Assembly: GCA_964436855.1 (NCBI GenBank)
Contig: CAYTED010000004.1
Span: forward strand, 67,627 to 131,626
Length of the DNA stretch: 64,000 bases
From: an uncultured Bdellovibrionales bacterium
GTDB lineage: Bacteria > Patescibacteriota > Minisyncoccia > Moranbacterales > UBA1568
Direction of reading: 5' to 3'
Shown: positions 1-64,000 of the stretch, piece by piece
How the letters are laid out: every line of letters starts with the position of its first letter
Position numbering within the stretch: the first letter of the stretch is position 1
Notes under the pieces: generated by a model
Seen by the model: only the letters and a program-made list of their open reading frames with translations
Databases searched by the model: none
What the model was told of the DNA's origin: nothing
Position numbers and translations under genes: made by a program

Positions 1-22
1 AAATTTGTGAAAACATACCCAT

Positions 23-1099
23 TCAACACTCTCGCTTCGCCATATATTCGGCCACTCCGGAAAAAAATTCATAGGACTCCCGAGGAATTTCTTTCTCGAG
101 AATACGGAGCGCCTTCATTCCGGTTTCAATAGAGTCATTCGCGATCGATCGAACCTCTTCAAGCGCGCCGGTTTCGAGAAGTTTCCGTCGAAACCACTCG
201 GCATCCGCGTCGGTCAACGCGGCTCCTTTTCGCAAAAGTTCCGATGCGTATTTTGCATCGGATCGAGAAAGTCTCTCAATCAGTGTCGCCACAAGAAGCG
301 TCATTTTCCCTTCCCGTAAATCCGACGCCGAAGACTTTCCCGTTCGTTCCGGTGATCCGAAAACGCCCAAGATATCATCCTGAATCTGAAACGCGATCCC
401 GATCGGAAGAGCGTATCGTTCAAACTTTTTCAACAAAGCGGGTTTTCCTCCGGCAAGAAGAAAACCGAGTGCGATCGGCCCCTCGAGAGTGTACTTCGCC
501 GTCTTGTATTCATACATTTTCAGAATATCGTCTCGAGACGCTTTTTTCCGATATTCGAAATAAACATCCTTCGCCTGACCGATCACCGTGTACGACACGA
601 TTTCTTGCAGTTTCGAAAGCGCCCGAAACACGCGCTCGTTCGGAAAACCGGATCGGAAAATAATATCGTTTCCAAACGCTCCCAACATATCGCCGATAAT
701 AATCGCGATAGAGTTTCCAAAATGTTCGGCATCCGTCTCGGGAAAATATCTCTTCGCAATCGCACGGTACCGCTCGTGAATGGTTGGAACACCGTGTCGA
801 ACCGTGTCGCGATCCATAATATCATCGTGGATGAGCAAAAAAAGATGGATCAATTCCACGCTCATCGACGTTTTGAGGATACGTTTCCGATCCGTACCGC
901 CCGCCGCAAGATACGCATAGTAAAGAAACGCCGCGCGCAGACGTTTTCCGCCGGAGAGCGCGATCTCTTCGACCGCCCGAAGCGCATCGGCCACGAATCG
1001 GTCGTGTTTTCCCGCCTCTTGTATGGCCGAGTCAAGATAGGCTTCAATTTTTGGATCAAGAGTCTTTTTGAATTCTTCGAGTGTCTTCCGAATATCCAT
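23..1099 (-). CDS. Polyprenyl diphosphate synthase (geranylgeranyl/farnesyl diphosphate synthase family)
   Basis: ORF track 23..1120. Two Asp-rich motifs (LIHDDIMD and FQIQDDILG) typical of trans-isoprenyl diphosphate synthases. Start set at the MDIRK ATG (1097-1099). Confidence 0.8.
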   Translation of the reverse strand: MDIRKTLEEFKKTLDPKIEAYLDSAIQEAGKHDRFVADALRAVEEIALSGGKRLRAAFLYYAYLAAGGTDRKRILKTSMSVELIHLFLLIHDDIMDRDTVRHGVPTIHERYRAIAKRYFPETDAEHFGNSIAIIIGDMLGAFGNDIIFRSGFPNERVFRALSKLQEIVSYTVIGQAKDVYFEYRKKASRDDILKMYEYKTAKYTLEGPIALGFLLAGGKPALLKKFERYALPIGIAFQIQDDILGVFGSPERTGKSSASDLREGKMTLLVATLIERLSRSDAKYASELLRKGAALTDADAEWFRRKLLETGALEEVRSIANDSIETGMKALRILEKEIPRESYEFFSGVAEYMAKREC

Positions 1100-1180
1100 A
1101 CGCAAACCAAAAAACAACAATGCACGAATTGTAGCAGAAATAAAACAAAAAACAACAAACGTCTCCGATCGAAAACAAGA

Positions 1181-1906
1181 TCAGTTGCGCTCGTCCGGAA
1201 ACACAAAAAACTCTTGATACCGGCGATAGAGCTCAAGCGTTGCCCGCAAATCCCGCGCGTTGTATTTGGCAATTTCTTTATACCGTCCCTCCTGAAACAG
1301 CCGACGCACATCGTCCCCCGTTACACCCTGCGCCTTCGGACTCTCAGTTCCGAACGCCCGTGTCCAGAGATGCAAACTTCCCTTCCGTCGCACCGCTCCA
1401 TAAAAAGACAGCTGATCCAAAAGATCAACATGCTTCGCGTTCCACGGCATATAATTCAAATACCGATTCGCAAGAAGATTCTTCGTCGGCTTGATACCGT
1501 GCACCGCCGAGCGTGTCCAGAGGAACGGCACATCGAATCCGCGCCCATTGAACGTAACAAACGTATCGTACTTAAGAGCAATCTGCCAAAATTTCTCAAG
1601 CATCTCCTTCTCGGAAAGCGCCTCGTATTTGCAATTCTCTTCCTCGAAATCCGTATCCTCCGTATTTGCCGGCTGATAATACACCGCCGCTTTCTCGCGT
1701 TCCGCATCAAGGACACCAATCGCGACAATCTGTCCCGTCAGCGGCGAAAACCCGAGTCCGTCCTCCAAGTCCTTAAGCGCCATCTCGTACTCGTCCTCGC
1801 TGTATGATTCACGCTTCATCCAATGGGTGAGATTTTCTTTCGTCGTCTCATCCATCGCCGAAAAATCCTCCCCGACTGTCTCGATATCGAAAATAAGAGT
1901 GGCCAT
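1181..1906 (-). CDS. Predicted 3'-5' exonuclease, RNase H-like, PolB-exonuclease-related (DEDDy type)
   Basis: FDIET(V) N-terminal motif and a YNARD motif near the C-terminus. Resembles the PolB-exo-like family. Confidence 0.6.
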   Translation of the reverse strand: MATLIFDIETVGEDFSAMDETTKENLTHWMKRESYSEDEYEMALKDLEDGLGFSPLTGQIVAIGVLDAEREKAAVYYQPANTEDTDFEEENCKYEALSEKEMLEKFWQIALKYDTFVTFNGRGFDVPFLWTRSAVHGIKPTKNLLANRYLNYMPWNAKHVDLLDQLSFYGAVRRKGSLHLWTRAFGTESPKAQGVTGDDVRRLFQEGRYKEIAKYNARDLRATLELYRRYQEFFVFPDERN

Positions 1907-2197
1907 AGGTCAATGAAAATTACTGTGTAGCCCGTATCGGAGCACACCTCGAACTCCGAATGGTAAAACCCGGGGAGAGACTCCGGCAGAAATTCGGAAT
2001 CTTGGAAGCATCATCTCCCGCCTCCTCTACGAGGAAGCGCGCGAGGAGACAATTTGAAAAAGAGGTGAGAAGGATATATGTCGTTTACTCCTCTCTTTCG
2101 AAACGTCGACGAGTCCGAAACAAGGCACAGGGAGATGCTTCCAGAGTTTCGGGCGCCTGAACAATTGCTCCGTGTGATATTTCGAACAAGAAGATTC

Positions 2198-2539
2198 TCA
2201 AGCGCGAGCGGAAGAGAGGGGTTTCAATCCGAGATGCTTTTCGATGCGGACAACGCGCTTCTCGACGGCGGAAGTGTGTTGGTAATTTCCGTCGACTTGG
2301 TTTTGGGTGCGATCGTCAATGCGGGTCACCTTGCAATCGAGGTCTTTGACTTGAGTGTCGAGACTATCGACTTTTGTTTCCAGAACATCAAAACGGCTTT
2401 CGAGACTATCGACTTTTGTTTCAAGAGAATCAATCCGACCATTCACAGACCGGAAACCAACACCCATCTGTTCATGGACACGATCAAATTCTCCTTTGAT
2501 CATCGCGGCAAGTTCATCGACGGTGATTTCGTTTGACAT
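2198..2539 (-). CDS. Hypothetical coiled-coil protein with an internal tandem repeat
   Basis: 113-aa ORF with heptad-like repeats (IDSLETKVDSLESRFDVLETKVDSLDTQVKDLD). A DNA tandem repeat lies at 2358-2424. An antisense ORF (2078..2536 +) carries a strong SD, so strand assignment is uncertain. Confidence 0.35.
   Translation of the reverse strand: MSNEITVDELAAMIKGEFDRVHEQMGVGFRSVNGRIDSLETKVDSLESRFDVLETKVDSLDTQVKDLDCKVTRIDDRTQNQVDGNYQHTSAVEKRVVRIEKHLGLKPLSSARA
2358..2424. repeat. Direct repeat of a 22-nt unit (cgagactatcgacttttgtttc) two copies 41 nt apart inside the coiled-coil ORF
   Basis: Read directly in the sequence at 2360-2381 and 2401-2422. Confidence 0.7.
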
Positions 2540-2728
2540 AGCTTCAGGTGAATATTGTTTCGTTCCTTTTCAGCTTACTCGTTTTGATTATCTTGTCAAA
2601 GAGAGGGTATGCGTGAGAAATGCGGGTGATAGGAGGTGAAAAGGTGCTGCCCGAGCAACACGGGGAAACCGCTTGTGGGAGGAGTAAGTCAGATACCGTG
2701 GTGAAAACGTGCCAATCTGGCAACAAAG

Positions 2729-2800
2729 TAGCCCTAAGGGGAATCGAACCCCTCTTTTCAGGATGAGAACCTGATGTCCTAGCCGATAGACGATAGGGCC
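2729..2800 (-). tRNA. tRNA-Glu (anticodon CTC)
   Basis: Manual cloverleaf: acceptor GGCCCTA/TAGGGCT with G1-U72, anticodon stem TCAGG/CCTGA, loop TTCTCAT, T-loop GGTTCGATTCC. No encoded CCA. Confidence 0.8.
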
Positions 2801-2818
2801 ATGCTTCAATTTTCAAAT

Positions 2819-2890
2819 GCAGGGGAGGAAGGAATCGGACCCTCGCTAGCGGATTTGGAGTCCGCTGTTCTACCACTAAACTACTCCCCC
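2819..2890 (-). tRNA. tRNA-Trp (anticodon CCA)
   Basis: Manual cloverleaf: acceptor GGGGGAG, anticodon stem GCGGA/TCCGC, loop CTCCAAA, T-loop TCCGATT. Confidence 0.8.
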
Positions 2891-2896
2891 GTTATT

Positions 2897-3553
2897 TTAT
2901 AATATCTCAGTCAGCTTCTTTATAATAAACATTAATTCCTTATAAATCCTAATATCTGAATACGTAACACTTACACAGCCCTGATAATTTTCTTTTTTAT
3001 TTTTTCCAGAGTTTTTCTTTTGGTATGACTTATGAAATTGCTCAACAGGAATACTTGTTACAGCTGACCAAAATCTAACCTGCTCTTCAATATTATGATA
3101 CTCATGCACATGAACAAGCGCTCTAAATTTTTTCTCGTCAAGATCAAAAGAGTCTCTAAACACTCGAAGGAAATATTTTATCATTACTGGATCCGCATTG
3201 ATAAAAGATACCGAAGCATTGCCATTATACTTTGACCCCTCACCCCAATAGAGCAACGCGCACGCAATACGAGAATCAATTCTCTGAGATCGAGAAGTAA
3301 AATATTCTTCTACTTTTCTTGCTATTTCCACATCCTCTGCTACTCTCTTTGCTTTATTTGTTTCAACCGCCTTCTTTCGTCCATTGACACCCAAATCACG
3401 TATCCTCTTCTGAGCTTTTCTTGATAACTTTACATCTCTCAACCACAAGCTTGTCGTGCTTTTTGCAATGCCCAACTGATCGCTTATCTCTCGAAAAGAA
3501 TATCCCTGTTTGCGAAGGGCGATCGCTTTCTTCTTTTCACTTCTTTCAAACAT
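2897..3553 (-). CDS. HTH-domain protein with a LAGLIDADG-like motif (putative homing-endonuclease-type nuclease); AT-rich insertion
   Basis: N-terminal helix-turn-helix (GYSFREISDQLGIAKSTTSLWLRD). Central LLYWGEGSKYNG resembles a LAGLIDADG endonuclease block. The gene is clearly more AT-rich than the flanks and lies between tRNA-Trp and rpmG. Confidence 0.4.
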   Translation of the reverse strand: MFERSEKKKAIALRKQGYSFREISDQLGIAKSTTSLWLRDVKLSRKAQKRIRDLGVNGRKKAVETNKAKRVAEDVEIARKVEEYFTSRSQRIDSRIACALLYWGEGSKYNGNASVSFINADPVMIKYFLRVFRDSFDLDEKKFRALVHVHEYHNIEEQVRFWSAVTSIPVEQFHKSYQKKNSGKNKKENYQGCVSVTYSDIRIYKELMFIIKKLTEIL

Positions 3554-3609
3554 AGACCATGAATACTAGTTATTCAACTAGTATTCATTATATCACAAAA
3601 ACAAAGAAT

Positions 3610-3750
3610 TTATTTCCCCTCCGTATGAGTCGTGTGCTTCTTGCAAAATTTGCAATGCTTTTTCAGTTCGAGCTTTTCCTTCACCTTTTTCTTGTTGCGC
3701 TGGGTATAGTAAGTAATCCGACCACATTCGGAACACTTCATCTTCGCCAT
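3610..3750 (-). CDS. rpmG: 50S ribosomal protein L33
   Basis: MAKMKCSECGRITYYTQRNKKKVKEKLELKKHCKFCKKHTTHTEGK matches the L33 zinc-ribbon pattern (C-x2-C ... C-x2-C, KLELKKxC). The ORF track extends to 3891, but that N-terminal extension is implausible. Confidence 0.85.
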   Translation of the reverse strand: MAKMKCSECGRITYYTQRNKKKVKEKLELKKHCKFCKKHTTHTEGK

Positions 3751-3868
3751 ATTGTCTTTAATCTGTCCCATAGTATTCTCTCTCGATAAATTCAATAACT
3801 CCGGCATTGTACGGAAAAAAATCTTTTTCGTCAACCGCCCATCGATCTTTCCAAAAAATACACCAACT

Positions 3869-3887
3869 TGAGCCGTTGACCGGGATT
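3869..3887. repeat. 19-nt direct repeat of the 3' end of tRNA-Thr(GGT) (tgagccgttgaccgggatt); second copy at 4048-4066 inside the tRNA
   Basis: Exact 19/19 match seen in the sequence. The upstream copy lacks the rest of the tRNA. Confidence 0.85.
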
Positions 3888-3893
3888 TCACAT

Positions 3894-3909
3894 CTCCGCC
3901 AACTGGCGG
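3894..3909. promoter_or_regulatory. Perfect palindrome TCCGCCA-AC-TGGCGGA upstream of rpmG; near-identical copy at 19662-19677
   Basis: 7-bp inverted half-sites with a 2-nt spacer. The second copy has one mismatch (TGGCAGA) and lies about 70 nt upstream of the VirD4-like gene. Confidence 0.4.
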
Positions 3910-4049
3910 ATCTTCATAGGGCTTCCGCCCTCTGACGCTTCGCTGTCACCCCAAACGGGAAACTTCCGTTTCCCGACCCCTTCCCCGTTCAATCCCATCC
4001 ATCCCCTTTGCTTGGTATTGCCACATTCACTATCCATTTCATTCTTCTG

Positions 4050-4122
4050 AGCCGTTGACCGGGATTGAACCGGTGACCTCGTCATTACCAATGACGTGCT
4101 CTACCAACTGAGCTACAACGGC
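4050..4122 (-). tRNA. tRNA-Thr (anticodon GGT)
   Basis: Manual cloverleaf: acceptor GCCGTTG/CAACGGC, anticodon stem CGTCA/TGACG, loop TTGGTAA, T-arm ACCGG-TTCAATC-CCGGT. Confidence 0.8.
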
Positions 4123-4149
4123 GTATTCAAATAATTCTTCAGTTGATTC

Positions 4150-4374
4150 TTAATAAATCGTCGCTGAACCAGATTTCAAAAATTTCTCTCTCCCAAGGGC
4201 ATCAAATGTATTTCGGTACATTTCACAATAAATAATTCGCCAACTACCCTCTATCTTTTTTGTATAAGCAGACTTCTTGTGATTGTGTTTATGCAACCTT
4301 CTATTGATATCAGTAGTAAATCCACTATACCAACTTTGATTCAATAAATTTTCCAAAATGTAAACGTAATACAT
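4150..4374 (-). CDS. GIY-YIG nuclease superfamily protein (YhbQ/UPF0213-like)
   Basis: YYVYILE...WYSGFTTDINRRLHKHN matches the GIY-YIG core. Small AT-rich gene inserted between tRNA-Tyr and tRNA-Thr. Confidence 0.65.
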   Translation of the reverse strand: MYYVYILENLLNQSWYSGFTTDINRRLHKHNHKKSAYTKKIEGSWRIIYCEMYRNTFDALGREKFLKSGSATIY

Positions 4375-4497
4375 ATCGACTGCGCCGCGTGATCGACGAG
4401 CTTGACTGTTTTTCTTCCCGTAAAATCATCTACGAAAAACGGAGATGATCACGAGACGCTTCAACACCACTCACTAGAAGCTCGTGATTTTACGCGG

Positions 4498-4580
4498 TGG
4501 GTAGGGAGGGATTCGAACCCCCGTAGCCCGAAGGCGAGAGATTTACAGTCTCTTGTATTTGACCGCTCTACCACCTACCC
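4498..4580 (-). tRNA. tRNA-Tyr (anticodon GTA), type II with long variable arm
   Basis: Acceptor GGGTAGG/CCTACCC, anticodon stem AGAGA/TCTCT, loop CTGTAAA, long variable arm CGCCTTCGGGCTACG, T-loop TTCGAAT, 3-bp D-stem. Confidence 0.8.
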
Positions 4581-4669
4581 ATTTACTCTCAACTCATTAA
4601 TGAACAAGTTGCGAATAAAAGAATTTTCATTCGTTCATTCGCAATCTGTTAAAATATAATTTCCAATTG

Positions 4670-4741
4670 AGCCACCTCTCGGATTTGAACCGAGGACCAA
4701 CGGTTTACAAAACCGCTGCTCTACCACTGAGCTAAGGTGGC
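4670..4741 (-). tRNA. tRNA-Thr (anticodon TGT)
   Basis: Acceptor GCCACCT/AGGTGGC, anticodon loop TTTGTAA, T-arm CTCGG-TTCAAAT-CCGAG. Confidence 0.75.
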
Positions 4742-4798
4742 TTTCTGACAAGACATAAGAACACCGTATCATATCAACCACCGAACTGAAAAGAGTTC

Positions 4799-5653
4799 CT
4801 ACCCGCGCTCCTCGATCATCCGTTCAAGTCGACGAATCTTCATTTTCACGGAACGATGCACCGGGGAGAGCTTGAGCACCTGTTTATAACAAGACTTCGC
4901 GTCATTTACATTTCCCATCTCGAGATAGAAGTCTCCAAGCGCTTCATACGCCGACACGCTTTTCGGATTGGCGGCAATTTTTTTGATCAACGCGTTTTCT
5001 CGAAGCGCATTTTCGCGATCACGCTCACGCTTCTGTTCAAGTTCCTCGGGAACCGCCGCCGCCTCCGTTACCATCGGGCGCGAAGAAGTCGCCTCCGTGT
5101 CCGTTTGCGTTTCTTTTGGTACCGTATCCGGCAAAGCGGTAGAACGATCAACCGGCGATGCAGCCGAAGTCTCCGGATGCGTATTTTCGCTTTGAAGATA
5201 CGACTCGAGACTTTTTGAATCCACCTCCTCGAGTTTTTCCTCCGTTAATTTCCTTCGGCGCGCAAAAAACGGAAAAGCTGTTTGTTCTTTTTGAGGAAGT
5301 TTTTTTTCTGCAGGCACATCGCTTGACCCCGCCTGTTCCCTCGTAGGCTCTGTCGTTTCGATCTTTCGCTCAAGGAGACTCTTCCGTTTTCGTTTGATCC
5401 CCTGACTCGCGGAATGAAACGCATTATGCGCCCGGAGCGAAAGCACTTTGAGCACGTGTGTCGCCCGATCCAAAAACTGAAGTCCGTACTGACGAATCAC
5501 CCGAAGAATCGCCGATCCGGATTCGTCGGAACGACGCGAAAGTGATTCCATACGCTCAAGAACGGACGGTTCCGAGGCTCTCTTTGCGAGAAACCAAACA
5601 AGAAACGCCATCAAGAGAACGACAATAAAAGGAGGCGCGATAAGATACCACAT
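4799..5653 (-). CDS. Membrane-anchored protein with C-terminal TPR-like repeat
   Basis: ORF track 4799..5776. Start moved to the MWYL ATG after the tsf stop. One TM helix (LIAPPFIVVLLMAFLVWFL), and a C-terminal TPR-like AYEALGDFYLEMGNVNDAKSCYKQVLKLSP. Confidence 0.5.
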   Translation of the reverse strand: MWYLIAPPFIVVLLMAFLVWFLAKRASEPSVLERMESLSRRSDESGSAILRVIRQYGLQFLDRATHVLKVLSLRAHNAFHSASQGIKRKRKSLLERKIETTEPTREQAGSSDVPAEKKLPQKEQTAFPFFARRRKLTEEKLEEVDSKSLESYLQSENTHPETSAASPVDRSTALPDTVPKETQTDTEATSSRPMVTEAAAVPEELEQKRERDRENALRENALIKKIAANPKSVSAYEALGDFYLEMGNVNDAKSCYKQVLKLSPVHRSVKMKIRRLERMIEERG

Positions 5654-5696
5654 AGATTCCCCCGAATCCGGGAAACAAACATTTCCTTCGACTGAA

Positions 5697-6281
5697 TTAC
5701 AATTCGAACCGAACAAACCCTCCAACTTGAATATTCTCACCGATCTTCTGAATTTTTTCGGTAAGCAATTCTTCAACCGTTTTCGACGAGTCTTTCACGA
5801 ACGCCTGCGTAAGAAGCGCGTGCTCTTCCCGATACCGCTTTTCTTTCCCGATCAGAATTTTTTCCGCAATTTCCGCCGGTTTTCCTTCGCGGGCCGTTTC
5901 TTCTTGCCAGAAAACCTTTTCCCGCTCGATTTCTTCCGCCGGCACATCGTCCGGTTTGACATATTTTGGATTCATCGCCGCGATCTGCATCGCGAGGTCG
6001 CGTCCAAGCTCTACAAATTCTTCATTACGCGCGACAAAATCCGTCTCGCAAAGAAGTTTCACAAGCACGCCGACTTTCCCGTTTGAATGCACGTACGACG
6101 CGACGACTCCTTCTCCCGCTTCACGGTCGGATTTCTTTTCCGCTTTCGCCTTCCCCTTGAGACGAAGAATATCGATCGCCTTTGCCTCGTCGTCCCCCGC
6201 TTCCTCAAGCGCCTTCTTGACATCGACAATGCCCGCGCCGGTCTTCTCGCGAAGCGCCTTTACTTGTTCGAGTGTTGCCAT
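5697..6281 (-). CDS. tsf: Elongation factor Ts (short form)
   Basis: MATLEQVKALREKTGAGIVDVKKALEE N-terminus and an EF-Ts core. Sits directly downstream of rpsB (rpsB-tsf operon). Confidence 0.9.
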   Translation of the reverse strand: MATLEQVKALREKTGAGIVDVKKALEEAGDDEAKAIDILRLKGKAKAEKKSDREAGEGVVASYVHSNGKVGVLVKLLCETDFVARNEEFVELGRDLAMQIAAMNPKYVKPDDVPAEEIEREKVFWQEETAREGKPAEIAEKILIGKEKRYREEHALLTQAFVKDSSKTVEELLTEKIQKIGENIQVGGFVRFEL

Positions 6282-6310
6282 ATTTTTTTCTTTTTTTGAA
6301 AGTTATCGTT

Positions 6311-7075
6311 TTACTTCCCCGAAACGGCGTCCCGAACTTTCTTCCCCAGAAAGGAAAAGACGGCGTGAAGCGAAGAAATCGCGTCATCATTTGCGGGAAT
6401 CGGGTACTCAACAAGCGACGGATCGGCATTCGTATCGACAATCGCCGCAACCGGAACGCCCATCCGAGACGCTTCACGAAGCGCGAGTCCGGCCTCTTTC
6501 GCATCGGCAATCAGGATCGCTCCGGGCATTTCGCGCATTTCCTTTAATCCGCCCATTTTCTTTTCCAATCGTTCAAGCTCTTCGTTCTTTCTCGCGAGTT
6601 CGAATTTCGTCAAATGCTTGTATTCCCCGCGTTCAAGTTTGGCAAGTTCGTCTTTCAGGTATCGTGCGCGCTTTTCGATGCACGAAAAATTCGTAAGCGT
6701 CCCGCCAACCCATCGGTCGATCATAAACAAAAGACCGAGCTTCCCGGAAAACTCACGCACGATATCATGAGTCTGCTTTTTCATGCCGACCACAAGAAGC
6801 GGCTTTCCGCTTTTCGCCACCTGGGCAAGAAATTTCGCCGCGGATTCAAGCAGCGGAACGGTTTTCTCGAGATCGAGAATATCAATATTCTTCCGCGTCG
6901 TAAAAACATACGGCTTCATTTTCGGATGTCTCCGTGAAGAAAGGTGCCCAAAGTGAACACCGCTCTTCAAAAGCGCCTCGAGGTCAATCTTCGCCTCATC
7001 AAACTGAAACTCCGGAACAAACCGGTCATTCTTCATCGCTGTTTCGGCCGCGACCGCCGTTTGCGTCGTTTCCAT
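6311..7075 (-). CDS. rpsB: 30S ribosomal protein S2
   Basis: LKSGVHFGHLSSRRHPKMKPYVF and the rest is typical S2. rpsB-tsf synteny. Confidence 0.9.
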   Translation of the reverse strand: METTQTAVAAETAMKNDRFVPEFQFDEAKIDLEALLKSGVHFGHLSSRRHPKMKPYVFTTRKNIDILDLEKTVPLLESAAKFLAQVAKSGKPLLVVGMKKQTHDIVREFSGKLGLLFMIDRWVGGTLTNFSCIEKRARYLKDELAKLERGEYKHLTKFELARKNEELERLEKKMGGLKEMREMPGAILIADAKEAGLALREASRMGVPVAAIVDTNADPSLVEYPIPANDDAISSLHAVFSFLGKKVRDAVSGK

Positions 7076-7128
7076 AGACTTTTTATCCTTAATAAATTAC
7101 ACCTACGTCCTTCTCAAAATCCCCAAAA

Positions 7129-7144
7129 TTCCGAACGTTCGGAA
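7129..7144. promoter_or_regulatory. Perfect 16-bp palindrome TTCCGAACGTTCGGAA in the divergent rpsB / rpmE intergenic region
   Basis: Seen directly. Lies about 55 nt upstream of the rpsB start. Confidence 0.35.
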
Positions 7145-7286
7145 CAGGAAAGGGGGAGAAAAAACGTATGAATGATTGCCCTTCTTTTCGAAGGAAAAAC
7201 AACGGAGGGAGTATAGAAGAGAATCGCCCTCTTGTCAATTTTCTTTTTTCATGCTAACCTGTGAGGCATCCTCATATTTTACGTTT

Positions 7287-7568
7287 ATGAAAAAAGATAT
7301 TCACCCGGAATACCACGAAAAAACGACTATCACCTGCGCCTGCGGAGCCGTCTTTGAGACCGGCTCAACCGTAAAAGACGCAAAAATCGAAATCTGCTCG
7401 CAGTGCCATCCGTTCTATACCGGAAAGAAAAAATTCATAGATACGACCGGACGTGTCGATCGTTTCAAAAAACTCACCGAGCGTGCCAAAACTGCCCGCG
7501 AAGAACATCACTCAATCCGAACCAAAAAAGCCTCTCGAAAAGCGGCTGCCGAAAAAACCGAAAAATAG
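7287..7568 (+). CDS. rpmE: 50S ribosomal protein L31
   Basis: [47 protein letters not shown] is the L31 zinc-ribbon signature. The ORF track starts at 7176. The ATG at 7287 was chosen. Confidence 0.9.
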
Positions 7569-7690
7569 ATTTCATCTCGCTGATGCGCCGTCCCGCCCCT
7601 TTTCGGGCGGGATTTGTGTTATAAATGAAAGGGGCAATATATACCGAATTAACGTCCCCTTCTCTGTCATTCATTATTCGCTCTCTGCAT

Positions 7691-8779
7691 ATGGACCAAG
7701 AAATACTCACCTCTATCGAACAGGAACTTCGAGAAATCGAGAGGATATTGTCGCTCCCGGAAACTCTGGGGGATCAAAAAAAACTCGCGACTCTCGGACG
7801 AAGAAAATCCGAACTGGATACGCTCCTCGCGCTTGTACGCGAGCTCAAATCGGCCGAAGAAACTATGCGGGATAATGCTCTTCTCACACAAGAAGATGAT
7901 CCCGACATCAAAGCGCTCGCTCTCGAAGAAAATATCACACTCGCCGAACGGATTCCCGTACTGGAAAAAGCCATCGAATCAGCGCTTCTTCCAAAAGATC
8001 CCCGAGATGAAAAAGATATTATTCTCGAAATTCGAGCCGGCGCGGGCGGCGATGAATCCTCTTTGTTTGCGTCAGAACTGTTTCGAATGTACGTTCACTA
8101 TGCCGAAAAGCAGGGTTGGAAAACAAGCATTCTTCACACCAATGAAACCGGCCTCGGCGGTATCAAAGAAATTATCGCCGAAATCTCGCAAGGATTTTCC
8201 GACACGCCGGTGTATCGAAAACTGAAATTTGAATCCGGCGTACACCGCGTGCAGCGCATACCCGAAACCGAAAAAGCCGGGCGCGTCCACACCTCGACCG
8301 TAACCGTCGCCGTTCTTCCTACCGCGGAAGAAATCGATATTCACATCAATCAGAACGATCTTCGTATCGACACCTTTTGCTCTTCCGGTCCGGGCGGGCA
8401 ATCGGTCAATACGACATACAGCGCCGTCCGTATCACACACCTTCCGACCGGACTCGTTGTTTCTTGTCAGGATGAAAAATCGCAAATAAAAAATCGCGAA
8501 AAAGCGATGAAAGTTCTCCGCTCTCGACTCCTCCAAGCCGAAGAAGAACGACGTGCGAAAGAACTCGGTGACCTTCGAAAAAACCAAATCGGCTCGGGAG
8601 ATCGAAGCGAAAAAATCCGAACCTACAACTTCCCGCAAGATCGTATTACCGATCACCGTATAAAGGAATCGTGGAGCAATCTCCCCGGAATACTTGACGG
8701 AGGCATCGGTCCCGTAGTCGATCGTCTCGAAGAAGAAGATATGCGACTCCGAATGGAAGAAAAAAAGTCTTCGTTATGA
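7691..8779 (+). CDS. prfA: Peptide chain release factor 1
   Basis: GGQ motif ([12 protein letters not shown]). The class-I RF domain 2 carries PET where RF1 normally has PAT/PVT. Start chosen at MDQEIL (ORF track 7625). The TGA stop overlaps the prmC ATG (ATGA). Confidence 0.85.
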
Positions 8780-9666
8780 CCCTTCAATCCGTTCTTCGTC
8801 GTTTTCGGACTTCCGTTTCTCCGGAAGACATCACTCTCCTTGCCGCGCACGCGATCAGACGCGACCGAGTATTTGTCTACGCGCATCCGGAACATACTCT
8901 CTCTCCGATTGAAAAAAATCGGCTCATTCGACTGCTCGAACGGAGAAAACGAAAAGAACCGATCGCGTATCTTCTCGGAAAAAAAGAATTTTTCGGACAT
9001 TCATTTCTCGTACATCGATCTGTTTTGATTCCGCGACCGGAAACGGAAACACTCGTCGAACACACGCTCGAGAAAATCAAAAACCAAACAAAAAAACAAT
9101 ATTCCATCCTCGATATCGGAACCGGAAGTGGAAATATCATTCTCTCGATCGCATCCGAATGGGAAAAATCACATTCGATATTCGACATTCAACATTCGAC
9201 ATTCGATTTCTTGGCGACTGACATTTCTTCTTCCGCGCTCGCCGTGGCAAGAAAAAATGCAAAACGACTCCTGAAAAAAAATCCCGTCGTCTTCCGGAAC
9301 AGCGATCTCTTGAACAATGTCCCGAAAAAATATTTTAAAAACAAGCACTGGATTATCACGGCCAATCTCCCCTACCTCTCCGGAACACTCTATCGAAATA
9401 CGGAAAAGGATGTTCGAGCATACGAACCGAAATCCGCGTTGTTTGCAAAAAATCGAGGAGCGGCCGTTATTCTGTCCCTCCTCCGGGAAATACGAGAAAA
9501 GGTTGCCGAATTCCATCCGGAATCGTTCTTTCTTATTTTGGAAATAAGCCCGGAACAAAGCTCTTTTCTCTTAAAAGAAGCCGGCAACATTCTTCAATCG
9601 AACAAGACGATTCTTCCCGACCTTTCGGGAAAAAATCGATTCATCGTTATCACATCGTCCGTGTAA
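8776..9666 (+). CDS. prmC: Release factor glutamine N5-methyltransferase PrmC/HemK
   Basis: SAM-binding DIGTGSGNI and an NPPY-like catalytic motif (ITANLPYL). prfA-prmC operon arrangement. Confidence 0.85.
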
Positions 9667-9730
9667 CGGCACGCAAATGAAAACAGGCCCCGTGAAGAGG
9701 TCTGTTTTCATTTGAGAGAAAACGAGAAGC

Positions 9731-9820
9731 TTATTTGCGCTTCTTCGTAGCTTTTCTCTTGGTGGCCTTTTTCTTCGTCACCTTCTTGGTCGACTTCTTG
9801 GCCTTTTTCTTTGCTGCCAT
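9731..9820 (-). CDS. Small lysine-rich basic protein (29 aa, MAAKKKAKKSTKKVTKKKATKRKATKKRK)
   Basis: Not in the ORF track because it is under 60 aa. ATG at 9818-9820 preceded by a strong SD (GGAGGTGA, 6-nt spacer). TAA stop at 9731-9733. Confidence 0.5.
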   Translation of the reverse strand: MAAKKKAKKSTKKVTKKKATKRKATKKRK

Positions 9821-10180
9821 GTCAATCACCTCCTTCCGTTTTATTTTTTGTTCTGCACAGATCGAAATATGTTCGTCGTGCACGCGAGAAAAATTTCTGA
9901 AACGTTCTTCAAAAATTTTTGCGTACTTTCATTATATACCATTTAAAAAAAATGCAAAGCGTTTTTCATATCATGTCAAGAGAAATTTCCTCCGTGTGTC
10001 GAAAAAGAAAAAATTCAAAAAATATTCTTCTCTTTTGTAATGTGAAAAAAAATTCTTTAAAAGAAAAAACTCCTTTAAAAAAATATTTTCATCGCGTGCA
10101 AAAAAAAGAAAGCGATTTCATTTCAAAAAAACAAAAACGAAGAATCATATAACAATGAAAAAATGGCTTATTGTCGATAT

Positions 10181-10215
10181 TGACACTCCTTCCGTCCGTT
10201 TCTACAGTAGGGGGA
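10181..10215 (+). promoter_or_regulatory. Sigma-70-like promoter TTGACA-17-TACAGT for the 10307 gene
   Basis: ttgacactccttccgtccgtttctacagt read in the sequence. An approximately 85-nt leader follows before the SD AAGGAAGGTGA. Confidence 0.45.
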
Positions 10216-10306
10216 AGGGGGTCGACCCGGCAAAAGACAACCGGGAAATGCTTCAACGAAAGCCGTACCTATACAATCAGTAATTCTAGAAAGGAAGGTG
10301 ATTGCA

Positions 10307-10900
10307 ATGAATGAAGATGAAAAACTCGACTTTCAGGAAGGATCGTCCGAAAAGGCGAAAGTATGGATGCAAGATAATCTCCGAGTCATCGTGAGCGTTT
10401 TCATTGTCGCGGCGATCGCGCTCGGTATCTATTCGTATTCCGGACGAAACAACGATGTCGCAGAAGAGATAGGGATGGATGGAGCGAGTTCCAGCGCGAC
10501 AACAGAAGGCGGATCGGCCGATGCATCCGCTCAAACAAAAGAATCCGACAAAGAAATGATGAAGAAGCCGGTTGTCCCGGCCGAACTCTCCAAGGAAACC
10601 GAAACGGCATTTATCGAATCGGCGGCAAGAGGAGAAGGATCGACGCATCTCGCGCGACGAGCGCTCGCAAATTATCTCGAGAAAAATCCAGACTCGTCAC
10701 TCTCGAAAGAGCAGAAGGTATATATCGAAGACTTCCTGCGCAAGAACACTCGTTACGCAAAGGGTGGTGTCCATCCGGGAACTTCTGTAGAATTCTCAAA
10801 ATCGCTCATCGAACAAGGTATCGCGAAATCGAAAACCTTAAACGAGCGACAACTTGAAAATCTCAAGAAGTATTCCGCTCGGGCTCCGTCTCTCACGTAA
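10307..10900 (+). CDS. Hypothetical single-pass membrane protein
   Basis: ORF track 10298..10900. The ATG at 10307 has SD aggaaggtga upstream. One TM helix (VIVSVFIVAAIALGIY). Confidence 0.5.
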   Translation: MNEDEKLDFQEGSSEKAKVWMQDNLRVIVSVFIVAAIALGIYSYSGRNNDVAEEIGMDGASSSATTEGGSADASAQTKESDKEMMKKPVVPAELSKETETAFIESAARGEGSTHLARRALANYLEKNPDSSLSKEQKVYIEDFLRKNTRYAKGGVHPGTSVEFSKSLIEQGIAKSKTLNERQLENLKKYSARAPSLT

Positions 10901-10948
10901 TATCTATCTTTCATTTACCCCGTTCTTTTTCTTATCTCCAATACCAAA

Positions 10949-10970
10949 GCCCCGCAACGGCGGGGTTTTT
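10949..10970 (+). terminator. Rho-independent terminator (GC hairpin CCCCG-caacgg-CGGGG followed by TTTTT)
   Basis: Seen in the sequence right after the 10900 stop. Confidence 0.6.
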
Positions 10971-10976
10971 GGTTTG

Positions 10977-12404
10977 TCAAAACTCTACCGAATCACCAAG
11001 GTGAATATCGGCGGCCTCCCCGCCGTTTACCTCAAGCACCGAATCCGCGTTGATCGAAGGACCAAACGAGTCGGTTCGTTCCGGGGAAATATTTCGTTCG
11101 ATATATATAACCGTTCCGTTTCGAATCCACACAATATCAAGCGGAAACTCCATTCCCTTCATCCAAAATTGATACGGGAAAGCTTCCGAAAACAAAAAGA
11201 GCATTCCTGTGCCGGGAGCAAGTGTCGCGCGATATCCAAGCCCTCGTTCCGGTTCGGATGGATCATCGGCAACCTCAACACTCCACACGTGCTCCCGAAT
11301 ACGAATTTCTTTTTCAGTATTTCGAACTCCAAAGAAAAAGAAAAAAGAAAGTAACACTATGCCAACTATGAGGAAAAACAGGCTTCGACTTTTTGATCGC
11401 TTACGACGTTCTTGAAAAAGAAAAAGGAGAAAAAACAACACCGCCACCGATAAAAAGGCCACCACCTTATACCGAGTCGAAAACGATACGGCAAACAAAG
11501 CGACAAGAAGCGTGATCCCGGTCAGAGCGATAAAAATACGCCGCATCGTCCACCCGGCTTCCAAAAGTGAAAAATGAAAATGTCGCCGATCGGCCTGAAA
11601 AAGAGAATCCCCCGAAAAAAGCCTCTTCAGAAGCACGATCGCCGCATCCAGTACCGGAAAGGATAAGATAAGAAGGGTGGTCGCTATTTTTGAACCGGCA
11701 AAAATAGAAATCGTGGCGAGTGAAAAACCAACGAACATCGATCCGGTTGTTCCGGCAAGTATGCGAGCAGGAGGGGCATTCAAGAGAAGAAATCCAAAAA
11801 CGGAACCGGCAAGCGCGGCGGCGAGAATGGCAACCGGCGGCTGATTGACTTCCGGCCGAAGACTGACAAAGAAAACAGCACCCGCAGCGATCACTCCAAC
11901 ACTTCCAAGCAGTCCATCGGCGCCATCAAGCCAATTGACCGAATTCATAATAACGAGAAACCAGAAAAGCGTTACCGAAAAAGAAAGGAGAAAGTACTCC
12001 GAACTCGGAAATGAAATCGTCCCTCCTCCGAAAGGATTGGTGATATATTCGATACGAACGAGAAAGAGATAGGAAAGAATGGCGATTCCAAACTGAAAAA
12101 GCATCTGTGTTTTCCAATCAAGCTCGGAAAAATCATCAAACAAACCAAATACGAGAATAAGCCCGCCGGCAAGAAACATCCCCATAATCGGCTTTGTCAA
12201 AACAAGAGCGGGATGAAACGCAATGACGAGAAAAAAAGCGGCGATTATCGCCACTCCCCCCAACCGCGAAAGAGTTCCATTTCCAATATGTCGCTTCCCG
12301 ACACGCCCTCGAAAATATTTTCCCGGTAACAACGAAAAAAAGAGGGAGAGGGAGAGGGAAATGCCGAGAGCGGCAAAGAAGGGAATGAGATAGAGGTAAA
12401 CCAT
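10977..12404 (-). CDS. WecA/MraY-family polyprenyl-phosphate N-acetylhexosamine-1-phosphate transferase fused to a C-terminal DUF192 domain
   Basis: About 10 TM helices, NSVNWLDGADGL (MraY/WecA signature) and FDDFSELD. The C-terminal 110 aa (GYRATLAPGTGMLFLFSEAFPYQFWMKGMEFPLDIVWI) matches DUF192 (COG1430). Confidence 0.7.
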   Translation of the reverse strand: MVYLYLIPFFAALGISLSLSLFFSLLPGKYFRGRVGKRHIGNGTLSRLGGVAIIAAFFLVIAFHPALVLTKPIMGMFLAGGLILVFGLFDDFSELDWKTQMLFQFGIAILSYLFLVRIEYITNPFGGGTISFPSSEYFLLSFSVTLFWFLVIMNSVNWLDGADGLLGSVGVIAAGAVFFVSLRPEVNQPPVAILAAALAGSVFGFLLLNAPPARILAGTTGSMFVGFSLATISIFAGSKIATTLLILSFPVLDAAIVLLKRLFSGDSLFQADRRHFHFSLLEAGWTMRRIFIALTGITLLVALFAVSFSTRYKVVAFLSVAVLFFLLFLFQERRKRSKSRSLFFLIVGIVLLSFFFFFGVRNTEKEIRIREHVWSVEVADDPSEPERGLGYRATLAPGTGMLFLFSEAFPYQFWMKGMEFPLDIVWIRNGTVIYIERNISPERTDSFGPSINADSVLEVNGGEAADIHLGDSVEF

Positions 12405-12407
12405 ATA

Positions 12408-12821
12408 CTAATAGTTCACAAGCGCCACCGCTCCGGCGGCAAGCGCCACCATCGCCTCAAGAAGAACGAGAGAAAGGAGTACACCGAATGAAAGCACCTT
12501 TTCCCGAAGAAAGACGAAAAGATAACGTGAGAGCATTGTATGCAATAAGAAAAACAACAATCCAACAAACGGGACAAAATACGCCTCCCACCATTCCCCG
12601 ATAACATCGACACCGAAATAAACATTGTAATGAAGCACAACCGGTGTCTCCCGTTTTCCAACAAAATACCATAATATTCCAAACGAAATGAGAAGCAAAA
12701 ACGCGCTGACCCCAAGCAAAGTTCTCACCATACCATTCTTCCAAAAACTCGGATCGGAAAGAAAAATATCTTCATTTTCCTTCAATTGATTGTGTATGGC
12801 GAGTTTCATAATCAAAATCAC
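12408..12821 (-). CDS. Hypothetical integral membrane protein (3-4 TM)
   Basis: Hydrophobic segments. Translationally coupled between rmuC and the WecA-like gene. Confidence 0.45.
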   Translation of the reverse strand: MILIMKLAIHNQLKENEDIFLSDPSFWKNGMVRTLLGVSAFLLLISFGILWYFVGKRETPVVLHYNVYFGVDVIGEWWEAYFVPFVGLLFFLLHTMLSRYLFVFLREKVLSFGVLLSLVLLEAMVALAAGAVALVNY

Positions 12822-13921
12822 ACGGAAGATTCTCGAGAGTCCGAAAGCATACCATCTTCTTTCCCCTCCTTCTCGGATCGTTCTTCTTCTCCAAGGAGAC
12901 GCGCCCGGTCAATTTGATGCGTAACACGATCAAGACGCTTATCAGTTTCTTCATACTTTTTCCACGCGCTGCCAATATGCTTCCCAAGCACCTCGAATTC
13001 ATTGGAAAATTTTTCATATTCCCGAGACAAGCGCTCAAGCTCTCCCATAATTTCTTTCGCCCGCTTTTCCACCTGCGTTCCCTGCAAGCCAAGTAAAATA
13101 GTGCGCATATATGCGTAAAACGAATTTGGTGACACCGGAACAACATGGCGGTTATAGAGATACTCAAGAAGATCCTGACTCGCCTCGTCCTTCACGATAA
13201 TTTCATAATAAACGTTCTCGGCGGGGATATACATCAGTGCAAAATCAAGTGTCCCCTCCTCCGGAACAATATACTTTTTTGCGATCGCATCTATATGCTT
13301 TTTAACATCAGAAAGAAATTGCCGGCGCGCATGCAAACGCTCCTCTTCATCATGCGCCGATACGACCCGCCGGAAATTTTCAAGCGGAAATTTCGAATCA
13401 ACACTCACACCACCTCCTGCGAGTCGGATAAACGCATCCACCACCTCTCCATTCCGAAACGAATGCTGTAACTCAAAATGCTCTTTCGGAAGCATCTGCG
13501 CAAGCAAATCTTTCAGCATCAGCTCGCCGAATCCGCCACGAATTTTCGGAGCTTTCAGAATTTCTTGAAGCGAAGCCACCTCTTTCCCTACTTCGAAAAT
13601 TCTTTGATTCGACTCTCGAACTTCCGCAAGCGCCGCGCGAACTTCCGAAAATGACCGCGTTGCTCCATCGAGGCGATCATCGAGACGTTTGGTATTGGCA
13701 TCAAGTTGCCGATCGAGCGTCGCTTGAAAACTGGATATTTGATTTAAAAGGTTTCCGGAAAATCGATGTAGATCATCACCGACCCGACGATTCATCATTT
13801 CGATCCGATTGGCGAATTCTTCTTTCTGTCGATCGGAATGCGACGACCGATACGCCAAAAAAACCGAAAGTCCGGCAAAAAAAACCGCTGTGGCGGCAAG
13901 AAGCAAAACGCCAGTATCCAT
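12818..13921 (-). CDS. rmuC: DNA recombination protein RmuC
   Basis: N-terminal TM, long coiled coil, and the conserved C-terminal RmuC core (GGFGELMLKDLL...DAFIRLAGGGVSVDSKFPLE...DFALMYIPAENVYYE). Confidence 0.75.
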   Translation of the reverse strand: MDTGVLLLAATAVFFAGLSVFLAYRSSHSDRQKEEFANRIEMMNRRVGDDLHRFSGNLLNQISSFQATLDRQLDANTKRLDDRLDGATRSFSEVRAALAEVRESNQRIFEVGKEVASLQEILKAPKIRGGFGELMLKDLLAQMLPKEHFELQHSFRNGEVVDAFIRLAGGGVSVDSKFPLENFRRVVSAHDEEERLHARRQFLSDVKKHIDAIAKKYIVPEEGTLDFALMYIPAENVYYEIIVKDEASQDLLEYLYNRHVVPVSPNSFYAYMRTILLGLQGTQVEKRAKEIMGELERLSREYEKFSNEFEVLGKHIGSAWKKYEETDKRLDRVTHQIDRARLLGEEERSEKEGKEDGMLSDSRESSV

Positions 13922-13929
13922 AAAGTACG

Positions 13930-14535
13930 CTATTTTTTAATGCCAGCGATAAAACGTTTCAATTCGGGAACACGATTCACGACCTCCTCGTATGGACCCT
14001 CGAGAAATTCGATAAAAAAACGATCGAGCATATTCAGTCGATACTGAAACTCCTCACTTGTCATAAGAACAAAACGAACTTCTTTTCCGATCTCCGCCTC
14101 AAGATGCGCAAGTGCCTGCTTTAATTTCGATCGATTCAAATGATTAACGACCAAGATAAGATCAGCCTTCGCCTTCGCATGATTGAGAAATACTCCGGAA
14201 ACAAGTGCGAGCTTGACCTCTCCAACTTGCTTTAATCGCCGAAAAACCTGCGACTGCGCACTAACATTCAGTTTCGCCACCAGGCCGAGCAGCTCGTGAA
14301 AAAACGGAAATTCACGATTCATCGAATAATACTTCTTTCCTCGTTTCGTTTTGCTTCCGACAAAGTGGAGTCGCTCCAGCCGTCCGACCTCAAGAGAAAT
14401 AGCAGGACGGCTCAACAAGGTTTTTTCCGAAATATCGGCGGTGGAAAATTCTCCATCCGGATTCAGAACAAAAAAACGAATGAGACGGGCGCGAGCTCTC
14501 GACCCAAACAAAGACTCAAAAATTTCGAGCGACAT
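13930..14535 (-). CDS. Hypothetical winged-helix (ArsR/MarR-like) DNA-binding protein
   Basis: ORF track 13930..14925. Start moved to MSLEIF because the ORF-track N-terminal extension (14536-14925) runs through the ext-10 promoter and start codon of the divergent 14660 gene. N-terminal wHTH-like (RLIRFFVLNPDGEFSTADISEKTLLSRPAISLEVGRLERLHFV). Confidence 0.4.
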   Translation of the reverse strand: MSLEIFESLFGSRARARLIRFFVLNPDGEFSTADISEKTLLSRPAISLEVGRLERLHFVGSKTKRGKKYYSMNREFPFFHELLGLVAKLNVSAQSQVFRRLKQVGEVKLALVSGVFLNHAKAKADLILVVNHLNRSKLKQALAHLEAEIGKEVRFVLMTSEEFQYRLNMLDRFFIEFLEGPYEEVVNRVPELKRFIAGIKK

Positions 14536-14640
14536 AATTCCTTTCAATTCATAATCAATCACCACCGTACCCTCCCAAGTATACGGGAACAGAAACAGGT
14601 CGTCAAAACACCGGTTTCTTTCCCGAAAAAGAAAGTTCTG

Positions 14641-14652
14641 TGGTATAATTTT
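14641..14652 (+). promoter_or_regulatory. Extended -10 promoter (TGgTATAAT) ending about 10 nt before the ATG of the 14660 gene (probable leaderless mRNA)
   Basis: tgtggtataattttatcgatt ATG read in the sequence. Confidence 0.45.
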
Positions 14653-14659
14653 ATCGATT

Positions 14660-16993
14660 ATGCGCGAAAAACGACATCGAATCACACCTCTTCCGGATAA
14701 AAAAATCGAGAGAAAAATCGAGGAGATATGTATCGCAAAAAATCGAACGGTCATGCCGTTTGTTTTGTCGTTTTCATACGAAGCCGAAAACATCGCTCTT
14801 TCGCCGCTCGGCAATTTATCCGGAGTTTTTTCTATTTCCGAACACGAAAGTGATTCGGCATATATCGGCAACTGCCTTGCCGCTGTCATCAAAAAAGAAT
14901 ACTTCGCCAATCCAAAAAAAAACACCGGGGACGCTTTTGAGGCCTCTCTTCATAAAACCAATCTGACTCTCGCAAAGCTCGTACAAGAGGGTCATGTCAG
15001 TTGGATCGGGAAGCTGCACGGCGCCATTATCGCCATACAAAAAGACGAGATTCATTTTTCCATATCCGGAAACGGTGCAGCACTCCTTTGCCGAAACGAC
15101 ATCTGTTCGGAAATCAGCGAGGGAATGAGCTCGGAAGAATCCAGTGAAAATCCCTTGAAAACATTCACCGACATCTCAAGTGGAACACTTCTTCCGGGAG
15201 ACAAAGTTCTTCTTTCCACTCCGGAATTGCTCGGACTCTTATCCCCCCTGGAAATTGGAAAACAGGCGAAAAAACTTGACCGGGAACGCTTCGCTCAATT
15301 TATAAAAACCGCGCTGATAAACACCTATTCACAAGCAGGTGTTATCATTATCGACATCGTCGAATCCTCCTCCGATTCGAAAGAATCACCACTTCGGTAT
15401 GCCGAAGAAACTAATCTTCCAGCCACATTATTGGACGAATCGGAATCGGCCTCCTATATCGAAAACATCTTCAGTGAACAAACCTTCCGAAAAAAAACGT
15501 CCCGTCGAAAACAAGCAAAAAATCCGCCAAAAGAACCCAAAGAAAAGCCGCTTTCAGTCCCCGGAGAGCGGGAACGAGACTCCGAACATATCGACACTCG
15601 AACAGGACACATCTATCTGCGAGGAGAAGATTTCCACCGCGACACCAACACTTCTCCAAGCGTGTTCTCGGAAACACTTTCCGATATATCCGACCGATTA
15701 TTCCGTTTCTTCGAAAGTTTCGGAAGGATAACCCTGCGCCTGTCTCGATCACTTGGAAAAACCAGTCTTGAATTCGGGAAAAAAATATACACGCAGGGAA
15801 AGTGCCTATTTCAATCAACCATCAGAGCTTTTCGAAAATCAATTTCTCACACACCCTCTTCTCAAATACAAAATCTACGATTTCGCGAAAATGTTTTTGA
15901 TGAAAAACCCCCCTCTTCAACTCCGGAATCCTCCGAAGCCACCCGCCTGAAAAGAATCGTTGTCACACTCCAAAAATCGCTTACGCGCCTGCCTACCTTT
16001 CGTACCCGATTCATACGAAAAGGCGCACTTCAATTGGTTCGTTTTTTCAGGAACACACAAAGAAGTCGCCTTGTAGTCGTAGCGAGTGCAATCACCACAC
16101 TCCTTCTCCTTATTTTCATTGTTTGGTTTTTCTTCAACAGAAAAAATACCGAAACAATTCCTCCTATTAAAACCACGCCAGAAAAGGTTGCTCCCGTATC
16201 ATCGTCGGTACTTCCGCCCGCCGACGAACCAAATGCACAACAAATTTCCGAATTGGAATTGTTCTCCGCGGACGATAGCACATCTTCTCCCACTCTCCCG
16301 ATTCTCCTCAATAACAAACTGTTCGCCATTACCGAAAACGTTCTCGTCAACACCGAAAATAAGCTTTCGCTTCAAATTCCGGAAAGCGCCGCGCCCATAC
16401 TTCGCGCAACCGCTATGAATGACCTCAATGCCATTTTCCTCTACGGATCAGATAAAAAAATGTACCTGTATTATCCGAATGCGAAATCTTTCATCGAAAA
16501 TACCTTTTCCCTCCCGGACAATTTTTCTCCCGACGATATGGGGACATATCTCACCTATCTCTATGTCTTCGATCGAAAACAAGGAAGAATTCTTCGATTC
16601 CCGCGAGCCGAAGGAGGGTTTGGCATACCAAATGAATGGCTCAAAGAAAAAATGTCCTTTTCGGAAAACGCTCAAATAAGTATCGGCGAGAATATCCTCA
16701 TCGGATCGGAAAACACGATTTTTTCTTTCTCGAAAGGAAGAGGCGCACCACTCTCTCTTTCGGAAATCAAAACTCCGATAGCTATTCAGGATATCGCCAT
16801 CGTCGAGGACAGCTCATTTGCCGCACTTGATGCCAAAAACAAAAGAATCGTCCGATTCGGAAAGGACGGACAACTTCTTGGGCAATACTACAGCGAACGT
16901 CTCGGGGAGGCGCGATCCATCGCCGTTTCCTCAAATGGAACCGCCGTCTATGCGGCCGTCGGAAGCAAGATTTTTCTTTTTGAGATACAGTAA
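14660..16993 (+). CDS. Large hypothetical membrane-anchored protein (777 aa) with a C-terminal beta-propeller-like repeat region
   Basis: Central TM helix (LVVVASAITTLLLLIFIVWFFF). A Lys/Arg-rich linker. The C-terminus has repeated hydrophobic/Gly blocks reminiscent of NHL/YVTN repeats. Confidence 0.4.
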   Translation: MREKRHRITPLPDKKIERKIEEICIAKNRTVMPFVLSFSYEAENIALSPLGNLSGVFSISEHESDSAYIGNCLAAVIKKEYFANPKKNTGDAFEASLHKTNLTLAKLVQEGHVSWIGKLHGAIIAIQKDEIHFSISGNGAALLCRNDICSEISEGMSSEESSENPLKTFTDISSGTLLPGDKVLLSTPELLGLLSPLEIGKQAKKLDRERFAQFIKTALINTYSQAGVIIIDIVESSSDSKESPLRYAEETNLPATLLDESESASYIENIFSEQTFRKKTSRRKQAKNPPKEPKEKPLSVPGERERDSEHIDTRTGHIYLRGEDFHRDTNTSPSVFSETLSDISDRLFRFFESFGRITLRLSRSLGKTSLEFGKKIYTQGKCLFQSTIRAFRKSISHTPSSQIQNLRFRENVFDEKPPSSTPESSEATRLKRIVVTLQKSLTRLPTFRTRFIRKGALQLVRFFRNTQRSRLVVVASAITTLLLLIFIVWFFFNRKNTETIPPIKTTPEKVAPVSSSVLPPADEPNAQQISELELFSADDSTSSPTLPILLNNKLFAITENVLVNTENKLSLQIPESAAPILRATAMNDLNAIFLYGSDKKMYLYYPNAKSFIENTFSLPDNFSPDDMGTYLTYLYVFDRKQGRILRFPRAEGGFGIPNEWLKEKMSFSENAQISIGENILIGSENTIFSFSKGRGAPLSLSEIKTPIAIQDIAIVEDSSFAALDAKNKRIVRFGKDGQLLGQYYSERLGEARSIAVSSNGTAVYAAVGSKIFLFEIQ

Positions 16994-17103
16994 TACCTTC
17001 AAATCTCGCGGTTTCTCTTTCTTTGCCAATCACCGTATTTTCTCTTGCCAACATTCCACAGTGAAACCGTCGAAAAACACAGATCACTTTTTACCTCTTC
17101 TTT

Positions 17104-19593
17104 CTACGCTTCCCTGGCAATCCCCGTCCGCTCCATAATTTCACGATTGACGATATCGGCATCGCGACCAAAACGGAGTCGCGAGAGTTCCTTTAGGGCA
17201 TTCGCGATTTCCTGATTGCCGTTTGTCGGCGCGTAGGTTTTCATATTGAACGGCTTTGTGAGCTCGTTATTCATCAGAAGTCGCGCAAAACAGTTTCGAT
17301 TATCCACATTCACCAAATCCTTCGCCGTAAAGACCGGCCCGAATTGCTTCTCCAAAAACTCGCCGTCTTCGGGACCAACACGAAATGCAATCATTGAACC
17401 GACGTTCCCGAACACCGCTTTCGAAATCTCTTCTTTGAGTTGGGCGATAAATTGATGCGCGATCACAAGCACCAAACGATACTTCCGCGCTTCGGAGAGA
17501 ATCTGCGCGATCGAATTCGTCGTCACATTTTGAAACTCATCCATATAGAGATAGAAATCCTTCCGATCCGCCTCGGGCGTATCGACACGGGAAAGCGCCG
17601 CCATAAGAATCTTCCCGACAATCACCATTCCGAGAAGTCGCGCATTAATCTCACCGATTTTTCCTTTCGAAAGATTCACGAGAATGATTTTCCCGTTATC
17701 CATCGCTTCACGGAAATTAATCGTGCTTTCCTGTTGCGCGATAATCGGCCGCATCAAGTCATTTGAAATAAAAGAAGTGAGTTTCGAGGTAATATACGGC
17801 ACCATATTGGCAAGCGCCGCCTCGCCCCCCGCCTTCTCCGCTTCTTTCGTCCAAAAATCATACACGACCGGATTTTTGCATTTTGACAATTTATACCGAC
17901 GAAAATCTTCGTCCGCGAGCACTTTCGAGATTTCCATCAGGGTCGATCCGCTCTCCGGATCCTCCATAATAAGAAGCATCGCATTCCGCATATACTGCTC
18001 AAACATCGGGCCGCCGGTCGCCTTCAAATCATACAACTGATCAAAAATGCCGATCATTTCGTTAATAACGAATGTTTTTTGTTCCGGATGCGCCGCATCG
18101 AATTCCATCATATTCATTCCGATTGGCCGTTCAATATCCGACGGATCAAAGAGAACCACATCTTCGGCACGCTCTTTCGGAATCGCCGTCAAAATATCTT
18201 CAATCGCATCGCCATGCGGATCGATAAAACAAAATCCTTTGCCATTCCGCGCATCCTGCTTCGCCATTTCCTGCAAAAAAACGGACTTTCCGACACCGGT
18301 CTGACCGATCACATACATATGACGTCTTCGATCCGTATCGGTAATGCGAACAGCCGTCTCCGTACCGCGATAATCATTGTATCCGAGTTTGATTCCTTCT
18401 GTCGGAATATTGACCGGCGGCGGCGCGGCACCGGCCTTCAACCATTTGATTTTCGGCGTCTCCACCATCGATGTTGGCACATGAAACACGCTCGCCACTT
18501 CTTCAGTCGAGAGAATCATCGCATGTTCCTCATCGAAATTCCGGAAAATATAATCAAACGCCGATTGTTTCCGTTTCGCGCGCTTGCGAACCCGAAACGA
18601 ATTCACTTCCGGATTTTCAAATTGCGCGAATGCATTTTCGATATGTGCGAGAATCTCGTCGGCGCGCTCGATTGTTCCCGCCGATGTAACCAAACGAATA
18701 TTGACCTTAAACGCCTGTTTCGAAACCTTCGCATCAATCTGTTTCACAAGCTCCTGTTCTTCCGGTGTAAGCGATACCGGCGTTTCGTCTTTCTTGGCGG
18801 ATCCGATTTCTTTCCCCGGAATCATGATTTCGGCAAGCCCCTGACCAACACCCTTCCCAACCGATTGAAGTACCGAACTCCCTTGAGCGTCTTTGAGACG
18901 TTTTCCTCCCTGCATTTTTTGAGCGATATCGCGACCTTTTGAACGCCATCCGCTCCCCGCGGGCGCAAGAACAATCTGAATCGCCGCGCCTTCGTCGGTT
19001 GAATTCAATTTTGAAAGCGCATTCGTCACTTCCGACAGCGGATCGACATTGAGCGTTCGGTAAGTCTTAATGGGAAGCGCATACGATTTTGACAGCTCGA
19101 GAACCGAAAAGGCGGTCGCGCTTCCCGGCGTAAAAATCGTATAGTCCGTTACCTTTTCAACAACCGCGTCGGGGAAAAATCCGTGCAATTGCTTCTCGAT
19201 CGACTCGCGAAATTTCTTAGGAACGGCAAGATAGAAAAAAATTTCCTCTTTGCCGGACGGATTTGCGATCTCGAAAATAATATTCGGCGTCTCATAAAAC
19301 CACGACCGCCACCCGAGCTTTCGTTTCATCGTGGCAAGCGTTCCGAGAAATTGTTCCATAGCCGCCACTTCTTCTTTCCATTTTTCCGCACCCGGCTGCG
19401 TATTCGTATCATCCCGCTTATCGCTTTTCGCGACACGGATCACCTCAAGATCCATCGCGATCGACCGACTCACCTGAATTCGAAATCGAAAAAAACTCCG
19501 GACTATGAGAAAAATCCCGGAACAAAACGTCAACACTCCGAAGAGGAGCGTTATCGGAACGAGAATAATGTTTGGATCGAATCCTCCTGACAT
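17104..19593 (-). CDS. TraG/TraD/VirD4-family type IV secretion coupling protein-like ATPase (FtsK/HerA superfamily)
   Basis: N-terminal TM helix. Walker A YVIGQTGVGKS, IDPHGD, Walker B FYLYMDEFQNV, and RKYRLVLVIAHQFIAQL (T4CP family Q-x-x-Q-L motif). Strong SD (GGAGGA) before the ATG at 19591-19593. Confidence 0.6.
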   Translation of the reverse strand: MSGGFDPNIILVPITLLFGVLTFCSGIFLIVRSFFRFRIQVSRSIAMDLEVIRVAKSDKRDDTNTQPGAEKWKEEVAAMEQFLGTLATMKRKLGWRSWFYETPNIIFEIANPSGKEEIFFYLAVPKKFRESIEKQLHGFFPDAVVEKVTDYTIFTPGSATAFSVLELSKSYALPIKTYRTLNVDPLSEVTNALSKLNSTDEGAAIQIVLAPAGSGWRSKGRDIAQKMQGGKRLKDAQGSSVLQSVGKGVGQGLAEIMIPGKEIGSAKKDETPVSLTPEEQELVKQIDAKVSKQAFKVNIRLVTSAGTIERADEILAHIENAFAQFENPEVNSFRVRKRAKRKQSAFDYIFRNFDEEHAMILSTEEVASVFHVPTSMVETPKIKWLKAGAAPPPVNIPTEGIKLGYNDYRGTETAVRITDTDRRRHMYVIGQTGVGKSVFLQEMAKQDARNGKGFCFIDPHGDAIEDILTAIPKERAEDVVLFDPSDIERPIGMNMMEFDAAHPEQKTFVINEMIGIFDQLYDLKATGGPMFEQYMRNAMLLIMEDPESGSTLMEISKVLADEDFRRYKLSKCKNPVVYDFWTKEAEKAGGEAALANMVPYITSKLTSFISNDLMRPIIAQQESTINFREAMDNGKIILVNLSKGKIGEINARLLGMVIVGKILMAALSRVDTPEADRKDFYLYMDEFQNVTTNSIAQILSEARKYRLVLVIAHQFIAQLKEEISKAVFGNVGSMIAFRVGPEDGEFLEKQFGPVFTAKDLVNVDNRNCFARLLMNNELTKPFNMKTYAPTNGNQEIANALKELSRLRFGRDADIVNREIMERTGIAREA

Positions 19594-19726
19594 TGTGTTT
19601 TGTTTTCTCTTTAAAACATTTCCCCGAAAAATCCTTTTCGGAAAGTTTTTTCGCTGTCCGGTCCGCCAACTGGCAGATTAACCGGCAAGAAAAAGATTTT
19701 CGCAAAGGATTTTTCGCAAAATAACA

Positions 19727-20164
19727 CTACTCTTCCTGAATCATTCCCTTCGCCTTCAGCGCCTCATAAAATTTCTCCGCGAGCTCATCGTGCATTCGAT
19801 CCAAAACATAAAAATCATTTAATTTCCGTGCGACATTCACGGCATGCGCGATACCTTTTACCGTCGCAATCTGCACGAGCTCATTCACCTGACTTTCCGC
19901 ATCCGTCATCCCGGCAACGCTCTGCGCGTCACTCGCAATCGCCGCCGTATCGTCTGACTGCTGCGACCCGGCGCCACCGACGCGAGAGAGAATGTTCGAG
20001 AAGTGGAGCTCCGCCTTCTCGGATTTCTTTTCCTGTTCGGGAGAAGTTTCGGTCGGCATCGCACCGTCCATATCCTGTTTTTCTTTAGATACTTCAGCCG
20101 ACACTTCACCCGACTGCGCTCCCTCCGGATTCTTCTCATCAAAAAAAATAATCTCTTCAGCCAT
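19727..20164 (-). CDS. Hypothetical acidic protein
   Basis: ORF track 19727..20191. No recognisable domain. Co-directional with the VirD4-like gene. Confidence 0.35.
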   Translation of the reverse strand: MAEEIIFFDEKNPEGAQSGEVSAEVSKEKQDMDGAMPTETSPEQEKKSEKAELHFSNILSRVGGAGSQQSDDTAAIASDAQSVAGMTDAESQVNELVQIATVKGIAHAVNVARKLNDFYVLDRMHDELAEKFYEALKAKGMIQEE

Positions 20165-20221
20165 ACTCGATAAACAGTCAACAATTAACAAGAAAATCTC
20201 TCCTCTTCATTCCACGAGACT

Positions 20222-20536
20222 CTAGATCGCCACATCCTTCTTCATCTCCTCCTTAAAATCCGCTACGATCTTCTCAATCATCGCCTCATAATCCGGAATT
20301 TTCGACTCAAAATACCGCTTCACCTCGTCTTCGCTCGCCCCATTGTCGACCATTTTCTCATATTCCACAACTCCGTCCTCTCCAAGTCGATCAAAGGTAT
20401 CAACCATAATCCTCTTAATGAGTACCTCCCCCATTTTCCCGATAAGCTCAAGCTGCTTTTCTTCCGGAAGCGATGCGAGTCCCATTTCTTCCACAAGATT
20501 TTTAAACATTGCCTGATAATCCGCTGGTGTTGTCAT
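20222..20536 (-). CDS. Hypothetical small acidic protein (104 aa)
   Basis: Clean ORF in the same operon-like run. No recognisable domain. Confidence 0.4.
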   Translation of the reverse strand: MTTPADYQAMFKNLVEEMGLASLPEEKQLELIGKMGEVLIKRIMVDTFDRLGEDGVVEYEKMVDNGASEDEVKRYFESKIPDYEAMIEKIVADFKEEMKKDVAI

Positions 20537-20562
20537 ATGTTTTTATTTATCGAATATATAAA

Positions 20563-23500
20563 TTATCGTGTCGTGGTAAAGAGTCCCGAGATACCAATCC
20601 GTTGACCCTGCTGAACGCTTGGGGCGATATGCTTGAGGTAATCCCCGACCGTCGCATTTCTGTGTCCGTTATAAAATTCAACCAAGCTCGGAATTTTCTT
20701 GTCACTGGAAAAGTCCACAAAATTCTTCAATTGATCGGCATTGAGTCCGGTAATATAACCCGAAATATTGCCAGCCTGAAGCAATTTCACGTCTCGCGCA
20801 ATATTGGAGAGGCTTTGATCTAAAAGTTTTTTCTGAATTTCAGAATTCGTAAGAGATACAATATTCTCATTTTCCGGCGTACGAAGAAGATCCCTTGACC
20901 AATCCTCGACGCGCGGCCGATATTTCACCACGTCAAGATTAGACTGCAATTCCGAGATCTGCGCGGACGCGGTATCAAGCTCTCCGCGAAGCGCTTCCTC
21001 CGCTGAATGATCAATACTCGGAGATGGTTCCGGAATCGCAATAGGGATTGAGTCGGGAGGAACTTCAGTCGATGACGGTACCCCCGAGATCCCGCGTCCA
21101 TGCACGGCTTGCCCCGTCACCCCCGAACCTTGCCCGAGAATTTCTTCGTCGATAACCTTGTCGGTCAAACGCTCACCCGGATGCGCTTTTATCCACTCGG
21201 CGATTTTCGCATTATTCTCGGCAATACTTTTCGTCGTCGCGTCCGAAATCTTTTCCGCACCGGAAACCGCTTTTTCGATATCCGCCGCCGAAAATGCCTT
21301 ATCGAGATTGATTGTTTCTCCCACACGAAGAGCATCAATATCCTTACTCCCAAATCCAAGGTCTTTTAATTTTTCCGGCGAAAATGTTTTCAGCTGATTC
21401 TTAAGCGTATTGATCGCATGCGTCTGTCGTTCCGGATCAAGATTGGCAAACCTCTCGTTCTGAATGGCAAGATGTTTCTCGAGAATTTTCCAGGTATTGT
21501 CTCCTTTTGAAACTTCAAAAGACCCAAAATTCCCGCCAGAAGAAACGGATGGGACGGCTTCTCCTGAAGAAGATGTGGCTCCCGCATCAGCGAAAACATT
21601 CTTCGTATCAGCTGTTGGTGCTTTCATCGACGCACCCGGATCAGCACCACCCCCTCCAGGCGTATTCACTCTTCCGACAGACGGAGTTTTAGCACCAGCA
21701 CCCGTGTCTCCGGGCTGTGGTCCGGCGGGATAAGCTGGAGCGGTATCGCCCGAAAAAAACATCGAATCAAGTTTGTGAATCAATGCGCCACTCGCAAATC
21801 CTAATACACCACCAATGGTCAATGCTGCGATTTTTCGAGCGCGAAATCCAAACTTTCTCCGAGAAAGGTTTGTATCCGCTTCTCGAGTGGTTGCCCGCAA
21901 AAGCTCATCAAGTTTTGCAAGCTGCTCTTTGATATCCCCAGACCCTCTTACTATTTCTCCGGATTCCAGCACATCATTTTCAAGTCCCCTCTCTTGGAAA
22001 GACGTTGCGATTTTTTCAAACGCCGAATCTGCAGTTACAAAAGCCCCGGCCGTTAATGCGGCTCGCCGAACAAGTATCAATCCGGCGACCGCCGCAACAC
22101 CGCCGGTTGCAATGCTCGCTCCCGCAAGTGCAAGACCGATTGCTGCTTTTGTTTTCCAGTTCAGCTTGTTGTATGCCTTCCCGACATCTTCAAATAGTCC
22201 CAATGCCTTGGCAGGAATTCCCTCTCGTTTTGTTCTCGCATCGGTCCATGCCTTGTACAATTCAATCTTTGACTCGGCTCCAAAATATCGAAATTCGATT
22301 GCCATTTTCTCCCGTAACTCCTCTTCGGAATGATGTTCCGATTTCAAACGCTCAAGACGGGCATCGATCAGTTTATTTAATGTTTGCTGGTAATGTCCTT
22401 TATGAAACTGAATATCCTTGTCGGCATCTTTATTCTGGCTCCCGATATGGAGAATGGACTTGATCCGCGCCCACGCACTTGATTTTCGATACTCCGTTTC
22501 CGCGTACGCCTTGCGCGCTTCGGCAAGCTCGGCGGTCAGTCGAGTAATTTCGCCGTCAAGTTCGGAAACACCAGCCATATCCTTCGCACGCGCATCCATC
22601 TCCTCGACGCGTTCTTTGAAATCTTTCTTGTGCTTGTTTTCAAGCTCATCTTCCATTTCCTCTCGAGCCGCTTTCCTTTGATCTTCCGTAGGATTCAGAA
22701 CATAATTTCCGTTATTATCCTTAAAATACACCGCGCCATTCTTCACGAGTTCGGCATCCGAAAGTTTTCGCGAGGCCATAAGCGTCGCCATCTCTTCATC
22801 GGAATATTCTCGCCCCTTCACTTTCTTTTTCTTCTTGTCAAATTCCGCATTTTCTTTTTCAGCGGATTTTCGTAATTGTGCATTTTGTTCATCCGTAAGT
22901 TGTAGACGCAATCGATCATCTCCTTTCTTATCCTGCCTTGCTTCATCGGGAACATATTTCGCCCCACGGCGAATCAAATCCGCTTCTCCAAGTATCCTCT
23001 CTCCTCTTATCCGTGTCTCTTCATCTTCCACTGCATTCACTGGTTCGGGGGTTGCTGGACTCGGAGGAGTCGCGACTGGCGTGGATGGGATGGGTGGGAT
23101 CGGAGTCGGTTGGGAAGAAACTGGTGGCACAGGAGGCATTTGAGACGGTGTTGTTGGCTGCACGGAAGGCGTAGCCGAGGCCTGATTCGGAGCCTGTACG
23201 GCTGCCGGGCTTGAAGAAGGTGTGGCTTCTTTAAGAATCCATGCGCCCTGCATTTTTTTCACAAGTTCCTCAATATTAATAGGTTTTCCGCTTCCTTTTT
23301 TCCCACGAAAAAATACATCTCCTTCACGATAAAGATTCATTTTCGCACCCCCACTACTCACCAGAACAAAAACTTCTCCGTCAGCAACCTGTAAAAGACG
23401 CTCCCTGTGTTCAAGAGTTGCGTCCGGAGGAACCGCAGCAAAGTTCTCCATATCATTCTGCATGGCTACAAGATGTGCGGCAATACTTGTCAATCCAGAT

Positions 23501-23664
23501 GCATCGACATCCGGAATATTTTGTGGCGCGCCAGGATCAGGATTCGGGGGCATGGAGGCAGTAGCTGCAGGATTTTTACCAAGATCCAAATCCGGAAGAT
23601 TCGCCCGGGCAGCATCAGCAGCCGCACTGCTTGCTGCAAGCGCTTGCTGTAAAAGATCGTCCAT
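20563..23664 (-). CDS. Very large hypothetical protein (1034 aa) with Pro/Thr/Ser-rich linker, coiled coil, two TM helices and Gly-rich segments
   Basis: ORF track 20563..23727. ATG at 23664 (MDDLL) preceded by GGAGG. PTS-rich stretch TPSSSPAAVQAPNQASATPSVQPTTPSQMPPVPPVSSQPTPIPPIPSTPVATPPSPATPEP. TM helices AAIGLALAGASIATGGVAAVAGLILV and IAALTIGGVLGFASGALI. Confidence 0.5.
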   Translation of the reverse strand: MDDLLQQALAASSAAADAARANLPDLDLGKNPAATASMPPNPDPGAPQNIPDVDASGLTSIAAHLVAMQNDMENFAAVPPDATLEHRERLLQVADGEVFVLVSSGGAKMNLYREGDVFFRGKKGSGKPINIEELVKKMQGAWILKEATPSSSPAAVQAPNQASATPSVQPTTPSQMPPVPPVSSQPTPIPPIPSTPVATPPSPATPEPVNAVEDEETRIRGERILGEADLIRRGAKYVPDEARQDKKGDDRLRLQLTDEQNAQLRKSAEKENAEFDKKKKKVKGREYSDEEMATLMASRKLSDAELVKNGAVYFKDNNGNYVLNPTEDQRKAAREEMEDELENKHKKDFKERVEEMDARAKDMAGVSELDGEITRLTAELAEARKAYAETEYRKSSAWARIKSILHIGSQNKDADKDIQFHKGHYQQTLNKLIDARLERLKSEHHSEEELREKMAIEFRYFGAESKIELYKAWTDARTKREGIPAKALGLFEDVGKAYNKLNWKTKAAIGLALAGASIATGGVAAVAGLILVRRAALTAGAFVTADSAFEKIATSFQERGLENDVLESGEIVRGSGDIKEQLAKLDELLRATTREADTNLSRRKFGFRARKIAALTIGGVLGFASGALIHKLDSMFFSGDTAPAYPAGPQPGDTGAGAKTPSVGRVNTPGGGGADPGASMKAPTADTKNVFADAGATSSSGEAVPSVSSGGNFGSFEVSKGDNTWKILEKHLAIQNERFANLDPERQTHAINTLKNQLKTFSPEKLKDLGFGSKDIDALRVGETINLDKAFSAADIEKAVSGAEKISDATTKSIAENNAKIAEWIKAHPGERLTDKVIDEEILGQGSGVTGQAVHGRGISGVPSSTEVPPDSIPIAIPEPSPSIDHSAEEALRGELDTASAQISELQSNLDVVKYRPRVEDWSRDLLRTPENENIVSLTNSEIQKKLLDQSLSNIARDVKLLQAGNISGYITGLNADQLKNFVDFSSDKKIPSLVEFYNGHRNATVGDYLKHIAPSVQQGQRIGISGLFTTTR

Positions 23665-23701
23665 GCCTCCTCTTTTTCTTGGCATAAGCAATACAAAAAA
23701 T

Positions 23702-25360
23702 TTATTTTGGTTCCTCATTATCAACAATGATCCCCTCTCCCTCTATCACCACCCCAGCCTCTTCATCACCAATACCCCCTTCAGTATCAGAAGCTGTATC
23801 ATTTTCTTGCATATATTTTTTGATCATCTCCCTCACCAGCTGGTGAATTTTCGGGAGCACCGTGTGAGCATCAACATACCCTGCCCACATTGAAACTGTC
23901 TTTTCCGCCTGCTCACCAATATGTTGTGAGATATTCTTTGCAGCATAAGGGGTATTGTTGAGCACACTCACAACCTCAAGTCCACTTGATTCGAGAGACT
24001 TACAAAGTGCTTCCCATGCTTTTTCGAGAACGACCATCGTATTCTCTACTACTTGTTTTCGAATTTGCTCCATTGAAACCAGACCGCGAGAACCCTCTGG
24101 TTGACCTTGTTCGATATTTGCTTGTACGGATCCTTCCCCGGCGCTTGCTACCGATGAAGCTACTGGCGTTGCCTCGCCATCACCACGAGCATCTTCATTC
24201 GCTGCCTTCTTAAAAATCTCCCCCAGCTCCGCTTGAAATTCAGCCGTAACAAGTTTTCCTCTCCCAAATTGAGGCGCCCGACTCTTCGATCGATCCTGCT
24301 TGAATCTTTTGCGAACTCCCTCTAAAATCGGTCGGAATTCCCTACGAAGATCACGGTTGCATTGATCAATCATCCTCTGAATTCCGGATTTTTTATAAAA
24401 GTCAAAGAAATATCTCTCAAATTTTTCCTTCTGTATTTTTTGTTCCTCTGCGCTCCCCTGATTTTTTGTTGTAGTAAACGACTCCTGTATCGGTTTTAAA
24501 ATAATCATCATCTTCTTTGCTTGCTCGGAAAGTCTCTCGCGATCGGAGTCTTTCACAGAAGAAAATTCTCCTTTCGATGCTGCGACAATATCCTCAAATT
24601 TCCTCGGGAGAAACATCCGGAGTTTCATTTTCTTCTCTATAAATTCCTCTCTCTTGTCGCGATTCCCTTGAGCTGGCACCCGAAGGGTTACTTCCTCTAC
24701 CCAACCAATATCATACAGTTTCGGCTTTTCTTTCCCTGCTTCTTCCCGAAGACTCTTCGAGAGATCCCCCTTCATATTTTCGAGAGCAAAACTAAGAATT
24801 CGAACAAGGTATGCTCGCTCGATATCTCTTTCGGCTATAAAATATGATTTTCCGGCGAGCCTTTTCTCGTCTTGTGCAAGATTTCGAAACGCTTGTGCGA
24901 GGCTATTTTCTCCTCGAAGAGAAGGGAGATACAATACTTCATCGGTGGTCGAATGGGGAAAAACTTGGATGAGAGGCACGGAAGCATCAGAGAGGCCCCG
25001 TACATCTTGTTTGACTCTGTCGACTGCTTGTTTGAGTTGTGCCCCGAATGCTCGGAGCTTTTCGGATTCATGCTCTTCGAAGTATATATCAAACCTCGGT
25101 CTTGGCTTTTTTGCTTGATCCTTTTTCGCTGGATTTTCCGGTTCCTTTTGTGGAGATTGCAAGGCAGCATTTTCCGTAGATGGAGAATCTTGCAAAGAAA
25201 AATCTGCAGCCGCCGAAAGAAGCTCTTCGGCATTCGGTTCGTGTGCGTCACCACCTTCAACCGTTTTCGGAGATTTCGGAGCTCGCCGCGATCTTGGTTT
25301 TTTTTCTTGTTCTGGATTTGCCGGTGCTGGTATTGGCATCCCCGGTTCTCTTTTTGGCAT
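23702..25360 (-). CDS. Hypothetical Lys/Glu-rich coiled-coil protein (about 550 aa)
   Basis: ORF track 23702..25399, start uncertain. No recognisable domain. Co-directional with neighbours. Confidence 0.45.
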   Translation of the reverse strand: MPKREPGMPIPAPANPEQEKKPRSRRAPKSPKTVEGGDAHEPNAEELLSAAADFSLQDSPSTENAALQSPQKEPENPAKKDQAKKPRPRFDIYFEEHESEKLRAFGAQLKQAVDRVKQDVRGLSDASVPLIQVFPHSTTDEVLYLPSLRGENSLAQAFRNLAQDEKRLAGKSYFIAERDIERAYLVRILSFALENMKGDLSKSLREEAGKEKPKLYDIGWVEEVTLRVPAQGNRDKREEFIEKKMKLRMFLPRKFEDIVAASKGEFSSVKDSDRERLSEQAKKMMIILKPIQESFTTTKNQGSAEEQKIQKEKFERYFFDFYKKSGIQRMIDQCNRDLRREFRPILEGVRKRFKQDRSKSRAPQFGRGKLVTAEFQAELGEIFKKAANEDARGDGEATPVASSVASAGEGSVQANIEQGQPEGSRGLVSMEQIRKQVVENTMVVLEKAWEALCKSLESSGLEVVSVLNNTPYAAKNISQHIGEQAEKTVSMWAGYVDAHTVLPKIHQLVREMIKKYMQENDTASDTEGGIGDEEAGVVIEGEGIIVDNEEPK

Positions 25361-25413
25361 ATGTTTTCTTAATGATATCAAAAAGGAAGCGACTCGCAAA
25401 ACATTTTTTTAGG

Positions 25414-26742
25414 CTACTTCTTCGAATCCCGTTTTTCGGAAAGCCATTGCAACGAAAGTACCTTCATCTTTTCCAAAGAAATTCCTTCTTTGCTCCCAAG
25501 AAGTTCAAATATCTTCCGTGAAAACGTTTCCGCGGTTTTCGAAAGTGACTCTTCCGAGAGCAAAACCTTCGCAAGTTTTAATTCGTCGCCTTGAACTCTA
25601 AGGAGAAAAAACTTCCAGAATTGCTCAAAAGCATCCTGAATAGCCTGGGGAATCTTTTTTTCTTCCTCTTCAATCTTCGGGATAACTTCCGCAGCAGGAA
25701 AAACTTCTTCTTTCTTGCTGGTGAGAGGTTTCGTCGAACCCTCTCCGGATATTACCGATTGAATCCTTTCATAATCAGCAATACTTAATCCATTCCGCTC
25801 TGAAACAAAACCCCCTTCCGGAAAATGACTCGCATCCGCAACAACTGTTCTCTGTCGCATGTTGAGTTGCTTTTTTCCTGAATTCCCATTCATTCTCTCG
25901 TTTCGTTCCGCATCCCTCTTCGCCTTTCGCTCGAGACGTTCGCGGCGCTCTTTTTCTTCTCGCCCACGGAGAGAATCGCGGTGCACATACGTTCGTCCTT
26001 CGTATACCGCTATTTCGGCGAGTTTCTTGTAGGAAACAAATTCTTCCGGAAGATGTTGGAAAAAATCCCTCATCGCTTGAAGATCAGAAGAAGTGTCTTT
26101 TCCTGCGGAAATTTTTCGCTCATACGCTTCGACAAGTTCCCGTAACACCTGTTTTTCCATATGAAAATGGAGTTGCAGTGCCCAATTGTCTTCTTCGGAA
26201 TTCCCCTCTCTTCCAAGGGAAGAAACTTCCACCCGCTCCATATCGAGAAGTAAGCCTCGTCCGTACACCTCAAACTCCCGTTCCGCTTTGGAACGATTCC
26301 GTTCTTTTTTACCGCTTATCTTGGCACTCAAGCCCGATCGCTCAAGAATTTCCCCGACCTTTTCCGCTGGTCGGACCGTAATATTCTTCTTTCCTTTTTC
26401 AAAAAATCCGACTTCCCGTTCGCCGTTTACTCCATCGGAAACATACTTAACCTCGATATCCGGCTCATCTCCGCGCTGAAGGACATTAGGATCAGACGCA
26501 TATGTGTCGCCCGGATAAATGTCAGGTTGTTTTTTTCTTTCTTTTGAACCGTTATTTGAGGCAACGCTCAAAGAAACATTCGAAGAAGATTCGACGCCAT
26601 CTTGCTTCTTTTTTGGTTGTCTCGGAATTTTTATTCCTGGTGGAATGTTCTCCCACTCTCCTGAAGATACTTTCTTTTTGACAGCGCCCGAAAGATCTTT
26701 CACTTCGAATTGTTTGAAAATACCCGCTTCATTCATTGCCAT
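25414..26742 (-). CDS. Hypothetical charged coiled-coil protein (442 aa)
   Basis: First gene of the minus-strand run. No recognisable domain. Confidence 0.45.
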   Translation of the reverse strand: MAMNEAGIFKQFEVKDLSGAVKKKVSSGEWENIPPGIKIPRQPKKKQDGVESSSNVSLSVASNNGSKERKKQPDIYPGDTYASDPNVLQRGDEPDIEVKYVSDGVNGEREVGFFEKGKKNITVRPAEKVGEILERSGLSAKISGKKERNRSKAEREFEVYGRGLLLDMERVEVSSLGREGNSEEDNWALQLHFHMEKQVLRELVEAYERKISAGKDTSSDLQAMRDFFQHLPEEFVSYKKLAEIAVYEGRTYVHRDSLRGREEKERRERLERKAKRDAERNERMNGNSGKKQLNMRQRTVVADASHFPEGGFVSERNGLSIADYERIQSVISGEGSTKPLTSKKEEVFPAAEVIPKIEEEEKKIPQAIQDAFEQFWKFFLLRVQGDELKLAKVLLSEESLSKTAETFSRKIFELLGSKEGISLEKMKVLSLQWLSEKRDSKK

Positions 26743-26813
26743 ACGAAAAAATCTTTCAATTATTTCTTCTCTTTATGATATAATTATACCATATAAAAAG
26801 AAAAACAAACGGT

Positions 26814-28406
26814 ATGCAAAAATTCTGGTACGATCTTCTCTCTCCAAAGCGATTCGTTTTCTTTCTTGCGCTCATTCTCGTTCTCGCATTTTTCCTCCGC
26901 ACCTGGAATATCGACGACATTCCGGGCGGACTCTACCCCGACGAGGCGATGAACGGTACGAACGCAATCGAAGCAAACGAAACAGGGCACTACAAACTTT
27001 TTTACGAAGACAATTTCGGTCGCGAGGGACTCTTTATTAATCTGCAGGCGCTCGCGATCAAATATCTCGGTGTAAACATTCCCGCGCTCAAACTCTGGTC
27101 GGCGATTTTCGGTACACTTGCCGCGCTCGGCATCGGACTTCTCGCGCTCGAACTCTTCGGCCGACGTTCTGCCGCGCTCGCCGCCGCCTTTATCACCACC
27201 ACCTCATACTGGGCGATCAATTTTTCCCGAATGGGATTCCGCGCGATCATGGTAACCGCACTCCTTTCATTTTCCTTTTATTTTTTCTTCCGCGGACTCC
27301 GTACGGAACGCAAGTGTTCTTTTTTCTTCGCCGGAGCACTTCTTGGTCTCGGTCTTCATACCTATATCGCCTTCCGACTCGCGCCGGGCATACTCATCCT
27401 CCTTCTTCCCTTTCTCCTCCTCTCTTACGAAAATTTTCTCAAACGATTTTGGAAACACGCGTTCGTATTCGTCTTTGGCGCCTTTCTCACCGCCGCGCCG
27501 ATGTTTTATGATTTCTCTCAAAATCCACATCACTTCGCTTCTCGCTCCGACGATGTCTCGATTTTCTCCGAAAAGGTGAACAAGGGCGACCTTTGGGGAA
27601 CATTCGGAAAAACCTTCGGCCTCTCGCTCATCAAATACAATTTTGTGGGCGATCAAAACTTCCGACACAACTATCCGCCCTATCCGATCCTCGACCCGAT
27701 CATCGGCACGTTTTTCCTCGCCGGCTTTCTCTGGATTCTTGTCGACACCATCAAACTCTTCGGTCTCCGACTCCGAAACAAAGAACGCCACCCGAAACTT
27801 GCCATCAATGCCTTTCTTTTCATCTCTTTCTTTGTCATGCTTGCGCCGGAGTACCTTACCAATGAAGGACTTCCGCACGCTCTCCGCGCGATCGGCACGC
27901 AAGTCTCGGTGTTTCTCTTTGCTTCTTTTCCGATCGCATTTCTCTTCAATCGCGCGCTGCACGCGCAAGCGGTCGGGCGATCCCTTTTTCTCTCGCTTTT
28001 CTTCCTGACCCTCATAACAAGCGGCCTCTGGAATGGTGTAAAATATTTTTATTTCTTCGCAAATCATCCGAAACAATACGAATCATTCGCCGCGAGATTC
28101 CGCAGTATGTCGCTCTATCTGAATTCCCTTCCGGAAAATACGCATAAATATTTGTACGCGAATACCGGATACATCGACCTCCAGGCCATCCTCTTTCAAA
28201 CTTCCGGTCGCGTAAAAAACTTTCAAGTCCTGCAGCCCGACACGAAAATCGAACGCCCGGCCGTTATCCTACAAATGCGCTATGATGACCGCGTCTTCGA
28301 AAACATCAAACAGCGCACTCCGAATGCAATTGTACGACAAGCCGACCCGCTGCAAAAACCCGGAACAAACTTTCTCGTCATCGAAATTCCGGACGAGAAA
28401 AAATAG
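26814..28406 (+). CDS. GT-C fold glycosyltransferase, PMT/ArnT (GT39/GT83) family
   Basis: About 12 TM helices, a first-loop GLYPDEAMNGTNA (DE motif), and overall PMT_2 / ArnT-like architecture. An extended -10 promoter (TGaTATAAT) lies upstream at about 26778-26790. Confidence 0.65.
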   Translation: MQKFWYDLLSPKRFVFFLALILVLAFFLRTWNIDDIPGGLYPDEAMNGTNAIEANETGHYKLFYEDNFGREGLFINLQALAIKYLGVNIPALKLWSAIFGTLAALGIGLLALELFGRRSAALAAAFITTTSYWAINFSRMGFRAIMVTALLSFSFYFFFRGLRTERKCSFFFAGALLGLGLHTYIAFRLAPGILILLLPFLLLSYENFLKRFWKHAFVFVFGAFLTAAPMFYDFSQNPHHFASRSDDVSIFSEKVNKGDLWGTFGKTFGLSLIKYNFVGDQNFRHNYPPYPILDPIIGTFFLAGFLWILVDTIKLFGLRLRNKERHPKLAINAFLFISFFVMLAPEYLTNEGLPHALRAIGTQVSVFLFASFPIAFLFNRALHAQAVGRSLFLSLFFLTLITSGLWNGVKYFYFFANHPKQYESFAARFRSMSLYLNSLPENTHKYLYANTGYIDLQAILFQTSGRVKNFQVLQPDTKIERPAVILQMRYDDRVFENIKQRTPNAIVRQADPLQKPGTNFLVIEIPDEKK

Positions 28407-28550
28407 AAATCGCTGCAGTTTCTTTTGTAAATATTCAAAACGGATTGGACAGAATTTTTTCTCGACAACGAGTCGGGGAATGACCAAAGGAAATGCGATC
28501 AAAACAAAGAGATTGGAAAATCACTAAAATTTATAATAAGAAAACACTCT

Positions 28551-30536
28551 ATGCGCCACTTCCTCGACCCGATTAAGAAAAATGCCGCGCTTGCGGTGTT
28601 CGCGCTCCTCGCCGTTTTTGTTCTCCTTTCGCTTACTGGCGCACGAAACGATTCCGCCACATTCGATGAGCGTGCTCATATTCCCGCTGCCTATAGCTAT
28701 GTCCGCTACAGCGATATGCGACTCAATCCGGAGCATCCGCCACTTTTAAAAGACTTAGCCGGTCTTCCGCTTCTTCTCCTTGATTTGAAATTCCCCATTG
28801 AAAGCGAACTTTGGACGAAAGGCGTGAACGAACAATGGAATCTCGGAACACTCTTTCTCTATCGAATCGGGAACAATCCAAACGACATTCTCTTTTTCTC
28901 CCGACTCCCCATTATTCTCATCGGTCTTCTTCTCGGATACTTTCTGTATCGGTGGGGTAAAGAACTCTCCGGAACGCTCACTGGTATTTTTGCGGTCGCG
29001 CTCTTTGCGCTTGATCCGAATATGATCGCGCACGGTCATTATGTAACAACCGATCTCGGCATCGCCGCGGCGATTTTCATCGCCACGTATTTTTTCGTCC
29101 GATTCCTTAAAAATCCCTCACCGAAAAATATCATCGTCGCCGGTATCGCGCTCTCGCTCGCCCAACTCACCAAATTTTCCGCCGTTCTCCTCTTTCCGCT
29201 TTTCGGACTCATTCTCTTTGTGTACGCAATCGTCAGATACGAACACGACGACAAAACGCCGACCTTGAAAGAAAAATTGATATGCGTACGACAATGGATC
29301 GCCCGATATATCCAAATTGTTATCATCGCTTTCATCGGCATTTATATCGTCTACGCGGCGAATACCTGGAATATGCCGGCTGAAAAAACGATTGAAAACG
29401 CCGCCATTGTGTTCTCCGGTCCCGCGCCCGCAAAAGTCTTCGCCAGAGAAACAATCGGAGCGATGTCTTCCGTTCCGGTCCTGAAGCCACTCTCGCATTA
29501 CTTTCTCGGCGTCTTTATGGTTTTCTCTCGCGTCGCTGGCGGGAACACGTTTTACTTCGACAACCCATTCTTTCATGACACCTCGCGCCCGCTTGTCGCA
29601 AATATCGCCTCTCCGTGGTATTTTCCGGCGGTTTTCCTGATGAAAGAGGCCCTCCCGTTTCTTTTTCTCTTGTTTCTTTCCGGTTGTTACGCGTTCTACC
29701 GAATCATCCGAGCCTTCGCGGAGAAAAAAACACTCGCCGCGCGCGCTCACCTCATCGCCGAAAGTTTCCGCACACGCATCGCCCAGTGGACCATACTCGC
29801 ATTCGTCGCACTCTATACCTACCTCTCCATTACCGGAAACTTAAATATCGGTCTCCGGCACCTTTTCCCCATTCTCCCTCTCCTCTATCTTCTTGTCGCG
29901 AAAACCGTTGCCGACTTCATCACGCGACGCATCGAACACGAAAATCGTCTCACTGGCTATCGTTCCAACCTTCACCGCATCCTCTTCACTACGCTCGGGT
30001 TTGGCTTTTTCTCGTGGATGGTGTTTATCCCAGTTGCAGCATCGCCAAACTTCCTCTCGTATTTCAATGAAACCGTTGGATCGAAAAATGGGTATTGGTA
30101 CGTGACAGATTCCAATTACGACTGGGGACAAGATCTCAAGCGAGTGAAAGAATTCGTCGAACGGTACAACGCCTGCGTATCACAGGCACGATCAATGTCA
30201 GACTGTCTTGGTCGCAGATTTTCCGCAACCCCCGCGCTTAATTCAATCGGACGATCTCCTATCGATACAATCCGTGTCGATTATTTCGGCGGCTCCGAAT
30301 CCGATATCGCGGTCGGCGCATATCTGAAGCCTTGGAATGCCGGTCTTGATCCGGAAGTTGGATGGTATGCTATATCGGCCACTTTCTATCAGGAAAGTAT
30401 TTACAAAAACATCCTCCCGACCGAAAAAACCTATCGCGACTGGATCCTCCCATTCAAACCGGTCGCTCGCGCCGGAGAGTCCATTCTCATCTTCCATATT
30501 TCAGAAGACGATCTTCAGATGATACGAGAGCGATAG
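28551..30536 (+). CDS. GT-C fold glycosyltransferase, PMT/ArnT family (paralog)
   Basis: Multi-TM protein, DERAHIPAAYSY first-loop motif, and a large C-terminal extracytoplasmic domain. Tandem with the previous gene. Confidence 0.65.
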   Translation: MRHFLDPIKKNAALAVFALLAVFVLLSLTGARNDSATFDERAHIPAAYSYVRYSDMRLNPEHPPLLKDLAGLPLLLLDLKFPIESELWTKGVNEQWNLGTLFLYRIGNNPNDILFFSRLPIILIGLLLGYFLYRWGKELSGTLTGIFAVALFALDPNMIAHGHYVTTDLGIAAAIFIATYFFVRFLKNPSPKNIIVAGIALSLAQLTKFSAVLLFPLFGLILFVYAIVRYEHDDKTPTLKEKLICVRQWIARYIQIVIIAFIGIYIVYAANTWNMPAEKTIENAAIVFSGPAPAKVFARETIGAMSSVPVLKPLSHYFLGVFMVFSRVAGGNTFYFDNPFFHDTSRPLVANIASPWYFPAVFLMKEALPFLFLLFLSGCYAFYRIIRAFAEKKTLAARAHLIAESFRTRIAQWTILAFVALYTYLSITGNLNIGLRHLFPILPLLYLLVAKTVADFITRRIEHENRLTGYRSNLHRILFTTLGFGFFSWMVFIPVAASPNFLSYFNETVGSKNGYWYVTDSNYDWGQDLKRVKEFVERYNACVSQARSMSDCLGRRFSATPALNSIGRSPIDTIRVDYFGGSESDIAVGAYLKPWNAGLDPEVGWYAISATFYQESIYKNILPTEKTYRDWILPFKPVARAGESILIFHISEDDLQMIRER

Positions 30537-30604
30537 AATTTGATCGCAAGAAGCAAGAAAAAACGCCGCAAAAAGCGACGTTTTTTTCTTTCAAGAATCG
30601 GCAC

Positions 30605-31315
30605 TTATTGTTTTTCAAATCCTCCCGATTGAAAATATTTCGCGAGAAGAAAAAATGCCGGCGGAAAGGTTATACCCCATACGGGGGCAAAAAGAAACCA
30701 GAGCTGCGGAAAGAGCGGCGAGAGAGCAATCACGAGAAAAAGCGGCGCCTGTGCAAAAAACAATCGGCGCATCCATATCGAAATTATATTTTTTTTCTGA
30801 ATCGCAAAACCCAAGAAAAACGCCGAGAGGGAAAGGAAGCTGCTCCCCAAAAATTCAATCGCGTACAAATATTTCCCCGGTCGGAAGAGAAAACACTCCA
30901 GTCCCGCCTGTGGAGCCTGCAAGCCGAGCTGTTGCGGCAAAACATTGATTAGCTGCCCAAAAAACACGAATGACTCCAGCGTTACGGAAACAAGCGCGAT
31001 GGAAAATGCGAGCATACTCGCAAACCGCGCTTTCCCGGTCGTCGCGAGTACCACGCAAAGTATGGCCGCAAGAAGAAAATACGGTACGAAAAAATTCAAG
31101 AGAAACGGTATAAATAAACTCTTCGTATCGGGAAAACTCTGAAGAGAAAAATCTCCGGAAATATACATAAGCGATCCGAGAGACACGGAAAGGCCGATCG
31201 AAAGAACGACCACGGAAAGAGCCGCGACATTTCCGTACATTCGCAAAAAATTTTTTTCACCCCTGATAGAAACGACTGTGTTTGTGTTCATATTTGTGTT
31301 CATATAGGAAATCAT
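30605..31315 (-). CDS. Hypothetical polytopic membrane protein
   Basis: ORF track to 31354. The ATG at 31315 has SD GGGAAAGG. N-terminal MNTNMNTNT is encoded by a short DNA tandem repeat. At least 6 TM helices. Confidence 0.45.
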   Translation of the reverse strand: MISYMNTNMNTNTVVSIRGEKNFLRMYGNVAALSVVVLSIGLSVSLGSLMYISGDFSLQSFPDTKSLFIPFLLNFFVPYFLLAAILCVVLATTGKARFASMLAFSIALVSVTLESFVFFGQLINVLPQQLGLQAPQAGLECFLFRPGKYLYAIEFLGSSFLSLSAFFLGFAIQKKNIISIWMRRLFFAQAPLFLVIALSPLFPQLWFLFAPVWGITFPPAFFLLAKYFQSGGFEKQ

Positions 31316-31360
31316 ATCCTTTCCCGAACAGAAAAACAACCGACAAAAAAACAAAAGGAC

Positions 31361-32293
31361 TCATTTTTTTTCCGATTCGTCGGTGTTTGCGTCTTTTTCT
31401 CGCAAAGAATAGTACGCCTTTCCATTTATGCGCAGATCGATACGGGATAATTCTTTTCTCTCATCCGAAGACATCCCCTTCTCAAGCGAAAGCGCGAGCG
31501 TTTCAATCACTGATTCCGGCCGAAATGACGTATCGAGAAGAATATCCCATCCCTCGCTCGTTCGAAGCCGAACTTCGTGAGACGATTCATACGAAACCGC
31601 GATAGTTCTCTCAAGCGAAATATCGAATCGGTCCCGAAATTCGGATAAAAATTGCAACAAAAACCGCACCGATTCCGGGTTCATAACCACTTGGTCGATT
31701 GCCTGTTCTTGTCCGGTTTCGCTCGAAAGGACAAACATATTCCGGTCATTCCATACCGCGCCGATATTCGGATGCGAACGCGTCATTCCATTTGGAAGAA
31801 GCACCCTCTCCAATTCTCCCGTCTTCCAGAGAAGCAACGTGTCAAATTCCGAAACAACAACCGTAACACGCGAGGGAAACACTTTTTTCACTTCCGCCGA
31901 CTGAATCCATGGGGACAGATTTTCGATCTCGCCCGCAAGCGCCGAGGCATCGAGCGTAAAGTAATCGTCATTCCGAAAGAAAAACATCCGACGACCGGAG
32001 GCAAATTGTTCCCATATCGGTACGAATCGCTCTTCCGGTATCAGGTTCATTCCCGTAAAGGAAATGGTTTCTATTTTCGTAAACGATGAAAAGAAGACGA
32101 CATATCCCAGCAAGAAAAAAAATCCCATCCAAAGAAACCCGGCGAGATACTTTCCAAAAGAAAATTTTTTCTTCCTGCGATTTTCTTCGCGTTTCCGATC
32201 GGTCGATCGCGCCGCATCAAGCTTCGAAAACGGAGCGATAACCGGTTTTTCATTGTTTCGAACTCGGAAAAGAGCCATATATTTGTGTTTCAA
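31361..32293 (-). CDS. FtsQ/DivIB-like cell division protein (TM plus POTRA-like domain)
   Basis: N-terminal TM (AGFLWMGFFFLLGYVVFF) followed by IETISFTGMNLIPEERF (POTRA-like). Overlaps the holB stop. Confidence 0.45.
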   Translation of the reverse strand: MKHKYMALFRVRNNEKPVIAPFSKLDAARSTDRKREENRRKKKFSFGKYLAGFLWMGFFFLLGYVVFFSSFTKIETISFTGMNLIPEERFVPIWEQFASGRRMFFFRNDDYFTLDASALAGEIENLSPWIQSAEVKKVFPSRVTVVVSEFDTLLLWKTGELERVLLPNGMTRSHPNIGAVWNDRNMFVLSSETGQEQAIDQVVMNPESVRFLLQFLSEFRDRFDISLERTIAVSYESSHEVRLRTSEGWDILLDTSFRPESVIETLALSLEKGMSSDERKELSRIDLRINGKAYYSLREKDANTDESEKK

Positions 32294-33243
32294 ATTGCCT
32301 CGGACAGAAAAAGACTGTCGAGAAGAAGCCGCGCGCCGGCATTGGTTTCCTGAAGCGTCTTCTTCACGCGAGAAACTTGTTCGAGAAGTAAATATCTCTT
32401 CCGAAGAACCGCTTCATCGGAAGATGCCTTCATATGTTCGCGCATACCGATAATCCACCAATCAAAAAGTTCGATCGCTTCGGGAACATTCCGTGAAAAT
32501 CGCTCCGAAAGATCGATCCTCTCTCGGATGGAAAGCGAGGCAATTCGAAAAAGAGAACGCAGCGTTTCTTTCCGTTCCGAAAAACGATCCGGGTTTTGAA
32601 GTGCTTCGATCACAAGACCCGGGCGGCCGAGTGAAGAAAAAAACGCTTCAACAGAAGGAGCGGAGGGAAAAAGCTGTCGTATCCCCGCTTCCACTTCTTT
32701 CGTGGCGACCGGGCCAAAAACAATGCGCTCCATACGCGAACGAACCGTCGGGAGAAGCTTGTCCGGCTCGCTTGTGACAAAAAGAATGACTCCGGTATCG
32801 GACGGTTCTTCCAGTGTTTTCAAAATGGCGTTCTGCGCCGGCTCAAGAAGTTTCTCCGCATCTCGGACAATCGCCACCCGAAACCTCCCTCGCGCTGGAT
32901 ACTGGGAGAGAAAGAGTCGAAGATCCCGAACGGACTCGACCGGTATTGATTTTTCCCTTATCACGCCTTTTTTTTCTTCACGTTCCGGTTCTAGCAAAAA
33001 AATATCCGAAACATCTTCCGTTTCGCCGTCGTCACGACCGCACAGAAGCCTCGCAAATTCCTGCGCAACAAGAAATTTCCCGATTCGATCCGGCCCGGAA
33101 AAAATATACGCGTGATTCGGCGCGCCACTTTTTGCTCTGGTTGCAAGGAAATTTCGTTGTTGTGCGTGACCGATAATGTACATACGAGAATCAAGAATAT
33201 TCGTACTCGGATACTTCAAAAAGAATGATTCAAAATTCATCAT
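32290..33243 (-). CDS. holB: DNA polymerase III delta-prime subunit
   Basis: Walker-A-like HAYIFSGPDRIGK, TLEEPS and TVRSRMERI motifs of the clamp-loader delta-prime. Confidence 0.75.
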   Translation of the reverse strand: MMNFESFFLKYPSTNILDSRMYIIGHAQQRNFLATRAKSGAPNHAYIFSGPDRIGKFLVAQEFARLLCGRDDGETEDVSDIFLLEPEREEKKGVIREKSIPVESVRDLRLFLSQYPARGRFRVAIVRDAEKLLEPAQNAILKTLEEPSDTGVILFVTSEPDKLLPTVRSRMERIVFGPVATKEVEAGIRQLFPSAPSVEAFFSSLGRPGLVIEALQNPDRFSERKETLRSLFRIASLSIRERIDLSERFSRNVPEAIELFDWWIIGMREHMKASSDEAVLRKRYLLLEQVSRVKKTLQETNAGARLLLDSLFLSEAI

Positions 33244-34355
33244 TCCTGATTTACGAGCATGTGTATTTCTCTTCGAAATCGCTCTTCCGAAAATTGCGCC
33301 GCGGCCCGCTTCATCTCCGCTTCATTATATTCCCCCTCATTCGCGAGAAACCGACGCACGCCATCCGAAAGAATTTCCGTCGTCTGCGCAAAAAAGAACT
33401 CTCCTGTTTTCCCCGGTTCAACGATTTCCTTTGCGCCGCCTTCACTATAGGCAATAACCGGCGTTCCGAATGAAAGCGCCTCTGTGATCGCAAGGCCGAA
33501 ATCCTCCTCCGCCGGATGAATCAATGCCCGCGCCTCGCGGTATCGTTTGGCCAACATTTCCTCTGACTGCCAACCGATACATCGAACGGTTTTCCCCGCT
33601 TTTTTCTCGAGTCGTTTTCGATCCGGACCAATACCAACAATGACAAGCGGGAGTTCAAGTTTATTCATCGCTTCAATCGCAATATCGATTCGTTTCGCTT
33701 CGGTCAATCGCGATACGATAAGAAAATATTGTTTTCTCTCTTTTTTTTCTTCATCATCTCCCCTTCCTATTTGTTTTACGGCCGGGTATACCACCTTCGC
33801 TTCGCCCCGATAGTATTTCCGAATCCGTTCCGCCGTGTACCGCGAATTTGCCACCAACACATCCGGTCGGTCCGCCGCTTGTTTGTCCCACACGCGAAGA
33901 TACGAAAGAAACAGACGGCCAACGGTTCGCAGTCCGAACGGCAATCGAAGCGCCGCGAAGTACCGCTCATTTTCATCCCATACATATCGCATCGGCGAAT
34001 GAAGATACGCGATATGTTTCGTATGAAGTCGCGTGACCACTCCTTTCGACCACGCGCCCGATGACGAAATCACCGTATCAAATTCCCGCAGATCAAGCGA
34101 TTCGATTGCCGAGGGATAAAACGGGAGAAGCAGTCGATACCGCTTCCGGAGCCATTTCGGAAATTTCTGAACATATGACGTGCGAATATCGCAATTCGGA
34201 AAATGCCGCTTCACGACATTCGAATCGGAAAGCAAGGTATACACCGGCGCCTCGGGATACATTCGTATAAAATCCTGAAGCACTCGCTCGGCACCACCAT
34301 ACGAGACAAGAAAGTCGTGAACGATTGCAATATTTTGTTTATTTCCCTCTTTCAT
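33240..34355 (-). CDS. Glycosyltransferase family 4 (GT-B)
   Basis: C-terminal EDFGLAITEALSFGTPVIAYSEGGAKEIV (E-x7-E region). ORF track to 34400. Start set at the ATGA overlap with the upstream stop. Confidence 0.7.
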   Translation of the reverse strand: MKEGNKQNIAIVHDFLVSYGGAERVLQDFIRMYPEAPVYTLLSDSNVVKRHFPNCDIRTSYVQKFPKWLRKRYRLLLPFYPSAIESLDLREFDTVISSSGAWSKGVVTRLHTKHIAYLHSPMRYVWDENERYFAALRLPFGLRTVGRLFLSYLRVWDKQAADRPDVLVANSRYTAERIRKYYRGEAKVVYPAVKQIGRGDDEEKKERKQYFLIVSRLTEAKRIDIAIEAMNKLELPLVIVGIGPDRKRLEKKAGKTVRCIGWQSEEMLAKRYREARALIHPAEEDFGLAITEALSFGTPVIAYSEGGAKEIVEPGKTGEFFFAQTTEILSDGVRRFLANEGEYNEAEMKRAAAQFSEERFRREIHMLVNQE

Positions 34356-35527
34356 CGCTCTTTCAAAAGAAATGTAATTTCCCGCGCGCACTTCCCCCAC
34401 GAAAACCGACCCCTATTCTTCAGCCCTTTCTGCAGTATATCATCCCGAAAATCCTTTTCCTGCAGTACTCTTCGGATTCCTTCCGCAATCGAACGTGCAT
34501 CAAACGGATCCGCATACACCGCACCATCCCCACCCACCTCCGGAAGCGACGAAGTTTTTGACGTTACGATCGGCACTGCAACCGACTGCGCCTCAAGCAC
34601 CGGAATACCGAATCCCTCATAGAGCGATGGAAACAGAAACACCTCGGCATTTTTTAGAAGCTCCCACTTTTCTTCTTCCGTCACATAACCAAGTTCAATG
34701 ATATCGTTTTGATTCCTGATTCTTGATTCCTGATTCTTGATTCTTTCGTATCCATACCCCGGCTTTCCCGCAAGCACCAACCGGTGCGGAATGTGGTGTT
34801 TTTCTTTCAATATTTCAAACGCCTCAATAATTCGCCCGACATTTTTCCGTTCCTCAATCCGCCCGATAAAGAGCAGGAATTTTGAATTTTGAATTTTGAA
34901 TTTCGATTGAATGTTTAATTCTGAAATTTCTGAATTCTGATTTGATTCGAAATTCGAAATTCGAAATTCGAAATTATTATTATACCCTTCATACACCACC
35001 CGTATCTTCTCCTCCGCTACACCATACAACCGCATCAAATCCGATTTTGTATTCTCCGACACCGCGATAATCCTTTCCGCCCATCGGCATGAAAACCAAA
35101 TCGAGAGTCGCATATACCACCGCTCCCACAGGGAATATGCCTCCGGACAAAACTCATACTCAAGTCCGTGAACCGTGACTATCGTCCGGCGCGGATGAAC
35201 AAGCGGCACCGTATGCGCCGGCACAAACAAAACATCGGGTCTGTGAACAAGCATTTCAAGCGACAATCGAAACTGCGTCCAAAATCGCGGCGCCCACAAC
35301 CCTCTCACTTGCCAATGCTCCGGCAATTCAAAATCAATCTCCGGAAGGATTGTTTTAGGTTGCACGTTTTGTATGATAAATTTTTTCCTCACATACAAAA
35401 CCACCTGTTCATCTTTCAGTTCCTTGCGCAGATGTTTGATGACTTGATAACTATATTCCTCAATTCCTGTTCGTTTTTTCAAAAACGCACGCGACGCATC
35501 GATGCCAATGATCATATCAAAATGCAA
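34352..35527 (-). CDS. Glycosyltransferase family 4 (GT-B) with in-frame low-complexity tandem-repeat insertions
   Basis: LFPSLYEGFGIPVLEAQSVAVPIVTS GT4 motif. Inter-domain insertions NNNFEFRISNFESNQNSEISELNIQSKFKIQNSKF and IKNQESRIRNQN are encoded by DNA microsatellites. Confidence 0.7.
   Translation of the reverse strand: MHFDMIIGIDASRAFLKKRTGIEEYSYQVIKHLRKELKDEQVVLYVRKKFIIQNVQPKTILPEIDFELPEHWQVRGLWAPRFWTQFRLSLEMLVHRPDVLFVPAHTVPLVHPRRTIVTVHGLEYEFCPEAYSLWERWYMRLSIWFSCRWAERIIAVSENTKSDLMRLYGVAEEKIRVVYEGYNNNFEFRISNFESNQNSEISELNIQSKFKIQNSKFLLFIGRIEERKNVGRIIEAFEILKEKHHIPHRLVLAGKPGYGYERIKNQESRIRNQNDIIELGYVTEEEKWELLKNAEVFLFPSLYEGFGIPVLEAQSVAVPIVTSKTSSLPEVGGDGAVYADPFDARSIAEGIRRVLQEKDFRDDILQKGLKNRGRFSWGKCAREITFLLKER
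34690..34980. repeat. Cluster of short tandem repeats inside the GT4 gene
   Basis: Units tgattc(c/t)x5 (34711-34743), aattttgx3 (34878-34899) and ttcgaaax4 (34946-34975). AT-rich relative to the flanks. Confidence 0.8.
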
Positions 35528-35529
35528 AT

Positions 35530-35567
35530 ATCAAATATAAAAATTATGGAGTCTCGTTTCACGAGAC
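35530..35567 (-). terminator. Putative rho-independent terminator downstream of mreB (stem GTCTCG/CGAGAC; T-rich tail on the minus strand)
   Basis: Hairpin at 35551-35567. The minus-strand tail is tccataatttttatattt. Confidence 0.4.
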
Positions 35568-35616
35568 ACAACAATTTTTCATTTTGATTTTTTATTTTTT
35601 ATCTTGCTTGGCGAAT

Positions 35617-36630
35617 TTATTTGCCAAGCATAATACTTCGCTTGTAAATCTCGAGATTATCAAGCACAATCCCTGTTCCCTTCGCCACACAAAACGCCGG
35701 ATCGTCGGCAAGATAACACGGCACGCCGATCGTCTTCGCAATGAGCTGATCAAGGTATCGGAGTTGCGCCGTCCCGCCGGAGAGCACCATCCCTTTATCC
35801 ATCACATCGGCCGCAAGTTCGGGCGGCGTCTCTTGCAAAACCTGCTTAATGACATTGATAATTTCCCGCAGTTCATCTTGAATCGCTTCCGTCACTTCAT
35901 TCGAGGAAATGGTAACGGTTCGCGGAAGTCCACCCATAAGATCGCGCCCGCGAATATCCATATGATCTTCTTTGACCTGCACGATCGCAGAACCGATCTG
36001 CATCTTCACTTCTTCCGCCGTCCGATCACCGATCGCAAGCGAGTACTTCCGTTTGATATAATCCGAAATCGCCTGATCTATCCGATTCCCGCCGACGCGC
36101 GCCGATGCCGATGCGACCACGCCACCAAGAGAAATAATGGCGATTTCCGATGTTCCACCGCCGATATTGATAATCATATTGCCCTGCGCCGCATGAATCG
36201 GAATCCCCGCGCCGATCGCCGCAAGAATCGGTTCTTTCACCACATACGCCGCCTTCGCCCCGGCTTTCAGTGCCGCATCGATTACGGCGCGCCGCTCGGT
36301 CGATGTCACACCTGCCGGAATCGAGAGCACCACCTCCGGACGAATGAGCGAAAACCGTCCGCTCACCTTCCCGATAAAATACCGGAGCATCGCTTCCGTC
36401 ACCCGATAATCCGCAATCGCGCCATCCCGAAGCGGCTGACTCGCTGAAATTGTGTCCGGCGTTCGCCCAAGCATTTCTTTCGCCTCATTCCCCACGGCAA
36501 GCACCTTATTCTCAAAGAGAGAAATCGCCACGACCGACGGCTCGTTAATCACCACACCTTTTCCCGGCACAAAAACAAGCGTATTCGCCGTCCCCAGATC
36601 GATCCCGATTTTTTTGACGATCCAACTCAT
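35617..36630 (-). CDS. mreB: Rod shape-determining protein MreB
   Basis: IGIDLGTANTLVF... actin-like ATPase with full-length MreB similarity. Start set at MSWIVKKIGIDLGT (ORF track 36693). Confidence 0.85.
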   Translation of the reverse strand: MSWIVKKIGIDLGTANTLVFVPGKGVVINEPSVVAISLFENKVLAVGNEAKEMLGRTPDTISASQPLRDGAIADYRVTEAMLRYFIGKVSGRFSLIRPEVVLSIPAGVTSTERRAVIDAALKAGAKAAYVVKEPILAAIGAGIPIHAAQGNMIINIGGGTSEIAIISLGGVVASASARVGGNRIDQAISDYIKRKYSLAIGDRTAEEVKMQIGSAIVQVKEDHMDIRGRDLMGGLPRTVTISSNEVTEAIQDELREIINVIKQVLQETPPELAADVMDKGMVLSGGTAQLRYLDQLIAKTIGVPCYLADDPAFCVAKGTGIVLDNLEIYKRSIMLGK

Positions 36631-36636
36631 AACTTC

Positions 36637-36755
36637 GTAAAACACAATTCTCAAAACACAGAAACCAAACAAAGCGCAAATTTCAAAACACAAATCTCAA
36701 TTCCGTGCTTTGTGTGTTGTTTGGCATTTTGTGTTTTTTGTTCTGTGTTTTTATT
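36637..36755. repeat. MITE-like inverted-repeat element, family A, copy 1 (caaaacacagaaaccaaacaaag ... tgtttggcattttgtgtttt)
   Basis: Shares the terminal motif caaaacacagaaaccaaaca with the element at 50345-50485. Intergenic between mreB and murA. Confidence 0.6.
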
Positions 36756-38019
36756 TACTCACTCTCCGTATTTCCGCTCCAAGTTTCTGCAATCGTTCTT
36801 CAATACGTTCATACCCGCGATCAACCTGATAAATATCTTCGATCACTGTTTTCCCCTGCGCCGCAAGCGCCGCAATGATAAGCGCCGCGCCAGCCCGAAG
36901 ATCGAAGCTCTTGATCGTTGTTCCGTGAAGAGCCGACGGTCCAAACACCTCCGCCTGATGCGGATTCAGAATTCGGGCTTTCGCACCCATTTTTTCCAAT
37001 TCCTGAATATAATTAAACCGCCCTTCGTAGAAATGATCATGAACAAGCGTCTCTCCATCCGAGACGGCAGCAAGCACCCCGAAAAGCGACTGCGTGTCCG
37101 TCGGAATCCCTGGATATATTTCCGGTTTTACCTTTCCCGGCGATACGAGCGCTCCCTTTGAAAACACTCGAATCCGATTCAAATCAATGACCTCTATTCC
37201 AGCACCGAATTCAGAAAGCTTTTCCAACACCGCTTCAAGATACTCCTCATGCGCACCGTTAACCGTAATATCGCTCCCCGTCGCCGCCCCGAGAACCAGA
37301 AATGTCGCCGCTTCATTCGCATCGGAGAGAATTGTATGCTCCGCACCATAGAGCGTAGCGCTCCCCTCAATTTCGATTGTGTGCGTACCAAGCCCCGATA
37401 CCGTCGCGCCCATTTTTTCAAGAAATCGACCAAGGTCCTGTACATGCGGTTCCGCTGCCGCCATTTTGATCATTGTTTTTCCCGGAAGTATCGCCGCAAG
37501 CATCATCGCATTTTCCGTCGCCGTCACCGAAAATTCTTTCAAAACGACTTTCCCGTTTTGTCGCCGCGACGCATCGATTCGATAGGATTTTTCCCCGACA
37601 GGCCGAATAGAAACACCCATTTTGAGAAACGCGTCAAAATGCGTATCGACCGGCCGCGCTCCGATCGAACATCCTCCCGGATGAAAAAAATTAAATTCCG
37701 GGAATCGCGCCGAAAGCGGTCCCAAAAGAAGAATCGAGGAACGAAGTTGTTTTACGAGATGCGTATCGAGTTTTTTCGGATCGACATCACGGGCCGTTAC
37801 GGTAACGGTTCGATCATCATGCCACTCCACCCGCGCGCCCATACTCTCAAGAATCTCAAGCATACGAAACACATCCTCAATCCGGGGAATATTATGAATC
37901 ACGCAGGGATCCTTCGTAAGAAGCGTTGCCGCAAGAATCGGCGTCGCCGCATTTTTCGATCCGGATACATCGATTGTTCCGGACAGTTTTTTCCCGCCGA
38001 TAATTTCAAAAACTTCCAT
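36751..38019 (-). CDS. murA: UDP-N-acetylglucosamine 1-carboxyvinyltransferase
   Basis: GGKKLSGTIDVSGSKNAATPILAATLLT N-terminus and full-length MurA/EPSP-synthase fold. Confidence 0.85.
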   Translation of the reverse strand: MEVFEIIGGKKLSGTIDVSGSKNAATPILAATLLTKDPCVIHNIPRIEDVFRMLEILESMGARVEWHDDRTVTVTARDVDPKKLDTHLVKQLRSSILLLGPLSARFPEFNFFHPGGCSIGARPVDTHFDAFLKMGVSIRPVGEKSYRIDASRRQNGKVVLKEFSVTATENAMMLAAILPGKTMIKMAAAEPHVQDLGRFLEKMGATVSGLGTHTIEIEGSATLYGAEHTILSDANEAATFLVLGAATGSDITVNGAHEEYLEAVLEKLSEFGAGIEVIDLNRIRVFSKGALVSPGKVKPEIYPGIPTDTQSLFGVLAAVSDGETLVHDHFYEGRFNYIQELEKMGAKARILNPHQAEVFGPSALHGTTIKSFDLRAGAALIIAALAAQGKTVIEDIYQVDRGYERIEERLQKLGAEIRRVSK

Positions 38020-38071
38020 AAAAAATTGAAAATGATTCTTCGCTAGTGTACCCTATTTCCCGCCTTTTTTC

Positions 38072-38100
38072 AATACAAAAACCCTCCCGAAGGAGGGCTT
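38072..38100 (-). terminator. Rho-independent terminator downstream of the SIMPL gene (CCCTCC-ttcg-GGAGGG plus TTTTTGT on the minus strand)
   Basis: Seen in the sequence immediately after the 38114 stop. Confidence 0.6.
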
Positions 38101-38113
38101 GTTTCAGAGGAAA

Positions 38114-38923
38114 TTACCTTACCTCAAAATCAACACTCATATCAATAATGACTTCTCCATCTCCGGATGGCACCTCTGGTGTTACGCGTACTTTTTCATC
38201 CGAAGCGCCTCCCCCAAAACCCATAGTTGTTGCGGGTACTGGCGGATTTCCAGAACCATCCGGGGATGAAATAATTGTTTCATACCAACCAACCACCTTT
38301 CCTAAGCGAACACCGGCGGCTCTTGCTATGTCCTGCGACTTTTTTCGAGCATCTGAAAGCGCTTCTTCGCGCGCGCGTTCTTTCAATTTTTCCGCATTGG
38401 CTACCGTAAAGCTCACACCACGAATATCATTTGCGCCTGCGTGACTCGCTTCCTCAAGAACCTTAGACACAAGCATTTCATTGTCCTTATCGATATTTTC
38501 GATTTTTATAACTATCTGTTGGGATGCGCCGTAACCAGACACCGATGAGGTGCCCGTATTGGAATACGCATACTGCGGAAACAATACATATTGTTCTGTT
38601 TGAATTTTATCTTGAGGAATATCAAGTCCTTTGATTGCCGTAACAATTTTTGAAGCCTTTTCGTTCAATTGCTGAAGTGCCGCCTCCGCTGTAGGCACCG
38701 AATCTATTCGAACACCAAGAGTAATTGTCGCAAGATCAGGATGATACTTTACTGTTCCACGACCAATAACCGATACTCGATTTGTATTCGAAGCCTTTTC
38801 ATAAATCGTATCGCTCAACACCGCCGCGAGCAGCACCACCGCAAGCGAGACGATACCGACAATTTTTACCGTCGCATTCTGCTTCCGCGAGGATTCCTCT
38901 CGCATCATTCCCTCTCCTTCCAT
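38114..38923 (-). CDS. SIMPL/DUF541 domain protein (BP26/YggE-like periplasmic protein)
   Basis: N-terminal TM anchor, VSVIGRGTVKYHPDLATITLGV and C-terminal SIMPL-like segments. Confidence 0.55.
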   Translation of the reverse strand: MEGEGMMREESSRKQNATVKIVGIVSLAVVLLAAVLSDTIYEKASNTNRVSVIGRGTVKYHPDLATITLGVRIDSVPTAEAALQQLNEKASKIVTAIKGLDIPQDKIQTEQYVLFPQYAYSNTGTSSVSGYGASQQIVIKIENIDKDNEMLVSKVLEEASHAGANDIRGVSFTVANAEKLKERAREEALSDARKKSQDIARAAGVRLGKVVGWYETIISSPDGSGNPPVPATTMGFGGGASDEKVRVTPEVPSGDGEVIIDMSVDFEVR

Positions 38924-39104
38924 AAAAAAGAGTTAGTGTTTAGACAAATATATTGTACTCTCGGCGAACAAAAACGCAAAAAGCCTCTTCATTATGGGAG
39001 GCTTTGCTGTTTGTCCCGCAGAAATTTTGTGTGCGGAAGAAAACGAAGGAAACTTCGCTTTGGAAGGTGTTTTTGTGTTTGTATTTATTTTATAAGGAAC
39101 ATCC

Positions 39105-39149
39105 CCGGATGACATTCGGATTTTTTTGTTTTTGCCGAATGTCATCCGG
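39105..39149. repeat. Perfect 15-bp inverted repeat ccggatgacattcgg / ccgaatgtcatccgg with a 15-nt T-rich spacer
   Basis: Seen directly. Lies in the 3' region of the CAP-domain gene and upstream of the SIMPL gene. Confidence 0.7.
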
Positions 39150-39337
39150 AAATTCCTTCTCATCAATCACTCAAACGATTGGAATCCAAGTTGGGAAGTT
39201 TTTTCGCTATCTCCCGATTCGGATTCCACTTTACTCGCTTTTTTCCTTGTTTTTTTTATTTTGAATCACCCTCGCAGCACAGTCGAACAAATGTGAGACG
39301 AGCAGGGTACGTGATGAAAAATCAAAAAACAAAGAAA

Positions 39338-40060
39338 TTACCACTTCTTCGACCACCGAGACCGGAACGCGATCAGGATCACCAGTATTACCCCCATCGC
39401 CTGCGCCGCGCCAAAAAAGAGCAGTGCGAAAAACGTTCCGGATTCGATATGAAAGCGTTCCGTTACCGACCGAAGCAATCCGCCGACAAGACCATCGGAA
39501 GACTCACTTCCCCCGCCGGCGGTAAAGCTCGACAACACCTTTGGACAAAGTGATTCGGTATCGGTCGAAATCGAAAGTTTTCCTTCATCTCCTATTTTCG
39601 TCCCGAACATTTGTACCGCGATAATTGTCGGTTTTCCATTCCACTCCGATTCACGAACCGCAACTCCGATCTCCGCGTATTTCGACGAAAGAATATTTTC
39701 ACAATGTTTTTTACTTTCCATCCACGCGATATGTTGCGTGTCCGCATTCTTGAAATGAATGGCAAGATTTTCTCCCGCATACCGGTAGTCATACCGCTCC
39801 TCATGAAACCAGTGCCATGGTGTCACACCGGAAGGAGACGTGTGTGAAAAATACTGCTCCCGAACCATATCATCGGCCTTTCCTCCCGCTACGCGATCAA
39901 GCGTCTCGCTTCGCGCAAGTGTTGGGAGTCCGGCTCTTGTTCGCTCGCGATTCACAAGGTCAACCACATCGCCCGATGAAATCGCGGCAAAAACCGGCGT
40001 CGCGGTCGCAGCCGTAAGCAAGAGAGCAAACATCCAGATTTTCGAGTGATGACGATGCAT
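39338..40060 (-). CDS. CAP/SCP/PR-1-like (YkwD-type) secreted protein with C-terminal membrane anchor
   Basis: Signal-peptide-like MHRHHSKIWMFALLLTAATATPVFAA. CAP core LVNRERTRAGLPTLARSETLDRVAGGKADDMVREQYFSHTSPSG. C-terminal TM helix. ORF track to 40186. Confidence 0.6.
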   Translation of the reverse strand: MHRHHSKIWMFALLLTAATATPVFAAISSGDVVDLVNRERTRAGLPTLARSETLDRVAGGKADDMVREQYFSHTSPSGVTPWHWFHEERYDYRYAGENLAIHFKNADTQHIAWMESKKHCENILSSKYAEIGVAVRESEWNGKPTIIAVQMFGTKIGDEGKLSISTDTESLCPKVLSSFTAGGGSESSDGLVGGLLRSVTERFHIESGTFFALLFFGAAQAMGVILVILIAFRSRWSKKW

Positions 40061-40305
40061 AGAATGAGAGATAAGAGGTGAGAGTGTAGAGACGAGGGGT
40101 TTTGTGGCTTGAAAAAAAGAAAACGGGAGTCTTGCGACACCCGCTTTTTTCCTCATTTCAATACCATTGTAGCACAAGAAACACATCTTGTAAAGTAAAA
40201 TTAACGTTTCCGCAGATAATCATACGCGGAGAGAGCAATAACGACACAAAATAAGAAGTCCCCCGCGAAAACCGCAGGGGACAAAAGACGCTTAGGCAGG
40301 TAAAC

Positions 40306-41432
40306 TCACGCTCCTTTGCAGGACATCCCTACGGGAACTGAATTCACCCCATTACCATCATCGTCCATACTGCCTCCTTCAAAAGGAGACATGTCCGGAA
40401 CCTCACTCGCCGGCTGGCCGTTCCACTTGACGATCCTCCTTGTGCGACGACCGCTGTTGAGATGCTGGATCAGCCGGCCGTACAAGAGCGGGTTGATTTT
40501 GCTACCGCTGTTACTGATGAGCGCGATGATGCCCGGATCATTGATCGGGAAAGTGCGAAGCTTCTCGACATCATGGCGTGCCACCTCAAGTCGTTCCCCC
40601 TCCCAGAACGTCTGGTGGTCAGCGAAGATCTTCGCTAGCGCGAACATGAAGCTGCCCTTGATGTGCGGGCTCAAGTCACGATAGGCGATGCTCCGGACAC
40701 CGAATGCCTGGTCGAGCACACCGTAGAACGCGCGGACGTTCGCGCGCCAGATATTGGAGCCGACGACGTTGAAGGTCTTGTCCATGGACTTGACCAACTC
40801 CTCCATCTTATTCGAGAGACCCGGACCGAAGTGGCTGTGCAGCACCCCGATGACCTTCATCGTCAGGAATGCCGCGAGTAGCTCGCCGCGAGCCATGCGC
40901 TGGTTCCAGCAAATCTTGCCGCGCAGGACGAACTCGCGGTCGTTCTGAGACATGGAAGTAAGCGCCTTGACGACATGAGAATCCACCTCGTTGCACAGAA
41001 GCACGTTCGGGAAGACCCGGGCGCGATCCATGTTGAGGACCTTGAAACGTTCCCGTTCCCAGTCATCAGTAGTACCGAAATGCAGAAGCGCGCCAAGATG
41101 GACCTTGCGACCGGAGTCCTCGGCAAGATACTTCCTCGCCGCCAAAAGACGTGCAGCCCGTCGATGACGTAGCAGTCATGATGGATATAGAACGCACCTT
41201 CACGGTCCCGGAAATCGCCACCCCGGATACCGATCTCGATATCCGGAAAACGAGCGCCATCCTTGAGCGCTTCCACCATCCTATTGATGGTCGACGTACG
41301 CGCTTCCTCCCGCTGGTAGTCGCCGACCTTGACGTCATTGAAACACCCTTGCTCGATGACACCACGCAGAACGATGTTGCCGTTGAGCTCGTCGAGAGCC
41401 CCGTTTATTACCTTGAGCTGGTAGCTGCTCAT
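40306..41432 (-). pseudogene. ParB-like nuclease domain gene (DGQHR/DndB-like) disrupted by a frameshift at a TTTT run near 41140; lies on a 1.2-kb high-GC foreign segment
   Basis: Two overlapping ORFs (40863..41507 and 40306..41145) join into one about 375-aa protein if one T is added: ...CYVIDGLHVF|LAARKYLAEDSGRKV... (ParB motif VIDGxHRxxAAR-like). GC is clearly higher than the flanks. Good SD (GGGAGAAAG) before the ATG at 41432. Confidence 0.6.
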
Positions 41433-41511
41433 TATGCTTTCTCCCAAAAAGGCCACCGTACGGCTTGAGCCGATCACAGGCCAGTAAAGGTACAAACATG
41501 CTTTCACATGT

Positions 41512-41530
41512 CTCTCGGACCCTCCGAGAG
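41512..41530. promoter_or_regulatory. Inverted repeat CTCTCGGA-ccc-TCCGAGAG just upstream of the ParB-like gene
   Basis: Seen directly. Adjacent to the TTGACA-like hexamer (complement at 41560-41565). Confidence 0.35.
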
Positions 41531-41615
41531 ATAAAAAGATAGCATATATATATTGTCAATGGTCAAAGAAGCTTAAAATAAGCCTCGTTTTTGTTCTTCT
41601 TTGCTTCTCAAACCC

Positions 41616-42536
41616 CTATTTCCCCTTGCGGATGTAGTCATACGCCGAGAGGGCGGCGGTAACGCCGTCGCCCGCGGAGATATTATTCTGTTTGTACGGC
41701 GCATCCGTCACATCCCCCGTCGCGAAAATTCCGGGTTTCGATGTCGCCTTCGTCCGGTGATCGATTTTTATTTGTCCGCGTTCATCAAGATCGAGAAATC
41801 CTTTCACAAAATCCGAATTCGGAACCATACCGATCTCCACAAACACGCCGTCGCAGTCGATCGTCTTCTCCTCTCCGGTATTTGCATCCTTATAACGAAG
41901 TCCTGTTACTTTGTCTTCACCGAGCACTTCCTGCGTGAGTCCGAAGAAAACGACACTTACTTTTTTATCGGCAAGTATTTTTTCGCGCGTGATCTGATCC
42001 CCCTTTAATTCGCCGGAACGAACGAGGAGTACGATCTCGCTCGCATACGGCAAAAGATCCTCCACCGCCTCGAGCCCGGAATTTCCACCGCCGACGACGA
42101 CAACTTTTTTCCCGCGAAAAAATGGCGCGTCGCAGGTCGAGCAATAAACAACTCCCTTTCCCTTAAATTTCTCTTCCCCCGGCACATCAAGATGACGGTG
42201 TCGTCCGCCGGATGCAATAATAACCGTTTTTGTCTCATACGAAGATCCGTTCGAACTTCTCACCAGATACTGCCCGTCCTTCTCTTCAATACCTGCCGCA
42301 AGTTCGCCTGTTTTGATTTCGATATTTTCTTGTGCGCGGAGATGCTTTTCAAGCGACTGCGCAAATTCCCAACCGGGAATCGTAATCGTTCCGATCCAAT
42401 TCTCTATCGAAGCGGACACGGTCGACTGTCCGCCGAAACTTTCCGTCAGAAGAAGCGTCTTCAATTGCTTTCGGCTCGCATACACTCCCGCCGCGACTCC
42501 TCCCGGCCCCGCCCCGATAATTACTACATCGTACAT
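41616..42536 (-). CDS. trxB: Thioredoxin-disulfide reductase
   Basis: FAD site VIIGAGPGG, redox-active CSTCD (variant of CATCD), and NADPH site VVVVGGGNSGLE. Confidence 0.8.
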   Translation of the reverse strand: MYDVVIIGAGPGGVAAGVYASRKQLKTLLLTESFGGQSTVSASIENWIGTITIPGWEFAQSLEKHLRAQENIEIKTGELAAGIEEKDGQYLVRSSNGSSYETKTVIIASGGRHRHLDVPGEEKFKGKGVVYCSTCDAPFFRGKKVVVVGGGNSGLEAVEDLLPYASEIVLLVRSGELKGDQITREKILADKKVSVVFFGLTQEVLGEDKVTGLRYKDANTGEEKTIDCDGVFVEIGMVPNSDFVKGFLDLDERGQIKIDHRTKATSKPGIFATGDVTDAPYKQNNISAGDGVTAALSAYDYIRKGK

Positions 42537-42537
42537 A

Positions 42538-42585
42538 TTTGTATCAAAATTAAAAAATCAAAATAAAAATTGAAATTAATTCCTG
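42538..42585. repeat. Partial copy of the MITE-like family B element (atcaaaattaaaaaatcaaaat...)
   Basis: Similar to the left arms of the elements at 43815-43925 and 48513-48640. Confidence 0.4.
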
Positions 42586-43817
42586 CCTCTATCCTGCATC
42601 GCTTGCGCGACCCGCTTCACCGCAAGCGCATACGCCCCCAATCGTACACTCGTATTATACCGCTCTTTTTCTTCCCAGACATGAGCAAAGGCGCGTTCCA
42701 TTTTCTCCTTAAGTTTCGCGCGCACCTCTTCTTCGGTCCACACGTAATTCATCGCATTCTGCACCTGCTCGAAATACGAGACCGTTACGCCGCCCGCATT
42801 TGCGAGAATATCCGGAACAACCGTCACGCCTTTCTCGAAAAGAATCACATCCGCCTCGGGTGTTACCGGGCCATTTGCGATTTCGACGATCAGTTTCGCC
42901 TGTACGTCCTTTGCGTTTTCCTCGTGAATCGCGTTCTCGAGCGCCGCCGGCACGAGAATATCCGCGGGCACCGTCAGCACAGCCGAGCTTGGAAGTTTCT
43001 CGCAATCCGTACACGTTTCGAGACTTCCGGTAATACGCTTGTGCTCATCGATCGATTTCACATCGAGCCCTCCGCTCCGATAGACAGTCGACTTCGAATC
43101 CGCAATGGCGACCACCCGATACCCCGATCGTTCAAGAATTCGCGCCAAGTGACACCCACCGTTCCCGAATCCCTGAATCGCAACCGTCGCGTTTTTCGAG
43201 AGGTGTAGTGTTTCGACCGCTTTCTCGAGTACGAAGAACGCCCCCTGCGCCGTCGCTGAATCGCGTCCGAGCGACCCGCCGATCGAAAGCGGTTTCCCCG
43301 TGATCACCCCCGGCGCGTATTCGCCGTGCATCACTTCATATTCATCAAGCATCCATCCCATAATGCGCGGGTCAGTCGATACATCCGGCGCCGGAATATC
43401 AAGATCTTTTCCAATAATCGGAAAAATAGCCCGCATATAGCCGCGCGAGAGTGATTCCAATTCGCGATCAGAAAGTGTTTTCGGATCGACGATCACGCCA
43501 CCTTTCCCTCCGCCGAGCGGAATATCCACGACCGCCGTTTTCCACGTCATCCATGCCGAAAGCGCCTTCACCTCATCAAGCGTTACTCCCGGATGAAACC
43601 GAATACCGCCCTTGAATGGCCCGCGTGCACGGTTGTACTGCGACCGATACCCGGTAAATATTCTTGTCGTCCCGTCATCCATCTTGACCGGCACCGACAC
43701 CTCGAGCACCCGCTCCGGAGAAAGGAGTCGCTCAAAAATATTCAAATCGATTTTCGCGATATCCTGTACCGCCCGCAACTGCTTCCGCGCGTTTTCAAAA
43801 GGATTGTTCATAGTCAT
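42576..43817 (-). CDS. gdhA: Glutamate dehydrogenase (Glu/Leu/Phe/Val dehydrogenase family)
   Basis: KGGIRFHPGVTLDEVKALSAWMTWKTAVVDIPLGGGKGG and GFGNGG NAD(P) motifs. Confidence 0.85.
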   Translation of the reverse strand: MTMNNPFENARKQLRAVQDIAKIDLNIFERLLSPERVLEVSVPVKMDDGTTRIFTGYRSQYNRARGPFKGGIRFHPGVTLDEVKALSAWMTWKTAVVDIPLGGGKGGVIVDPKTLSDRELESLSRGYMRAIFPIIGKDLDIPAPDVSTDPRIMGWMLDEYEVMHGEYAPGVITGKPLSIGGSLGRDSATAQGAFFVLEKAVETLHLSKNATVAIQGFGNGGCHLARILERSGYRVVAIADSKSTVYRSGGLDVKSIDEHKRITGSLETCTDCEKLPSSAVLTVPADILVPAALENAIHEENAKDVQAKLIVEIANGPVTPEADVILFEKGVTVVPDILANAGGVTVSYFEQVQNAMNYVWTEEEVRAKLKEKMERAFAHVWEEKERYNTSVRLGAYALAVKRVAQAMQDRGRN

Positions 43818-43925
43818 ATCAAAATTTAAAAATCAAAATGGAAAATGACAGATCAAAATTCAAAATGTTGGATGTATGAAAAAATTTTGTATTTTACATT
43901 GTCATTTTGATTTTTGATATTTGCA
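43815..43925. repeat. MITE-like inverted-repeat element, family B, copy 2
   Basis: aaaaatcaaaatggaaaatgacag ... ctgtcattttgatttttgat read in the sequence. Homologous to 48513-48640. Confidence 0.6.
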
Positions 43926-43944
43926 TTGTTCACTTCAAAAAAGT

Positions 43945-44199
43945 TTATTTCATCTTAAATAAACTTTTGAGGTACGCCTCATCCACTTTCTTTTTCCCGT
44001 CCCACTTGCACGCGAAGTCGTTCTTCAAAAGTTCAACTCCAAGCATCGCGACTGCTTCACGCACGGCGGAAATTTGCGTGATGATATCGAGACATTCCCC
44101 GCTTCCCTCCACCATTCGTCGAATGCCGCGCAGCTGCCCCTCGACCCGACTGATGCGAGAGAGTATTTTTTTCTTTGCCTGATCTTCCGTATGTGTCAT
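43945..44199 (-). CDS. CsoR/RcnR/FrmR-family metal-sensing transcriptional repressor
   Basis: RISRVEGQLRGIRRMVEGSGECLDIITQISAVREA matches the CsoR family core. Confidence 0.7.
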   Translation of the reverse strand: MTHTEDQAKKKILSRISRVEGQLRGIRRMVEGSGECLDIITQISAVREAVAMLGVELLKNDFACKWDGKKKVDEAYLKSLFKMK

Positions 44200-44272
44200 A
44201 CCCTGTTCAATAAAAATATACCCGTGGAGGGTATATTATATTTTTTCAAAAAAACCGTCAAGTGACTATTAA

Positions 44273-45706
44273 CTATTCGGGAAGCTTTTTCACATATTCC
44301 CGAAACTGATCCCCCCGATCGAATTCGTTTCGAAAGAGACCGAAACTCGCCGCGCCGGGAGAAAGGAGCACGAGATCGCCCGGCGCCGTTTTTTGAAGAG
44401 CTTTCTCAATCGCTTCCGGCATCGAAGAAACGGTGTCGATATGCCGGTCCGGCGCCCTCTCCTTGAGAGTCGAAAGAAGTTTTTCTGTGCCCTCTCCTGA
44501 AAACAGGATAACGTCTTTCGTTTTGGAAAGTATCGTATCGGCAAGTGACGAAAAGTCAAGATTCTTGTCACTCCCGCCGGCGATGAGAACAACCGGGTCT
44601 TTTAACGCGCTGATTGAAGCGATCGCCGCCTCGGGAATCGTCGCGGCGGAATCATTGTACCATCGAACTCCTCGCTTCTTTCCGACAAATTCGAGCCGAT
44701 GTGAAACACCCCGAAATGTTTTTAAGCCGAATGCGATCTGCTCGCGCGAAAGACCGAATGCGTGCGCGGCGGCGGCGGCGGCAAGTGCGTTCATTTCATT
44801 ATGCGTCCCCGGCACCGGCAACTCCGAACAATCAAACCATTCCGTTTCCAATCCCGTATCATCGCGAAGAATCGCCTTTCCTGATCGAAGAAAAAATCCT
44901 TGTTCAAGCGGTGAGGCCGAAAAAAGAATTTTCTTCCCCAAGGCGCGCTTCGTCATATCGGATGTCCATTCATTGTCCGCATTTGCGACAAGCACTCCCG
45001 TATCCGTTTGAAAACGAAAAATGTTTTCCTTGTCCGCGGCATACACTTCCATCGACGGATAATAGTTCAAATGATCGGGATAGATATTGGTGAGCACGGC
45101 GATATCCGGACTTTTTTTCGCATACGAAAGTCCCGAGAGTCGCCAACTCGAGAGTTCGAATACCACAACATCGTCTTTTTGTAATCGAAGGAGTGTATCG
45201 AGCACGGAAATATCGCCGATCCCCGCGCGAACCGTCGACACGCCGGACGCCTCAAGAATATGCGCGAGCATCGAAGCGGTCGTCGTCTTCCCCTTCGTCC
45301 CCGTCACACCGAGAATTTTATTTTCACAAAACCGAAAAAAAAGACTCGAGTCCGTTTCAACCGGAATCCCCTTTTCGATTGCCGCTTGCGCGAATTCATT
45401 CGTCCACGGAATCGCCGGATTTTTCACGACGATATCGGTTTCGGTAAAATCCCGTACCCGATGTTCGCCAAGAACGTATTGAATATTCGGAAGAGTCGAA
45501 AGTTCGCGCATCGAAACCGAAAGTTCCGATTCACTCTTCTTATCGGTCACGACAATTTCGGACACTCCGAGACTCGAGAGATATTTCACCGTCCCTACGC
45601 CGCCGGAATTCACCCCCAGTCCGAACACCGTCACCTTTTTTCCGGCAAGCCATTCTTTCGTAATCATATGTTCGGTTCCGTTAATCGCTACGTTCTTTTC
45701 TTTCAT
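44273..45706 (-). CDS. murD: UDP-N-acetylmuramoylalanine--D-glutamate ligase
   Basis: GVTGTKGKTTT P-loop and Mur ligase central and C-terminal domains. ORF track to 45808, start uncertain (45706 or 45667). Confidence 0.8.
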   Translation of the reverse strand: MKEKNVAINGTEHMITKEWLAGKKVTVFGLGVNSGGVGTVKYLSSLGVSEIVVTDKKSESELSVSMRELSTLPNIQYVLGEHRVRDFTETDIVVKNPAIPWTNEFAQAAIEKGIPVETDSSLFFRFCENKILGVTGTKGKTTTASMLAHILEASGVSTVRAGIGDISVLDTLLRLQKDDVVVFELSSWRLSGLSYAKKSPDIAVLTNIYPDHLNYYPSMEVYAADKENIFRFQTDTGVLVANADNEWTSDMTKRALGKKILFSASPLEQGFFLRSGKAILRDDTGLETEWFDCSELPVPGTHNEMNALAAAAAAHAFGLSREQIAFGLKTFRGVSHRLEFVGKKRGVRWYNDSAATIPEAAIASISALKDPVVLIAGGSDKNLDFSSLADTILSKTKDVILFSGEGTEKLLSTLKERAPDRHIDTVSSMPEAIEKALQKTAPGDLVLLSPGAASFGLFRNEFDRGDQFREYVKKLPE

Positions 45707-45872
45707 TGTTTTTCTTTCTGCGTTCTTTTCACCGCAAAAGAAAGTATGCGAAGAAGACGCTCCTCCGTGCTTCGCCTTCAAAATATCTTCCAAGAGAAGC
45801 TTCCGCATGACTACAGCGTTGTAAGCGGGTTTCTCTCTTCTTTATACGCACAAAGAAAGAAGAAATTCCATT

Positions 45873-47465
45873 CTACCACGAAAAAAGCTTTGATTCTTTC
45901 CGAATCACCTTCCCGGAACGAGCGCCGGAAAACACCCCCTCGGTAATCGTCGGGACACCATTCACAAGCACCCAATCGACCCCGATCGGATACTGGTACG
46001 GACTTTCTTCGGTTGCGGTATCGGCAATGCGACTTGGATCGAGCACCACTACATCCGCAGCATATCCTTCACGCAAGAATCCGCGATTTTTAATATGGAA
46101 TCTTTCCGCTGGAAATCCGGTCATTTTTCGAATTGCCTCTTCCCAAGACAAAATCTTTTCATCGCGAACATATCGTCCAAGAACGCGCGGAAATGTTCCG
46201 AAGCTTCGAGGATGCACCATTTCCCCGGAAGATTGAGATTGGAGAGAATATCCGGAACCATTTGATGATACAATAGCGAACGGATGCTGTAATCCGTGAC
46301 GAATATTATGCTCGGAAAGAGACTCGATCGATACAATAGCTCGACCGTCACTTGCAAGCAAAAGATCGATAATCACATCTTCCGGGTACTTCTCCTGCGA
46401 TTGCGCGATATCGAGAATGCGTCGACGAGACAGCATTTTGGAAAGCGAAGAGGAAAGAACCGACATCGAAGCGTAATCAATACCGCTCTTTCGCATTTCA
46501 CGCACCACATTGTTTCGCGTGAGTGTATTCTTCAAATGGTTGAGCATTATTTTCCGACCTCCTTCGGTTACCCATTCCGGAAGAAAAGTATAAAGCACCG
46601 ATCCGGTTGTCGTGTACGGATAGATATCAAAACTGATGCGAAGCCCGTCAAGATCCGCGGCCTCGATCATCGAAAGCGCCTCCTCGAATAAATTCCAATG
46701 TTTTCGCCCGACTGCTTTCAAATGCGATATATGAAGCGGCGCTTTCGCTTCTTTCGCGGTTGTTATCGCTTCAACGATTGACGAGAGTAAATCCTCCGAC
46801 TCATTCCGCAGATAGGTAACATAAAGCCCCTCGTATTTTCCAGACACTTCTGCAAGATCAAGAATTTCGCTCGGGGTCGCACTTTTTGCATGGGTATAGC
46901 AAAGCCCGGTCGAAAGCCCGATCGCCCCTTCTTTCATTGATCGTTTTAAAAGATGCTCCATCACCGAAATATCATCCTCTTTTACCATGCGCATCACATC
47001 ATGGAGAACTCCGCGACGAATTGTTCCGTGTCCCACGAGCGTCGCGAAGTTCGTCGAGAGTTTTTTCTTTTCCACCTCCGCAAGAAAATCCTTCATCGAA
47101 AGCCAATTAAAGGTAATTTTTTCCACATCGGTCCACTTCTGAATCGAGCGGATCGCATCTTTGGAAACAAGCGGTGCAAGCGATGACCCGGCATTCCCGC
47201 CAATAAGAGTCGTTATGCCCTGACGAACCATACTTTCAAGATTTGGTTCGCGAAATATTTGCCAATACACGTCCGAATGATTATTCACATCAATAAATCC
47301 GGGAACGACATACTTTCCTTCGGCGTCAATCACTCGCTCCCCTCCTTCATTGCGAAGGTCACCGATTGCAACAATCGCTTCTTCTTTGACGCCAATATCA
47401 GCACGAAACATCGGTTTCCCCGAACCGTCGATTACCGTGCCGTTTTTAATCAGAGTGTCGAACAT
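45873..47465 (-). CDS. Amidohydrolase-family protein (N-acyl-D-amino-acid deacylase-like)
   Basis: LIKNGTVIDGSG N-terminus and metal-dependent amidohydrolase fold. ORF track to 47561. Confidence 0.6.
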   Translation of the reverse strand: MFDTLIKNGTVIDGSGKPMFRADIGVKEEAIVAIGDLRNEGGERVIDAEGKYVVPGFIDVNNHSDVYWQIFREPNLESMVRQGITTLIGGNAGSSLAPLVSKDAIRSIQKWTDVEKITFNWLSMKDFLAEVEKKKLSTNFATLVGHGTIRRGVLHDVMRMVKEDDISVMEHLLKRSMKEGAIGLSTGLCYTHAKSATPSEILDLAEVSGKYEGLYVTYLRNESEDLLSSIVEAITTAKEAKAPLHISHLKAVGRKHWNLFEEALSMIEAADLDGLRISFDIYPYTTTGSVLYTFLPEWVTEGGRKIMLNHLKNTLTRNNVVREMRKSGIDYASMSVLSSSLSKMLSRRRILDIAQSQEKYPEDVIIDLLLASDGRAIVSIESLSEHNIRHGLQHPFAIVSSNGSGYSLQSQSSGEMVHPRSFGTFPRVLGRYVRDEKILSWEEAIRKMTGFPAERFHIKNRGFLREGYAADVVVLDPSRIADTATEESPYQYPIGVDWVLVNGVPTITEGVFSGARSGKVIRKESKLFSW

Positions 47466-47509
47466 TGAGAAGAAGATAACAAATAATAGAAAATGCCAAT
47501 CAAAATCAT

Positions 47510-48511
47510 TTACTTTGTAACGAGAGCGGCCATCTCCACAAGACGATTCGAATACCCCCATTCATTATCGTACCACGCAATCACCTTCACAAAATCCCCA
47601 TCAATCACCTTTGTCAACGAAAGATCAACGATACTCGATCGCGGATCGCCAATAAAATCCGAGGAAACAAGCGGCTCTTTCGTTACTCCAAGTACGCCAT
47701 GGTAACTCGGATCTTTCGATGCCTCCGTCAACGCAGCATTCACTTCTTCAGCCGTTGTTTTTTTCTTCAAAAGAAAGGTGAAGTCCGTCACCGAAACAAC
47801 AATCGTGGGCACCCGAAGCGAAAGCCCATCAAACAACCCTTGAAGCGACGGCATCACTTCGGTAACAGCAATCGCTGCGCCGGTCGTCGTCGGAACAATA
47901 TTCTGCGCCGCCGCGCGGGCACGACGCATATCTTTATGTGGACCATCTTGCAGATTCTGATCCTGCGTATACGAATGTATTGTTGTCATCATCGCCTTTG
48001 CGATACCAAACTTCGACTCAAGCACTCGCGCCACCGGTGCAAGACAATTGGTCGTACACGATGCGTTAGAAACAACCACTTCATCCTCATACGCCCGATC
48101 ATTCACGCCAACAAGGTATGTCTTTACATCATCGCCCCCGCCTTTTGCAGGAGCCGAAAGCACAACTTTCTTTGCACCGGATTGCAAATGCTTCGCAGCG
48201 GAATCTTTTTCTACGAATCGGCCCGTGCATTCAAGCACCACATCAACATCAAGCACGGCCCATGGAAGCTTGGTTGGATCCGGTTCCGAAAACACCGGGA
48301 TACGCTTCTCGTCGACAACAAGGGCGTCGTTTTCGACAGAAACACTCCGGCGATACGCTCCATACGCGGTATCGTGAAGAAGAAGATGCGCAAGCGTTTT
48401 CGCATCCGTCAGATCATTTATTCCAACAATTTCCATATCATCTCGCTCAAGCGCGATTTTTAATGCTGCACGACCGATGCGACCAAATCCATTTATAGCT
48501 ACTCGAATCAT
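47510..48511 (-). CDS. gap: Glyceraldehyde-3-phosphate dehydrogenase
   Basis: INGFGRIGR NAD-binding motif and catalytic SCTTNCLAP. Confidence 0.9.
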   Translation of the reverse strand: MIRVAINGFGRIGRAALKIALERDDMEIVGINDLTDAKTLAHLLLHDTAYGAYRRSVSVENDALVVDEKRIPVFSEPDPTKLPWAVLDVDVVLECTGRFVEKDSAAKHLQSGAKKVVLSAPAKGGGDDVKTYLVGVNDRAYEDEVVVSNASCTTNCLAPVARVLESKFGIAKAMMTTIHSYTQDQNLQDGPHKDMRRARAAAQNIVPTTTGAAIAVTEVMPSLQGLFDGLSLRVPTIVVSVTDFTFLLKKKTTAEEVNAALTEASKDPSYHGVLGVTKEPLVSSDFIGDPRSSIVDLSLTKVIDGDFVKVIAWYDNEWGYSNRLVEMAALVTK

Positions 48512-48512
48512 A

Positions 48513-48640
48513 GTTTCAAAATCAAAATTTAAAAATCAAAGTGAAAAATGACAATCAAAAGTTCAGGATGGACAAGCGAGAAAACCCGAAAAATTTTTCA
48601 TTTTGCATTGTCATTTTTATTTTTGATATTTTCATTTTAC
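48513..48640. repeat. MITE-like inverted-repeat element, family B, copy 3
   Basis: caaaatttaaaaatcaaagtgaaaaatgacaatcaaaag ... cattgtcatttttatttttgatatttt read in the sequence. Confidence 0.6.
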
Positions 48641-48645
48641 ATTTT

Positions 48646-49503
48646 CTACACCTTTCCCGCTCCTCCGTACATTTCAATCTTCTCCTTCACCACCGTTTTT
48701 ACTGCTTCCATTCCAACGCCGAGCAACTTCCGAATGTCCGTCTCATCATTTTCAGTAAATCGCTTTTTCGTCGCTCCGATAAAGGCAAGCCGAACCGAGG
48801 TATCAACATTAAAACAACTGATCCCCATACCAATCACCGTTCGTACCCGTTCTCGATTCCAATCCGACGATCCGTGCAAAACAAGCGGGATGGAAATTTG
48901 TTCCGCAATCGCCTTCAGTCTTTCATAGTCCGGTTCTTCTCGCTCCTGAAAAAATCCATGCGCATTACCGATCGCGACCGCGAGCGTATCGATTCCCGTC
49001 TCTTGGACAAATTCAACCGCCTGTATCGGATCGGTCATATATTTTTCCCAATCTACCGACTGCATATCGGTCTCTCCAAGGTACGGCACATTTCCAAGTT
49101 CGGCTTGCACAGAAATATTTCGCATATGTGCAAGATTGACGATTTTTTTTGTAACCATCAAATTGTCGACATACTCCTTCCGCGACCCGTCATACATGAC
49201 CGACGTGAAGCCGATTTCCATCGCCCGCTCCACCACCTCAAAACTCTTCCCATGATCAAGGTGGATACCGATCGGAATATTCGGCGCATAACACTCGGCC
49301 ATTGTTTTGATCGCGTTGAAAATCGCTCGTCCGCCAATATAGTCAAAAGTTTTTTCAGTTACCTGTACAATCACCGGCGATCCCATTTCTTTCGCAGCAA
49401 GAATAATTGCCCGAGTTGTTTCCAAGTTCACCGTATTAAAAGCACCGATAGCATATCCTTCCGATCGAGCCTTTTCGAGCATCTCGCGAACATTTGTTAT
49501 CAT
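48646..49503 (-). CDS. fba: Class II fructose-bisphosphate aldolase
   Basis: Class II FBA/tagatose-bisphosphate aldolase core (IGIHLDHG, LHGSS). Confidence 0.85.
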   Translation of the reverse strand: MITNVREMLEKARSEGYAIGAFNTVNLETTRAIILAAKEMGSPVIVQVTEKTFDYIGGRAIFNAIKTMAECYAPNIPIGIHLDHGKSFEVVERAMEIGFTSVMYDGSRKEYVDNLMVTKKIVNLAHMRNISVQAELGNVPYLGETDMQSVDWEKYMTDPIQAVEFVQETGIDTLAVAIGNAHGFFQEREEPDYERLKAIAEQISIPLVLHGSSDWNRERVRTVIGMGISCFNVDTSVRLAFIGATKKRFTENDETDIRKLLGVGMEAVKTVVKEKIEMYGGAGKV

Positions 49504-49514
49504 AATATTTTTTC

Positions 49515-50306
49515 TTATTCTTTTTCTTCCTCTTTTTGTTTTTGTTCAAACACTTCAAACATCTCTCCCATTTTTACCATTTCGTGCGGAGAAAGACTTT
49601 CCCTCCCCACAAGCGCCCCATCCATTCCCGCCGCAAGACACACGTCATTCAGTATCGTTGACTTCACCGATCCGCCATAGAGTACCGGTATTCGATCGGC
49701 CGTCTTCGGGTCAAACAATTCCGAAAGAATTTTCCGTATCAAAATTCTCATTTCAAAGATTTCATCGGTTGTTGGTGTTGTGTCGTTTCCGATCGCCCAA
49801 CGCGGTTCATATGCAATAATAATTTTTTCCGCTTGTAATTTTGAAAGTCCTTCAAACCCAGACCGAATCATTCGCTCAATCACCACCGCCGTCTCATCTG
49901 CCTCGCGCTCCTCCTTTGTCTCTCCCACACAAAAAATCGACCGGAGAAGACTCTTCCCCGCAGCATCAATTTTCTTTCGAATCATTTCGTCCGTTTCTCC
50001 AAAGTACGATCGTCGCTCGCTGTGCCCAAGAATGACGTATTCTGCACCAAACCGCTTCAGCATCTCTGGAGAAGTCTCTCCCGTATACGACCCCTCCTTT
50101 TCAAAAAAAGCGTTTTGCCCACCAAGGTAGATTCCTTGTGGCAGCATTTCCGAAGCGATACCGAACGATATCAAGGGCGGACAGACGATACACTCCACAT
50201 TCCGGAAACTTTTCCCCTCCATCTCCCGTGCAAAAACAGAAAGGTACTGCCGCACATCATCCGGAAAAAGCAAGTTCATTTTCAGATTACCAACGAGATA
50301 TTTCAT
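49515..50306 (-). CDS. tpiA: Triosephosphate isomerase
   Basis: NLKMN, GHSERR and AYEPRWAIG motifs. ORF track to 50366. ATG at 50304-50306. Confidence 0.9.
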   Translation of the reverse strand: MKYLVGNLKMNLLFPDDVRQYLSVFAREMEGKSFRNVECIVCPPLISFGIASEMLPQGIYLGGQNAFFEKEGSYTGETSPEMLKRFGAEYVILGHSERRSYFGETDEMIRKKIDAAGKSLLRSIFCVGETKEEREADETAVVIERMIRSGFEGLSKLQAEKIIIAYEPRWAIGNDTTPTTDEIFEMRILIRKILSELFDPKTADRIPVLYGGSVKSTILNDVCLAAGMDGALVGRESLSPHEMVKMGEMFEVFEQKQKEEEKE

Positions 50307-50344
50307 AGAGCGTGTAGCGAAACGCAAACGTACAAGAAATTCAA

Positions 50345-50485
50345 CAAAAAAACACAAACCTCGCAAAACACAGAAACCAAACAGGGCATGGAAACAAAAA
50401 ACTTCAAAACACGAAATGCTATGTCCTTATTTTCTGTTTTGGAATTTTTGCTTTGTTTGGTTTTTGTGTTTTGAGTACTGTGCTT
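50345..50485. repeat. MITE-like inverted-repeat element, family A, copy 2, with about 22-bp terminal inverted repeats
   Basis: Left gcaaaacacagaaaccaaacagg (50364-50388) and right ctttgtttggtttttgtgttttg (50450-50473) are reverse complements. Confidence 0.65.
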
Positions 50486-50516
50486 TTCCTCAAAGCAATC
50501 GTTTTTCAAAATACCC

Positions 50517-51539
50517 TTACAATTGCCCCCGCAAAAACTCCGCTGCTTTCTCCGGCTCGATCATCGATATTTCGATACCCGTTGAAAGCTCAAATCCCGC
50601 CCACGTCGCTGTTTTTGGAAGAATTTCGATATGCCACTGATAGTGTGGGTAATCCCTTCCGTTGCACGGTGCCGTGTGGATATAAAAATTATACGCCGGG
50701 TCTCCAAGTCCCTTCCAAATCGAAAACATCGCTTTTTGCATCGCCTCGCCGAGAGAAAATTTCTCTTCATTGGTTACTCGTTCAAAGTATGGATTTGGTC
50801 GTTTCCCAACAATCCATGTTTCAAACGCGGCGCGTGATGCAAACGGGCAAAACACGAGAAAATCATCATTCTCGTATACCACGCGAACTTTTTCTGATCG
50901 CTCGTACTCCGTCATCACTTCATAGACTTTTTTCCGATTCGCACGATAATACACTTCTGCACCATCGAGCTCAAGCTCGATATAGGGCGAGATGACCGGG
51001 ATGGCCATCAGCTGCGAATGCGGATGAGCGATTGATGCCCCTACTTCTTTTCCATGATTGTGAAAAATTTGGATATAATTGACGCTCTTTTTATTCATAA
51101 GAGAGAGGTATCGATCCTGATACGCATCAAAAAGCTCCGCTACCTGCCATACCTCCAGTTCGGCAATCGACCTTTTTGGATCGCGCGTTACAATAACTTC
51201 ATGATACCCAACTCCCGACATCGAAAAATACGGGCCTTTCGAAAGATTTTTCACTGTGCGCCCGCGAATAAATGCCGGATACTTATTTGGAAACACCCGA
51301 AGACTCCAGTCCCCACCCGGACGATTGTATATCAAAACATCTTTTTCTTGTCCACTTGCTTCCGGATGCTCAAATGGGTCGCTCGGATTCATACCTTCCG
51401 CGCGTTTGGTTGTCGACGCGAACTCATCAGGACGCTTCGCGCGACCTGTCGCAATAACCACCCAGTCCCCGGTTACTATGTCCTGCCGAAGTTCCGACTC
51501 ATATCCGATCGATTGTTTTTTTTCTTTCTCCTCACTCAC
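50517..51539 (-). CDS. galT: Galactose-1-phosphate uridylyltransferase
   Basis: HIT-like HxHxQ (IAHPHSQL) and GalT N-terminal region. Confidence 0.75.
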   Translation of the reverse strand: MSEEKEKKQSIGYESELRQDIVTGDWVVIATGRAKRPDEFASTTKRAEGMNPSDPFEHPEASGQEKDVLIYNRPGGDWSLRVFPNKYPAFIRGRTVKNLSKGPYFSMSGVGYHEVIVTRDPKRSIAELEVWQVAELFDAYQDRYLSLMNKKSVNYIQIFHNHGKEVGASIAHPHSQLMAIPVISPYIELELDGAEVYYRANRKKVYEVMTEYERSEKVRVVYENDDFLVFCPFASRAAFETWIVGKRPNPYFERVTNEEKFSLGEAMQKAMFSIWKGLGDPAYNFYIHTAPCNGRDYPHYQWHIEILPKTATWAGFELSTGIEISMIEPEKAAEFLRGQL

Positions 51540-51580
51540 ACGCTTTTTCTTTTTGTTGATGTTGACTGTGTACCATCACG

Positions 51581-52357
51581 CTATGCCATCGCCGCCATAC
51601 GCTTCTTTCTTCCATCGCGAAGACGATAGAAGCCGAACCAAATCCGAAACCGAGTTTTAAAAAGATCGATAAACACTCGAATGTAACCATTCGGCCCGAA
51701 AAGCCTCACAGTCGATCCTTCGACATTCAGCCACCGGACTGGAAGCTGCTTTATCCTAAAACCAAGGCGCTCGGAAAGGGTAATGAGTTCAAAATCAAAT
51801 CCGAATCGATCCACTACCATCCGACTCGCTATAAGATCCGCCGCAACATCCGTCATCATCTTAAATCCGCACTGCGTATCGGGATACTTCCAAAGCCCAA
51901 GCACAATTCGAATTGCCCAATTTCCCATATCTCCGAAAAGCTCCCGCCATTTCGGTTGGTGCACGGCAACCTGCGAGTTTTTGTGATCACGCGATCCGAT
52001 CACAACATCAAACCCATTTCCAAACTCCGGGAAAAACGTATCGAGATGCGTAATTGATGTGGATCCGTCGGCATCGAGAAATACCCGATACTTTCCTTTT
52101 CCTTCGAGAAGCCCCTGCCGCACAACATACCCTTTTCCATGATTTTCCGAATTCTCGATTACGCGAAGATTCGCCACCTGATGCATATAATTCCGAGCAA
52201 TCTCGGCGGTATTGTCTGGAGATCCGTCTACAAATACGATAATTTCGTACGTATAATTTTTCCCCCTCAAATACTTGTCGATTTCAAGCAGATTTCTCCC
52301 GATACGATCCCCCTCTTTGTATGCGGGAATGAGAACACTTAAATATGGTTGCTCCAT
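51581..52357 (-). CDS. GT2-family glycosyltransferase (polyprenyl-phosphate sugar synthase, Dpm1/GtrB-like)
   Basis: LSVLIPAYKE, VDGSPDNT and FLDADGS (DxD) motifs of GT-A family 2. Confidence 0.75.
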   Translation of the reverse strand: MEQPYLSVLIPAYKEGDRIGRNLLEIDKYLRGKNYTYEIIVFVDGSPDNTAEIARNYMHQVANLRVIENSENHGKGYVVRQGLLEGKGKYRVFLDADGSTSITHLDTFFPEFGNGFDVVIGSRDHKNSQVAVHQPKWRELFGDMGNWAIRIVLGLWKYPDTQCGFKMMTDVAADLIASRMVVDRFGFDFELITLSERLGFRIKQLPVRWLNVEGSTVRLFGPNGYIRVFIDLFKTRFRIWFGFYRLRDGRKKRMAAMA

Positions 52358-52441
52358 AATAAAATAAGGTGATAAAGAATTTCTGAATCAATTATACCAC
52401 AACAATACACGCCCTCCCCGAAAGAACAACCGAAAAGCAGG

Positions 52442-53179
52442 TCAACCTCCAGGGCAACCATATGGTGTCGTGCTCCCAAGGTCAATCACAGGCGCACTGC
52501 TATTTGGAGCAGACTTCCCGTACCACGGAATAAAATCCGGGATTGCTGCAGTAACGCCGCACCGTGGGGTATACGAATATATTCCATCCACCGAAAGAAT
52601 AATCTTAACGGGAAACGAACCTCCGGTATTCAAAGCACAATAATCCAAGGCGCCACAACCAGGATACGTTTGCATTCCACCTCCACTCGGGGCATGAAGC
52701 GCTCCGTCACTGTCAACATAAATCATCACTGGCGATGCACCAAAAGCATCAAGTTTAAACTTCTGAGAATAATAACCGGAAAAGAGGCCCTTTCTATCAT
52801 TCTTAAGAACCGGGACGGTTCCAGTACCTCCACTATTCAACTCGCTCACCCACTTCCCAATCGATCCAACATAAAAATCGTTTGCATTCACAAAACCAGA
52901 CAGTCCTTTGGTATTATTTGGAAACGTCCCTATCCCAACATTTCCGTTGACAAGAGCATTCCCTCCAACACTAAAGCTCCCTAAAAGACCAAGTGACCCT
53001 TCCTTTGTTTGTATACCATTCGCTGTTGTTACTGATCCGAAAACGTTTCCCCCCGGAGGAGAAACTGTAGAGGGCGGATTCACCCACGCTCGAACTTCGC
53101 GGATACCAATCCCTACCAACAATCCAACCGCAAAAACGGACAGCCAGTACGTAAACCCACGAGAAAACACTCGGCTCAT
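52442..53179 (-). CDS. Hypothetical secreted or membrane-anchored Gly/Ser-rich protein
   Basis: N-terminal hydrophobic anchor (WLSVFAVGLLVGIGI). No recognisable domain. Confidence 0.4.
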   Translation of the reverse strand: MSRVFSRGFTYWLSVFAVGLLVGIGIREVRAWVNPPSTVSPPGGNVFGSVTTANGIQTKEGSLGLLGSFSVGGNALVNGNVGIGTFPNNTKGLSGFVNANDFYVGSIGKWVSELNSGGTGTVPVLKNDRKGLFSGYYSQKFKLDAFGASPVMIYVDSDGALHAPSGGGMQTYPGCGALDYCALNTGGSFPVKIILSVDGIYSYTPRCGVTAAIPDFIPWYGKSAPNSSAPVIDLGSTTPYGCPGG

Positions 53180-53280
53180 AATATTTCTTTAATGATTTCT
53201 GTTTTTCAAAACACGAAGATATTATACCATATCCAAAAAAAGAAAACACCCCGGGGTATCGGGGTGTATTCCGGAGTCGT

Positions 53281-53529
53281 TTACATTCGCTTCTTAATTT
53301 CACGGAGCGACTCTTCGTTAAATTTTCCAAACTTCTTCAATCGATCGATTTCCTTTCGGATTTTCACTTTATAGAGCGCTTCGTTCCGTCGCTTATCCTT
53401 ACTCTTTTCTTCCTGCTTAAAGCGGCCCTTGCGCGCCTTCTGCAGAACTCCTGACTGCTGCACGCGTCGCGAAAAACGACGAATGAGTCCTTCTGCGGTC
53501 TCTCGCTCCTTCCGTTTAATTTGAATCAT
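53281..53529 (-). CDS. rpsU: 30S ribosomal protein S21 (with C-terminal extension)
   Basis: IRRFSRRVQQSGVLQKARKGRFKQEEKSKDKRR resembles S21. ORF track to 53559. ATG at 53527-53529. Confidence 0.65.
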   Translation of the reverse strand: MIQIKRKERETAEGLIRRFSRRVQQSGVLQKARKGRFKQEEKSKDKRRNEALYKVKIRKEIDRLKKFGKFNEESLREIKKRM

Positions 53530-53679
53530 AAGAAAATACCTCCTTTCCGATTTCACCATTCAAAATTTTCACTTTTCAGCAAGGAAAGTGCCGCCATCCG
53601 CTCTGGAGCGCAGCCCCGACATTATATCGGAACGAACAGAAACAGGATGAAGAAATTCTCCTTGTTGAAAAAATACCTC

Positions 53680-54027
53680 TTATACCGGATGTATATTTTC
53701 CGATAACCGAGCACCCCCGAGCAGATGCAAGTGGATATGCCGTACCTCCTGTCCGCCATCCCGACCGGTACGGAAAAGCAGTTTATACCCTTTTTCGGAA
53801 ATATTCAAGTCCCGAGCGATATTCCTCGCCACGAGGATCATTCGCCCGACAAAAAGTGCATCAGAATCGGAAAGATCGTTGATCGTCTCAATCTCTTTCT
53901 TTGGAATAATAAGGATATGCACCGGCGCGATCGGATGAATATCCTTGAACGCAAGAATGTCATCATCCTCATAGACGATATCTGCCGGTATCTCTTTCCG
54001 AATGATTTTGCTAAACACGGTTTCCAT
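53680..54027 (-). CDS. HIT-family (Hint-like) nucleotide hydrolase
   Basis: Histidine triad HIHLHLLGG. Confidence 0.8.
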   Translation of the reverse strand: METVFSKIIRKEIPADIVYEDDDILAFKDIHPIAPVHILIIPKKEIETINDLSDSDALFVGRMILVARNIARDLNISEKGYKLLFRTGRDGGQEVRHIHLHLLGGARLSENIHPV

Positions 54028-54056
54028 AATACCTCCTCTGAACGATCCAATATCTG

Positions 54057-55550
54057 TTACCTGTTTGCTGTTTGCTTCTTCCCTTCCTCTTCCTCCTCAT
54101 CATCCTCATCCTCGCGAATCGGAACCTGCACGGAAAGTTCGGAGTTCGCCTTGAGAATTTTTTTCACCGCGAGAACAAGTTTTTCAAGCGACACGGTTTC
54201 CTGCGTTCCCGACACCATATCCTTTACGATCGCCGCGCCATCAAGCGCTTCTTTCTGACCGATAATCACCGTAATCTCCACGCCGAGCCGATTCGCCACA
54301 CGGAGTTGCGATTTGAGACTTCCCCGACCAAAGCTCTCCGCAAGGAGAATGCCATTCTTTTCGAGTTCGGAAAAAATTTTCAAGCTCTTTTTCTTCGCCA
54401 AATCGCCGAGTTGCGCAAGAAAAACACGCGGGCGCGGTTCTTCGTATGGTTTCACGGCCGTCCGTTTCATTTCAAGCACAATCCGATCAAGCCCGAGTCC
54501 GAAACCGATCGCCGGCGTCGATTCACCGCCGAGCGATTCGAGTAATCGATCATACCGTCCGCCACCGCCAAGTGAATAGTTTTTTCCATTCGCATCGGTC
54601 GAGCGGATTTCAAATACCGTCCGCGTATAATAATCAAGCCCGCGAACGAGACGCGTATTGATGGAATACGGAAGTTCGAGTTCATCGAGATACTCGAGAA
54701 GATGCTTAAAGTGGAGTCTCGATTCATCGTCAAGAAAGTCAATCATCTGCGGAGCGGTCGCTGTTAATTGGACGCATTTGTCTTCCTTGCAATCAAGAAT
54801 GCGAAGCGGATTCGAAATCAGGCGTTCCCGACAATTCTGACAAAGCTTGTGACGCTGCGACTCGAGAAATTTGATCAACGTTTTTTCATATACTTTTCGA
54901 GTTTCTTTGGTGCCGATGCTATTCAGTTGAAATTCGATATTCTTCAGACCGAGATCTCGCACCACGCGATACGCGAGTTGAATCGTTTGCGCGTCAAGAA
55001 TCGGATCGCTTTCGCCAAACATATCGAAATTCGCCTGCCAGTGTTCGCGGTAACGCCCTTCCTGCGGTCGATCATACCGAAACACCGGACCCATCGTAAA
55101 AAGCTTGATCGGTTTTGGAAGAATTCCCATTCCATGCTGAATATACGCACGACAAAGTCCCGCGGTCATTTCCGGGCGAAGCGCAACACGATCTCCTCCG
55201 CGCGTATTGAAAAGATAGATTTCCTTATCGATGATATCCGTTCCCTCGCCAATCGAACGGAGGTAGAGGTGCGCGTATTCAACCGTCGGCAAATCAATGC
55301 GTCGAAAGCCATACTCTTCTGATGCTTTGGAGAGAATTCTTCGCACGCGCTCCCAATACGGTTGCTCTGCCGGCAAAATATCCCGCATACCGCGAAGCGC
55401 CTGCAAAAGCATTTCCGTCTCCATCGGAACCGGAGGAGACGCCTTTTTGGGGAGCGCTTCTTTTTTCTTGTACGAAGTCACCGAAGCGGGTTTCTTTTTC
55501 GGAGAAACCGCCTTTTTCAAAACAACGGATTTTTTCTTCTGTGTCGACAT
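54057..55550 (-). CDS. hisS: Histidyl-tRNA synthetase with a Lys-rich N-terminal extension
   Basis: LRGMRDILPAEQ, class II motifs and a C-terminal anticodon-binding domain. ORF track to 55568. Start uncertain (55550 or 55424). Confidence 0.85.
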   Translation of the reverse strand: MSTQKKKSVVLKKAVSPKKKPASVTSYKKKEALPKKASPPVPMETEMLLQALRGMRDILPAEQPYWERVRRILSKASEEYGFRRIDLPTVEYAHLYLRSIGEGTDIIDKEIYLFNTRGGDRVALRPEMTAGLCRAYIQHGMGILPKPIKLFTMGPVFRYDRPQEGRYREHWQANFDMFGESDPILDAQTIQLAYRVVRDLGLKNIEFQLNSIGTKETRKVYEKTLIKFLESQRHKLCQNCRERLISNPLRILDCKEDKCVQLTATAPQMIDFLDDESRLHFKHLLEYLDELELPYSINTRLVRGLDYYTRTVFEIRSTDANGKNYSLGGGGRYDRLLESLGGESTPAIGFGLGLDRIVLEMKRTAVKPYEEPRPRVFLAQLGDLAKKKSLKIFSELEKNGILLAESFGRGSLKSQLRVANRLGVEITVIIGQKEALDGAAIVKDMVSGTQETVSLEKLVLAVKKILKANSELSVQVPIREDEDDEEEEEGKKQTANR

Positions 55551-55605
55551 ACGCAAGAAACCAATCAATGATTATTCGGTGAACATCCCTCCAAAAAATC
55601 CTCTC

Positions 55606-56262
55606 TTAATGAAACCCTTGGACCGAAAACGGCCATACCCGAACACCGACTCGTCCGATAATTTTTTTCTCATCAATCGGACCAATCGCGCGCGAATCAT
55701 AGCTCGCCTGCCGATTGTCTCCAAGAACAAAAAACTCCCCCTTGCCAAGCGTAACCTTGAGAGTTTCCGACATCGTTACTCCTTTGGGAAGAAATCCGCT
55801 CTCATCGATTTGAAATCCGGATGGATGCTCTTCATTGAAAATAAAAACTTTTGAGTTTTTTATCTCGACGGTTTCTCCGGGAAGTCCGATGACCCGTTTA
55901 ATAAAAAAAGTGCTTGGATCCTTCGGGTATCGGAATACAATCACATCCAGCCGCTTCGGATCGCGGAACGCTTCAACGGAAAAATGGAGATTGTCTCCGA
56001 GTCTGACCTCGGTTGTCTTATACCCGAATTCACTCACAATCAGATAATCTCCGTCCGAGAAATTCGGCTCCATACTGGAACCCTGCACGAAGAATGGTTG
56101 GAAGAGAAAAACTTTGACAGGTATAATAATAAGAGCGGCAAAGAGAAACACTTTGACAAGCTCAAAAAACGACCCGAGAACGGTTTCTTCTTTTTCCGGA
56201 AGTTCTCCCGTTAAACGCTCGGGATCTTGCTCGCGAAATGAATCTGACATACAAGATAACAA
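55606..56262 (-). CDS. lepB: Signal peptidase I
   Basis: GSSMEP (catalytic Ser box) and GDNRQASYDSR (box E). Confidence 0.85.
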   Translation of the reverse strand: MLSCMSDSFREQDPERLTGELPEKEETVLGSFFELVKVFLFAALIIIPVKVFLFQPFFVQGSSMEPNFSDGDYLIVSEFGYKTTEVRLGDNLHFSVEAFRDPKRLDVIVFRYPKDPSTFFIKRVIGLPGETVEIKNSKVFIFNEEHPSGFQIDESGFLPKGVTMSETLKVTLGKGEFFVLGDNRQASYDSRAIGPIDEKKIIGRVGVRVWPFSVQGFH

Positions 56263-56396
56263 AGAAAGAGTGAGATGAAAGAGAAAATGTCTTCAAACGA
56301 ATACGCAAGAAAACGAAACGTCCTCATCGTATCACGTTTGTAGACTCCTTTCAAGCCTCGAATTTTGCTTTATAAAAAGCATTTTTTCAAAAAAGT

Positions 56397-57869
56397 ATGC
56401 ACCTCCCCCGAAGAACGCCGCGAATATTTCTCTTTCTTATTGTATCGCTTCTTCTTATTGGAGCGCTTGTTCTTTTTGGAAAAGCCGCCTTCTTTTCCTC
56501 GAAAATCAGCATCGAAAAAAACAAAAATCCGTTTGAAAACGCAAAAAAAATCGCCATGGAAACTCTCCGAAAAAAACCGTTACCGCTCAAAGAAACGGAC
56601 GGACGCATCAATATTCTTCTTCTCGGACGCGCCGGAACGGCCTACCCCGGAAGAAACCTCACGGATACGATTATGCTCCTTTCCATCGATACCGAGCGAA
56701 AAGAAACCGGTATCCTCTCCCTTCCGCGCGATCTCTACGCACCGATTCCCGAAACCAATCTCTACACGAAAATAAACTCTCTGTACCAATACGGCTTACA
56801 TACGAACAAGAAAAATCCCTTCGAGCCGATTTCAAAATCCGTTTCGATCATAACCGGTGAACCGATCCACTATGTCTTTTCTCTCGATTTCGACGGATTT
56901 GAAAAAGCGATCGATACGGTTGGCGGCGTTTCTCTCTACAATGACCGCTCTCTCTACGATACGCGCTATCCCGGAAAAAATTATTCCTACGAGACCTTCG
57001 AACTCTCCGAAGGTTGGCATACTCTCGACGGAAAAACGGCGCTCAAATACGTTCGCGAACGACACGGCGATCCGCGCGGCGACTTCGGCCGAGCCAAACG
57101 ACAGCAAGACGTGCTTCTTTCGCTCCGGGAAAAACTCTTCTCCCCCGCGCTTTTTGCCAATGTTTTCGCGATCGGAAATCTGATTGACGCGCTCGGCGAC
57201 AGCGTACAAACCGATATCGCACCGGAAGAATATCGGTCTTTTATCGAACTCGCAAAAACAATCGATACAAAAAATCTATCTACTCTCGTCATCGATGCGT
57301 GGAGAAAAGAAAGCCTGCTTCGCGCCTCACATATCCCGACCCCTTCCGGCAACGCCTTTATTCTCGTACCGCGCACCGGCAACTGGAATGAAATTCGCGA
57401 CACGGCAAAGCACCTCTTCGACGCAGATGACCTTCAGATGCGGAAAGAAAAAATTCTCGAAGAAGATGCAAGCATCCTCGTCATCGGAACGAAAGAAACG
57501 AAAGAAGAGGCGCTTCGTTTTACGACCTTCCTGAAAAACGAATTCGCGTGGCCATCCGTGCAATTCCTTTCCCTAGGAAATATTTCCGCCGCAGAAGACA
57601 TAAGTACGGTCATCGACCTGACCGGACTCAAAAAACCCTATTCTCTCGACGAACTCTTGAAAAAATTTCCATTTGAAAAAAGAGATACCCTCCCATTCGA
57701 CTCCTCTCTCCTTCCGAAAAAATCCTCCCCAGATATTATTCTCATTCCCGGAGCATCGTTCCGCTCACCGCACCTCTACGACCTCCTGCCGGAAACCGAT
57801 GCTTCAGAAGAAGCGGGGAACGAAGAGACCCCTATCGATCCTCTGCCGTTTCCGGAAATCAACAATTGA
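56397..57869 (+). CDS. LytR-CpsA-Psr (LCP) family cell-envelope phosphotransferase
   Basis: N-terminal TM, INILLLGRAG, TDTIMLLSID and LSLDFDGFEKAIDTVGGV LCP motifs. Confidence 0.75.
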   Translation: MHLPRRTPRIFLFLIVSLLLIGALVLFGKAAFFSSKISIEKNKNPFENAKKIAMETLRKKPLPLKETDGRINILLLGRAGTAYPGRNLTDTIMLLSIDTERKETGILSLPRDLYAPIPETNLYTKINSLYQYGLHTNKKNPFEPISKSVSIITGEPIHYVFSLDFDGFEKAIDTVGGVSLYNDRSLYDTRYPGKNYSYETFELSEGWHTLDGKTALKYVRERHGDPRGDFGRAKRQQDVLLSLREKLFSPALFANVFAIGNLIDALGDSVQTDIAPEEYRSFIELAKTIDTKNLSTLVIDAWRKESLLRASHIPTPSGNAFILVPRTGNWNEIRDTAKHLFDADDLQMRKEKILEEDASILVIGTKETKEEALRFTTFLKNEFAWPSVQFLSLGNISAAEDISTVIDLTGLKKPYSLDELLKKFPFEKRDTLPFDSSLLPKKSSPDIILIPGASFRSPHLYDLLPETDASEEAGNEETPIDPLPFPEINN

Positions 57870-57913
57870 TTGTATGCTATTCGTAGCTCTCTCAAGATCA
57901 CTTTTCATTTTTC

Positions 57914-58468
57914 ATGACAAGTATGAAACTCATCGTCGGTCTCGGTAATCCCGGAGAAAAATACAAAGACACCCGACACAATGTGGGTTTTCTTTTTGTC
58001 GAGAGACTTCGAAAAAAATGGGATTTTCCTTCATTCGAAAGTTTGCCGCGCTTCGAAGCGCTCGTCGCCACGGGAACAATGAGTGACGAAAAAATACTCC
58101 TTGTCAAACCCGAAACCTATATGAATCGGTCCGGAAAAAGCGTCGTCTCACTCCTTTCATTTTATAAACTCTCCCCCTCCGACCTCATGGTAGTTCATGA
58201 CGACCTCGACATCGAGAAAGGCAAGTGTAAAGGGACACCCTCCGCTTCTTCCGCCGGACACAATGGTGTGTCGGACATTATCGAACGACTCGGAACACAA
58301 GAGTTTTTTCGCCTTCGTATCGGCATCGGCCGTTCGGAAGATAAAACGCCCCCACATGATTATGTCTTGCAATCTTTCCACGACGAAGAATTTTCACTCC
58401 TCGCCGAAAAGACATTTCCCGAAGCTGAAGCAAAACTCACCGAATGGCTGAAAGTCTCAAAAATTTAA
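57914..58468 (+). CDS. pth: Peptidyl-tRNA hydrolase
   Basis: MKLIVGLGNPGEKYKDTRHNVGF. Confidence 0.9.
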   Translation: MTSMKLIVGLGNPGEKYKDTRHNVGFLFVERLRKKWDFPSFESLPRFEALVATGTMSDEKILLVKPETYMNRSGKSVVSLLSFYKLSPSDLMVVHDDLDIEKGKCKGTPSASSAGHNGVSDIIERLGTQEFFRLRIGIGRSEDKTPPHDYVLQSFHDEEFSLLAEKTFPEAEAKLTEWLKVSKI

Positions 58469-58627
58469 AATAAAAATCCCCGGATCCCCGTCCGTAGCAA
58501 GATTCCGCAAAAGATCAGGAGGGAGATCCTTCGAAGAACCGCACGGACAGAGATCCAGGGACTCTTTGAATTGTGGCGACATCCTAGCGGGAAGCGCCGT
58601 TTTTGTCAATATTCCGTTCAATAAAGT

Positions 58628-60601
58628 ATGTCTTTTCGAAAAAAAATTCTCGTCAGCATTATCGTTCTTTCTGCACCAATCTCCGTCTCCGCATTCGAAA
58701 ATCCCATTCTTCTTTCCGAAATTCAAATCGCCGGAAAAAATGCCGATGATGAATTTATCGAGCTCTACAATCCGAGCGGCATCTCCCTTTCACTCGACGG
58801 ACTCGTTCTCTGTCGGAAAACAAGCAGCGGATCACTTTCTCAAATAAAATCTTTTTCATCCAAAGATACCATTCCCGAAAAAGGATTTTTTCTCTTCGCA
58901 CATAGCGAGAGCATCTTCGTTTCGATTCCGCCGGATGCGAGTACAAAATCTTCTCCGCTTTCGGCAAACAATAGCCTCGCCCTGACTGATAGCTGCTCGA
59001 CAAAGCAACCACCGTCGATAATTCTTGATAGCGTCGCGTGGGGATCGGGGAAAATATTCGGCGAAAATACCGCGATTGTGAGTGCTATTCCGGATTCGAA
59101 AAGTATTGTCCGAAATCGCGAAACCCTCATATGGTCAATAAGCGACGCCCCGACACCAACAAATAAAGATGGGGAAACTCTCATTCCACAAGAGCCGAAT
59201 CCGAAACCGGAACCAATCCTATTCCCCTCCACCGTCCGTATCAATGAGCTCTTCCCAAATCCGGAAGAAAAGGGTGAGGCAAATGAGTGGATTGAGCTTT
59301 TCAACACCGGGGAAGAGGCGGTTGATCTCTCACACTGGAAACTTTCCAAAAAATCCGCAAGCTACACCTTCCCCGAAGGAAAAAAGATTCTCGGCAGAAA
59401 CTTCATCATCATTCCTCGATCCGATTCAAAGCTCGCCCTGAAAAATAGCGGCGAAGAAACGCTCTCTCTTATCGATCCGTCAGGCCATACCGTTCACTCT
59501 GTCTCCTACATCTCCACCAAAGAAGAAGCATCGTACAATTTTTTTGAAAACAATGTCTTCCGGTGGAGTCATATGCTCACACCGGGAAGCGAAAATAGAT
59601 TCAATAACGCGCCCGAGAAAAAAGATTCAGACATTCCAAAAACAGGATTCAAAAATGTTCCTATTCATTTTTTTGCCAAGGGAAAGGATCGTGATCATGA
59701 GTCACTCAAGTACATTTGGAGCTTCGGCGATGGACACAAAAGTTATAAAAAAGAAACGACGCACACCTACGAGGAAACCGGGACCTTTAGCGGTACTCTG
59801 ACTATAACCGATGGAACAGAAGATTCCATTACACCGTTTTCTGTCAAAATAGAATCGTACGAGCCGCCGAAAATCCGAATTGTCTCATTTGAACCAAATC
59901 CCGAAGGCCGTGATACCGAAAACGAAACGATCGAGCTGGAAAACCGATCAAAAAAACAAGTGAATCTCATCGGATGGAGTGTCGCGACCGGATCAAAAAA
60001 ACTCGTGAATCACCCTATTCGAACGGATTTCCGGATCGAAGGAAAATCAACACGATTCCTCACTCGCACTGACGCCGCTTTTTCACTCAACAACAAGAAA
60101 GGAAAAATTGAACTCCGCGCGCCGAACGGCGAGACAATACAGAAAATAAAATACGCATTCGATGAATCGATCAAAGAGGGCGGCATAATGAAAAAAGAAA
60201 AAGGAAAAAAATGGACACTTGTTCAAGAAACAGAAAGCAAAGAATCGGAAACAACGGATACCGAAATTGAAAATGAGCAAAATATCGAGGAAAATTTTAT
60301 CGAAACAAAATCTCAACTCGAACAGGATACCGAAATCATTATCTCCAAACGAAAAGAAGGATCACCACTCTCTTCTTCTGAAACCAATCTCGACACAGAA
60401 ATGAGAAAGCTTCTCTCCCTCGGAACCGGCATCAATACGCCGGCATCATTTTTCATTTCCCCCACTGTCGCCGGCGCAACGGATGAAATCTTCCAAAACA
60501 AAAAAGACATCCCATCCAGAACATCCAATCCCTCACTCTTCGAAACGATAAACGAGACAATCAATCACGTTCTCAATAATAGAGACGAAAATACCCTGTG
60601 A
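58628..60601 (+). CDS. Secreted multidomain protein with three lamin-tail-domain (LTD) repeats and a PKD-like domain
   Basis: Signal peptide. LTD motifs LSEIQIAG...DEFIELYNPS, INELFPNPEEKGEANEWIELFNTG and VSFEPNPEGRDTENETIELEN. PKD-like WSFGDGHKSYKKETTHTYEETGTFSGTLTITDG. Confidence 0.65.
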   Translation: MSFRKKILVSIIVLSAPISVSAFENPILLSEIQIAGKNADDEFIELYNPSGISLSLDGLVLCRKTSSGSLSQIKSFSSKDTIPEKGFFLFAHSESIFVSIPPDASTKSSPLSANNSLALTDSCSTKQPPSIILDSVAWGSGKIFGENTAIVSAIPDSKSIVRNRETLIWSISDAPTPTNKDGETLIPQEPNPKPEPILFPSTVRINELFPNPEEKGEANEWIELFNTGEEAVDLSHWKLSKKSASYTFPEGKKILGRNFIIIPRSDSKLALKNSGEETLSLIDPSGHTVHSVSYISTKEEASYNFFENNVFRWSHMLTPGSENRFNNAPEKKDSDIPKTGFKNVPIHFFAKGKDRDHESLKYIWSFGDGHKSYKKETTHTYEETGTFSGTLTITDGTEDSITPFSVKIESYEPPKIRIVSFEPNPEGRDTENETIELENRSKKQVNLIGWSVATGSKKLVNHPIRTDFRIEGKSTRFLTRTDAAFSLNNKKGKIELRAPNGETIQKIKYAFDESIKEGGIMKKEKGKKWTLVQETESKESETTDTEIENEQNIEENFIETKSQLEQDTEIIISKRKEGSPLSSSETNLDTEMRKLLSLGTGINTPASFFISPTVAGATDEIFQNKKDIPSRTSNPSLFETINETINHVLNNRDENTL

Positions 60602-60671
60602 GCGGGATACGAGAATCGAACTCGCGTCCTTAGCTTGGGAAGCTAATGTACTACCATTGTACTAATCCCGC
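60601..60671 (-). tRNA. tRNA-Gly (anticodon CCC)
   Basis: Acceptor GCGGGAT/ATCCCGC, anticodon stem TTAGC/GCTAA, loop TTCCCAA, T-loop TTCGATT. Overlaps the LTD gene stop by 1 nt. Confidence 0.75.
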
Positions 60672-60743
60672 GTATGAAACCTTCATCATTTTCAAAACCG
60701 TCATTGCCTGATAGAATAGAATCATAATTTTTCTCGAAAATCA

Positions 60744-62189
60744 ATGTTTTCCTTTTTCCAAGCCCATCGGAAGCTCTTTTTGTTTGGTATTCTTTTCCTC
60801 GGCATCGGTATCGCACTCGCCTTTTTCGTCCCATCGTATACGAAAACCCACAAGACCGAAATCGCCCGAACCGGATCGACCATACTGAAAAATATCTCAA
60901 AACTTCTCCCGCTTGAGCCGGATACCAAAAAAGAAATTGAGGTAATCGATAGTATCGTCTCCAAACTCACCGAAAAAAATGGAAAGACTTGGGTGATTTT
61001 TATTCTCCTGCAAAATAACTACGAACTCCGTCCCGGTGGTGGCTTCCTCGGACAATACGCAGTCCTAAAGGTAAAAGACGGTGAAGTGGTTTCACTTACA
61101 GTCGAAGACGCAAACCTTCTCGATCAACGCATCAAAAACGCCGATATCAAAGTTACTCCCCCGTGGCCACTGACGCGGTATATGCAGATCAAGCGCTGGA
61201 TGCTTCGTGATTCAAATTTTTCACCGGATTTTCCATTCAATGCCGGAAAAGCGGAATACTTTTATCGCCTCGGTGGCGGTCGTGAGAAATTCGATGCGGT
61301 CGTCGCAGTCAATGCAACCGTCTTCGATCATATGCTCGGACTCACCGGACCGATTCAGGTTCCGGGATACACGGGAACCTACTCAAGTGATGGCGGCGCA
61401 CTCAAACTCGAAGAAGCGGTCGAAAAATCCTACCTCGGAGACGATGTCGCCGCCGAGCTCAAAGAAAACCGAAAGAATGTGATGAAAAGACTCGCGGGTA
61501 TTATGATCGACAAACTCGCAACAGTCGAAAATATTCCGAAAGTCGTTGAACTCGGCCTCTCGGAACTCCGAGAAAAAAACGTGATGCTTTTTTTCAAAGA
61601 CGAATCCCTGCAAAACGCTGTCAAAAACGTCTACTGGGATGGCTCGGTCACAACGGATTGGAAGAAAGACTACGTAATGGTTGTTGATGCAAACTTGGGC
61701 GCTCTCAAATCCGACTATTATGTAAAGCGATCTCTCGAATATGTCGCCGATTTCACCGGTGAAAAACCAAAAGCAACCGTTACCTATACCTACGATCACA
61801 CCGCCTCCTACGGCGACTGGCGCACAAGCGACTATCACACCTATACTCGCATCCTCGCACCAACTGGATCGAAATATATCGACCAATCTCGCCTTCACAC
61901 CGGAGGTGTCATTGCGCAAGACTCTACCGATCTCGGAAAGACTGTGTTTGGGTACAAGGTTGACGCTCTTATTGGACAGACCCTGCCAACGGCGATTAGT
62001 TACGAACTTCCTGAATCCATCACGTCAGAAAACTACGAACTTCTCATTCAAAAACAATCCGGGATCGGAAACATTCCCGTAAAAGTAACGCTCAAAACAA
62101 ATAAAGGCGAGTTCACGCACGAAGACACCCTGAAAAAAGACCTTCGCATCACCTTCGCAGAAAATCAGACCGAAGAGACAACAAATTAA
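60744..62189 (+). CDS. DUF4012 domain protein (membrane-anchored)
   Basis: N-terminal TM and ELRPGGGFLGQYA (the DUF4012 hallmark). Confidence 0.6.
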   Translation: MFSFFQAHRKLFLFGILFLGIGIALAFFVPSYTKTHKTEIARTGSTILKNISKLLPLEPDTKKEIEVIDSIVSKLTEKNGKTWVIFILLQNNYELRPGGGFLGQYAVLKVKDGEVVSLTVEDANLLDQRIKNADIKVTPPWPLTRYMQIKRWMLRDSNFSPDFPFNAGKAEYFYRLGGGREKFDAVVAVNATVFDHMLGLTGPIQVPGYTGTYSSDGGALKLEEAVEKSYLGDDVAAELKENRKNVMKRLAGIMIDKLATVENIPKVVELGLSELREKNVMLFFKDESLQNAVKNVYWDGSVTTDWKKDYVMVVDANLGALKSDYYVKRSLEYVADFTGEKPKATVTYTYDHTASYGDWRTSDYHTYTRILAPTGSKYIDQSRLHTGGVIAQDSTDLGKTVFGYKVDALIGQTLPTAISYELPESITSENYELLIQKQSGIGNIPVKVTLKTNKGEFTHEDTLKKDLRITFAENQTEETTN

Positions 62190-62265
62190 AACAAGTCTAA
62201 AAAAATCAAAGCCCCCGGGTCGTTACCGAGGGCCGTAAGGCGCTTGATGTTTTGGCAACAAGCGA

Positions 62266-62442
62266 TTAGTGGAACTCGCGACGTGTGCCGCATCGCCGAC
62301 AGGCGATAGAGTAGCAGTCGCAGCGATCCGTTCTTTTGTGTTCACAGGTTCGATGACCGCGAACACGACAGTAGCAAACAATCATGAAGTGTAGAGCGTC
62401 TTGTGTTTTTTGGGACAGTCCCAATCCCAATACTACAGCCAT
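62266..62442 (-). CDS. Cys-rich small protein or peptide (58 aa, 8 Cys) with a consensus SD
   Basis: ATG at 62440-62442 preceded by GAAGGAGGTGTGTG. Sequence MAVVLGLGLSQKTQDALHFMIVCYCRVRGHRTCEHKRTDRCDCYSIACRRCGTRREFH. ORF track 62266..62496. TTGCAT-18-TATATT promoter-like upstream. Hairpin plus T-tract downstream. Confidence 0.5.
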   Translation of the reverse strand: MAVVLGLGLSQKTQDALHFMIVCYCRVRGHRTCEHKRTDRCDCYSIACRRCGTRREFH

Positions 62443-62671
62443 CACACACCTCCTTCTTCTTTGTTGGTGACTGGTTGATAAGGAATATACACCCAAACAG
62501 GAAAAGGATGCAAAACAACTTATCCACCGATTTCAAATATTCGGCTTTTTTCATTTTTGACTATCAAAAAAACGTCTCGTCATCATTCACGAAGGACTCC
62601 TCGGCTCTCTTCCAAAAGTTATCACTCACGCTCCCAAGATAATACAAGCAAAAAAAAATAGCCCCGATTCA

Positions 62672-62700
62672 TTTGCAAAAAATTGGCAACTGTTGTATAA
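62672..62700 (+). promoter_or_regulatory. Sigma-70-like promoter TTGCAA-17-TATAAA for the 62798 gene
   Basis: tttgcaaaaaattggcaactgttgtataaa read in the sequence. Confidence 0.4.
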
Positions 62701-62797
62701 AAATGGAAACGAACAACAGAGTCTGTTTTTCGTTTGGGGAGGATTCGACAGCGATCGAATCCATGGAGAAAATTGTATCGCAAAAGGAGGTTGCACC

Positions 62798-63136
62798 ATG
62801 TCACTTGCTGTTGGAATAAGCGCTGGTGAAAAGCTTGGAATTAAGTTTCTTCCGAACTGCGTCTTGGGAGACGATGCTGACATTCCACCACCGCCAGACA
62901 CCGAAGCGGAGCAGCAAAGAACAATGAAAAAGCTCCAGCACGAGCATCAAACCAGAAGTCATGTAGCAGGCAAAGCGCTTCTCGCGGGAGTAAAAATCTC
63001 TCGAATGCCGAACAGTGAGACGCTCTCCCGAGCAGAAACTCGGGATTACAGTGTCCGGGGATGCAAACGAGGATTTGGTGGATGTTTTTCCGCGCGAGGA
63101 AGCAAAAATCCGCGCCACTTCCACACCGAAGAATAA
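62798..63136 (+). CDS. Hypothetical protein (112 aa)
   Basis: ATG at 62798 with SD AAGGAGG (8-nt spacer). The ORF-track extension to 62693 runs through the promoter. No recognisable domain. Confidence 0.45.
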   Translation: MSLAVGISAGEKLGIKFLPNCVLGDDADIPPPPDTEAEQQRTMKKLQHEHQTRSHVAGKALLAGVKISRMPNSETLSRAETRDYSVRGCKRGFGGCFSARGSKNPRHFHTEE

Positions 63137-63179
63137 CCACTCCTCCGCCCAAGGAAACCCGACCACTCGGCCGGGTTTT

Positions 63180-63503
63180 TCATTTTCCCAAAATAAAATC
63201 CTGCGACGAACGTTTCAAGAGAGAAAGAAACTCTTCAAAATTATCCTCCGAAGAAAGATCATTGATTTTCTCATATCCACACCGCACACATCGATGCGTC
63301 ACTCGTCGACGACGACGCTCTTCCTTCGCCAAGACAGGCTCCATCATTCCCCCGCACCGAGCCAAACGATCTCCCGGAAAAAGATCGACATGCTTGCTCC
63401 ACAGACACTTCGGGCAATGATTGGTATACCCATTCCCCTTCACCGAGCACCCACATCGCTCACAAGAAAAATCTTCAATTTTCTTTGAAAACATTTTTGC
63501 CAT
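63180..63503 (-). CDS. RNHCP-domain protein (Cys-rich zinc-ribbon-like)
   Basis: CERCGCSVKGNGYTNHCPKCLWSKHVD...CVRCGYEK matches the RNHCP domain pattern. Confidence 0.55.
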   Translation of the reverse strand: MAKMFSKKIEDFSCERCGCSVKGNGYTNHCPKCLWSKHVDLFPGDRLARCGGMMEPVLAKEERRRRRVTHRCVRCGYEKINDLSSEDNFEEFLSLLKRSSQDFILGK

Positions 63504-63575
63504 ATTCCCTTAGCATACGTCACCGGAAGAAAAAAGAAAGCTGCAGAAACACACATTGTCAATACGCACACCTCT

Positions 63576-63998
63576 ATGATATTCTACAGCCGCTACCATA
63601 TTTACCGAATAATCACCTGGGCATTTTTTATCCATTCGTGGGGAGAAAGGGTAACCTTGATGCACATGAATGGAGCCCTCGTGGTGAAAGTAAATGTGGT
63701 AGCCATCAGGTTACCTTTTTTCATTTCTCCAAAATATGCGTTTTTTAAGAAAAACTCTCGGCTTGGCATATCTTTTGTTTGCAATATTACTTGCTATCCC
63801 GATACTGAGCATCTCTTATCTTTACTCACTATGGCAAAAGATAAAGCAGGAGAAATAATTTCCTGGAGTTTTTTCGTACTCGGTTCGATAATTTTTATTA
63901 TCATCGATCTCAAACCCTCAAACGAAAAAAAAGATTTACAAAATTACTGGTTCAAAAAAGGATACAATCAGTGCAGACTGGACAACAAGCTCTATTAA
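63576..63998 (+). CDS. Hypothetical protein, possibly shorter (membrane segment near the C-terminus)
   Basis: ORF-track ORF only. AT-rich, no supporting motif. Confidence 0.2.
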   Translation: MIFYSRYHIYRIITWAFFIHSWGERVTLMHMNGALVVKVNVVAIRLPFFISPKYAFFKKNSRLGISFVCNITCYPDTEHLLSLLTMAKDKAGEIISWSFFVLGSIIFIIIDLKPSNEKKDLQNYWFKKGYNQCRLDNKLY

Positions 63999-64000
63999 AA

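What the first reader, a model, noticed from the sequence alone, without database searches (positions are those of the whole stretch)
34352..35527. GT4 glycosyltransferase carrying in-frame microsatellites
Between the two Rossmann-like halves of a GT4 enzyme, the DNA contains AT-rich tandem repeats: tgattcy x5, aattttg x3 and ttcgaaa x4. These encode Asn/Ser/Glu/Phe-rich linkers (NNNFEFRISNFESNQNSEISELNIQSKFKIQNSKF and IKNQESRIRNQN) and keep the frame. Such repeats are hypermutable and could mediate length or phase variation of a cell-surface glycan enzyme. Alternatively they are a degenerate insertion tolerated in a linker.
Basis: seen in the sequence. Interest (0 to 1): 0.55.

Follow-up and report, generated by a model that had tools for sequence, protein, structure and literature searches.

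The report
Heptamer-repeat switch in a Moranbacteria glycosyltransferase
A conserved cell-envelope sugar-transferase gene of an uncultured Moranbacteria (candidate phyla radiation) bacterium carries three translated 7-base tandem repeats at fixed positions, and related populations hold copies that differ by one repeat unit and are thereby broken, so the repeats most likely act as slippage-driven on/off and length switches.

Summary
The GT4 gene (34352..35515, minus strand) holds three near-perfect 7-nt tandem arrays, all in frame. Two lie in the disordered inter-domain linker. The third encodes a surface helix inside the C-terminal domain, so it is not in the linker.

The repeats are not a private insertion. 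GT4 orthologues across Candidatus Moranbacteria (50-69% identity) carry 7-nt arrays at the same three sites, with different units. In 41 orthologue genes I found 47 strict arrays of period 7 and none of periods 4-6 or 8-12. Arrays are about 25 times denser in this gene than in surrounding DNA, and absent from MreB, MurA and HolB.

Two orthologue populations give direct DNA evidence of unit-number change. In one, alleles have (AATTCCA)x4 (intact) or x3 (frameshifted). In the other, the allele is out of frame and one added unit restores it. Close strains also differ by 21-nt in-frame steps.

Best reading: a heptanucleotide contingency-type locus, similar in mechanism to E. coli NeuO, here in the ON state. 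Not shown: reversibility, switching rate, phenotype, or variation in this organism itself. The cause of the exclusive 7-nt period is unexplained.

The parts
34352..35515 (-). GT4a coding sequence. It gives a 387-aa retaining GT-B glycosyltransferase. The open frame extends up to a TTG at 35527. This allele is intact (ON).
   Evidence: ORF list. Pfam Glyco_transf_4 plus Glycos_transf_1 above cut-offs. P0001 is 100% identical. AlphaFold model with pLDDT 87. Foldseek matches MshA, BshA, GlgM and WaaG at TM about 0.7. The E-x7-E pair E300/E308 is invariant.
34945..34975 (-). Array 1a. Coding-strand unit AATTTCG, 4.4 copies, perfect. It encodes NFEFRISNFES at the start of the inter-domain linker.
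   Evidence: TRF gives 100% matches. Translation. Residues 181-204 have pLDDT below 50. Orthologues have AATTTCC, AATTTTC, AATTCCA, AATATCG and other units at this position.
34877..34903 (-). Array 1b. Coding-strand unit AAATTCA, 3.9 copies, perfect. It encodes SKFKIQNSKF at the end of the linker, directly before the first strand of the C-terminal domain (LLFIGR).
   Evidence: TRF gives 100% matches. The same unit and peptide occur in many orthologues. The frameshifted allele in L153 has this array.
34878..34975 (.). 98-nt imperfect palindrome formed by arrays 1b and 1a around a small central AT-rich hairpin.
   Evidence: Arms 34878-34926 and 34927-34975 are 78% complementary. RNA fold is -39 kcal/mol on the + strand (z -6.2) and -23.8 on the mRNA strand (z -4.6). 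There is no Rfam family, only sub-threshold hairpin hits. Array a varies among orthologues while array b stays AAATTCA, so the pairing is not conserved.
34709..34745 (-). Array 2. Coding-strand unit GAATCAA/GAATCAG, 5.3 copies. It encodes ERIKNQESRIRNQ, a surface helix of the C-terminal Rossmann domain.
   Evidence: TRF gives 86% matches. Helix H256-265 has pLDDT about 90. The segment length is fixed at 34 aa in 119 of 120 orthologues, while the unit differs (ATTCAAG, AAGCTAC, TGCAGAT, AAATTCA and others).
35348..35386 (-). Site 3, a beta-hairpin in the N-terminal domain (KKFIIQNVQPKTI). Many orthologues have a heptamer array here. The window copy has no DNA repeat left.
   Evidence: L012, L109, L110, L115 and L134 have period-7 arrays at reference residues 43-55. 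The segment is 27 aa in 90 of 120 orthologues and 15 aa in 17 of 120. Peptides are 7-aa periodic, for example KLEIRNWKLEIR. The model shows E37-49 and E52-56.
35516..35602 (.). Intergenic inverted repeat between mreB and GT4a. AT-rich arms with 7-nt periodicity flank a GC hairpin (GTCTCG-TTTCA-CGAGAC).
   Evidence: Arms of 42 nt, 74% complementary. TRF reports period-7 rows at 35514-35542 and 35574-35602. Orthologue loci also have heptamer arrays just upstream of GT4a (L001 8936, L003 9932).
33240..34355 (-). GT4b, the adjacent paralogous GT4 gene. It has no array in this window, but its orthologues carry heptamer arrays in their own inter-domain linker.
   Evidence: Pfam. L003 13575 (GAAATCC x4.7) and L012 12257 (AACAATC x4.7). 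Eight arrays in 34 kb of GT4b orthologues.
9171..9206 (+). The only other strong heptamer array in the window. Unit ACATTCG, x5.1, in frame in prmC (release-factor glutamine methyltransferase). It encodes [14 protein letters not shown] in the loop after the SAM-binding motif.
   Evidence: TRF. ORF. About 8 of 120 PrmC orthologues show 7-aa-periodic peptides at the same loop.

Best explanation
The three arrays are heptanucleotide simple-sequence repeats that slip during replication. They sit at the few places where the GT-B fold tolerates arbitrary sequence: the disordered inter-domain linker and one surface helix. Orthologues also have them in an N-terminal beta-hairpin.

Seven is not a multiple of three. 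Gain or loss of one or two units therefore shifts the frame and truncates the enzyme (OFF). Gain or loss of three units adds or removes exactly seven residues, giving a linker-length variant.

The window allele is ON. The same three sites carry arrays throughout the Moranbacteria orthologues, but the unit sequence keeps changing. So this is a long-maintained contingency-type locus on a conserved cell-envelope glycosyltransferase.

Shown:
- The arrays exist and are translated.
- Their sites are conserved.
- Only period 7 occurs.
- They are enriched in this gene.
- One-unit and three-unit differences occur between near-identical natural alleles of orthologues, with frameshift consequences.

Inferred:
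- Switching is frequent and reversible.
- Switching changes a surface glycan.
- Switching is maintained by selection, for example against phage or in host attachment.
For: 1. The arrays are real, perfect or near-perfect, and in frame.
2. In 41 orthologue genes there are 47 strict arrays at period 7 and 0 at periods 4-6 and 8-12. All map to reference residues 43-55, 179-214 or 256-274.
3. In 323 kb from 37 non-redundant Moranbacteria loci, GT4a has 42 arrays in 42 kb and GT4b has 8 in 34 kb. MreB, MurA and HolB have 0 in 73 kb. The rest has 7 in 173 kb.
4. Contigs L083-L089 carry (AATTCCA)x4 with an intact 376-aa ORF. L081 and L082, from other samples, carry x3. That is the only indel in the gene. 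L081 and L082 differ from each other at the 5' end and at one SNP.
5. L153-L155 (three samples) are out of frame. The complete C-terminal part is intact in another frame. Adding one unit to either array restores a 364-aa ORF.
6. Truncated products P0371, P0391 (site 1) and P0372 (site 2), on contigs of 14-39 kb, have tails that read as frame-shifted versions of the conserved downstream sequence.
7. Close strains show in-frame steps: 7 aa in cluster 7, a 21-nt indel between L147 and L149 with local identity 0.55 against above 0.9 elsewhere, and linker-length peaks at 30 and 37-38 aa.
8. Simulation on the window gene: any change of 1 or 2 units at any array gives a 197-282 aa product. A change of 3 units gives 380 or 394 aa.
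9. The structure places the arrays in a disordered linker and a surface helix.
10. Precedent: the NeuO heptanucleotide repeat is ON only at multiples of three, and each three units encode one heptad (PMC3046976).
Against: - No allele other than the assembled one was found for this organism.
- The arrays are short (4-5 units). Known phase-variable repeats are usually longer and lie near the 5' end, and coding sequences generally suppress repeats in mid-protein (PMC3315296).
- All 37 species-level orthologues in the loci are ON. OFF alleles were DNA-verified in only two species.
- A housekeeping gene (prmC) also carries an array, so arrays are not confined to envelope genes.
- Metagenome consensus sequences cannot show reversibility or rate.
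- The exclusive 7-nt period is not explained by generic slippage.
Confidence: 0.62

Rival explanations
1. Neutral by-product. This lineage has a mutational bias that creates and homogenises 7-nt repeats. The repeats persist wherever the protein tolerates them. Frameshifted alleles are simply deleterious or pseudogenising mutants, not a switch that selection maintains.
For: - Arrays occur in intergenic DNA and in prmC as well.
- They sit only at structurally permissive places.
- Heptamer repeats are over-represented in many bacteria. A polymerase-footprint explanation has been proposed (PMC4692102).
- Most orthologues are ON.
Against: - Arrays are about 25 times denser in GT4a than in the other DNA of the same loci, which includes dozens of genes with loops.
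- Arrays stay near-perfect across the orthologue set examined (50-69% protein identity). That implies continuing slippage and so a constant supply of frameshifts, which selection would be expected to remove by interrupting the repeats.
- The OFF alleles are otherwise fully intact, and one dominates in three samples.
Confidence: 0.25
2. Protein-level function. The 7-residue periodic peptides are selected as modules (a flexible tunable linker, an amphipathic helix, a symmetric beta-hairpin). The DNA repeats are only the way these modules arise. Linker length tunes enzyme activity or acceptor choice, as heptad number tunes NeuO.
For: - Site 2 keeps its length and is a confident helix. Site 3 is a hairpin whose two strands are the two repeat periods.
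- Linker lengths cluster at 30 and 37-38 aa.
- NeuO activity rises with heptad number (PMC3046976).
Against: - Selection on peptides would give at most 21-nt periodicity with synonymous differences, not perfect 7-nt DNA repeats.
- Unit sequences, and so the peptides, differ freely between species.
- The linker is predicted disordered.
- This reading does not explain the frameshifted alleles.
Confidence: 0.08
3. Nucleic-acid element. The linker insert is a hairpin-forming element of the same kind as the array-hairpin-array modules seen between genes (a miniature mobile element, regulatory RNA or DNA structure, or antisense RNA). It happened to land in frame.
For: - A 98-nt palindrome folds at -39 kcal/mol on the antisense strand, z -6.2.
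- Similar array-hairpin-array modules occur in intergenic DNA.
- 21-nt GC hairpins are present or absent inside arrays of otherwise identical genes.
Against: - The pairing is not conserved. Array a changes among orthologues while array b stays the same, so there is no covariation.
- Other orthologues have the two arrays in direct orientation, for example L083.
- There is no Rfam family and no T-run after the hairpin.
- Site 2 and site 3 arrays are not palindromic.
Confidence: 0.05

Closest known systems
NeuO O-acetyltransferase of E. coli K1 prophage CUS-3 (poly-psi heptanucleotide repeat)
   Same: A heptanucleotide repeat lies inside the coding region of a surface-polysaccharide-modifying enzyme. 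Full-length product arises only when the unit count keeps the frame. Every three units are translated into one 7-residue repeat, which is disordered. Single-unit gain or loss is the common event (PMC3046976).
   Different: - NeuO has one array of a single fixed unit (AAGACTC), two nucleotides after the start codon, with 2-93 copies.
- Here there are three short arrays (4-5 copies) in mid-gene at structurally defined sites.
- The units differ between sites and species.
- The arrangement is conserved across the GT4a orthologues examined.
- The enzyme is an unrelated fold (GT-B, not left-handed beta-helix).
Classical simple-sequence contingency loci of host-adapted pathogens (Haemophilus, Neisseria, Campylobacter glycosyltransferase genes)
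   Same: Slipped-strand changes in repeat number switch a glycosyltransferase gene in and out of frame. Populations hold both states (background in PMC3315296, and my own knowledge).
   Different: - Those repeats are mostly 1-5 nt, long, and near the 5' end.
- They occur in cultured pathogens with measured rates.
- Here the unit is always 7 nt, the arrays are short and internal, the organism is an uncultured groundwater-type Patescibacteria member, and rates are unknown.
- I found no paper describing such loci in this group.
Heptameric tandem repeats of cyanobacteria and Xanthomonas (STRR; GGGAATC and GGGGAYT repeats)
   Same: There is a lineage-specific excess of 7-nt tandem repeats. They are often arranged as inverted pairs, and their length and sequence vary between close relatives (PMC4692102).
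   Different: Those repeats are essentially intergenic, G-rich, and use a few fixed units. Here many different AT-rich units occur and the main load is inside a coding sequence, translated.
Rickettsia palindromic elements inserted in frame in protein genes (my own knowledge: Ogata et al. 2000)
   Same: Repetitive DNA is tolerated in frame at surface-permissive positions of otherwise conserved proteins. The window's linker insert is also palindromic.
   Different: The Rickettsia elements are copies of one dispersed 100-150 bp element. Here there is no conserved element sequence, only a conserved period, and the repeats vary in unit number.
Small dispersed repeats (21-27 nt mobile hairpins) of Nostoc (Elhai et al. 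2008, listed as reference 43 of PMC3116915; paper not held, details from memory)
   Same: In related loci, 21-nt GC-rich hairpins are present or absent inside heptamer arrays of otherwise identical genes.
   Different: None is present in this window. No sequence relation to the cyanobacterial elements was tested.

Membership tests
GT4 family retaining glycosyltransferase (GT-B fold) | N-terminal Glyco_transf_4 and C-terminal Glycos_transf_1 domains above Pfam gathering scores | tested here: met
   Scores of 63.2 bits (cut-off 28.5) and 119.6 bits (cut-off 26.4).
GT4 family retaining glycosyltransferase (GT-B fold) | Two Rossmann-like domains joined by a linker, resembling solved GT4 enzymes | tested here: met
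   The model has pLDDT 87. Foldseek matches MshA, BshA, GlgM, HepE, PimB' and WaaG at E 1e-15 to 1e-20 and TM about 0.7.
GT4 family retaining glycosyltransferase (GT-B fold) | E-x7-E motif in the C-terminal domain | tested here: met
   In YEGFGIPVLEAQ, E300 and E308 are invariant in 25 orthologues.
GT4 family retaining glycosyltransferase (GT-B fold) | Known donor and acceptor (a named equivalog) | tested here: not met
   No NCBIfam model reaches its cut-off. The best is 89 bits against 260. The substrate is unknown.
Simple-sequence-repeat phase-variable (contingency) locus | Tandem repeat inside the reading frame whose unit length is not a multiple of three | tested here: met
   Three 7-nt arrays.
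Simple-sequence-repeat phase-variable (contingency) locus | Unit-number differences between otherwise near-identical alleles | tested here: met
   Met in orthologues: x4 against x3, an out-of-frame allele restored by one unit, and a 21-nt step. Not testable for the window organism.
Simple-sequence-repeat phase-variable (contingency) locus | Unit change switches the product between full-length and truncated | tested here: met
   Observed in L081, L082 and L153. Simulated for the window gene.
Simple-sequence-repeat phase-variable (contingency) locus | High-frequency, reversible switching within a clonal population | not testable with these tools
   This needs read-level or culture data.
Simple-sequence-repeat phase-variable (contingency) locus | Switch changes a selectable phenotype | not testable with these tools
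   The organism is uncultured and the substrate unknown.
NeuO-type poly-psi repeat | Heptanucleotide unit, with three units translated into one 7-residue repeat | tested here: met
   NFEFRIS, KFKIQNS and IKNQESR peptides come from AATTTCG, AAATTCA and AATCAAG.
NeuO-type poly-psi repeat | Single long array directly after the start codon of a hexapeptide-repeat acetyltransferase | tested here: not met
   The arrays are internal (residues 179-213 and 257-269), short, and in a GT-B enzyme. This is an analogue, not a member.
Dispersed in-frame palindromic element (Rickettsia RPE type) | Copies of one conserved element sequence at many loci | tested here: not met
   Units differ between sites and species. 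The window holds no other copy of the 98-nt palindrome. The unit 7-mers AATTTCG and CGAAATT occur elsewhere in the window only as scattered single copies.

The most novel reading that the evidence does not exclude
Moranbacteria have a dedicated DNA-level process that writes and rewrites units of exactly 7 nt, and inserts 21-nt hairpins in phase with them. This would be analogous to, but independent of, the cyanobacterial heptamer and small-dispersed-repeat systems. The process targets fixed sites of envelope glycosyltransferase genes. There it both builds new translated structural pieces (a linker, a helix, a hairpin) and provides heritable on/off switches. This would be a previously unrecognised form of programmed variability in candidate phyla radiation bacteria.
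Probability: 0.2. Interest if true: 0.85.

Novelty: new variant of a known kind. Interest (0 to 1): 0.66.

Why it matters
Patescibacteria (the candidate phyla radiation) are ultra-small, mostly uncultured bacteria. They are thought to live attached to host cells and have few regulators. How they vary their surface is unknown.

A repeat-driven switch conserved across one of their major groups would be, as far as my literature searches show, the first contingency locus described in them. It sits in an envelope glycosyltransferase next to the cell-wall and division genes. It points to surface-glycan variation, for example against phage or in host attachment, as a lasting selective theme.

It can be tested directly with existing metagenome reads. 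It also gives a clean natural case of simple repeats turning into folded protein segments. Finally, it sharpens an old open question: why bacterial repeats so often have a 7-nt unit.

Tried and rejected
1. Variation in the window organism itself. The exact-protein look-ups of GT4a and MreB, and a metagenome scan with P0001, found no second copy. The closest relative is 66-67% identical.
2. P0163 (323 aa, 20 contigs) looked like an N-terminally truncated variant. Its DNA is identical to the full-length allele, so it is a start-codon calling difference only.
3. The apparent frame switch in L016 is a run of N in the scaffold.
4. A conserved RNA or DNA hairpin at the linker was rejected. There is no covariation between the two arrays among orthologues, some have direct orientation, and Rfam gives only sub-threshold hairpin hits.
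5. Heptamers as target-site duplications left by the 21-nt hairpin element was rejected. The filled allele (L152) and the empty allele (L151) have the same number of flanking units.
6. A specific binding motif was rejected. The units are too diverse (AATTTCG, AGTTACC, GAATGGA, TGCAGAT and others). Only the period is conserved.
7. Naming the enzyme failed. No NCBIfam equivalog or close solved structure exists, so it stays a generic GT4.
8. Several truncated products are not array-related (P0379, P0417, and P0381 at an A-run) and were not counted. P0400 and P0401 were left undecided for lack of DNA.
9. L144, a distant relative, has the gene split at the linker into two overlapping ORFs with no repeat. 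This shows the position is a natural break point but is not evidence for slippage.
Full report
**Observation**

The region 34352..35527 on the minus strand is one open reading frame of 391 aa. The publicly called product, P0001, starts four codons later at the ATG at 35515 and is 387 aa. Pfam places a Glyco_transf_4 domain at residues 21-183 and a Glycos_transf_1 domain at 206-368, both far above cut-off.

Tandem Repeats Finder reports three arrays of period 7 inside the gene:
- 34709-34745, TTGATTC x5.3
- 34877-34903, GAATTTT x3.9, perfect
- 34945-34975, ATTCGAA x4.4, perfect

A strict lag scan of the whole 64-kb window finds tandem tracts only at period 7. There are four, and three of them lie in this gene. 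Composition-preserving shuffles give none.

**Where the repeats sit in the protein**

An AlphaFold model built on 25 orthologues has mean pLDDT 87. It matches solved retaining GT4 enzymes (MshA, BshA, GlgM, HepE, PimB', WaaG) with TM about 0.7. The E-x7-E pair is invariant.

- Site 1: the two perfect arrays encode residues 179-213. This is the connection between the last strand of the N-terminal domain and the first strand of the C-terminal domain. It is the only long stretch with pLDDT below 50.
- Site 2: the third array encodes residues 257-269. These form a confident surface helix (H256-265) inside the C-terminal domain, so this array is not between the halves.
- No named enzyme family or substrate could be assigned.

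The gene lies in a neighbourhood conserved in relatives: murA, mreB, GT4a, GT4b, holB, ftsQ. Homologue names place the organism in Candidatus Moranbacteria, Patescibacteria.

**The repeats are a property of the whole orthologue family**

In the 120 best homologues (57-69% identity, apart from the self-match P0001), both sites carry peptides with a 7-residue period. These read as translations of 7-nt repeats with different units, for example:
- NFQFPIS from AATTTCC
- KFKIQNS from AAATTCA
- IKNQESR from ATCAAGA
- KLQATSY from AAGCTAC
- LQIADCR from TGCAGAT

The linker segment ranges from 28 to 57 aa. The helix segment is 34 aa in 119 of 120. A third site, an N-terminal beta-hairpin, shows the same pattern (KLEIRNWKLEIR, KLTTNNLRLTTK). 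It is absent in 17 of 120 orthologues. The window copy of this site has decayed.

Orthologue DNA confirms this directly. In 41 genes there are 47 strict arrays at period 7 and none at periods 4-6 or 8-12. All map to reference residues 43-55, 179-214 or 256-274.

Array counts across 37 non-redundant loci, 323 kb in total:

| Region | Arrays | DNA scanned |
|---|---|---|
| GT4a | 42 | 42 kb |
| GT4b (neighbouring paralogue) | 8 | 34 kb |
| MreB, MurA, HolB together | 0 | 73 kb |
| Everything else | 7 | 173 kb |

Loci of distant GT4 relatives from Chloroflexi and others (161 kb) have no period-7 tract. Other candidate-phyla loci (185 kb) have one.

- One-unit frameshift, first species. In the cluster around P0014/P0136 (about 66% identical to the window protein), seven contigs from different samples carry (AATTCCA)x4 and an intact 376-aa frame. 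Two contigs from other samples carry (AATTCCA)x3. That 7-nt difference is the only indel in the gene, and it splits the frame into 215/229-aa and 159-aa pieces. The two short alleles differ from each other at the 5' end and at one SNP.
- One-unit frameshift, second species. Identical DNA in three samples (L153-L155) has the N-terminal part in one frame and the complete, undamaged C-terminal part in another. Adding one unit to either linker array, (GAATCAG)n or (AAATTCA)n, restores a 364-aa protein.
- Truncated products inferred from protein only. P0371, P0391 (site 1) and P0372 (site 2), on contigs of 14-39 kb, end in tails that are frame-shifted readings of the conserved downstream sequence. 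I could not check their DNA.
- In-frame steps. Strains at least 90% identical differ by exactly 7 aa at the linker. L147 and L149 (92% nucleotide identity) differ by a 21-nt indel there. Local identity is 0.55, against above 0.9 in most other 60-nt blocks of the gene. Linker lengths peak at 30 and 37-38 aa.
- Simulation on the window gene. Any change of one or two units at any array gives a 197-282 aa product. Three units give 380 or 394 aa. A gain at array 1a combined with a loss at 1b restores 387 aa with a different linker.

**Interpretation**

The mechanism best supported is slipped-strand change in heptanucleotide repeat number. This acts as an on/off switch by frameshift and as a source of 7-residue length variants of the linker. 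It is the logic known from NeuO of E. coli K1. There an (AAGACTC)n repeat is ON only at multiples of three, and each three units give one disordered RLKTQDS heptad (PMC3046976).

The main argument that selection maintains the switch has three parts:
1. The arrays stay near-perfect in most orthologues examined while the rest of the protein diverges to about 50% identity. That requires ongoing slippage and so a steady supply of frameshifts.
2. The arrays are concentrated about 25-fold in this gene.
3. The out-of-frame alleles are otherwise intact, and one dominates in three samples.

This remains an inference. Reversibility, rate and phenotype were not and could not be tested here, and no second allele of the window organism exists in the collections searched.

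Points against a classical contingency locus:
- The arrays are short and lie in mid-gene, whereas coding sequences normally suppress repeats in mid-protein (PMC3315296).
- All species-level orthologues in the fetched loci are ON.
- A housekeeping gene, prmC, carries a similar array at 9171-9206, and about 8 of 120 of its orthologues show the same trait.

**Rivals**

- Neutral reading. A lineage-specific bias toward 7-nt slippage, plus tolerance at permissive sites, explains where the arrays sit and why they also occur between genes. A polymerase-footprint idea for heptamer excess in bacteria has been published (PMC4692102). This reading explains the gene-specific enrichment and the intact OFF alleles less well.
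- Protein-level selection for heptad modules. This cannot account for perfect 7-nt DNA periodicity or the free choice of unit.
- Structured nucleic-acid element. The 98-nt palindrome formed by arrays 1b and 1a suggests this. However, the pairing does not covary among orthologues and no RNA family matches.

**Unexplained**

Only period 7 occurs, with many unrelated units.

In related loci, 21-nt GC-rich hairpins (exactly three heptamers long) sit inside arrays in phase. In one pair of otherwise identical genes the hairpin is present in one and absent in the other, with no change in the number of flanking units.

These points leave room for a dedicated repeat-generating process, reminiscent of cyanobacterial heptamer repeats and small dispersed repeats. 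I rate that at about 0.2.

**Novelty and verdict**

The kind of mechanism is known. What is new is the combination:
- several internal heptamer arrays at fixed structural sites
- conservation across the GT4a orthologues examined, with turnover of the unit
- exclusive 7-nt period
- occurrence in an uncultured Patescibacteria lineage

My literature searches found no report of repeat-driven phase variation in this group. I class it as a new variant of a known kind, with interest 0.66. One array lies in a helix, not the linker. The phenomenon belongs to the gene family rather than to this gene alone.

Noticed in passing
L152 722-738 against L151; L137 446-462; L132 3223-3238; L083 302-317; L105 2378-2393: 21-nt GC-rich hairpins (core CCTGCC-N4-5-GGCAGG, exactly three heptamers long) sit inside heptamer arrays in phase. 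The GT4a genes of L151 and L152 are 100% identical except for this 21-nt insert, and the number of flanking units is the same. Peptide footprints (PPAGG, RLPDGQ, AGPRQG) occur at the linker in about 12 of 120 orthologues. None is in the window.
   Followed up: partly
window 9171-9206 (+), in prmC 8776-9666: An in-frame heptamer array (ACATTCG x5.1) encodes [14 protein letters not shown] in the loop after the SAM-binding motif of the release-factor methyltransferase. About 8 of 120 orthologues show 7-aa-periodic peptides at the same loop.
   Followed up: partly
window 35516-35602, 43818-43925, 48505-48645, 42543-42569: AT-rich intergenic elements have 7/14-nt periodicity and inverted symmetry. 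They share the motif ATATCAAAAT(T/G)NAAANATCAAA, which in three of the four (35516, 43818, 48505) lies at or within a few bases of the start codon of a minus-strand gene (the minus strand reads ATTTTGAT just before the ATG). TCAAAAT occurs 30 times on the + strand against 6 expected. These may be promoter or leader elements.
   Followed up: partly
L144 2501-3452: In a distant relative (39-51% identity) the GT4a gene is split exactly at the inter-domain linker. The two ORFs (153 and 166 aa) overlap in ATGGAGTATAA, and no repeat is present. This may be a two-polypeptide GT-B enzyme or a pseudogene.
   Followed up: partly
P0117 / P0205 C-terminal domain; P0021 linker (protein level only): Other in-frame inserts have peptides typical of GC-rich palindromic repeats (SGLDPESRAKHAGEGLDSRFHGNDN; CHSERSEEPRN...IPRQARDD). 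This suggests further kinds of repetitive DNA are translated in this gene family.
   Followed up: no
L003 13575-13607, L012 12257-12289 (GT4b orthologues): The neighbouring paralogous GT4 also carries heptamer arrays in its own inter-domain linker in some species (8 arrays in 34 kb), though not in this window.
   Followed up: partly
window 34878-34975: The antisense (+) strand of the linker palindrome folds better (-39 kcal/mol, with G-U pairs) than the mRNA strand (-23.8 kcal/mol). There is no terminator-like T-run on either side.
   Followed up: partly

What the first reader, a model, noticed from the sequence alone, without database searches (positions are those of the whole stretch)
40306..41507. 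High-GC foreign island carrying a frameshifted ParB-like (DGQHR/DndB-type) nuclease gene
A 1.2-kb stretch has markedly higher GC and different codon usage than its neighbours. It encodes one approximately 375-aa protein split into two overlapping ORFs. Adding a single T at the TTTT run (about 41136-41139) yields ...HHDCYVIDGLHVFLAARKYLAEDSGRKV..., a ParB/Srx-type nuclease motif found in DndB-like and other defence-associated proteins. It is either a decaying horizontally acquired defence gene, a gene that needs a -1 ribosomal slip, or an assembly error. It is flanked by inverted repeats on both sides (CTCTCGGA/TCCGAGAG upstream; GTCCCCCGCG...CGCAGGGGAC downstream).
Basis: partly seen in the sequence, partly recalled or inferred. 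Interest (0 to 1): 0.65.

Follow-up and report, generated by a model that had tools for sequence, protein, structure and literature searches.

The report
Broken, horizontally acquired ParB/DUF262-like gene cassette
A 1.4-kb piece of foreign DNA carrying one gene for a ParB/DUF262-type nucleotide-switch DNA-binding protein was spliced into the end of the thioredoxin-reductase gene of a Patescibacteria (Moranbacteria-like) genome and later killed by a one-base deletion in its nucleotide-binding motif; the dead gene is ordinary, but its protein family and the RNA leader in front of it have not been described.

Summary
Window 40306-41432 (minus strand) is the most GC-rich stretch of the 64 kb (GC 0.57 vs 0.47; GC3 0.73 vs 0.49±0.06). 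It encodes one ~375-aa protein split into two overlapping ORFs.

The lesion is not the T-run. It is a 1-nt deletion in the Gln codon of the DGxQR motif, between 41151 and 41152. Repair there restores Q94 and R95, which are invariant in 116/116 homologues. Two independent assemblies carry the same lesion, so it is a real pseudogene.

The protein belongs to a compact, unnamed family (~450 clusters at 50% identity). It has a ParB/Srx fold with DUF262-type motifs followed by a helical domain, the DndB/NsnA-like architecture. No nuclease domain was detected. It fails the Pfam, NCBIfam and PADLOC thresholds. No partner gene is conserved next to it. It occurs in large uncultured phages and as a singleton at at least 8 different housekeeping sites in Patescibacteria-like contigs.

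It entered 14 codons before the trxB stop, brought a GC3-rich replacement trxB end and left the old end as an orphan remnant.

Defence function, "nuclease" and ribosomal slippage are not supported.

The parts
40201..40245 (-). Orphan remnant of the original trxB 3' end. It has 14 codons plus a stop and reads VVIALSAYDYLRKR*. Its GC3 of 0.43 is host-like.
   Evidence: direct repeat D1, spacing 1418 nt; tblastx VTAALSAYDYIRK / VVIALSAYDYLRK; relatives end ...AALSAYDYLRKR*.
40258..40282 (-). Intrinsic terminator of the cassette, with an 11-bp stem (8 G-C pairs) followed by TTCTTATTTT.
   Evidence: Homologues have a similar G+C-rich hairpin just after their stop codon.
40306..41432 (-). Pseudogene of a solo ParB/DUF262-like protein with a helical C-terminal domain (375 aa when repaired). 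Its two frames are 41432-41152 and 41151-40306.
41151..41152 (-). The lesion: one nucleotide is missing between these two bases. It is the third base of the Gln codon of the invariant DGxQR nucleotide-binding motif.
   Evidence: The identical lesion is present in L001 and L002.
41144..41147 (-). It is not the lesion.
41433..41535 (-). Conserved structured 5' leader.
   Evidence: A covariance model finds it upstream of the gene in two loci that were not used for training. Rfam has no match there.
41536..41566 (-). Promoter-like region of the cassette. The -10 TATCTT is at 41541-41536 with TG at 41544-41543, TTGACA is at 41559-41554 and TTGACC is at 41566-41561. An (AT)n spacer lies between them.
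   Evidence: Sequence. TTGACA followed by an AT-rich spacer aligns in five loci. The consensus scan did not call it, so this is read by eye.
41616..41663 (-). Replacement 3' end of trxB that came with the cassette. It reads ...VTAALSAYDYIRKGK* and has GC3 0.80. The GC3-rich tract may extend to about 41681 (codon 286).
   Evidence: The change point lies after codon 285 (GC3 0.52 to 0.86, permutation p about 0.06).
41151..41468 (+). A 105-aa antisense ORF that public assemblies call as a gene. It is probably a shadow ORF of the GC-rich pseudogene.
   Evidence: It lies entirely antisense to the N-terminal coding region and leader.

Best explanation
The locus is a dead copy of a single-gene cassette acquired by horizontal transfer.

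Layout. In gene orientation (window minus strand) the cassette has a promoter, a three-hairpin 5' leader of roughly 100 nt, one gene and an intrinsic terminator.

The protein (inferred). The intact protein has an N-terminal ParB/Srx-fold module of the DUF262 type, with motifs YQR, DGxQR and FxxxN. DGxQR is the predicted site that contacts the beta and gamma phosphates of a nucleotide. This is followed by a helical domain of about eight helices. By analogy with DndB, NsnA and the middle domains of GmrSD and SspE, that domain most likely binds DNA. No nuclease or other effector domain was detected. The most likely activity is therefore an NTP-gated DNA-binding switch that acts as a regulator or sensor, not a nuclease.

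Distribution (shown). The family occurs in the DNA-metabolism regions of large uncultured phages. It also occurs as a lone gene at many different housekeeping sites in Patescibacteria-like contigs.

Insertion (shown for the outcome, inferred for the mechanism). In this genome the cassette arrived on donor DNA that also carried the last codons of a trxB gene. It was joined 14 codons before the resident trxB stop. The donor end now completes trxB, and the resident end remains as an untranslated remnant just past the cassette terminator. The mechanism I favour is homology-facilitated illegitimate recombination: a homologous crossover inside the trxB 3' region and an illegitimate join at the other end.

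Inactivation (shown). A 1-nt deletion later removed the third base of the Gln codon in DGxQR. This shifts the frame in the middle of the nucleotide-binding site and leaves a pseudogene.
For: Lesion and its reality. The codon alignment places the missing base in CAR of DG(L/F)QR. Repair there makes Q94 and R95 match 116/116 homologues. Assemblies from SRR12229868 and SRR30303844 are 100% identical to the window across the lesion. There are also two substitutions in the conserved SPNxLLRN stretch downstream of motif III, S141F and R147C, at columns that are >=90% conserved. The 15 closest homologues have 0-2 such changes.

Fold. The AlphaFold2 model of homologue P0003 has pLDDT 92.3 and pTM 0.88. 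Every ranked PDB hit with Foldseek probability above about 0.2 is ParB/Srx: CTP-bound ParB, PadC, Noc, KorB, pNOB8 ParB-N and BrxU. SspE and sulfiredoxin also appear further down the list. BFVD hits are viral solo 'GmrSD N-terminal domain' and 'sulfur modification' proteins of similar length, with TM up to 0.52 and E down to 7e-7.

Sequence. 78 of 117 members hit PF03235 weakly. NsnA and DzbA give marginal PADLOC hits. F130 and N134 are invariant. Motif definitions and the ParB-DUF262 + ParBDB architecture are taken from PMC12065111. ATP/GTP binding by a DndB-like protein is from PMC12704722.

Foreignness. The gene has the GC and GC3 maximum of the window. A similar GC3 excess is seen in L005, L007, L152, L003, L010 and L161. 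Relatives have empty sites: gdh-trxB-CAP with no such gene.

Insertion scar. The trxB end is duplicated. The two copies differ mostly at synonymous positions, and GC3 is 0.80 in the live end against 0.43 in the remnant. The remnant is followed by the same promoter-plus-hairpin arrangement that follows the trxB stop in relatives.

Cassette autonomy. The leader and the TTGACA box are conserved across loci with unrelated flanks. At least 8 distinct chromosomal contexts were seen. No neighbour is conserved across 39 phage loci.
Confidence: 0.78

Rival explanations
1. The frameshift is a sequencing or assembly artefact and the gene is intact and functional in the organism.
For: A single missing base is the commonest assembly error. 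Apart from the lesion the ORF is nearly undamaged, with only two substitutions at conserved columns, so any inactivation would have to be very recent.
Against: Two assemblies of different runs (L001 from SRR12229868, L002 from SRR30303844) are 100% identical to the window over 9281 and 5482 bp including the lesion. The missing base lies in CTGCA^CGT, not in a homopolymer.
Confidence: 0.07
2. The gene is expressed through programmed -1 ribosomal frameshifting or transcriptional slippage at the T-run. This was one of the reader's alternatives.
For: The downstream frame is -1 relative to the upstream frame. A UUUU run lies in the overlap.
Against: GUC UUU UGG is not an X XXY YYZ heptamer. A shift there gives DGLHVF, which lacks Q94 and R95, both invariant in 116/116 homologues. 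The 116 homologues aligned here are each single uninterrupted proteins of 340-410 aa, so recoding is not a family trait. Codon alignment shows a simple deletion upstream of the run.
Confidence: 0.03
3. It is an active anti-phage defence gene of a known system: DndB of a dnd cluster, a GmrSD/BrxU/SspE-type type IV restriction enzyme, or NsnA of Menshen.
For: It has the ParB/DUF262 fold and motifs. There are marginal PADLOC hits to NsnA and DzbA, structural hits to BrxU and SspE, and foreign composition.
Against: No DUF1524/HNH or other nuclease domain was found. No dndACDE, NsnB/NsnC or other conserved partner occurs in the window or in about 60 homologous loci. All HMM scores are below threshold. 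The copy here is frameshifted inside the nucleotide-binding motif. Many family members are encoded by phages themselves.
Confidence: 0.06
4. The cassette entered by site-specific recombination, not by homology-facilitated illegitimate recombination. An integrase supplied in trans, or the ParB-like protein itself, would have acted on an att site in the trxB 3' end, with the element carrying a surrogate gene end as many integrative islands do.
For: The duplicated gene end brackets the insert, as attL and attR do. The copies share the core CTCTCsGCGTATGA. In L007 and L156-159 the gene lies next to a tyrosine recombinase gene.
Against: There is no recombinase in the cassette. The longest identical stretch between the two copies is only 8 nt. 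No flanking duplication is seen at the seven other loci examined. The insertion sites differ in every lineage, which argues against a specific att site. The adjacent recombinase looks like a conserved chromosomal xerC/D-type neighbour.
Confidence: 0.15
5. The high GC is not a sign of transfer. It would be an intrinsic property of the gene, from codon or amino-acid constraints, and the gene would be ancestral in this lineage.
For: The gene is richer in GC3 than its neighbours in most hosts examined, whatever their GC. Some lineages show conserved synteny.
Against: The excess is concentrated at third positions (GC3 0.73 against GC2 0.39). It is missing in L004 and L154. The gene is absent from the trxB-downstream site in all 42 related Moranbacteria-like loci. 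The insertion scar, with a host-like remnant and a GC3-rich replacement end, records an insertion event directly.
Confidence: 0.08

Closest known systems
DndB (DGQHR-domain regulator of the dnd phosphorothioation operon; Pfam PF14072, TIGR03187/TIGR03233)
   Same: Size is similar at about 360-380 aa. Both have the two-domain plan of a ParB/Srx-fold NTP-binding module followed by a helical domain, with no nuclease domain. DndB is an ATP-responsive DNA-binding repressor (PMC4507180, PMC12704722), which is the behaviour I infer for this family.
   Different: The motif is DGxQR, not DGQHR. Only 8 of 117 members give any DndB hit, with best E 0.068, and NCBIfam gives none. No dnd genes lie nearby in any locus. 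The family is found in phages and Patescibacteria as a lone gene.
DUF262 / GmrSD_N (Pfam PF03235), as in GmrSD, BrxU and SspE type IV restriction enzymes
   Same: Motifs II (DGxQR) and III (FxxxN) are invariant, and QR of motif I is present. It is the best Pfam match (78 of 117 members, best E 2.3e-5). BrxU and SspE appear among structural hits. Viral 'GmrSD_N domain-containing' proteins of about 370 aa match over the full length with TM about 0.5.
   Different: Scores are 17.5-20 bits against a gathering cut-off of 33.2. The Trp of QRxxxW is not conserved. There is no DUF1524/HNH nuclease domain, so it cannot be a restriction enzyme of this type.
NsnA, the sensor subunit of the Menshen anti-phage system (ParB-DUF262 + ParBDB; PMC12065111)
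   Same: It has the same predicted architecture and length (the PADLOC NsnA model is 385 positions). It is the only PADLOC family hit repeatedly.
   Different: The hits are marginal at 12-16 bits. NsnA is defined by the adjacent NsnB ABC-ATPase and NsnC effector genes, and both are absent from every locus examined.
Canonical ParB/Noc/KorB CTPase clamps (PF02195)
   Same: They share the fold of the N-terminal module. They are the top PDB hits, with Foldseek probability 0.97-1.0.
   Different: There is no PF02195 hit, no GxRR-type CTP motif, no HTH domain, no parA partner and no recognisable parS site.
Gene-end replacement scars left by homology-facilitated illegitimate recombination, for example orphan gene arrays at Vibrio cholerae T6SS loci (PMC5361080; HFIR described in PMC3240628)
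   Same: Incoming DNA is anchored by homology in a conserved gene. It displaces or duplicates that gene's end and leaves a non-functional remnant downstream.
   Different: Here the mechanism is inferred from the scar alone. No donor or intermediate was found.

Membership tests
ParB/Srx (sulfiredoxin) fold superfamily | Structural similarity of the N-terminal module to solved ParB/Srx domains. | tested here: met
   The model has pLDDT 92.3. All leading Foldseek PDB hits are ParB, PadC, Noc, KorB, pNOB8 ParB-N or BrxU, with sulfiredoxin and SspE further down. Probability is 0.97-1.0 but E-values are only 6e-3 and above, and only the N-domain aligns.
DUF262 / GmrSD_N (PF03235) | Score at or above the Pfam gathering threshold of 33.2 bits. 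| tested here: not met
   There is no hit for the window protein, repaired either way. Homologues score 17.5-20.1 bits. 78 of 117 members hit at E <= 1, with best E 2.3e-5.
DUF262 / GmrSD_N (PF03235) | Three motifs: QRxxxW (I), DGxQR (II) and FxxxN (III), as listed in PMC12065111. | tested here: inconclusive
   Motif II is invariant in 116/116 homologues and is destroyed in the window. In motif III, F130 and N134 are invariant. In motif I, Y39-Q40-R41 are invariant but no Trp follows.
GmrSD/BrxU/SspE type IV restriction enzymes | C-terminal DUF1524 (His-Me/HNH-type) nuclease domain. | tested here: not met
   No DUF1524 or HNH hit occurs in any of 117 members. The model's C-terminal region is helical, with 8 helices between residues 154 and 327.
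DndB / DGQHR domain (PF14072, TIGR03187, TIGR03233) | HMM match and the DGQHR motif. | tested here: not met
   NCBIfam gives no hit. PF14072 is hit by 8 of 117 members with best E 0.068. The motif is DG(L/F/Q)QR.
DndB / DGQHR domain | Location in a dndBCDE (or dpt/pbe) cluster. | tested here: not met
   The window neighbours are gdh, trxB, a CAP-domain gene, a SIMPL gene and murA. No dnd genes occur in any homologous locus.
Menshen NsnA | Adjacent NsnB (ABC ATPase + DUF3696) and NsnC effector genes, and a PADLOC NsnA match. | tested here: not met
   PADLOC NsnA scores only 12-16 bits, E 1.4e-3 to 3e-2. There is no ABC ATPase or effector next to the gene anywhere.
Canonical ParB (partition) | PF02195 match, HTH DNA-binding domain and a parA partner. 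| tested here: not met
   No PF02195 or HTH hit. No parA was recorded next to the gene in any locus examined.
Programmed -1 frameshift genes | A slippery X XXY YYZ heptamer plus conservation of the split across homologues. | tested here: not met
   There is no heptamer at the overlap. The 116 homologues aligned here are single uninterrupted proteins.
NTP-binding/hydrolysing switch (functional class) | Binding or hydrolysis of ATP, GTP or CTP by the DGxQR site. | not testable with these tools
   This is inferred from motif conservation and from published work on DUF262, DndB and ParB (PMC12065111, PMC12704722).

The most novel reading that the evidence does not exclude
The intact relatives of this pseudogene may define an undescribed, self-contained single-gene mobile cassette (promoter, structured leader RNA, solo ParB-DUF262/ParBDB protein, terminator). 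It would move between large uncultured phages and the small genomes of Patescibacteria and settle between housekeeping genes. Its conserved three-hairpin leader would be a new cis-regulatory RNA, for example the binding site through which the NTP-gated protein controls its own synthesis, or a ligand-sensing element. The protein would act without any effector, as a stand-alone DNA-binding switch, possibly a phage-derived anti-defence or exclusion factor.
Probability: 0.25. Interest if true: 0.6.

Novelty: new variant of a known kind. Interest (0 to 1): 0.38.

Why it matters
The locus itself is an ordinary outcome: a transferred gene that has been inactivated. Its value lies in three by-products.

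First, it leads to a compact protein family with about 450 clusters at 50% identity. That family has no Pfam, NCBIfam, PHROG or PADLOC model. It shows the DndB/NsnA-type "sensor" architecture existing alone, in phages and in Patescibacteria. This bears on whether ParB/DUF262 modules can act without an effector.

Second, it exposes a conserved structured 5' leader that has no Rfam match and is a candidate cis-regulatory RNA.

Third, the duplicated trxB end is a clean, datable scar of how foreign DNA enters a streamlined Patescibacteria genome without disrupting an essential gene.

Tried and rejected
- HMM scans of the joined protein against Pfam, NCBIfam, PADLOC and PHROGs gave nothing meaningful. 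Repeating with the correctly repaired protein and nine intact homologues gave only sub-threshold GmrSD_N, NsnA and DzbA hits.
- A profile hmmsearch of the family against all PDB sequences gave no hit at E <= 10.
- tblastn of phage-clade member P0077 against GenBank phages gave no match.
It gave no closer empty or filled site.
- A search for a conserved partner gene, by clustering four neighbours on each side (304 proteins) in 39 phage loci, found no cluster in more than 6 loci.
- A search for flanking duplications like the trxB one at seven other loci found none. The scar is therefore specific to this insertion and is not a property of the element.
- L005 and L006 first looked like one protein in two contexts. 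They are the same site with an extra 3.5-kb insert in L006.
- Rfam at permissive thresholds over 39900-41900 found nothing on the leader, only weak chance-level hits near 40109-40336.
- The leader covariance model found no instance in 41 viral loci, 20 distant metagenome loci or L156. The leader is therefore restricted to part of the close (>=53% identity) clade.
- A change-point test for the donor/recipient junction inside trxB was only suggestive (p about 0.06).
- I rejected the idea that the two inverted repeats are terminal repeats of a transposon-like element. They are not similar to each other, and each has a local explanation.
Full report
**1. What is in the sequence**

On the minus strand two ORFs overlap: 40306-41145 (279 aa) and 40863-41507 (214 aa from a GTG). 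The plausible start is the ATG at 41432-41430, preceded by GGGAGA.

This stretch is the compositional extreme of the window:
- GC is 0.57 against a mean of 0.471 (sd 0.038) for 57 ORFs.
- GC3 is 0.73-0.74 against 0.491 ± 0.058.
- Only 0.3% of 1130-bp windows reach its GC, and all of those overlap it.

The joined reading frames align over 99% of their length with intact proteins of 350-380 aa, at up to 73% identity.

**2. The true lesion**

On the plus strand that run is AAAA at 41144-41147, not 41136-41139. The repair gives ...IDGLHVFLAARKY.

In an alignment of 116 homologues the corresponding residues are DG(L/F/Q)-Q-R, with Q and R invariant. Codon alignment shows:
- homologues read GAY GGN YTN CAR CGN CTN ACN GCN;
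- the window reads GAC GGG CTG CA- CGT CTT TTG GCG.

One base is missing: the third position of the Gln codon, between plus-strand 41152 and 41151. Inserting A or G there gives DGLQRLLAARKY and a 375-aa protein with a single terminal stop.

The site is not a homopolymer. It is also not a slippery X XXY YYZ heptamer.

Two public assemblies from different runs are 100% identical to the window over 9281 and 5482 bp, lesion included. They are L001 from SRR12229868 and L002 from SRR30303844. I therefore treat the deletion as real.

A programmed frameshift is unlikely. The 116 homologues aligned here are each single uninterrupted proteins, and a slip at the T-run would delete the invariant QR.

The copy also has S141F and R147C at columns that are >=90% conserved. 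The 15 closest homologues have 0-2 such deviations. This fits slight relaxation of constraint and a recent inactivation.

**3. What the protein is**

HMM searches gave the following.
- The window protein has no significant match in Pfam, NCBIfam, PADLOC or PHROGs.
- Scanned one by one, 78 of 117 family members give weak hits to PF03235 (GmrSD_N, formerly DUF262). The best E is 2.3e-5. Scores are 17.5-20 bits against a cut-off of 33.2.
- 8 members give hits to DndB with E >= 0.068.
- PADLOC gives marginal NsnA (Menshen) and DzbA hits.
- A family profile finds nothing in PDB sequences.

An AlphaFold2 model of homologue P0003, built on the family alignment, is confident: pLDDT 92.3 and pTM 0.88. 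It has a mixed alpha/beta N-terminal module (about residues 1-150), eight helices between 154 and 327, and a disordered acidic tail.

Foldseek against the PDB returns ParB/Srx proteins as every leading hit. These are CTP- or CDP-bound ParB, PadC, Noc, KorB, pNOB8 ParB-N and BrxU, with SspE and sulfiredoxin lower in the list. Probabilities are 0.97-1.0 for the top hits but E-values are weak (>= 6e-3), and only the N-terminal module aligns.

Against predicted viral structures the full length matches solo "GmrSD N-terminal domain-containing" proteins of about 370 aa (TM about 0.5). It also matches phage "sulfur modification" (DndB-like) proteins, with E down to 7e-7.

PMC12065111 defines DUF262 by three motifs: QRxxxW, DGxQR and FxxxN. 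It identifies DGxQR as the contact to the beta and gamma phosphates. It also describes a shared ParB-DUF262 + "ParBDB" (eight-helix DNA-binding) architecture in NsnA, DndB, GmrSD and SspE. In this family:
- Y39-Q40-R41 are invariant, without the Trp;
- D91, Q94 and R95 are invariant and G92 nearly so;
- F130 and N134 are invariant.

I conclude that the family is a divergent, unnamed branch of the ParB/Srx-DUF262 clan with the DndB/NsnA-type two-domain plan and no detected nuclease domain. That it is an NTP-gated DNA-binding switch is an inference from these homologies (PMC12065111, PMC12704722). Nothing here tests activity.

**4. Size and distribution of the family**

An exhaustive HMMER search of 1.84 billion cluster representatives finds 522 proteins at E <= 1e-3, 455 at <= 1e-10 and 366 at <= 1e-30. 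Among the 150 listed, nearly all are 330-420 aa and all but one match in a single stretch. The family is compact and discrete, and it does not merge into the very large DUF262 family.

More distant members (33-41% identity) lie in phage-like contigs of roughly 16-240 kb:
- L009 and L010, with rIIB, GIY-YIG, SNF2 and PD-(D/E)XK genes and many small co-directional ORFs;
- 41 IMG/VR contigs.

Their neighbours are DNA replication, recombination and modification genes. These include PD-(D/E)XK exonucleases, Sak4/AAA_24, RecT, SSB, MT-A70 methyltransferases, canonical ParB-like proteins and RusA. No neighbour is conserved in more than 6 of 39 loci. Cultured phages in GenBank lack the family.

Closer members (>=50% identity) are lone genes between housekeeping genes in Patescibacteria-like contigs. 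The sites seen are:
- after an rsmD-like gene (L003);
- after htrA (L004);
- before nusA (L005, L006, L161);
- next to a T2SSE (pilB-like) secretion ATPase gene (L152);
- in a further separate site, upstream of an unannotated ORF on a contig that also carries recG (L154);
- between rpsO and a xerC-like gene (L007, L156-159);
- between dnaB and cysS (L160);
- in the window, between trxB and a CAP-domain gene.

GC3 exceeds that of the neighbours in most hosts. Examples are 0.71 vs 0.50 in L005, 0.57 vs 0.30 in L152 and 0.65 vs 0.49 in L007.

**5. The cassette and the two "inverted repeats"**

DNA similarity between loci with unrelated flanks starts well upstream of the start codon.

A TTGACA box followed by an AT-rich, (AT)n-containing spacer aligns in five loci. 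It is followed by a leader that folds, independently in each locus, into:
- hairpin P1;
- hairpin P2, often with a GAAA- or UUCG-type loop;
- a conserved TGTnCCTTT box;
- hairpin P3 (GGCC / 6-nt internal loop / CGGC-tetraloop-GCCG / internal loop / GGCC);
- a U-run and the Shine-Dalgarno sequence.

In the eight-sequence RNAalifold consensus, 6 of 15 predicted pairs have compensatory changes. Most of these are in P1, and P3 has one G-C to A-U change. This count comes from a small alignment and has not been put through a formal covariation test.

A covariance model of P3 plus the ribosome-binding region finds the element only directly upstream of the gene. This includes two loci not used for training: L160 (74.6 bits) and L161 (27.8 bits, E 1.5e-6). 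It is absent from the phage and distant loci, and Rfam has no match.

In the window, P1 is 41512-41530. The downstream repeat (40258-40282) is an 11-bp-stem intrinsic terminator on the gene's strand, and homologues have a similar hairpin after their stop codons. Neither repeat marks the end of a mobile element.

**6. How it got there**

The live trxB (41616-42536, minus strand) ends ...GVTAALSAYDYIRKGK*.

Immediately past the cassette terminator, 40245-40201 reads VVIALSAYDYLRKR*, in frame to a stop. TrxR proteins of 42 related Moranbacteria-like loci end in just such sequences; L030, for example, ends ...AALSAYEYLRKR*.

The two copies differ mainly at synonymous third positions, so they diverged as coding sequences in different lineages. 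They are not a target-site duplication that decayed. The live end has GC3 0.80, like the cassette. The remnant has GC3 0.43, like the host.

Downstream of the remnant comes a TGCTACAAT -10 element and a GGGTG...CCCGTTTTC hairpin. This is the arrangement that follows the trxB stop directly in many relatives. None of the 42 related loci carries the gene after trxB, and three have the CAP-domain gene there instead.

The resident trxB end is therefore the remnant. The cassette arrived together with a foreign trxB end and was joined 14 codons before the resident stop, which kept trxB intact.

A GC3 change point after trxB codon 285 (0.52 to 0.86) suggests that the donor tract starts there, but the test is only suggestive (p about 0.06).

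The simplest mechanism is homology-facilitated illegitimate recombination (described in PMC3240628; comparable scars in PMC5361080). Site-specific integration by a recombinase acting in trans cannot be excluded. It is disfavoured because identity between the copies is short (8 nt), there is no recombinase in the cassette, and no similar duplication occurs at seven other loci.

**7. Verdict**

The finding is a real, horizontally acquired, recently inactivated gene. The labels "nuclease", "defence gene" and "DGQHR/DndB/DUF262 member" are not established. "ParB/Srx-fold, DUF262-like, DndB/NsnA-type architecture" is the most that the evidence supports.

As a locus it is ordinary. The family, its leader RNA and the insertion scar are moderately interesting and appear to be undescribed in the libraries and literature I could search.

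The host assignment to Moranbacteria/Patescibacteria rests on 70-81% TrxR identity and gdh-trxB synteny with such genomes.

Noticed in passing
window 40105-40175 (minus strand); also L027, L032, L036, L038, L041, L042, L044, L049, L050 and L052 just after the trxB stop: In many Moranbacteria-like genomes, trxB is followed by a conserved 'TGCTATA(A/C)T -10 element, A-rich stretch, then AACGGGTG-loop-CCCGTTTTCTTTTT hairpin' unit. In the window it follows the trxB remnant. It looks like a very short transcript or a leader/attenuator of the next gene. Rfam gives only chance-level hits there (sraA 28.8 bits against a threshold of 56).
   Followed up: partly
window 41536-41559 compared with L003, L005 and L007 (alignment): The cassette promoter contains an (AT)n run whose length differs between loci. 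In the window, TTGACA and TATCTT are only 12 nt apart, against 17 nt in L003, L005 and L007, although a TG two bases upstream makes an extended -10. The promoter may have been altered as well as the coding sequence.
   Followed up: no
L006 1800-5348 compared with L005 9222-9248: The same site (family gene followed by nusA) carries an extra insert of about 3.5 kb in one assembly. The insert holds a TrmB-family regulator and small ORFs, so the spot next to the gene appears to be an insertion hotspot. L161 has a TrmB gene on the other side of the family gene.
   Followed up: partly
L160 1754-2983 (protein P0004, 409 aa): The public gene call is over-extended at the 5' end. The leader RNA element (1813-1879, 74.6 bits) lies inside the called ORF, so the real start is the ATG at about 1877.
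   Followed up: partly
window 41151-41468 (+); L001 3844-4161; L002 856-1173: A 105-aa ORF antisense to the pseudogene's N-terminal part is called as a gene in both public assemblies. It is most likely a shadow ORF created by the high GC3 of the opposite strand.
   Followed up: no
L007 and L156-L159: In one sub-clade (54-56% identity to the window protein) the gene keeps a conserved position between rpsO and a xerC/D-like tyrosine recombinase gene, with hfq further downstream. This holds across several assemblies, so the gene can be stably inherited as well as transferred.
   Followed up: partly
window 39338-40186 (minus strand): The listed 282-aa CAP-domain ORF starts inside its own promoter region. 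The signal-peptide-like segment MHRHHSKIWMFALLLTAATATPVFA suggests that the real start is about 40 codons downstream.
   Followed up: no

Follow-up and report, generated by a model that had tools for sequence, protein, structure and literature searches.

A probable young cysteine-knuckle small-protein gene next to a DUF4012 gene in one sub-lineage of Candidatus Moraniibacteriota

The minus strand of the window (the whole 64-kb stretch of DNA that was analysed) carries a 58-codon ORF at 62266..62442, here called pep58, that probably represents a true gene of very recent origin; the small protein that it encodes is most likely zinc-binding. On balance, we consider it a genuine unannotated single-gene unit that encodes a small basic protein built round cysteine knuckles. 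Judged by comparison with its relatives, pep58 is restricted to one sub-lineage of Candidatus Moraniibacteriota, is fast-evolving, and is conserved specifically in one reading frame. Selection on the cysteine knuckles is what these comparisons support; what is said here about its role beyond that, including zinc binding, we infer.

The ORF, which was part of the original prediction, encodes a product of 58 amino acids with a pI of 9.2 (MAVVLGLGLSQKTQDALHFMIVCYCRVRGHRTCEHKRTDRCDCYSIACRRCGTRREFH). The product includes seven Cys (~12% of the residues), four His, and nine Arg. Eight Cys had been claimed, so the count is one lower, and His35 is needed to reach eight candidate metal ligands. The Cys/His pattern itself is present as described (C23xC25, C33xH35, C41xC43, and C48xxC51, the last followed by G52), and a G29H30 pair lies between the first two motifs. 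TQDALHFMIVCYCR is a peptide from the predicted pep58 product.

The expression signals named in the original prediction were all located. The Shine-Dalgarno sequence (SD) AAGGAGGTG (62447-62455, minus strand) is positioned 4 nt 5' of the ATG at 62442-62440. Its match to the anti-SD (9 nt) is longer than any other in the window; the SD of p112, the divergent ORF discussed below, matches over 8 nt and is tied second. Among the 59 long ORFs of the window, 28 have no SD core match of at least 4 nt and just seven have one of at least 6 nt. The motif AAGGAGGT is found at five sites in the window (1.6 expected), and each of the five has an ATG 6-10 nt downstream. The bare AGGAGG is unspecific (41 sites in the window, 10 of them preceding an ORF of at least 50 aa). 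Within the window, pep58 is the only ORF of 30-100 aa that has both at least six Cys and an SD-like motif. Further upstream, promoter-like hexamers read from the sequence (62484..62513, minus strand) comprise TTGCAT (62508-62513) and TATATT (62484-62489) separated by 18 nt, and may function as a promoter; they are not among the five promoter-like sites returned by a consensus promoter scan. Downstream, an intrinsic terminator (62200..62234, minus strand) consists of a hairpin at 62210-62234 (nine pairs, seven of them G-C) and a T run, with the tail TTGATTTTTT. The same hairpin is located directly 3' of the stop codon of the convergent DUF4012 gene (60744..62189, plus strand). The claim that pep58 is strongly expressed is a deduction from these signals and not an observation. 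The description of the region as unusually GC-rich was overstated, as the GC content of 62200-62350 is 54.3%, the 90th percentile of 150-nt windows (mean of the whole window 47%, sd 5.9).

The gene order in this part of the window is peptidyl-tRNA hydrolase, an LTD/PKD protein, tRNA-Gly, DUF4012, a slot of 1 kb that holds pep58 and p112, an RNHCP-domain gene (63180..63503, minus strand), and a 140-aa hypothetical ORF. If pep58 is disregarded, 62190-62797 becomes a gap of 608 nt, compared with a median of 76 nt, and is the largest in the window apart from a tRNA cluster. The neighbouring RNHCP gene was correctly recognised (PF12647, E 1.5e-25). We considered pep58 as a truncated RNHCP paralogue and rejected this (hhalign of the pep58 pair against nine RNHCP proteins, 4.7% probability over 9 columns).

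Judged by the genes around the slot, the window belongs to Candidatus Moraniibacteriota, a lineage of the CPR; DUF4012 orthologues at 62-69% identity occur in 11 MAGs of this group, and many more exist at ≤71%. In the relatives at ≤71% DUF4012 identity, thrS (threonyl-tRNA synthetase) lies between DUF4012 and RNHCP, and some of them add a thermonuclease-like gene and a P-type ATPase. A short thrS type of 420 aa is seen in L005, L007, and L008. Their DUF4012-thrS spacers measure 21-360 nt, several being too short for pep58, and no similarity to pep58 or p112 was detected in these relatives at the protein or DNA level. An HMM built from pep58 and its one counterpart found no further member in six-frame segments of 17 related loci.

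That counterpart is on a single close relative, the 4.5-kb Logan contig L015 (reads SRR19053153), which came to light when the 90% cluster that contains the DUF4012 protein proved to have a second member. The two DUF4012 genes share 92% amino acid and 83% nucleotide identity, with a dS of ~1.08, a dN/dS of 0.04, and a pS of 0.57. The order on L015 is DUF4012, a hairpin terminator, a 447-nt spacer, thrS, a promoter and leader, a 141-aa ORF (plus strand), and a terminator. DNA homology between the window and L015 spans DUF4012 into the terminator hairpin and then ends. At a dS of ~1.08, unconstrained DNA is expected to be ~43% identical, so whatever still aligns is constrained. The original prediction had made its case depend on conservation of the ORF in relatives: by that standard the relatives at ≤71% DUF4012 identity, in which pep58 is absent, speak against it, and L015, with its recognisable counterpart, does not.

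In the L015 spacer, a minus-strand frame with a TAA at 1613-1611 reads ...FLYFFCLCVGHKQIERKTPGNYRIRCDRCGKEKTFS*. Alignment of pep58 to this frame gives a score of 60, compared with 28 ± 5.6 for composition-preserving shuffles (z 5.65, 0 of 1000). When 18 frame pairs were compared all-against-all, the pair of pep58 and this L015 frame alone exceeded z 2.4 (z 7.25, 0 of 500 shuffles). The nucleotide alignment of the pep58 region with L015 is not significant (z 1.1). The residues kept in L015 follow the pattern CxC..GH..YxIxCxRCGxxxxF, with 12 conserved residues (C, C, V, G, H, Y, I, C, R, C, G, and F) in two aligned blocks. The codons of six of these 12 differ only at the third position and synonymously (TGT/TGC, GTT/GTC, GGT/GGA, CGA/CGG, GGC/GGA, and TTC/TTT), a synonymous rate approximately equal to the saturated DUF4012 pS of 0.57. 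Two knuckles are retained, C23xC25 and C48xxC51 of pep58 corresponding to CLC ... CDRCG in L015, while C33, H35, C41, and C43 are not conserved. The N-terminal third of pep58 has no significant similarity to the L015 copy, and overall the two are ~31% identical, compared with 92% for the adjoining DUF4012 proteins.

The L015 counterpart also has its terminator, stop, SD with ATG, and -10-like element in matching order and at similar spacing. The span from ATG to stop is 170 nt in L015 and 177 nt in the window. At the matching place, L015 has GGGAGGT followed by 6 nt and an ATG, preceded by promoter-like hexamers (TTGAAT/TATACA), and a GGG(A/T)GTATA -10-like element aligns with that of the window. 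The pep58 terminator is conserved at 1563-1588 of L015, where a terminator is called on both strands. The L015 ATG is out of frame with the conserved C-terminal part; a single-base correction in either of two T7 runs, in the stretch 1695-1730, would bring both into one frame of 56 aa. This mismatch suggests that the L015 copy is either a recent pseudogene or affected by a homopolymer error. The copy in the window is intact and identical across three independent assemblies. Samples that carry the organism include SRR12229868, SRR30303844, and the source of the 132,454-bp NCBI contig. pep58 is known from two sequences only, those of the window and L015; cluster look-ups aimed at further members of the L015 lineage gave nothing but singletons.

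Comparison with L015 also accounts for the divergent arrangement of pep58 and p112. thrS follows DUF4012 in L015 and in all 14 other relatives examined, and the window retains a thrS relic at 62563..62626 (plus strand) that translates as SKKRLVIIHEGLLGSLPKVI, where the L015 ThrRS has SKKRPVMIHKALLGSIERFL. The relic matches L015 3305-3349 (37 of 45 nt identical, E 1.7e-7). It was revealed only by comparison with this close relative; a search of the slot with tblastn and a ThrRS HMM for remnants of the thrS, nuclease, or P-type ATPase of distant relatives found none. The counterparts of pep58 and p112 are 2.1 kb apart in L015 with thrS between them, and the window keeps collinear pieces of the same layout, namely the thrS relic, the p112 promoter and leader, and the p112 terminator. 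Given that thrS follows DUF4012 in the relatives and that a relic of it remains in the window, the divergent pairing is accidental. The head-to-head orientation of pep58 and p112 is the scar of a decayed intervening thrS and does not represent a functional module. The RNHCP neighbour is incidental to both ORFs, as RNHCP is syntenic in relatives that lack pep58 and p112. The two ORFs had been proposed as a divergent pair beside an RNHCP gene; as a functional grouping, this does not hold.

p112 (62798..63136, plus strand) encodes 112 aa with a pI of 9.2 and is called by both the NCBI and Logan gene callers. The ORF and its signals were found as originally described: the SD AAGGAGGT (62784-62791) is 6 nt 5' of the ATG at 62798, and a promoter read from the sequence (62673..62701, plus strand) consists of TTGCAA (62673-62678) and TATAAA (62696-62701) with a 17-nt spacer. 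The promoter counterpart in L015 is TTGCCT ... CAACTGTGGTATAAAAA. The promoter and leader region 62687-62763 matches L015 at 78% over 82 nt (E 2.7e-11) despite the dS of ~1.08. The 5' leader (62708..62762, plus strand) contains two hairpins, P1 at 62708-62734 and P2 at 62741-62762; across their 18 pairs, the comparison with L015 shows two compensatory changes and one A-U/G-U change. The leader matches no Rfam family, and its covariance model (R1) finds it only in the window and L015. A terminator hairpin with a T run (63156..63185, plus strand) is directly adjacent to the stop codon of the convergent RNHCP gene, and 63155-63186 matches L015 4342-4375 at 85.7% over 35 nt.

By codon score, the p112 frame ranks first among the six, and for synonymous codons alone p112 scores at the 25th percentile of real genes. 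Its in-frame similarity to the 141-aa ORF of L015 is weak (best frame pair z 2.8-2.9, 12 of 1000 shuffles), and the recognisable pieces are GDDADIPPPPD/GDGIDDPFPEE and RGCKRGFGGC/GGKRALRGCC. No family was found for p112 in Pfam, NCBIfam, PHROGs, PADLOC, or PDB sequences, and in a word-indexed search of 5.8 billion proteins it matches itself only. The product is predicted to be mostly disordered, and its single-sequence AlphaFold2 model (pLDDT 47.7) is too poor for a fold search. On this evidence, p112 is best described as an independent, lineage-restricted, and fast-evolving gene whose regulatory region is better conserved than its product.

pep58 is likewise an orphan in the databases searched. 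It has no family match in Pfam, NCBIfam, PHROGs (E up to 1-10 for these three), PADLOC, or PDB sequences, the last of which also yielded no solved structural homologue. The proposed search against RiPP and zinc-ribbon families accordingly returned no match in Pfam, NCBIfam, or PHROGs. In the word-indexed search of 5.8 billion proteins, pep58 had no match. With phmmer against 1.84 billion representative proteins, no relative was detected, the sole match being a repetitive, junk-like protein. Scans of JGI metagenome contigs and IMG/VR with back-translated patterns detected no relative either. The exact sequence is absent from a collection of 15 billion proteins, which covers the NCBI annotation for this 132-kb contig. 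We found no match of the slot to phages or plasmids by blastn, no flanking repeats that would indicate a mobile element, and no repeated copies or paralogues within the window. Several results count against a gene. pep58 was called by neither the NCBI nor the Logan gene caller; its codon log-odds (-0.37) are below those of every real 58-codon fragment and of 99% of shadow ORFs; and its synonymous-only codon score is below that of 98% of real fragments. A single-sequence AlphaFold2 model (pLDDT 52, pTM 0.18) is too poor for a fold search.

These results leave three other explanations to be weighed. The minus-strand unit could be a structured non-coding RNA of ~270 nt, from promoter to terminator, with an incidental ORF whose Cys and Arg codons derive from GC-rich palindromes, an alternative that the original prediction had itself raised. 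The predicted transcript (62195-62480, minus strand) does fold more stably than its shuffles (z -3.14), as do its ORF part (z -2.73; 0 of 200 shuffles in each case) and the L015 counterpart (z -2.13, 7 of 200 shuffles). A hairpin is present at the Cys48 codon in both genomes (ATCGCC/GGCGAT in the window, CCGAT/ATCGG in L015) with different amino acids, and the fold scores together with this common hairpin make RNA-level constraint possible. The atypical codon usage and the lack of a call by any gene caller would also fit an incidental ORF. However, the common hairpin is in a shifted register and the overall predicted architectures differ, and there is no Rfam match: at the gathering threshold only tRNAs pass in the window, and at permissive thresholds the best matches in 62100-63250 (E 0.86-9) are confined to the terminator hairpin at ~63150-63185. 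A perfect 9-nt SD placed 4 nt before an ATG, in a window where every AAGGAGGT precedes an ATG, is not what this explanation predicts. Nor are a similarity to L015 that is confined to one frame and undetectable at the DNA level, and third-position synonymous changes at the conserved residues. We therefore regard a purely non-coding RNA as quite unlikely. Alternatively, pep58 could be without function, an ORF either young or decaying that is left over in a region eroding after the loss of thrS, its signals and similarity being inherited from recently inactivated or never-functional sequence. The slot is indeed decaying and holds the thrS relic, the two copies are only ~31% identical, and pep58 is an orphan in every database searched. 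It is the frameshift in L015 and the atypical codon usage that keep this explanation plausible. Neutral sequence, on the other hand, should be unalignable at this dS, and yet start, stop, SD, terminator, and knuckles are kept in register, with synonymous changes at the knuckles, and the copy in the window is intact in all three assemblies. Overall, a leftover seems unlikely.

The original prediction offered two functions for the peptide, and they fared differently. The suggestion of a metal-binding mini-protein gains support from the CxC, CxxCG, and GH motifs, which are kept in L015 in one frame only, whereas the suggestion of a RiPP or bacteriocin-like precursor found neither a maturase nor a family. 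As a RiPP precursor, the peptide would carry cysteines on which a maturase from another locus acts; all that speaks for this is its shortness and the concentration of Cys in the C-terminal half, which follows a less conserved N-terminal part. Yet from 41.6 kb to the end of the window and in the next gene, all genes are housekeeping or hypothetical, and no maturase (radical-SAM, YcaO, lanthipeptide, or other), transporter, or immunity gene was found. The Pfam assignments between 41.6 and 64.6 kb are GAPDH, GalT, GT2, HIT, HisRS, signal peptidase, LytR, Pth, LTD/PKD, DUF4012, and RNHCP, together with a MurD-like protein, an amidohydrolase, GDH, a thioredoxin-reductase-like protein, and hypothetical proteins. 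On L015, the only neighbours of the pep58 counterpart are DUF4012 and thrS. In addition, the strongly basic, Arg-rich peptide lacks any signal or leader cleavage motif, its middle Cys pairs are not conserved in L015, and none of the RiPP or bacteriocin families of Pfam, NCBIfam, or PHROGs matches it. As no maturase is encoded within 20 kb, a RiPP precursor is unsupported and, in our view, very improbable.

Under the preferred explanation, a small protein gene, pep58 would be transcribed from its own promoter and translated efficiently from its perfect SD, and its transcript would end at the hairpin that it has in common with DUF4012. The core CxC ... CxxCG is predicted to form one Cys4 metal site, most likely for zinc, and the extra CxH and CxC of the window copy could make a second. 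Given that the product is Arg-rich, with a net charge of ~+6, we propose that it may act through binding to nucleic acid or to a partner protein and would be neither an enzyme nor a secreted product. In a more specific version, pep58 would be a micro-gene of very recent origin that may have arisen de novo in the DUF4012-thrS spacer of one Moraniibacteriota sub-lineage, with the strongest ribosome-binding site of the region, a selected Cys4 knuckle, and maybe a role as both RNA and mRNA; we put this forward as speculation that is doubtful in its full form. If pep58 is real, it is another unannotated small protein of the CPR, and genes of its kind are wholly missed by standard gene callers and by catalogues of 15 billion proteins. 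Such small genes are still recognisable through the strength of their ribosome-binding site and through frame-specific conservation in one close relative. The impact of this particular gene is modest, as it is confined to two known genomes.

Among known systems, RiPP precursors are likewise short with a Cys-rich C-terminal half, and pep58 differs from them in lacking a maturase, transporter, or immunity context and a family match. Bacterial metallothioneins of the SmtA/BmtA type are ~55 aa long and have CxC motifs with His among the possible ligands, as does pep58. Unlike metallothioneins, pep58 has a much lower Cys content (12%), is strongly Arg-rich, and has only four Cys conserved in its relative; the prokaryotic metallothionein profiles in Pfam and NCBIfam do not match it. 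RNHCP proteins (PF12647) resemble pep58 in being small, Cys-rich, and basic and in having an RCxRCG-type knuckle, and a 28-nt stretch of the RNHCP gene in the window resembles the knuckle region of the L015 peptide (82% identity, E 0.046). In contrast to RNHCP proteins, pep58 lacks the defining YTNHCP motif and is not matched by the Pfam RNHCP model at E up to 1. A literature search on RNHCP found nothing relevant.

A further comparison is with the small one-domain zinc-finger micro-proteins of prokaryotes. Brz of Halobacterium salinarum is a small one-domain zinc-finger micro-protein (PMC2253796), and small proteins of Haloferax volcanii have been catalogued by ribosome profiling and mass spectrometry (PMC10117724). 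Like these micro-proteins, pep58 falls in the size range of ~55-70 aa, is basic, and is encoded by a stand-alone gene in a region annotated as intergenic; conservation lies mainly in the cysteine knuckles, and gene callers often overlook genes of this sort. It differs from them in that its first knuckle is CxC and not CPxCG or CxxC, and in that its host is a CPR bacterium and not an archaeon. Sequence homology of pep58 to any family was not detected, and the grouping is by predicted functional kind. On the best reading of its sequence, pep58 would be a fresh example of the small zinc-finger or zinc-ribbon micro-proteins, a kind defined by function and not by homology.

The spacer between the gene of the 58-aa Cys-rich peptide and the 112-aa gene holds a relic of the threonyl-tRNA synthetase gene, thrS (window 62563-62626, plus strand). 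Apart from this relic, thrS is absent from the whole 64-kb window, but it is found at the same position in 15 of the 15 relatives examined, and therefore this genome must have moved its thrS elsewhere or substituted another gene for it. Across the relatives' group, this locus varies. In L005, L007 and L008, a short threonyl-tRNA synthetase (about 420 aa) that lacks the N-terminal part is encoded downstream of the DUF4012 gene, instead of the form of roughly 580 aa.

The Logan contig L001 is identical to the window over 3.4 kb, and a second Logan contig, L002, has a single difference over 2.6 kb (T>C at window 62693, in the spacer directly upstream of the -10 element of the 112-aa gene); thus, one strain is seen again in at least two sequencing runs. 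The window ends with a gene for a 140-aa hypothetical protein (63576-63998, plus strand), which has no Pfam match and no counterpart in the related loci. The next gene past the window end, on the minus strand of L001 (3445-3996), encodes a 183-aa hypothetical protein, also without a Pfam match. This end of the window appears to be a strain-specific patch.

Other sites in the window carry the Shine-Dalgarno motif AAGGAGGT. At 9731-9835 (minus strand), one of these, followed after 8 nt by ATG, precedes a Lys-rich 29-aa ORF, MAAKKKAKKSTKKVTKKKATKRKATKKRK, which is probably a further unannotated small basic protein; the 101-aa ORF antisense to it (9735-10040, plus strand) looks spurious. Another perfect AAGGAGGT with its ATG (46546-46564, minus strand) lies within the 562-aa amidohydrolase ORF (45873-47561), and could mark a start site within this gene, unless the ORF listing has fused two separate genes here.

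In the close relative L015, the Logan gene caller placed an Ala/Val/Arg-rich 191-aa ORF on the minus strand (3781-4356). The promoter, leader and terminator, all conserved, point instead to a plus-strand ORF of 141 aa (3898-4323) as the real gene there; it ends in the Cys-rich tail NCCADCC. In the 112-aa gene, the 5' leader has two conserved hairpins (window 62708-62762, plus strand; L015 3822-3885), with two compensatory base-pair changes between the two sequences. This leader matches no Rfam family, was found in just the window and L015, and may have a regulatory role specific to the lineage.
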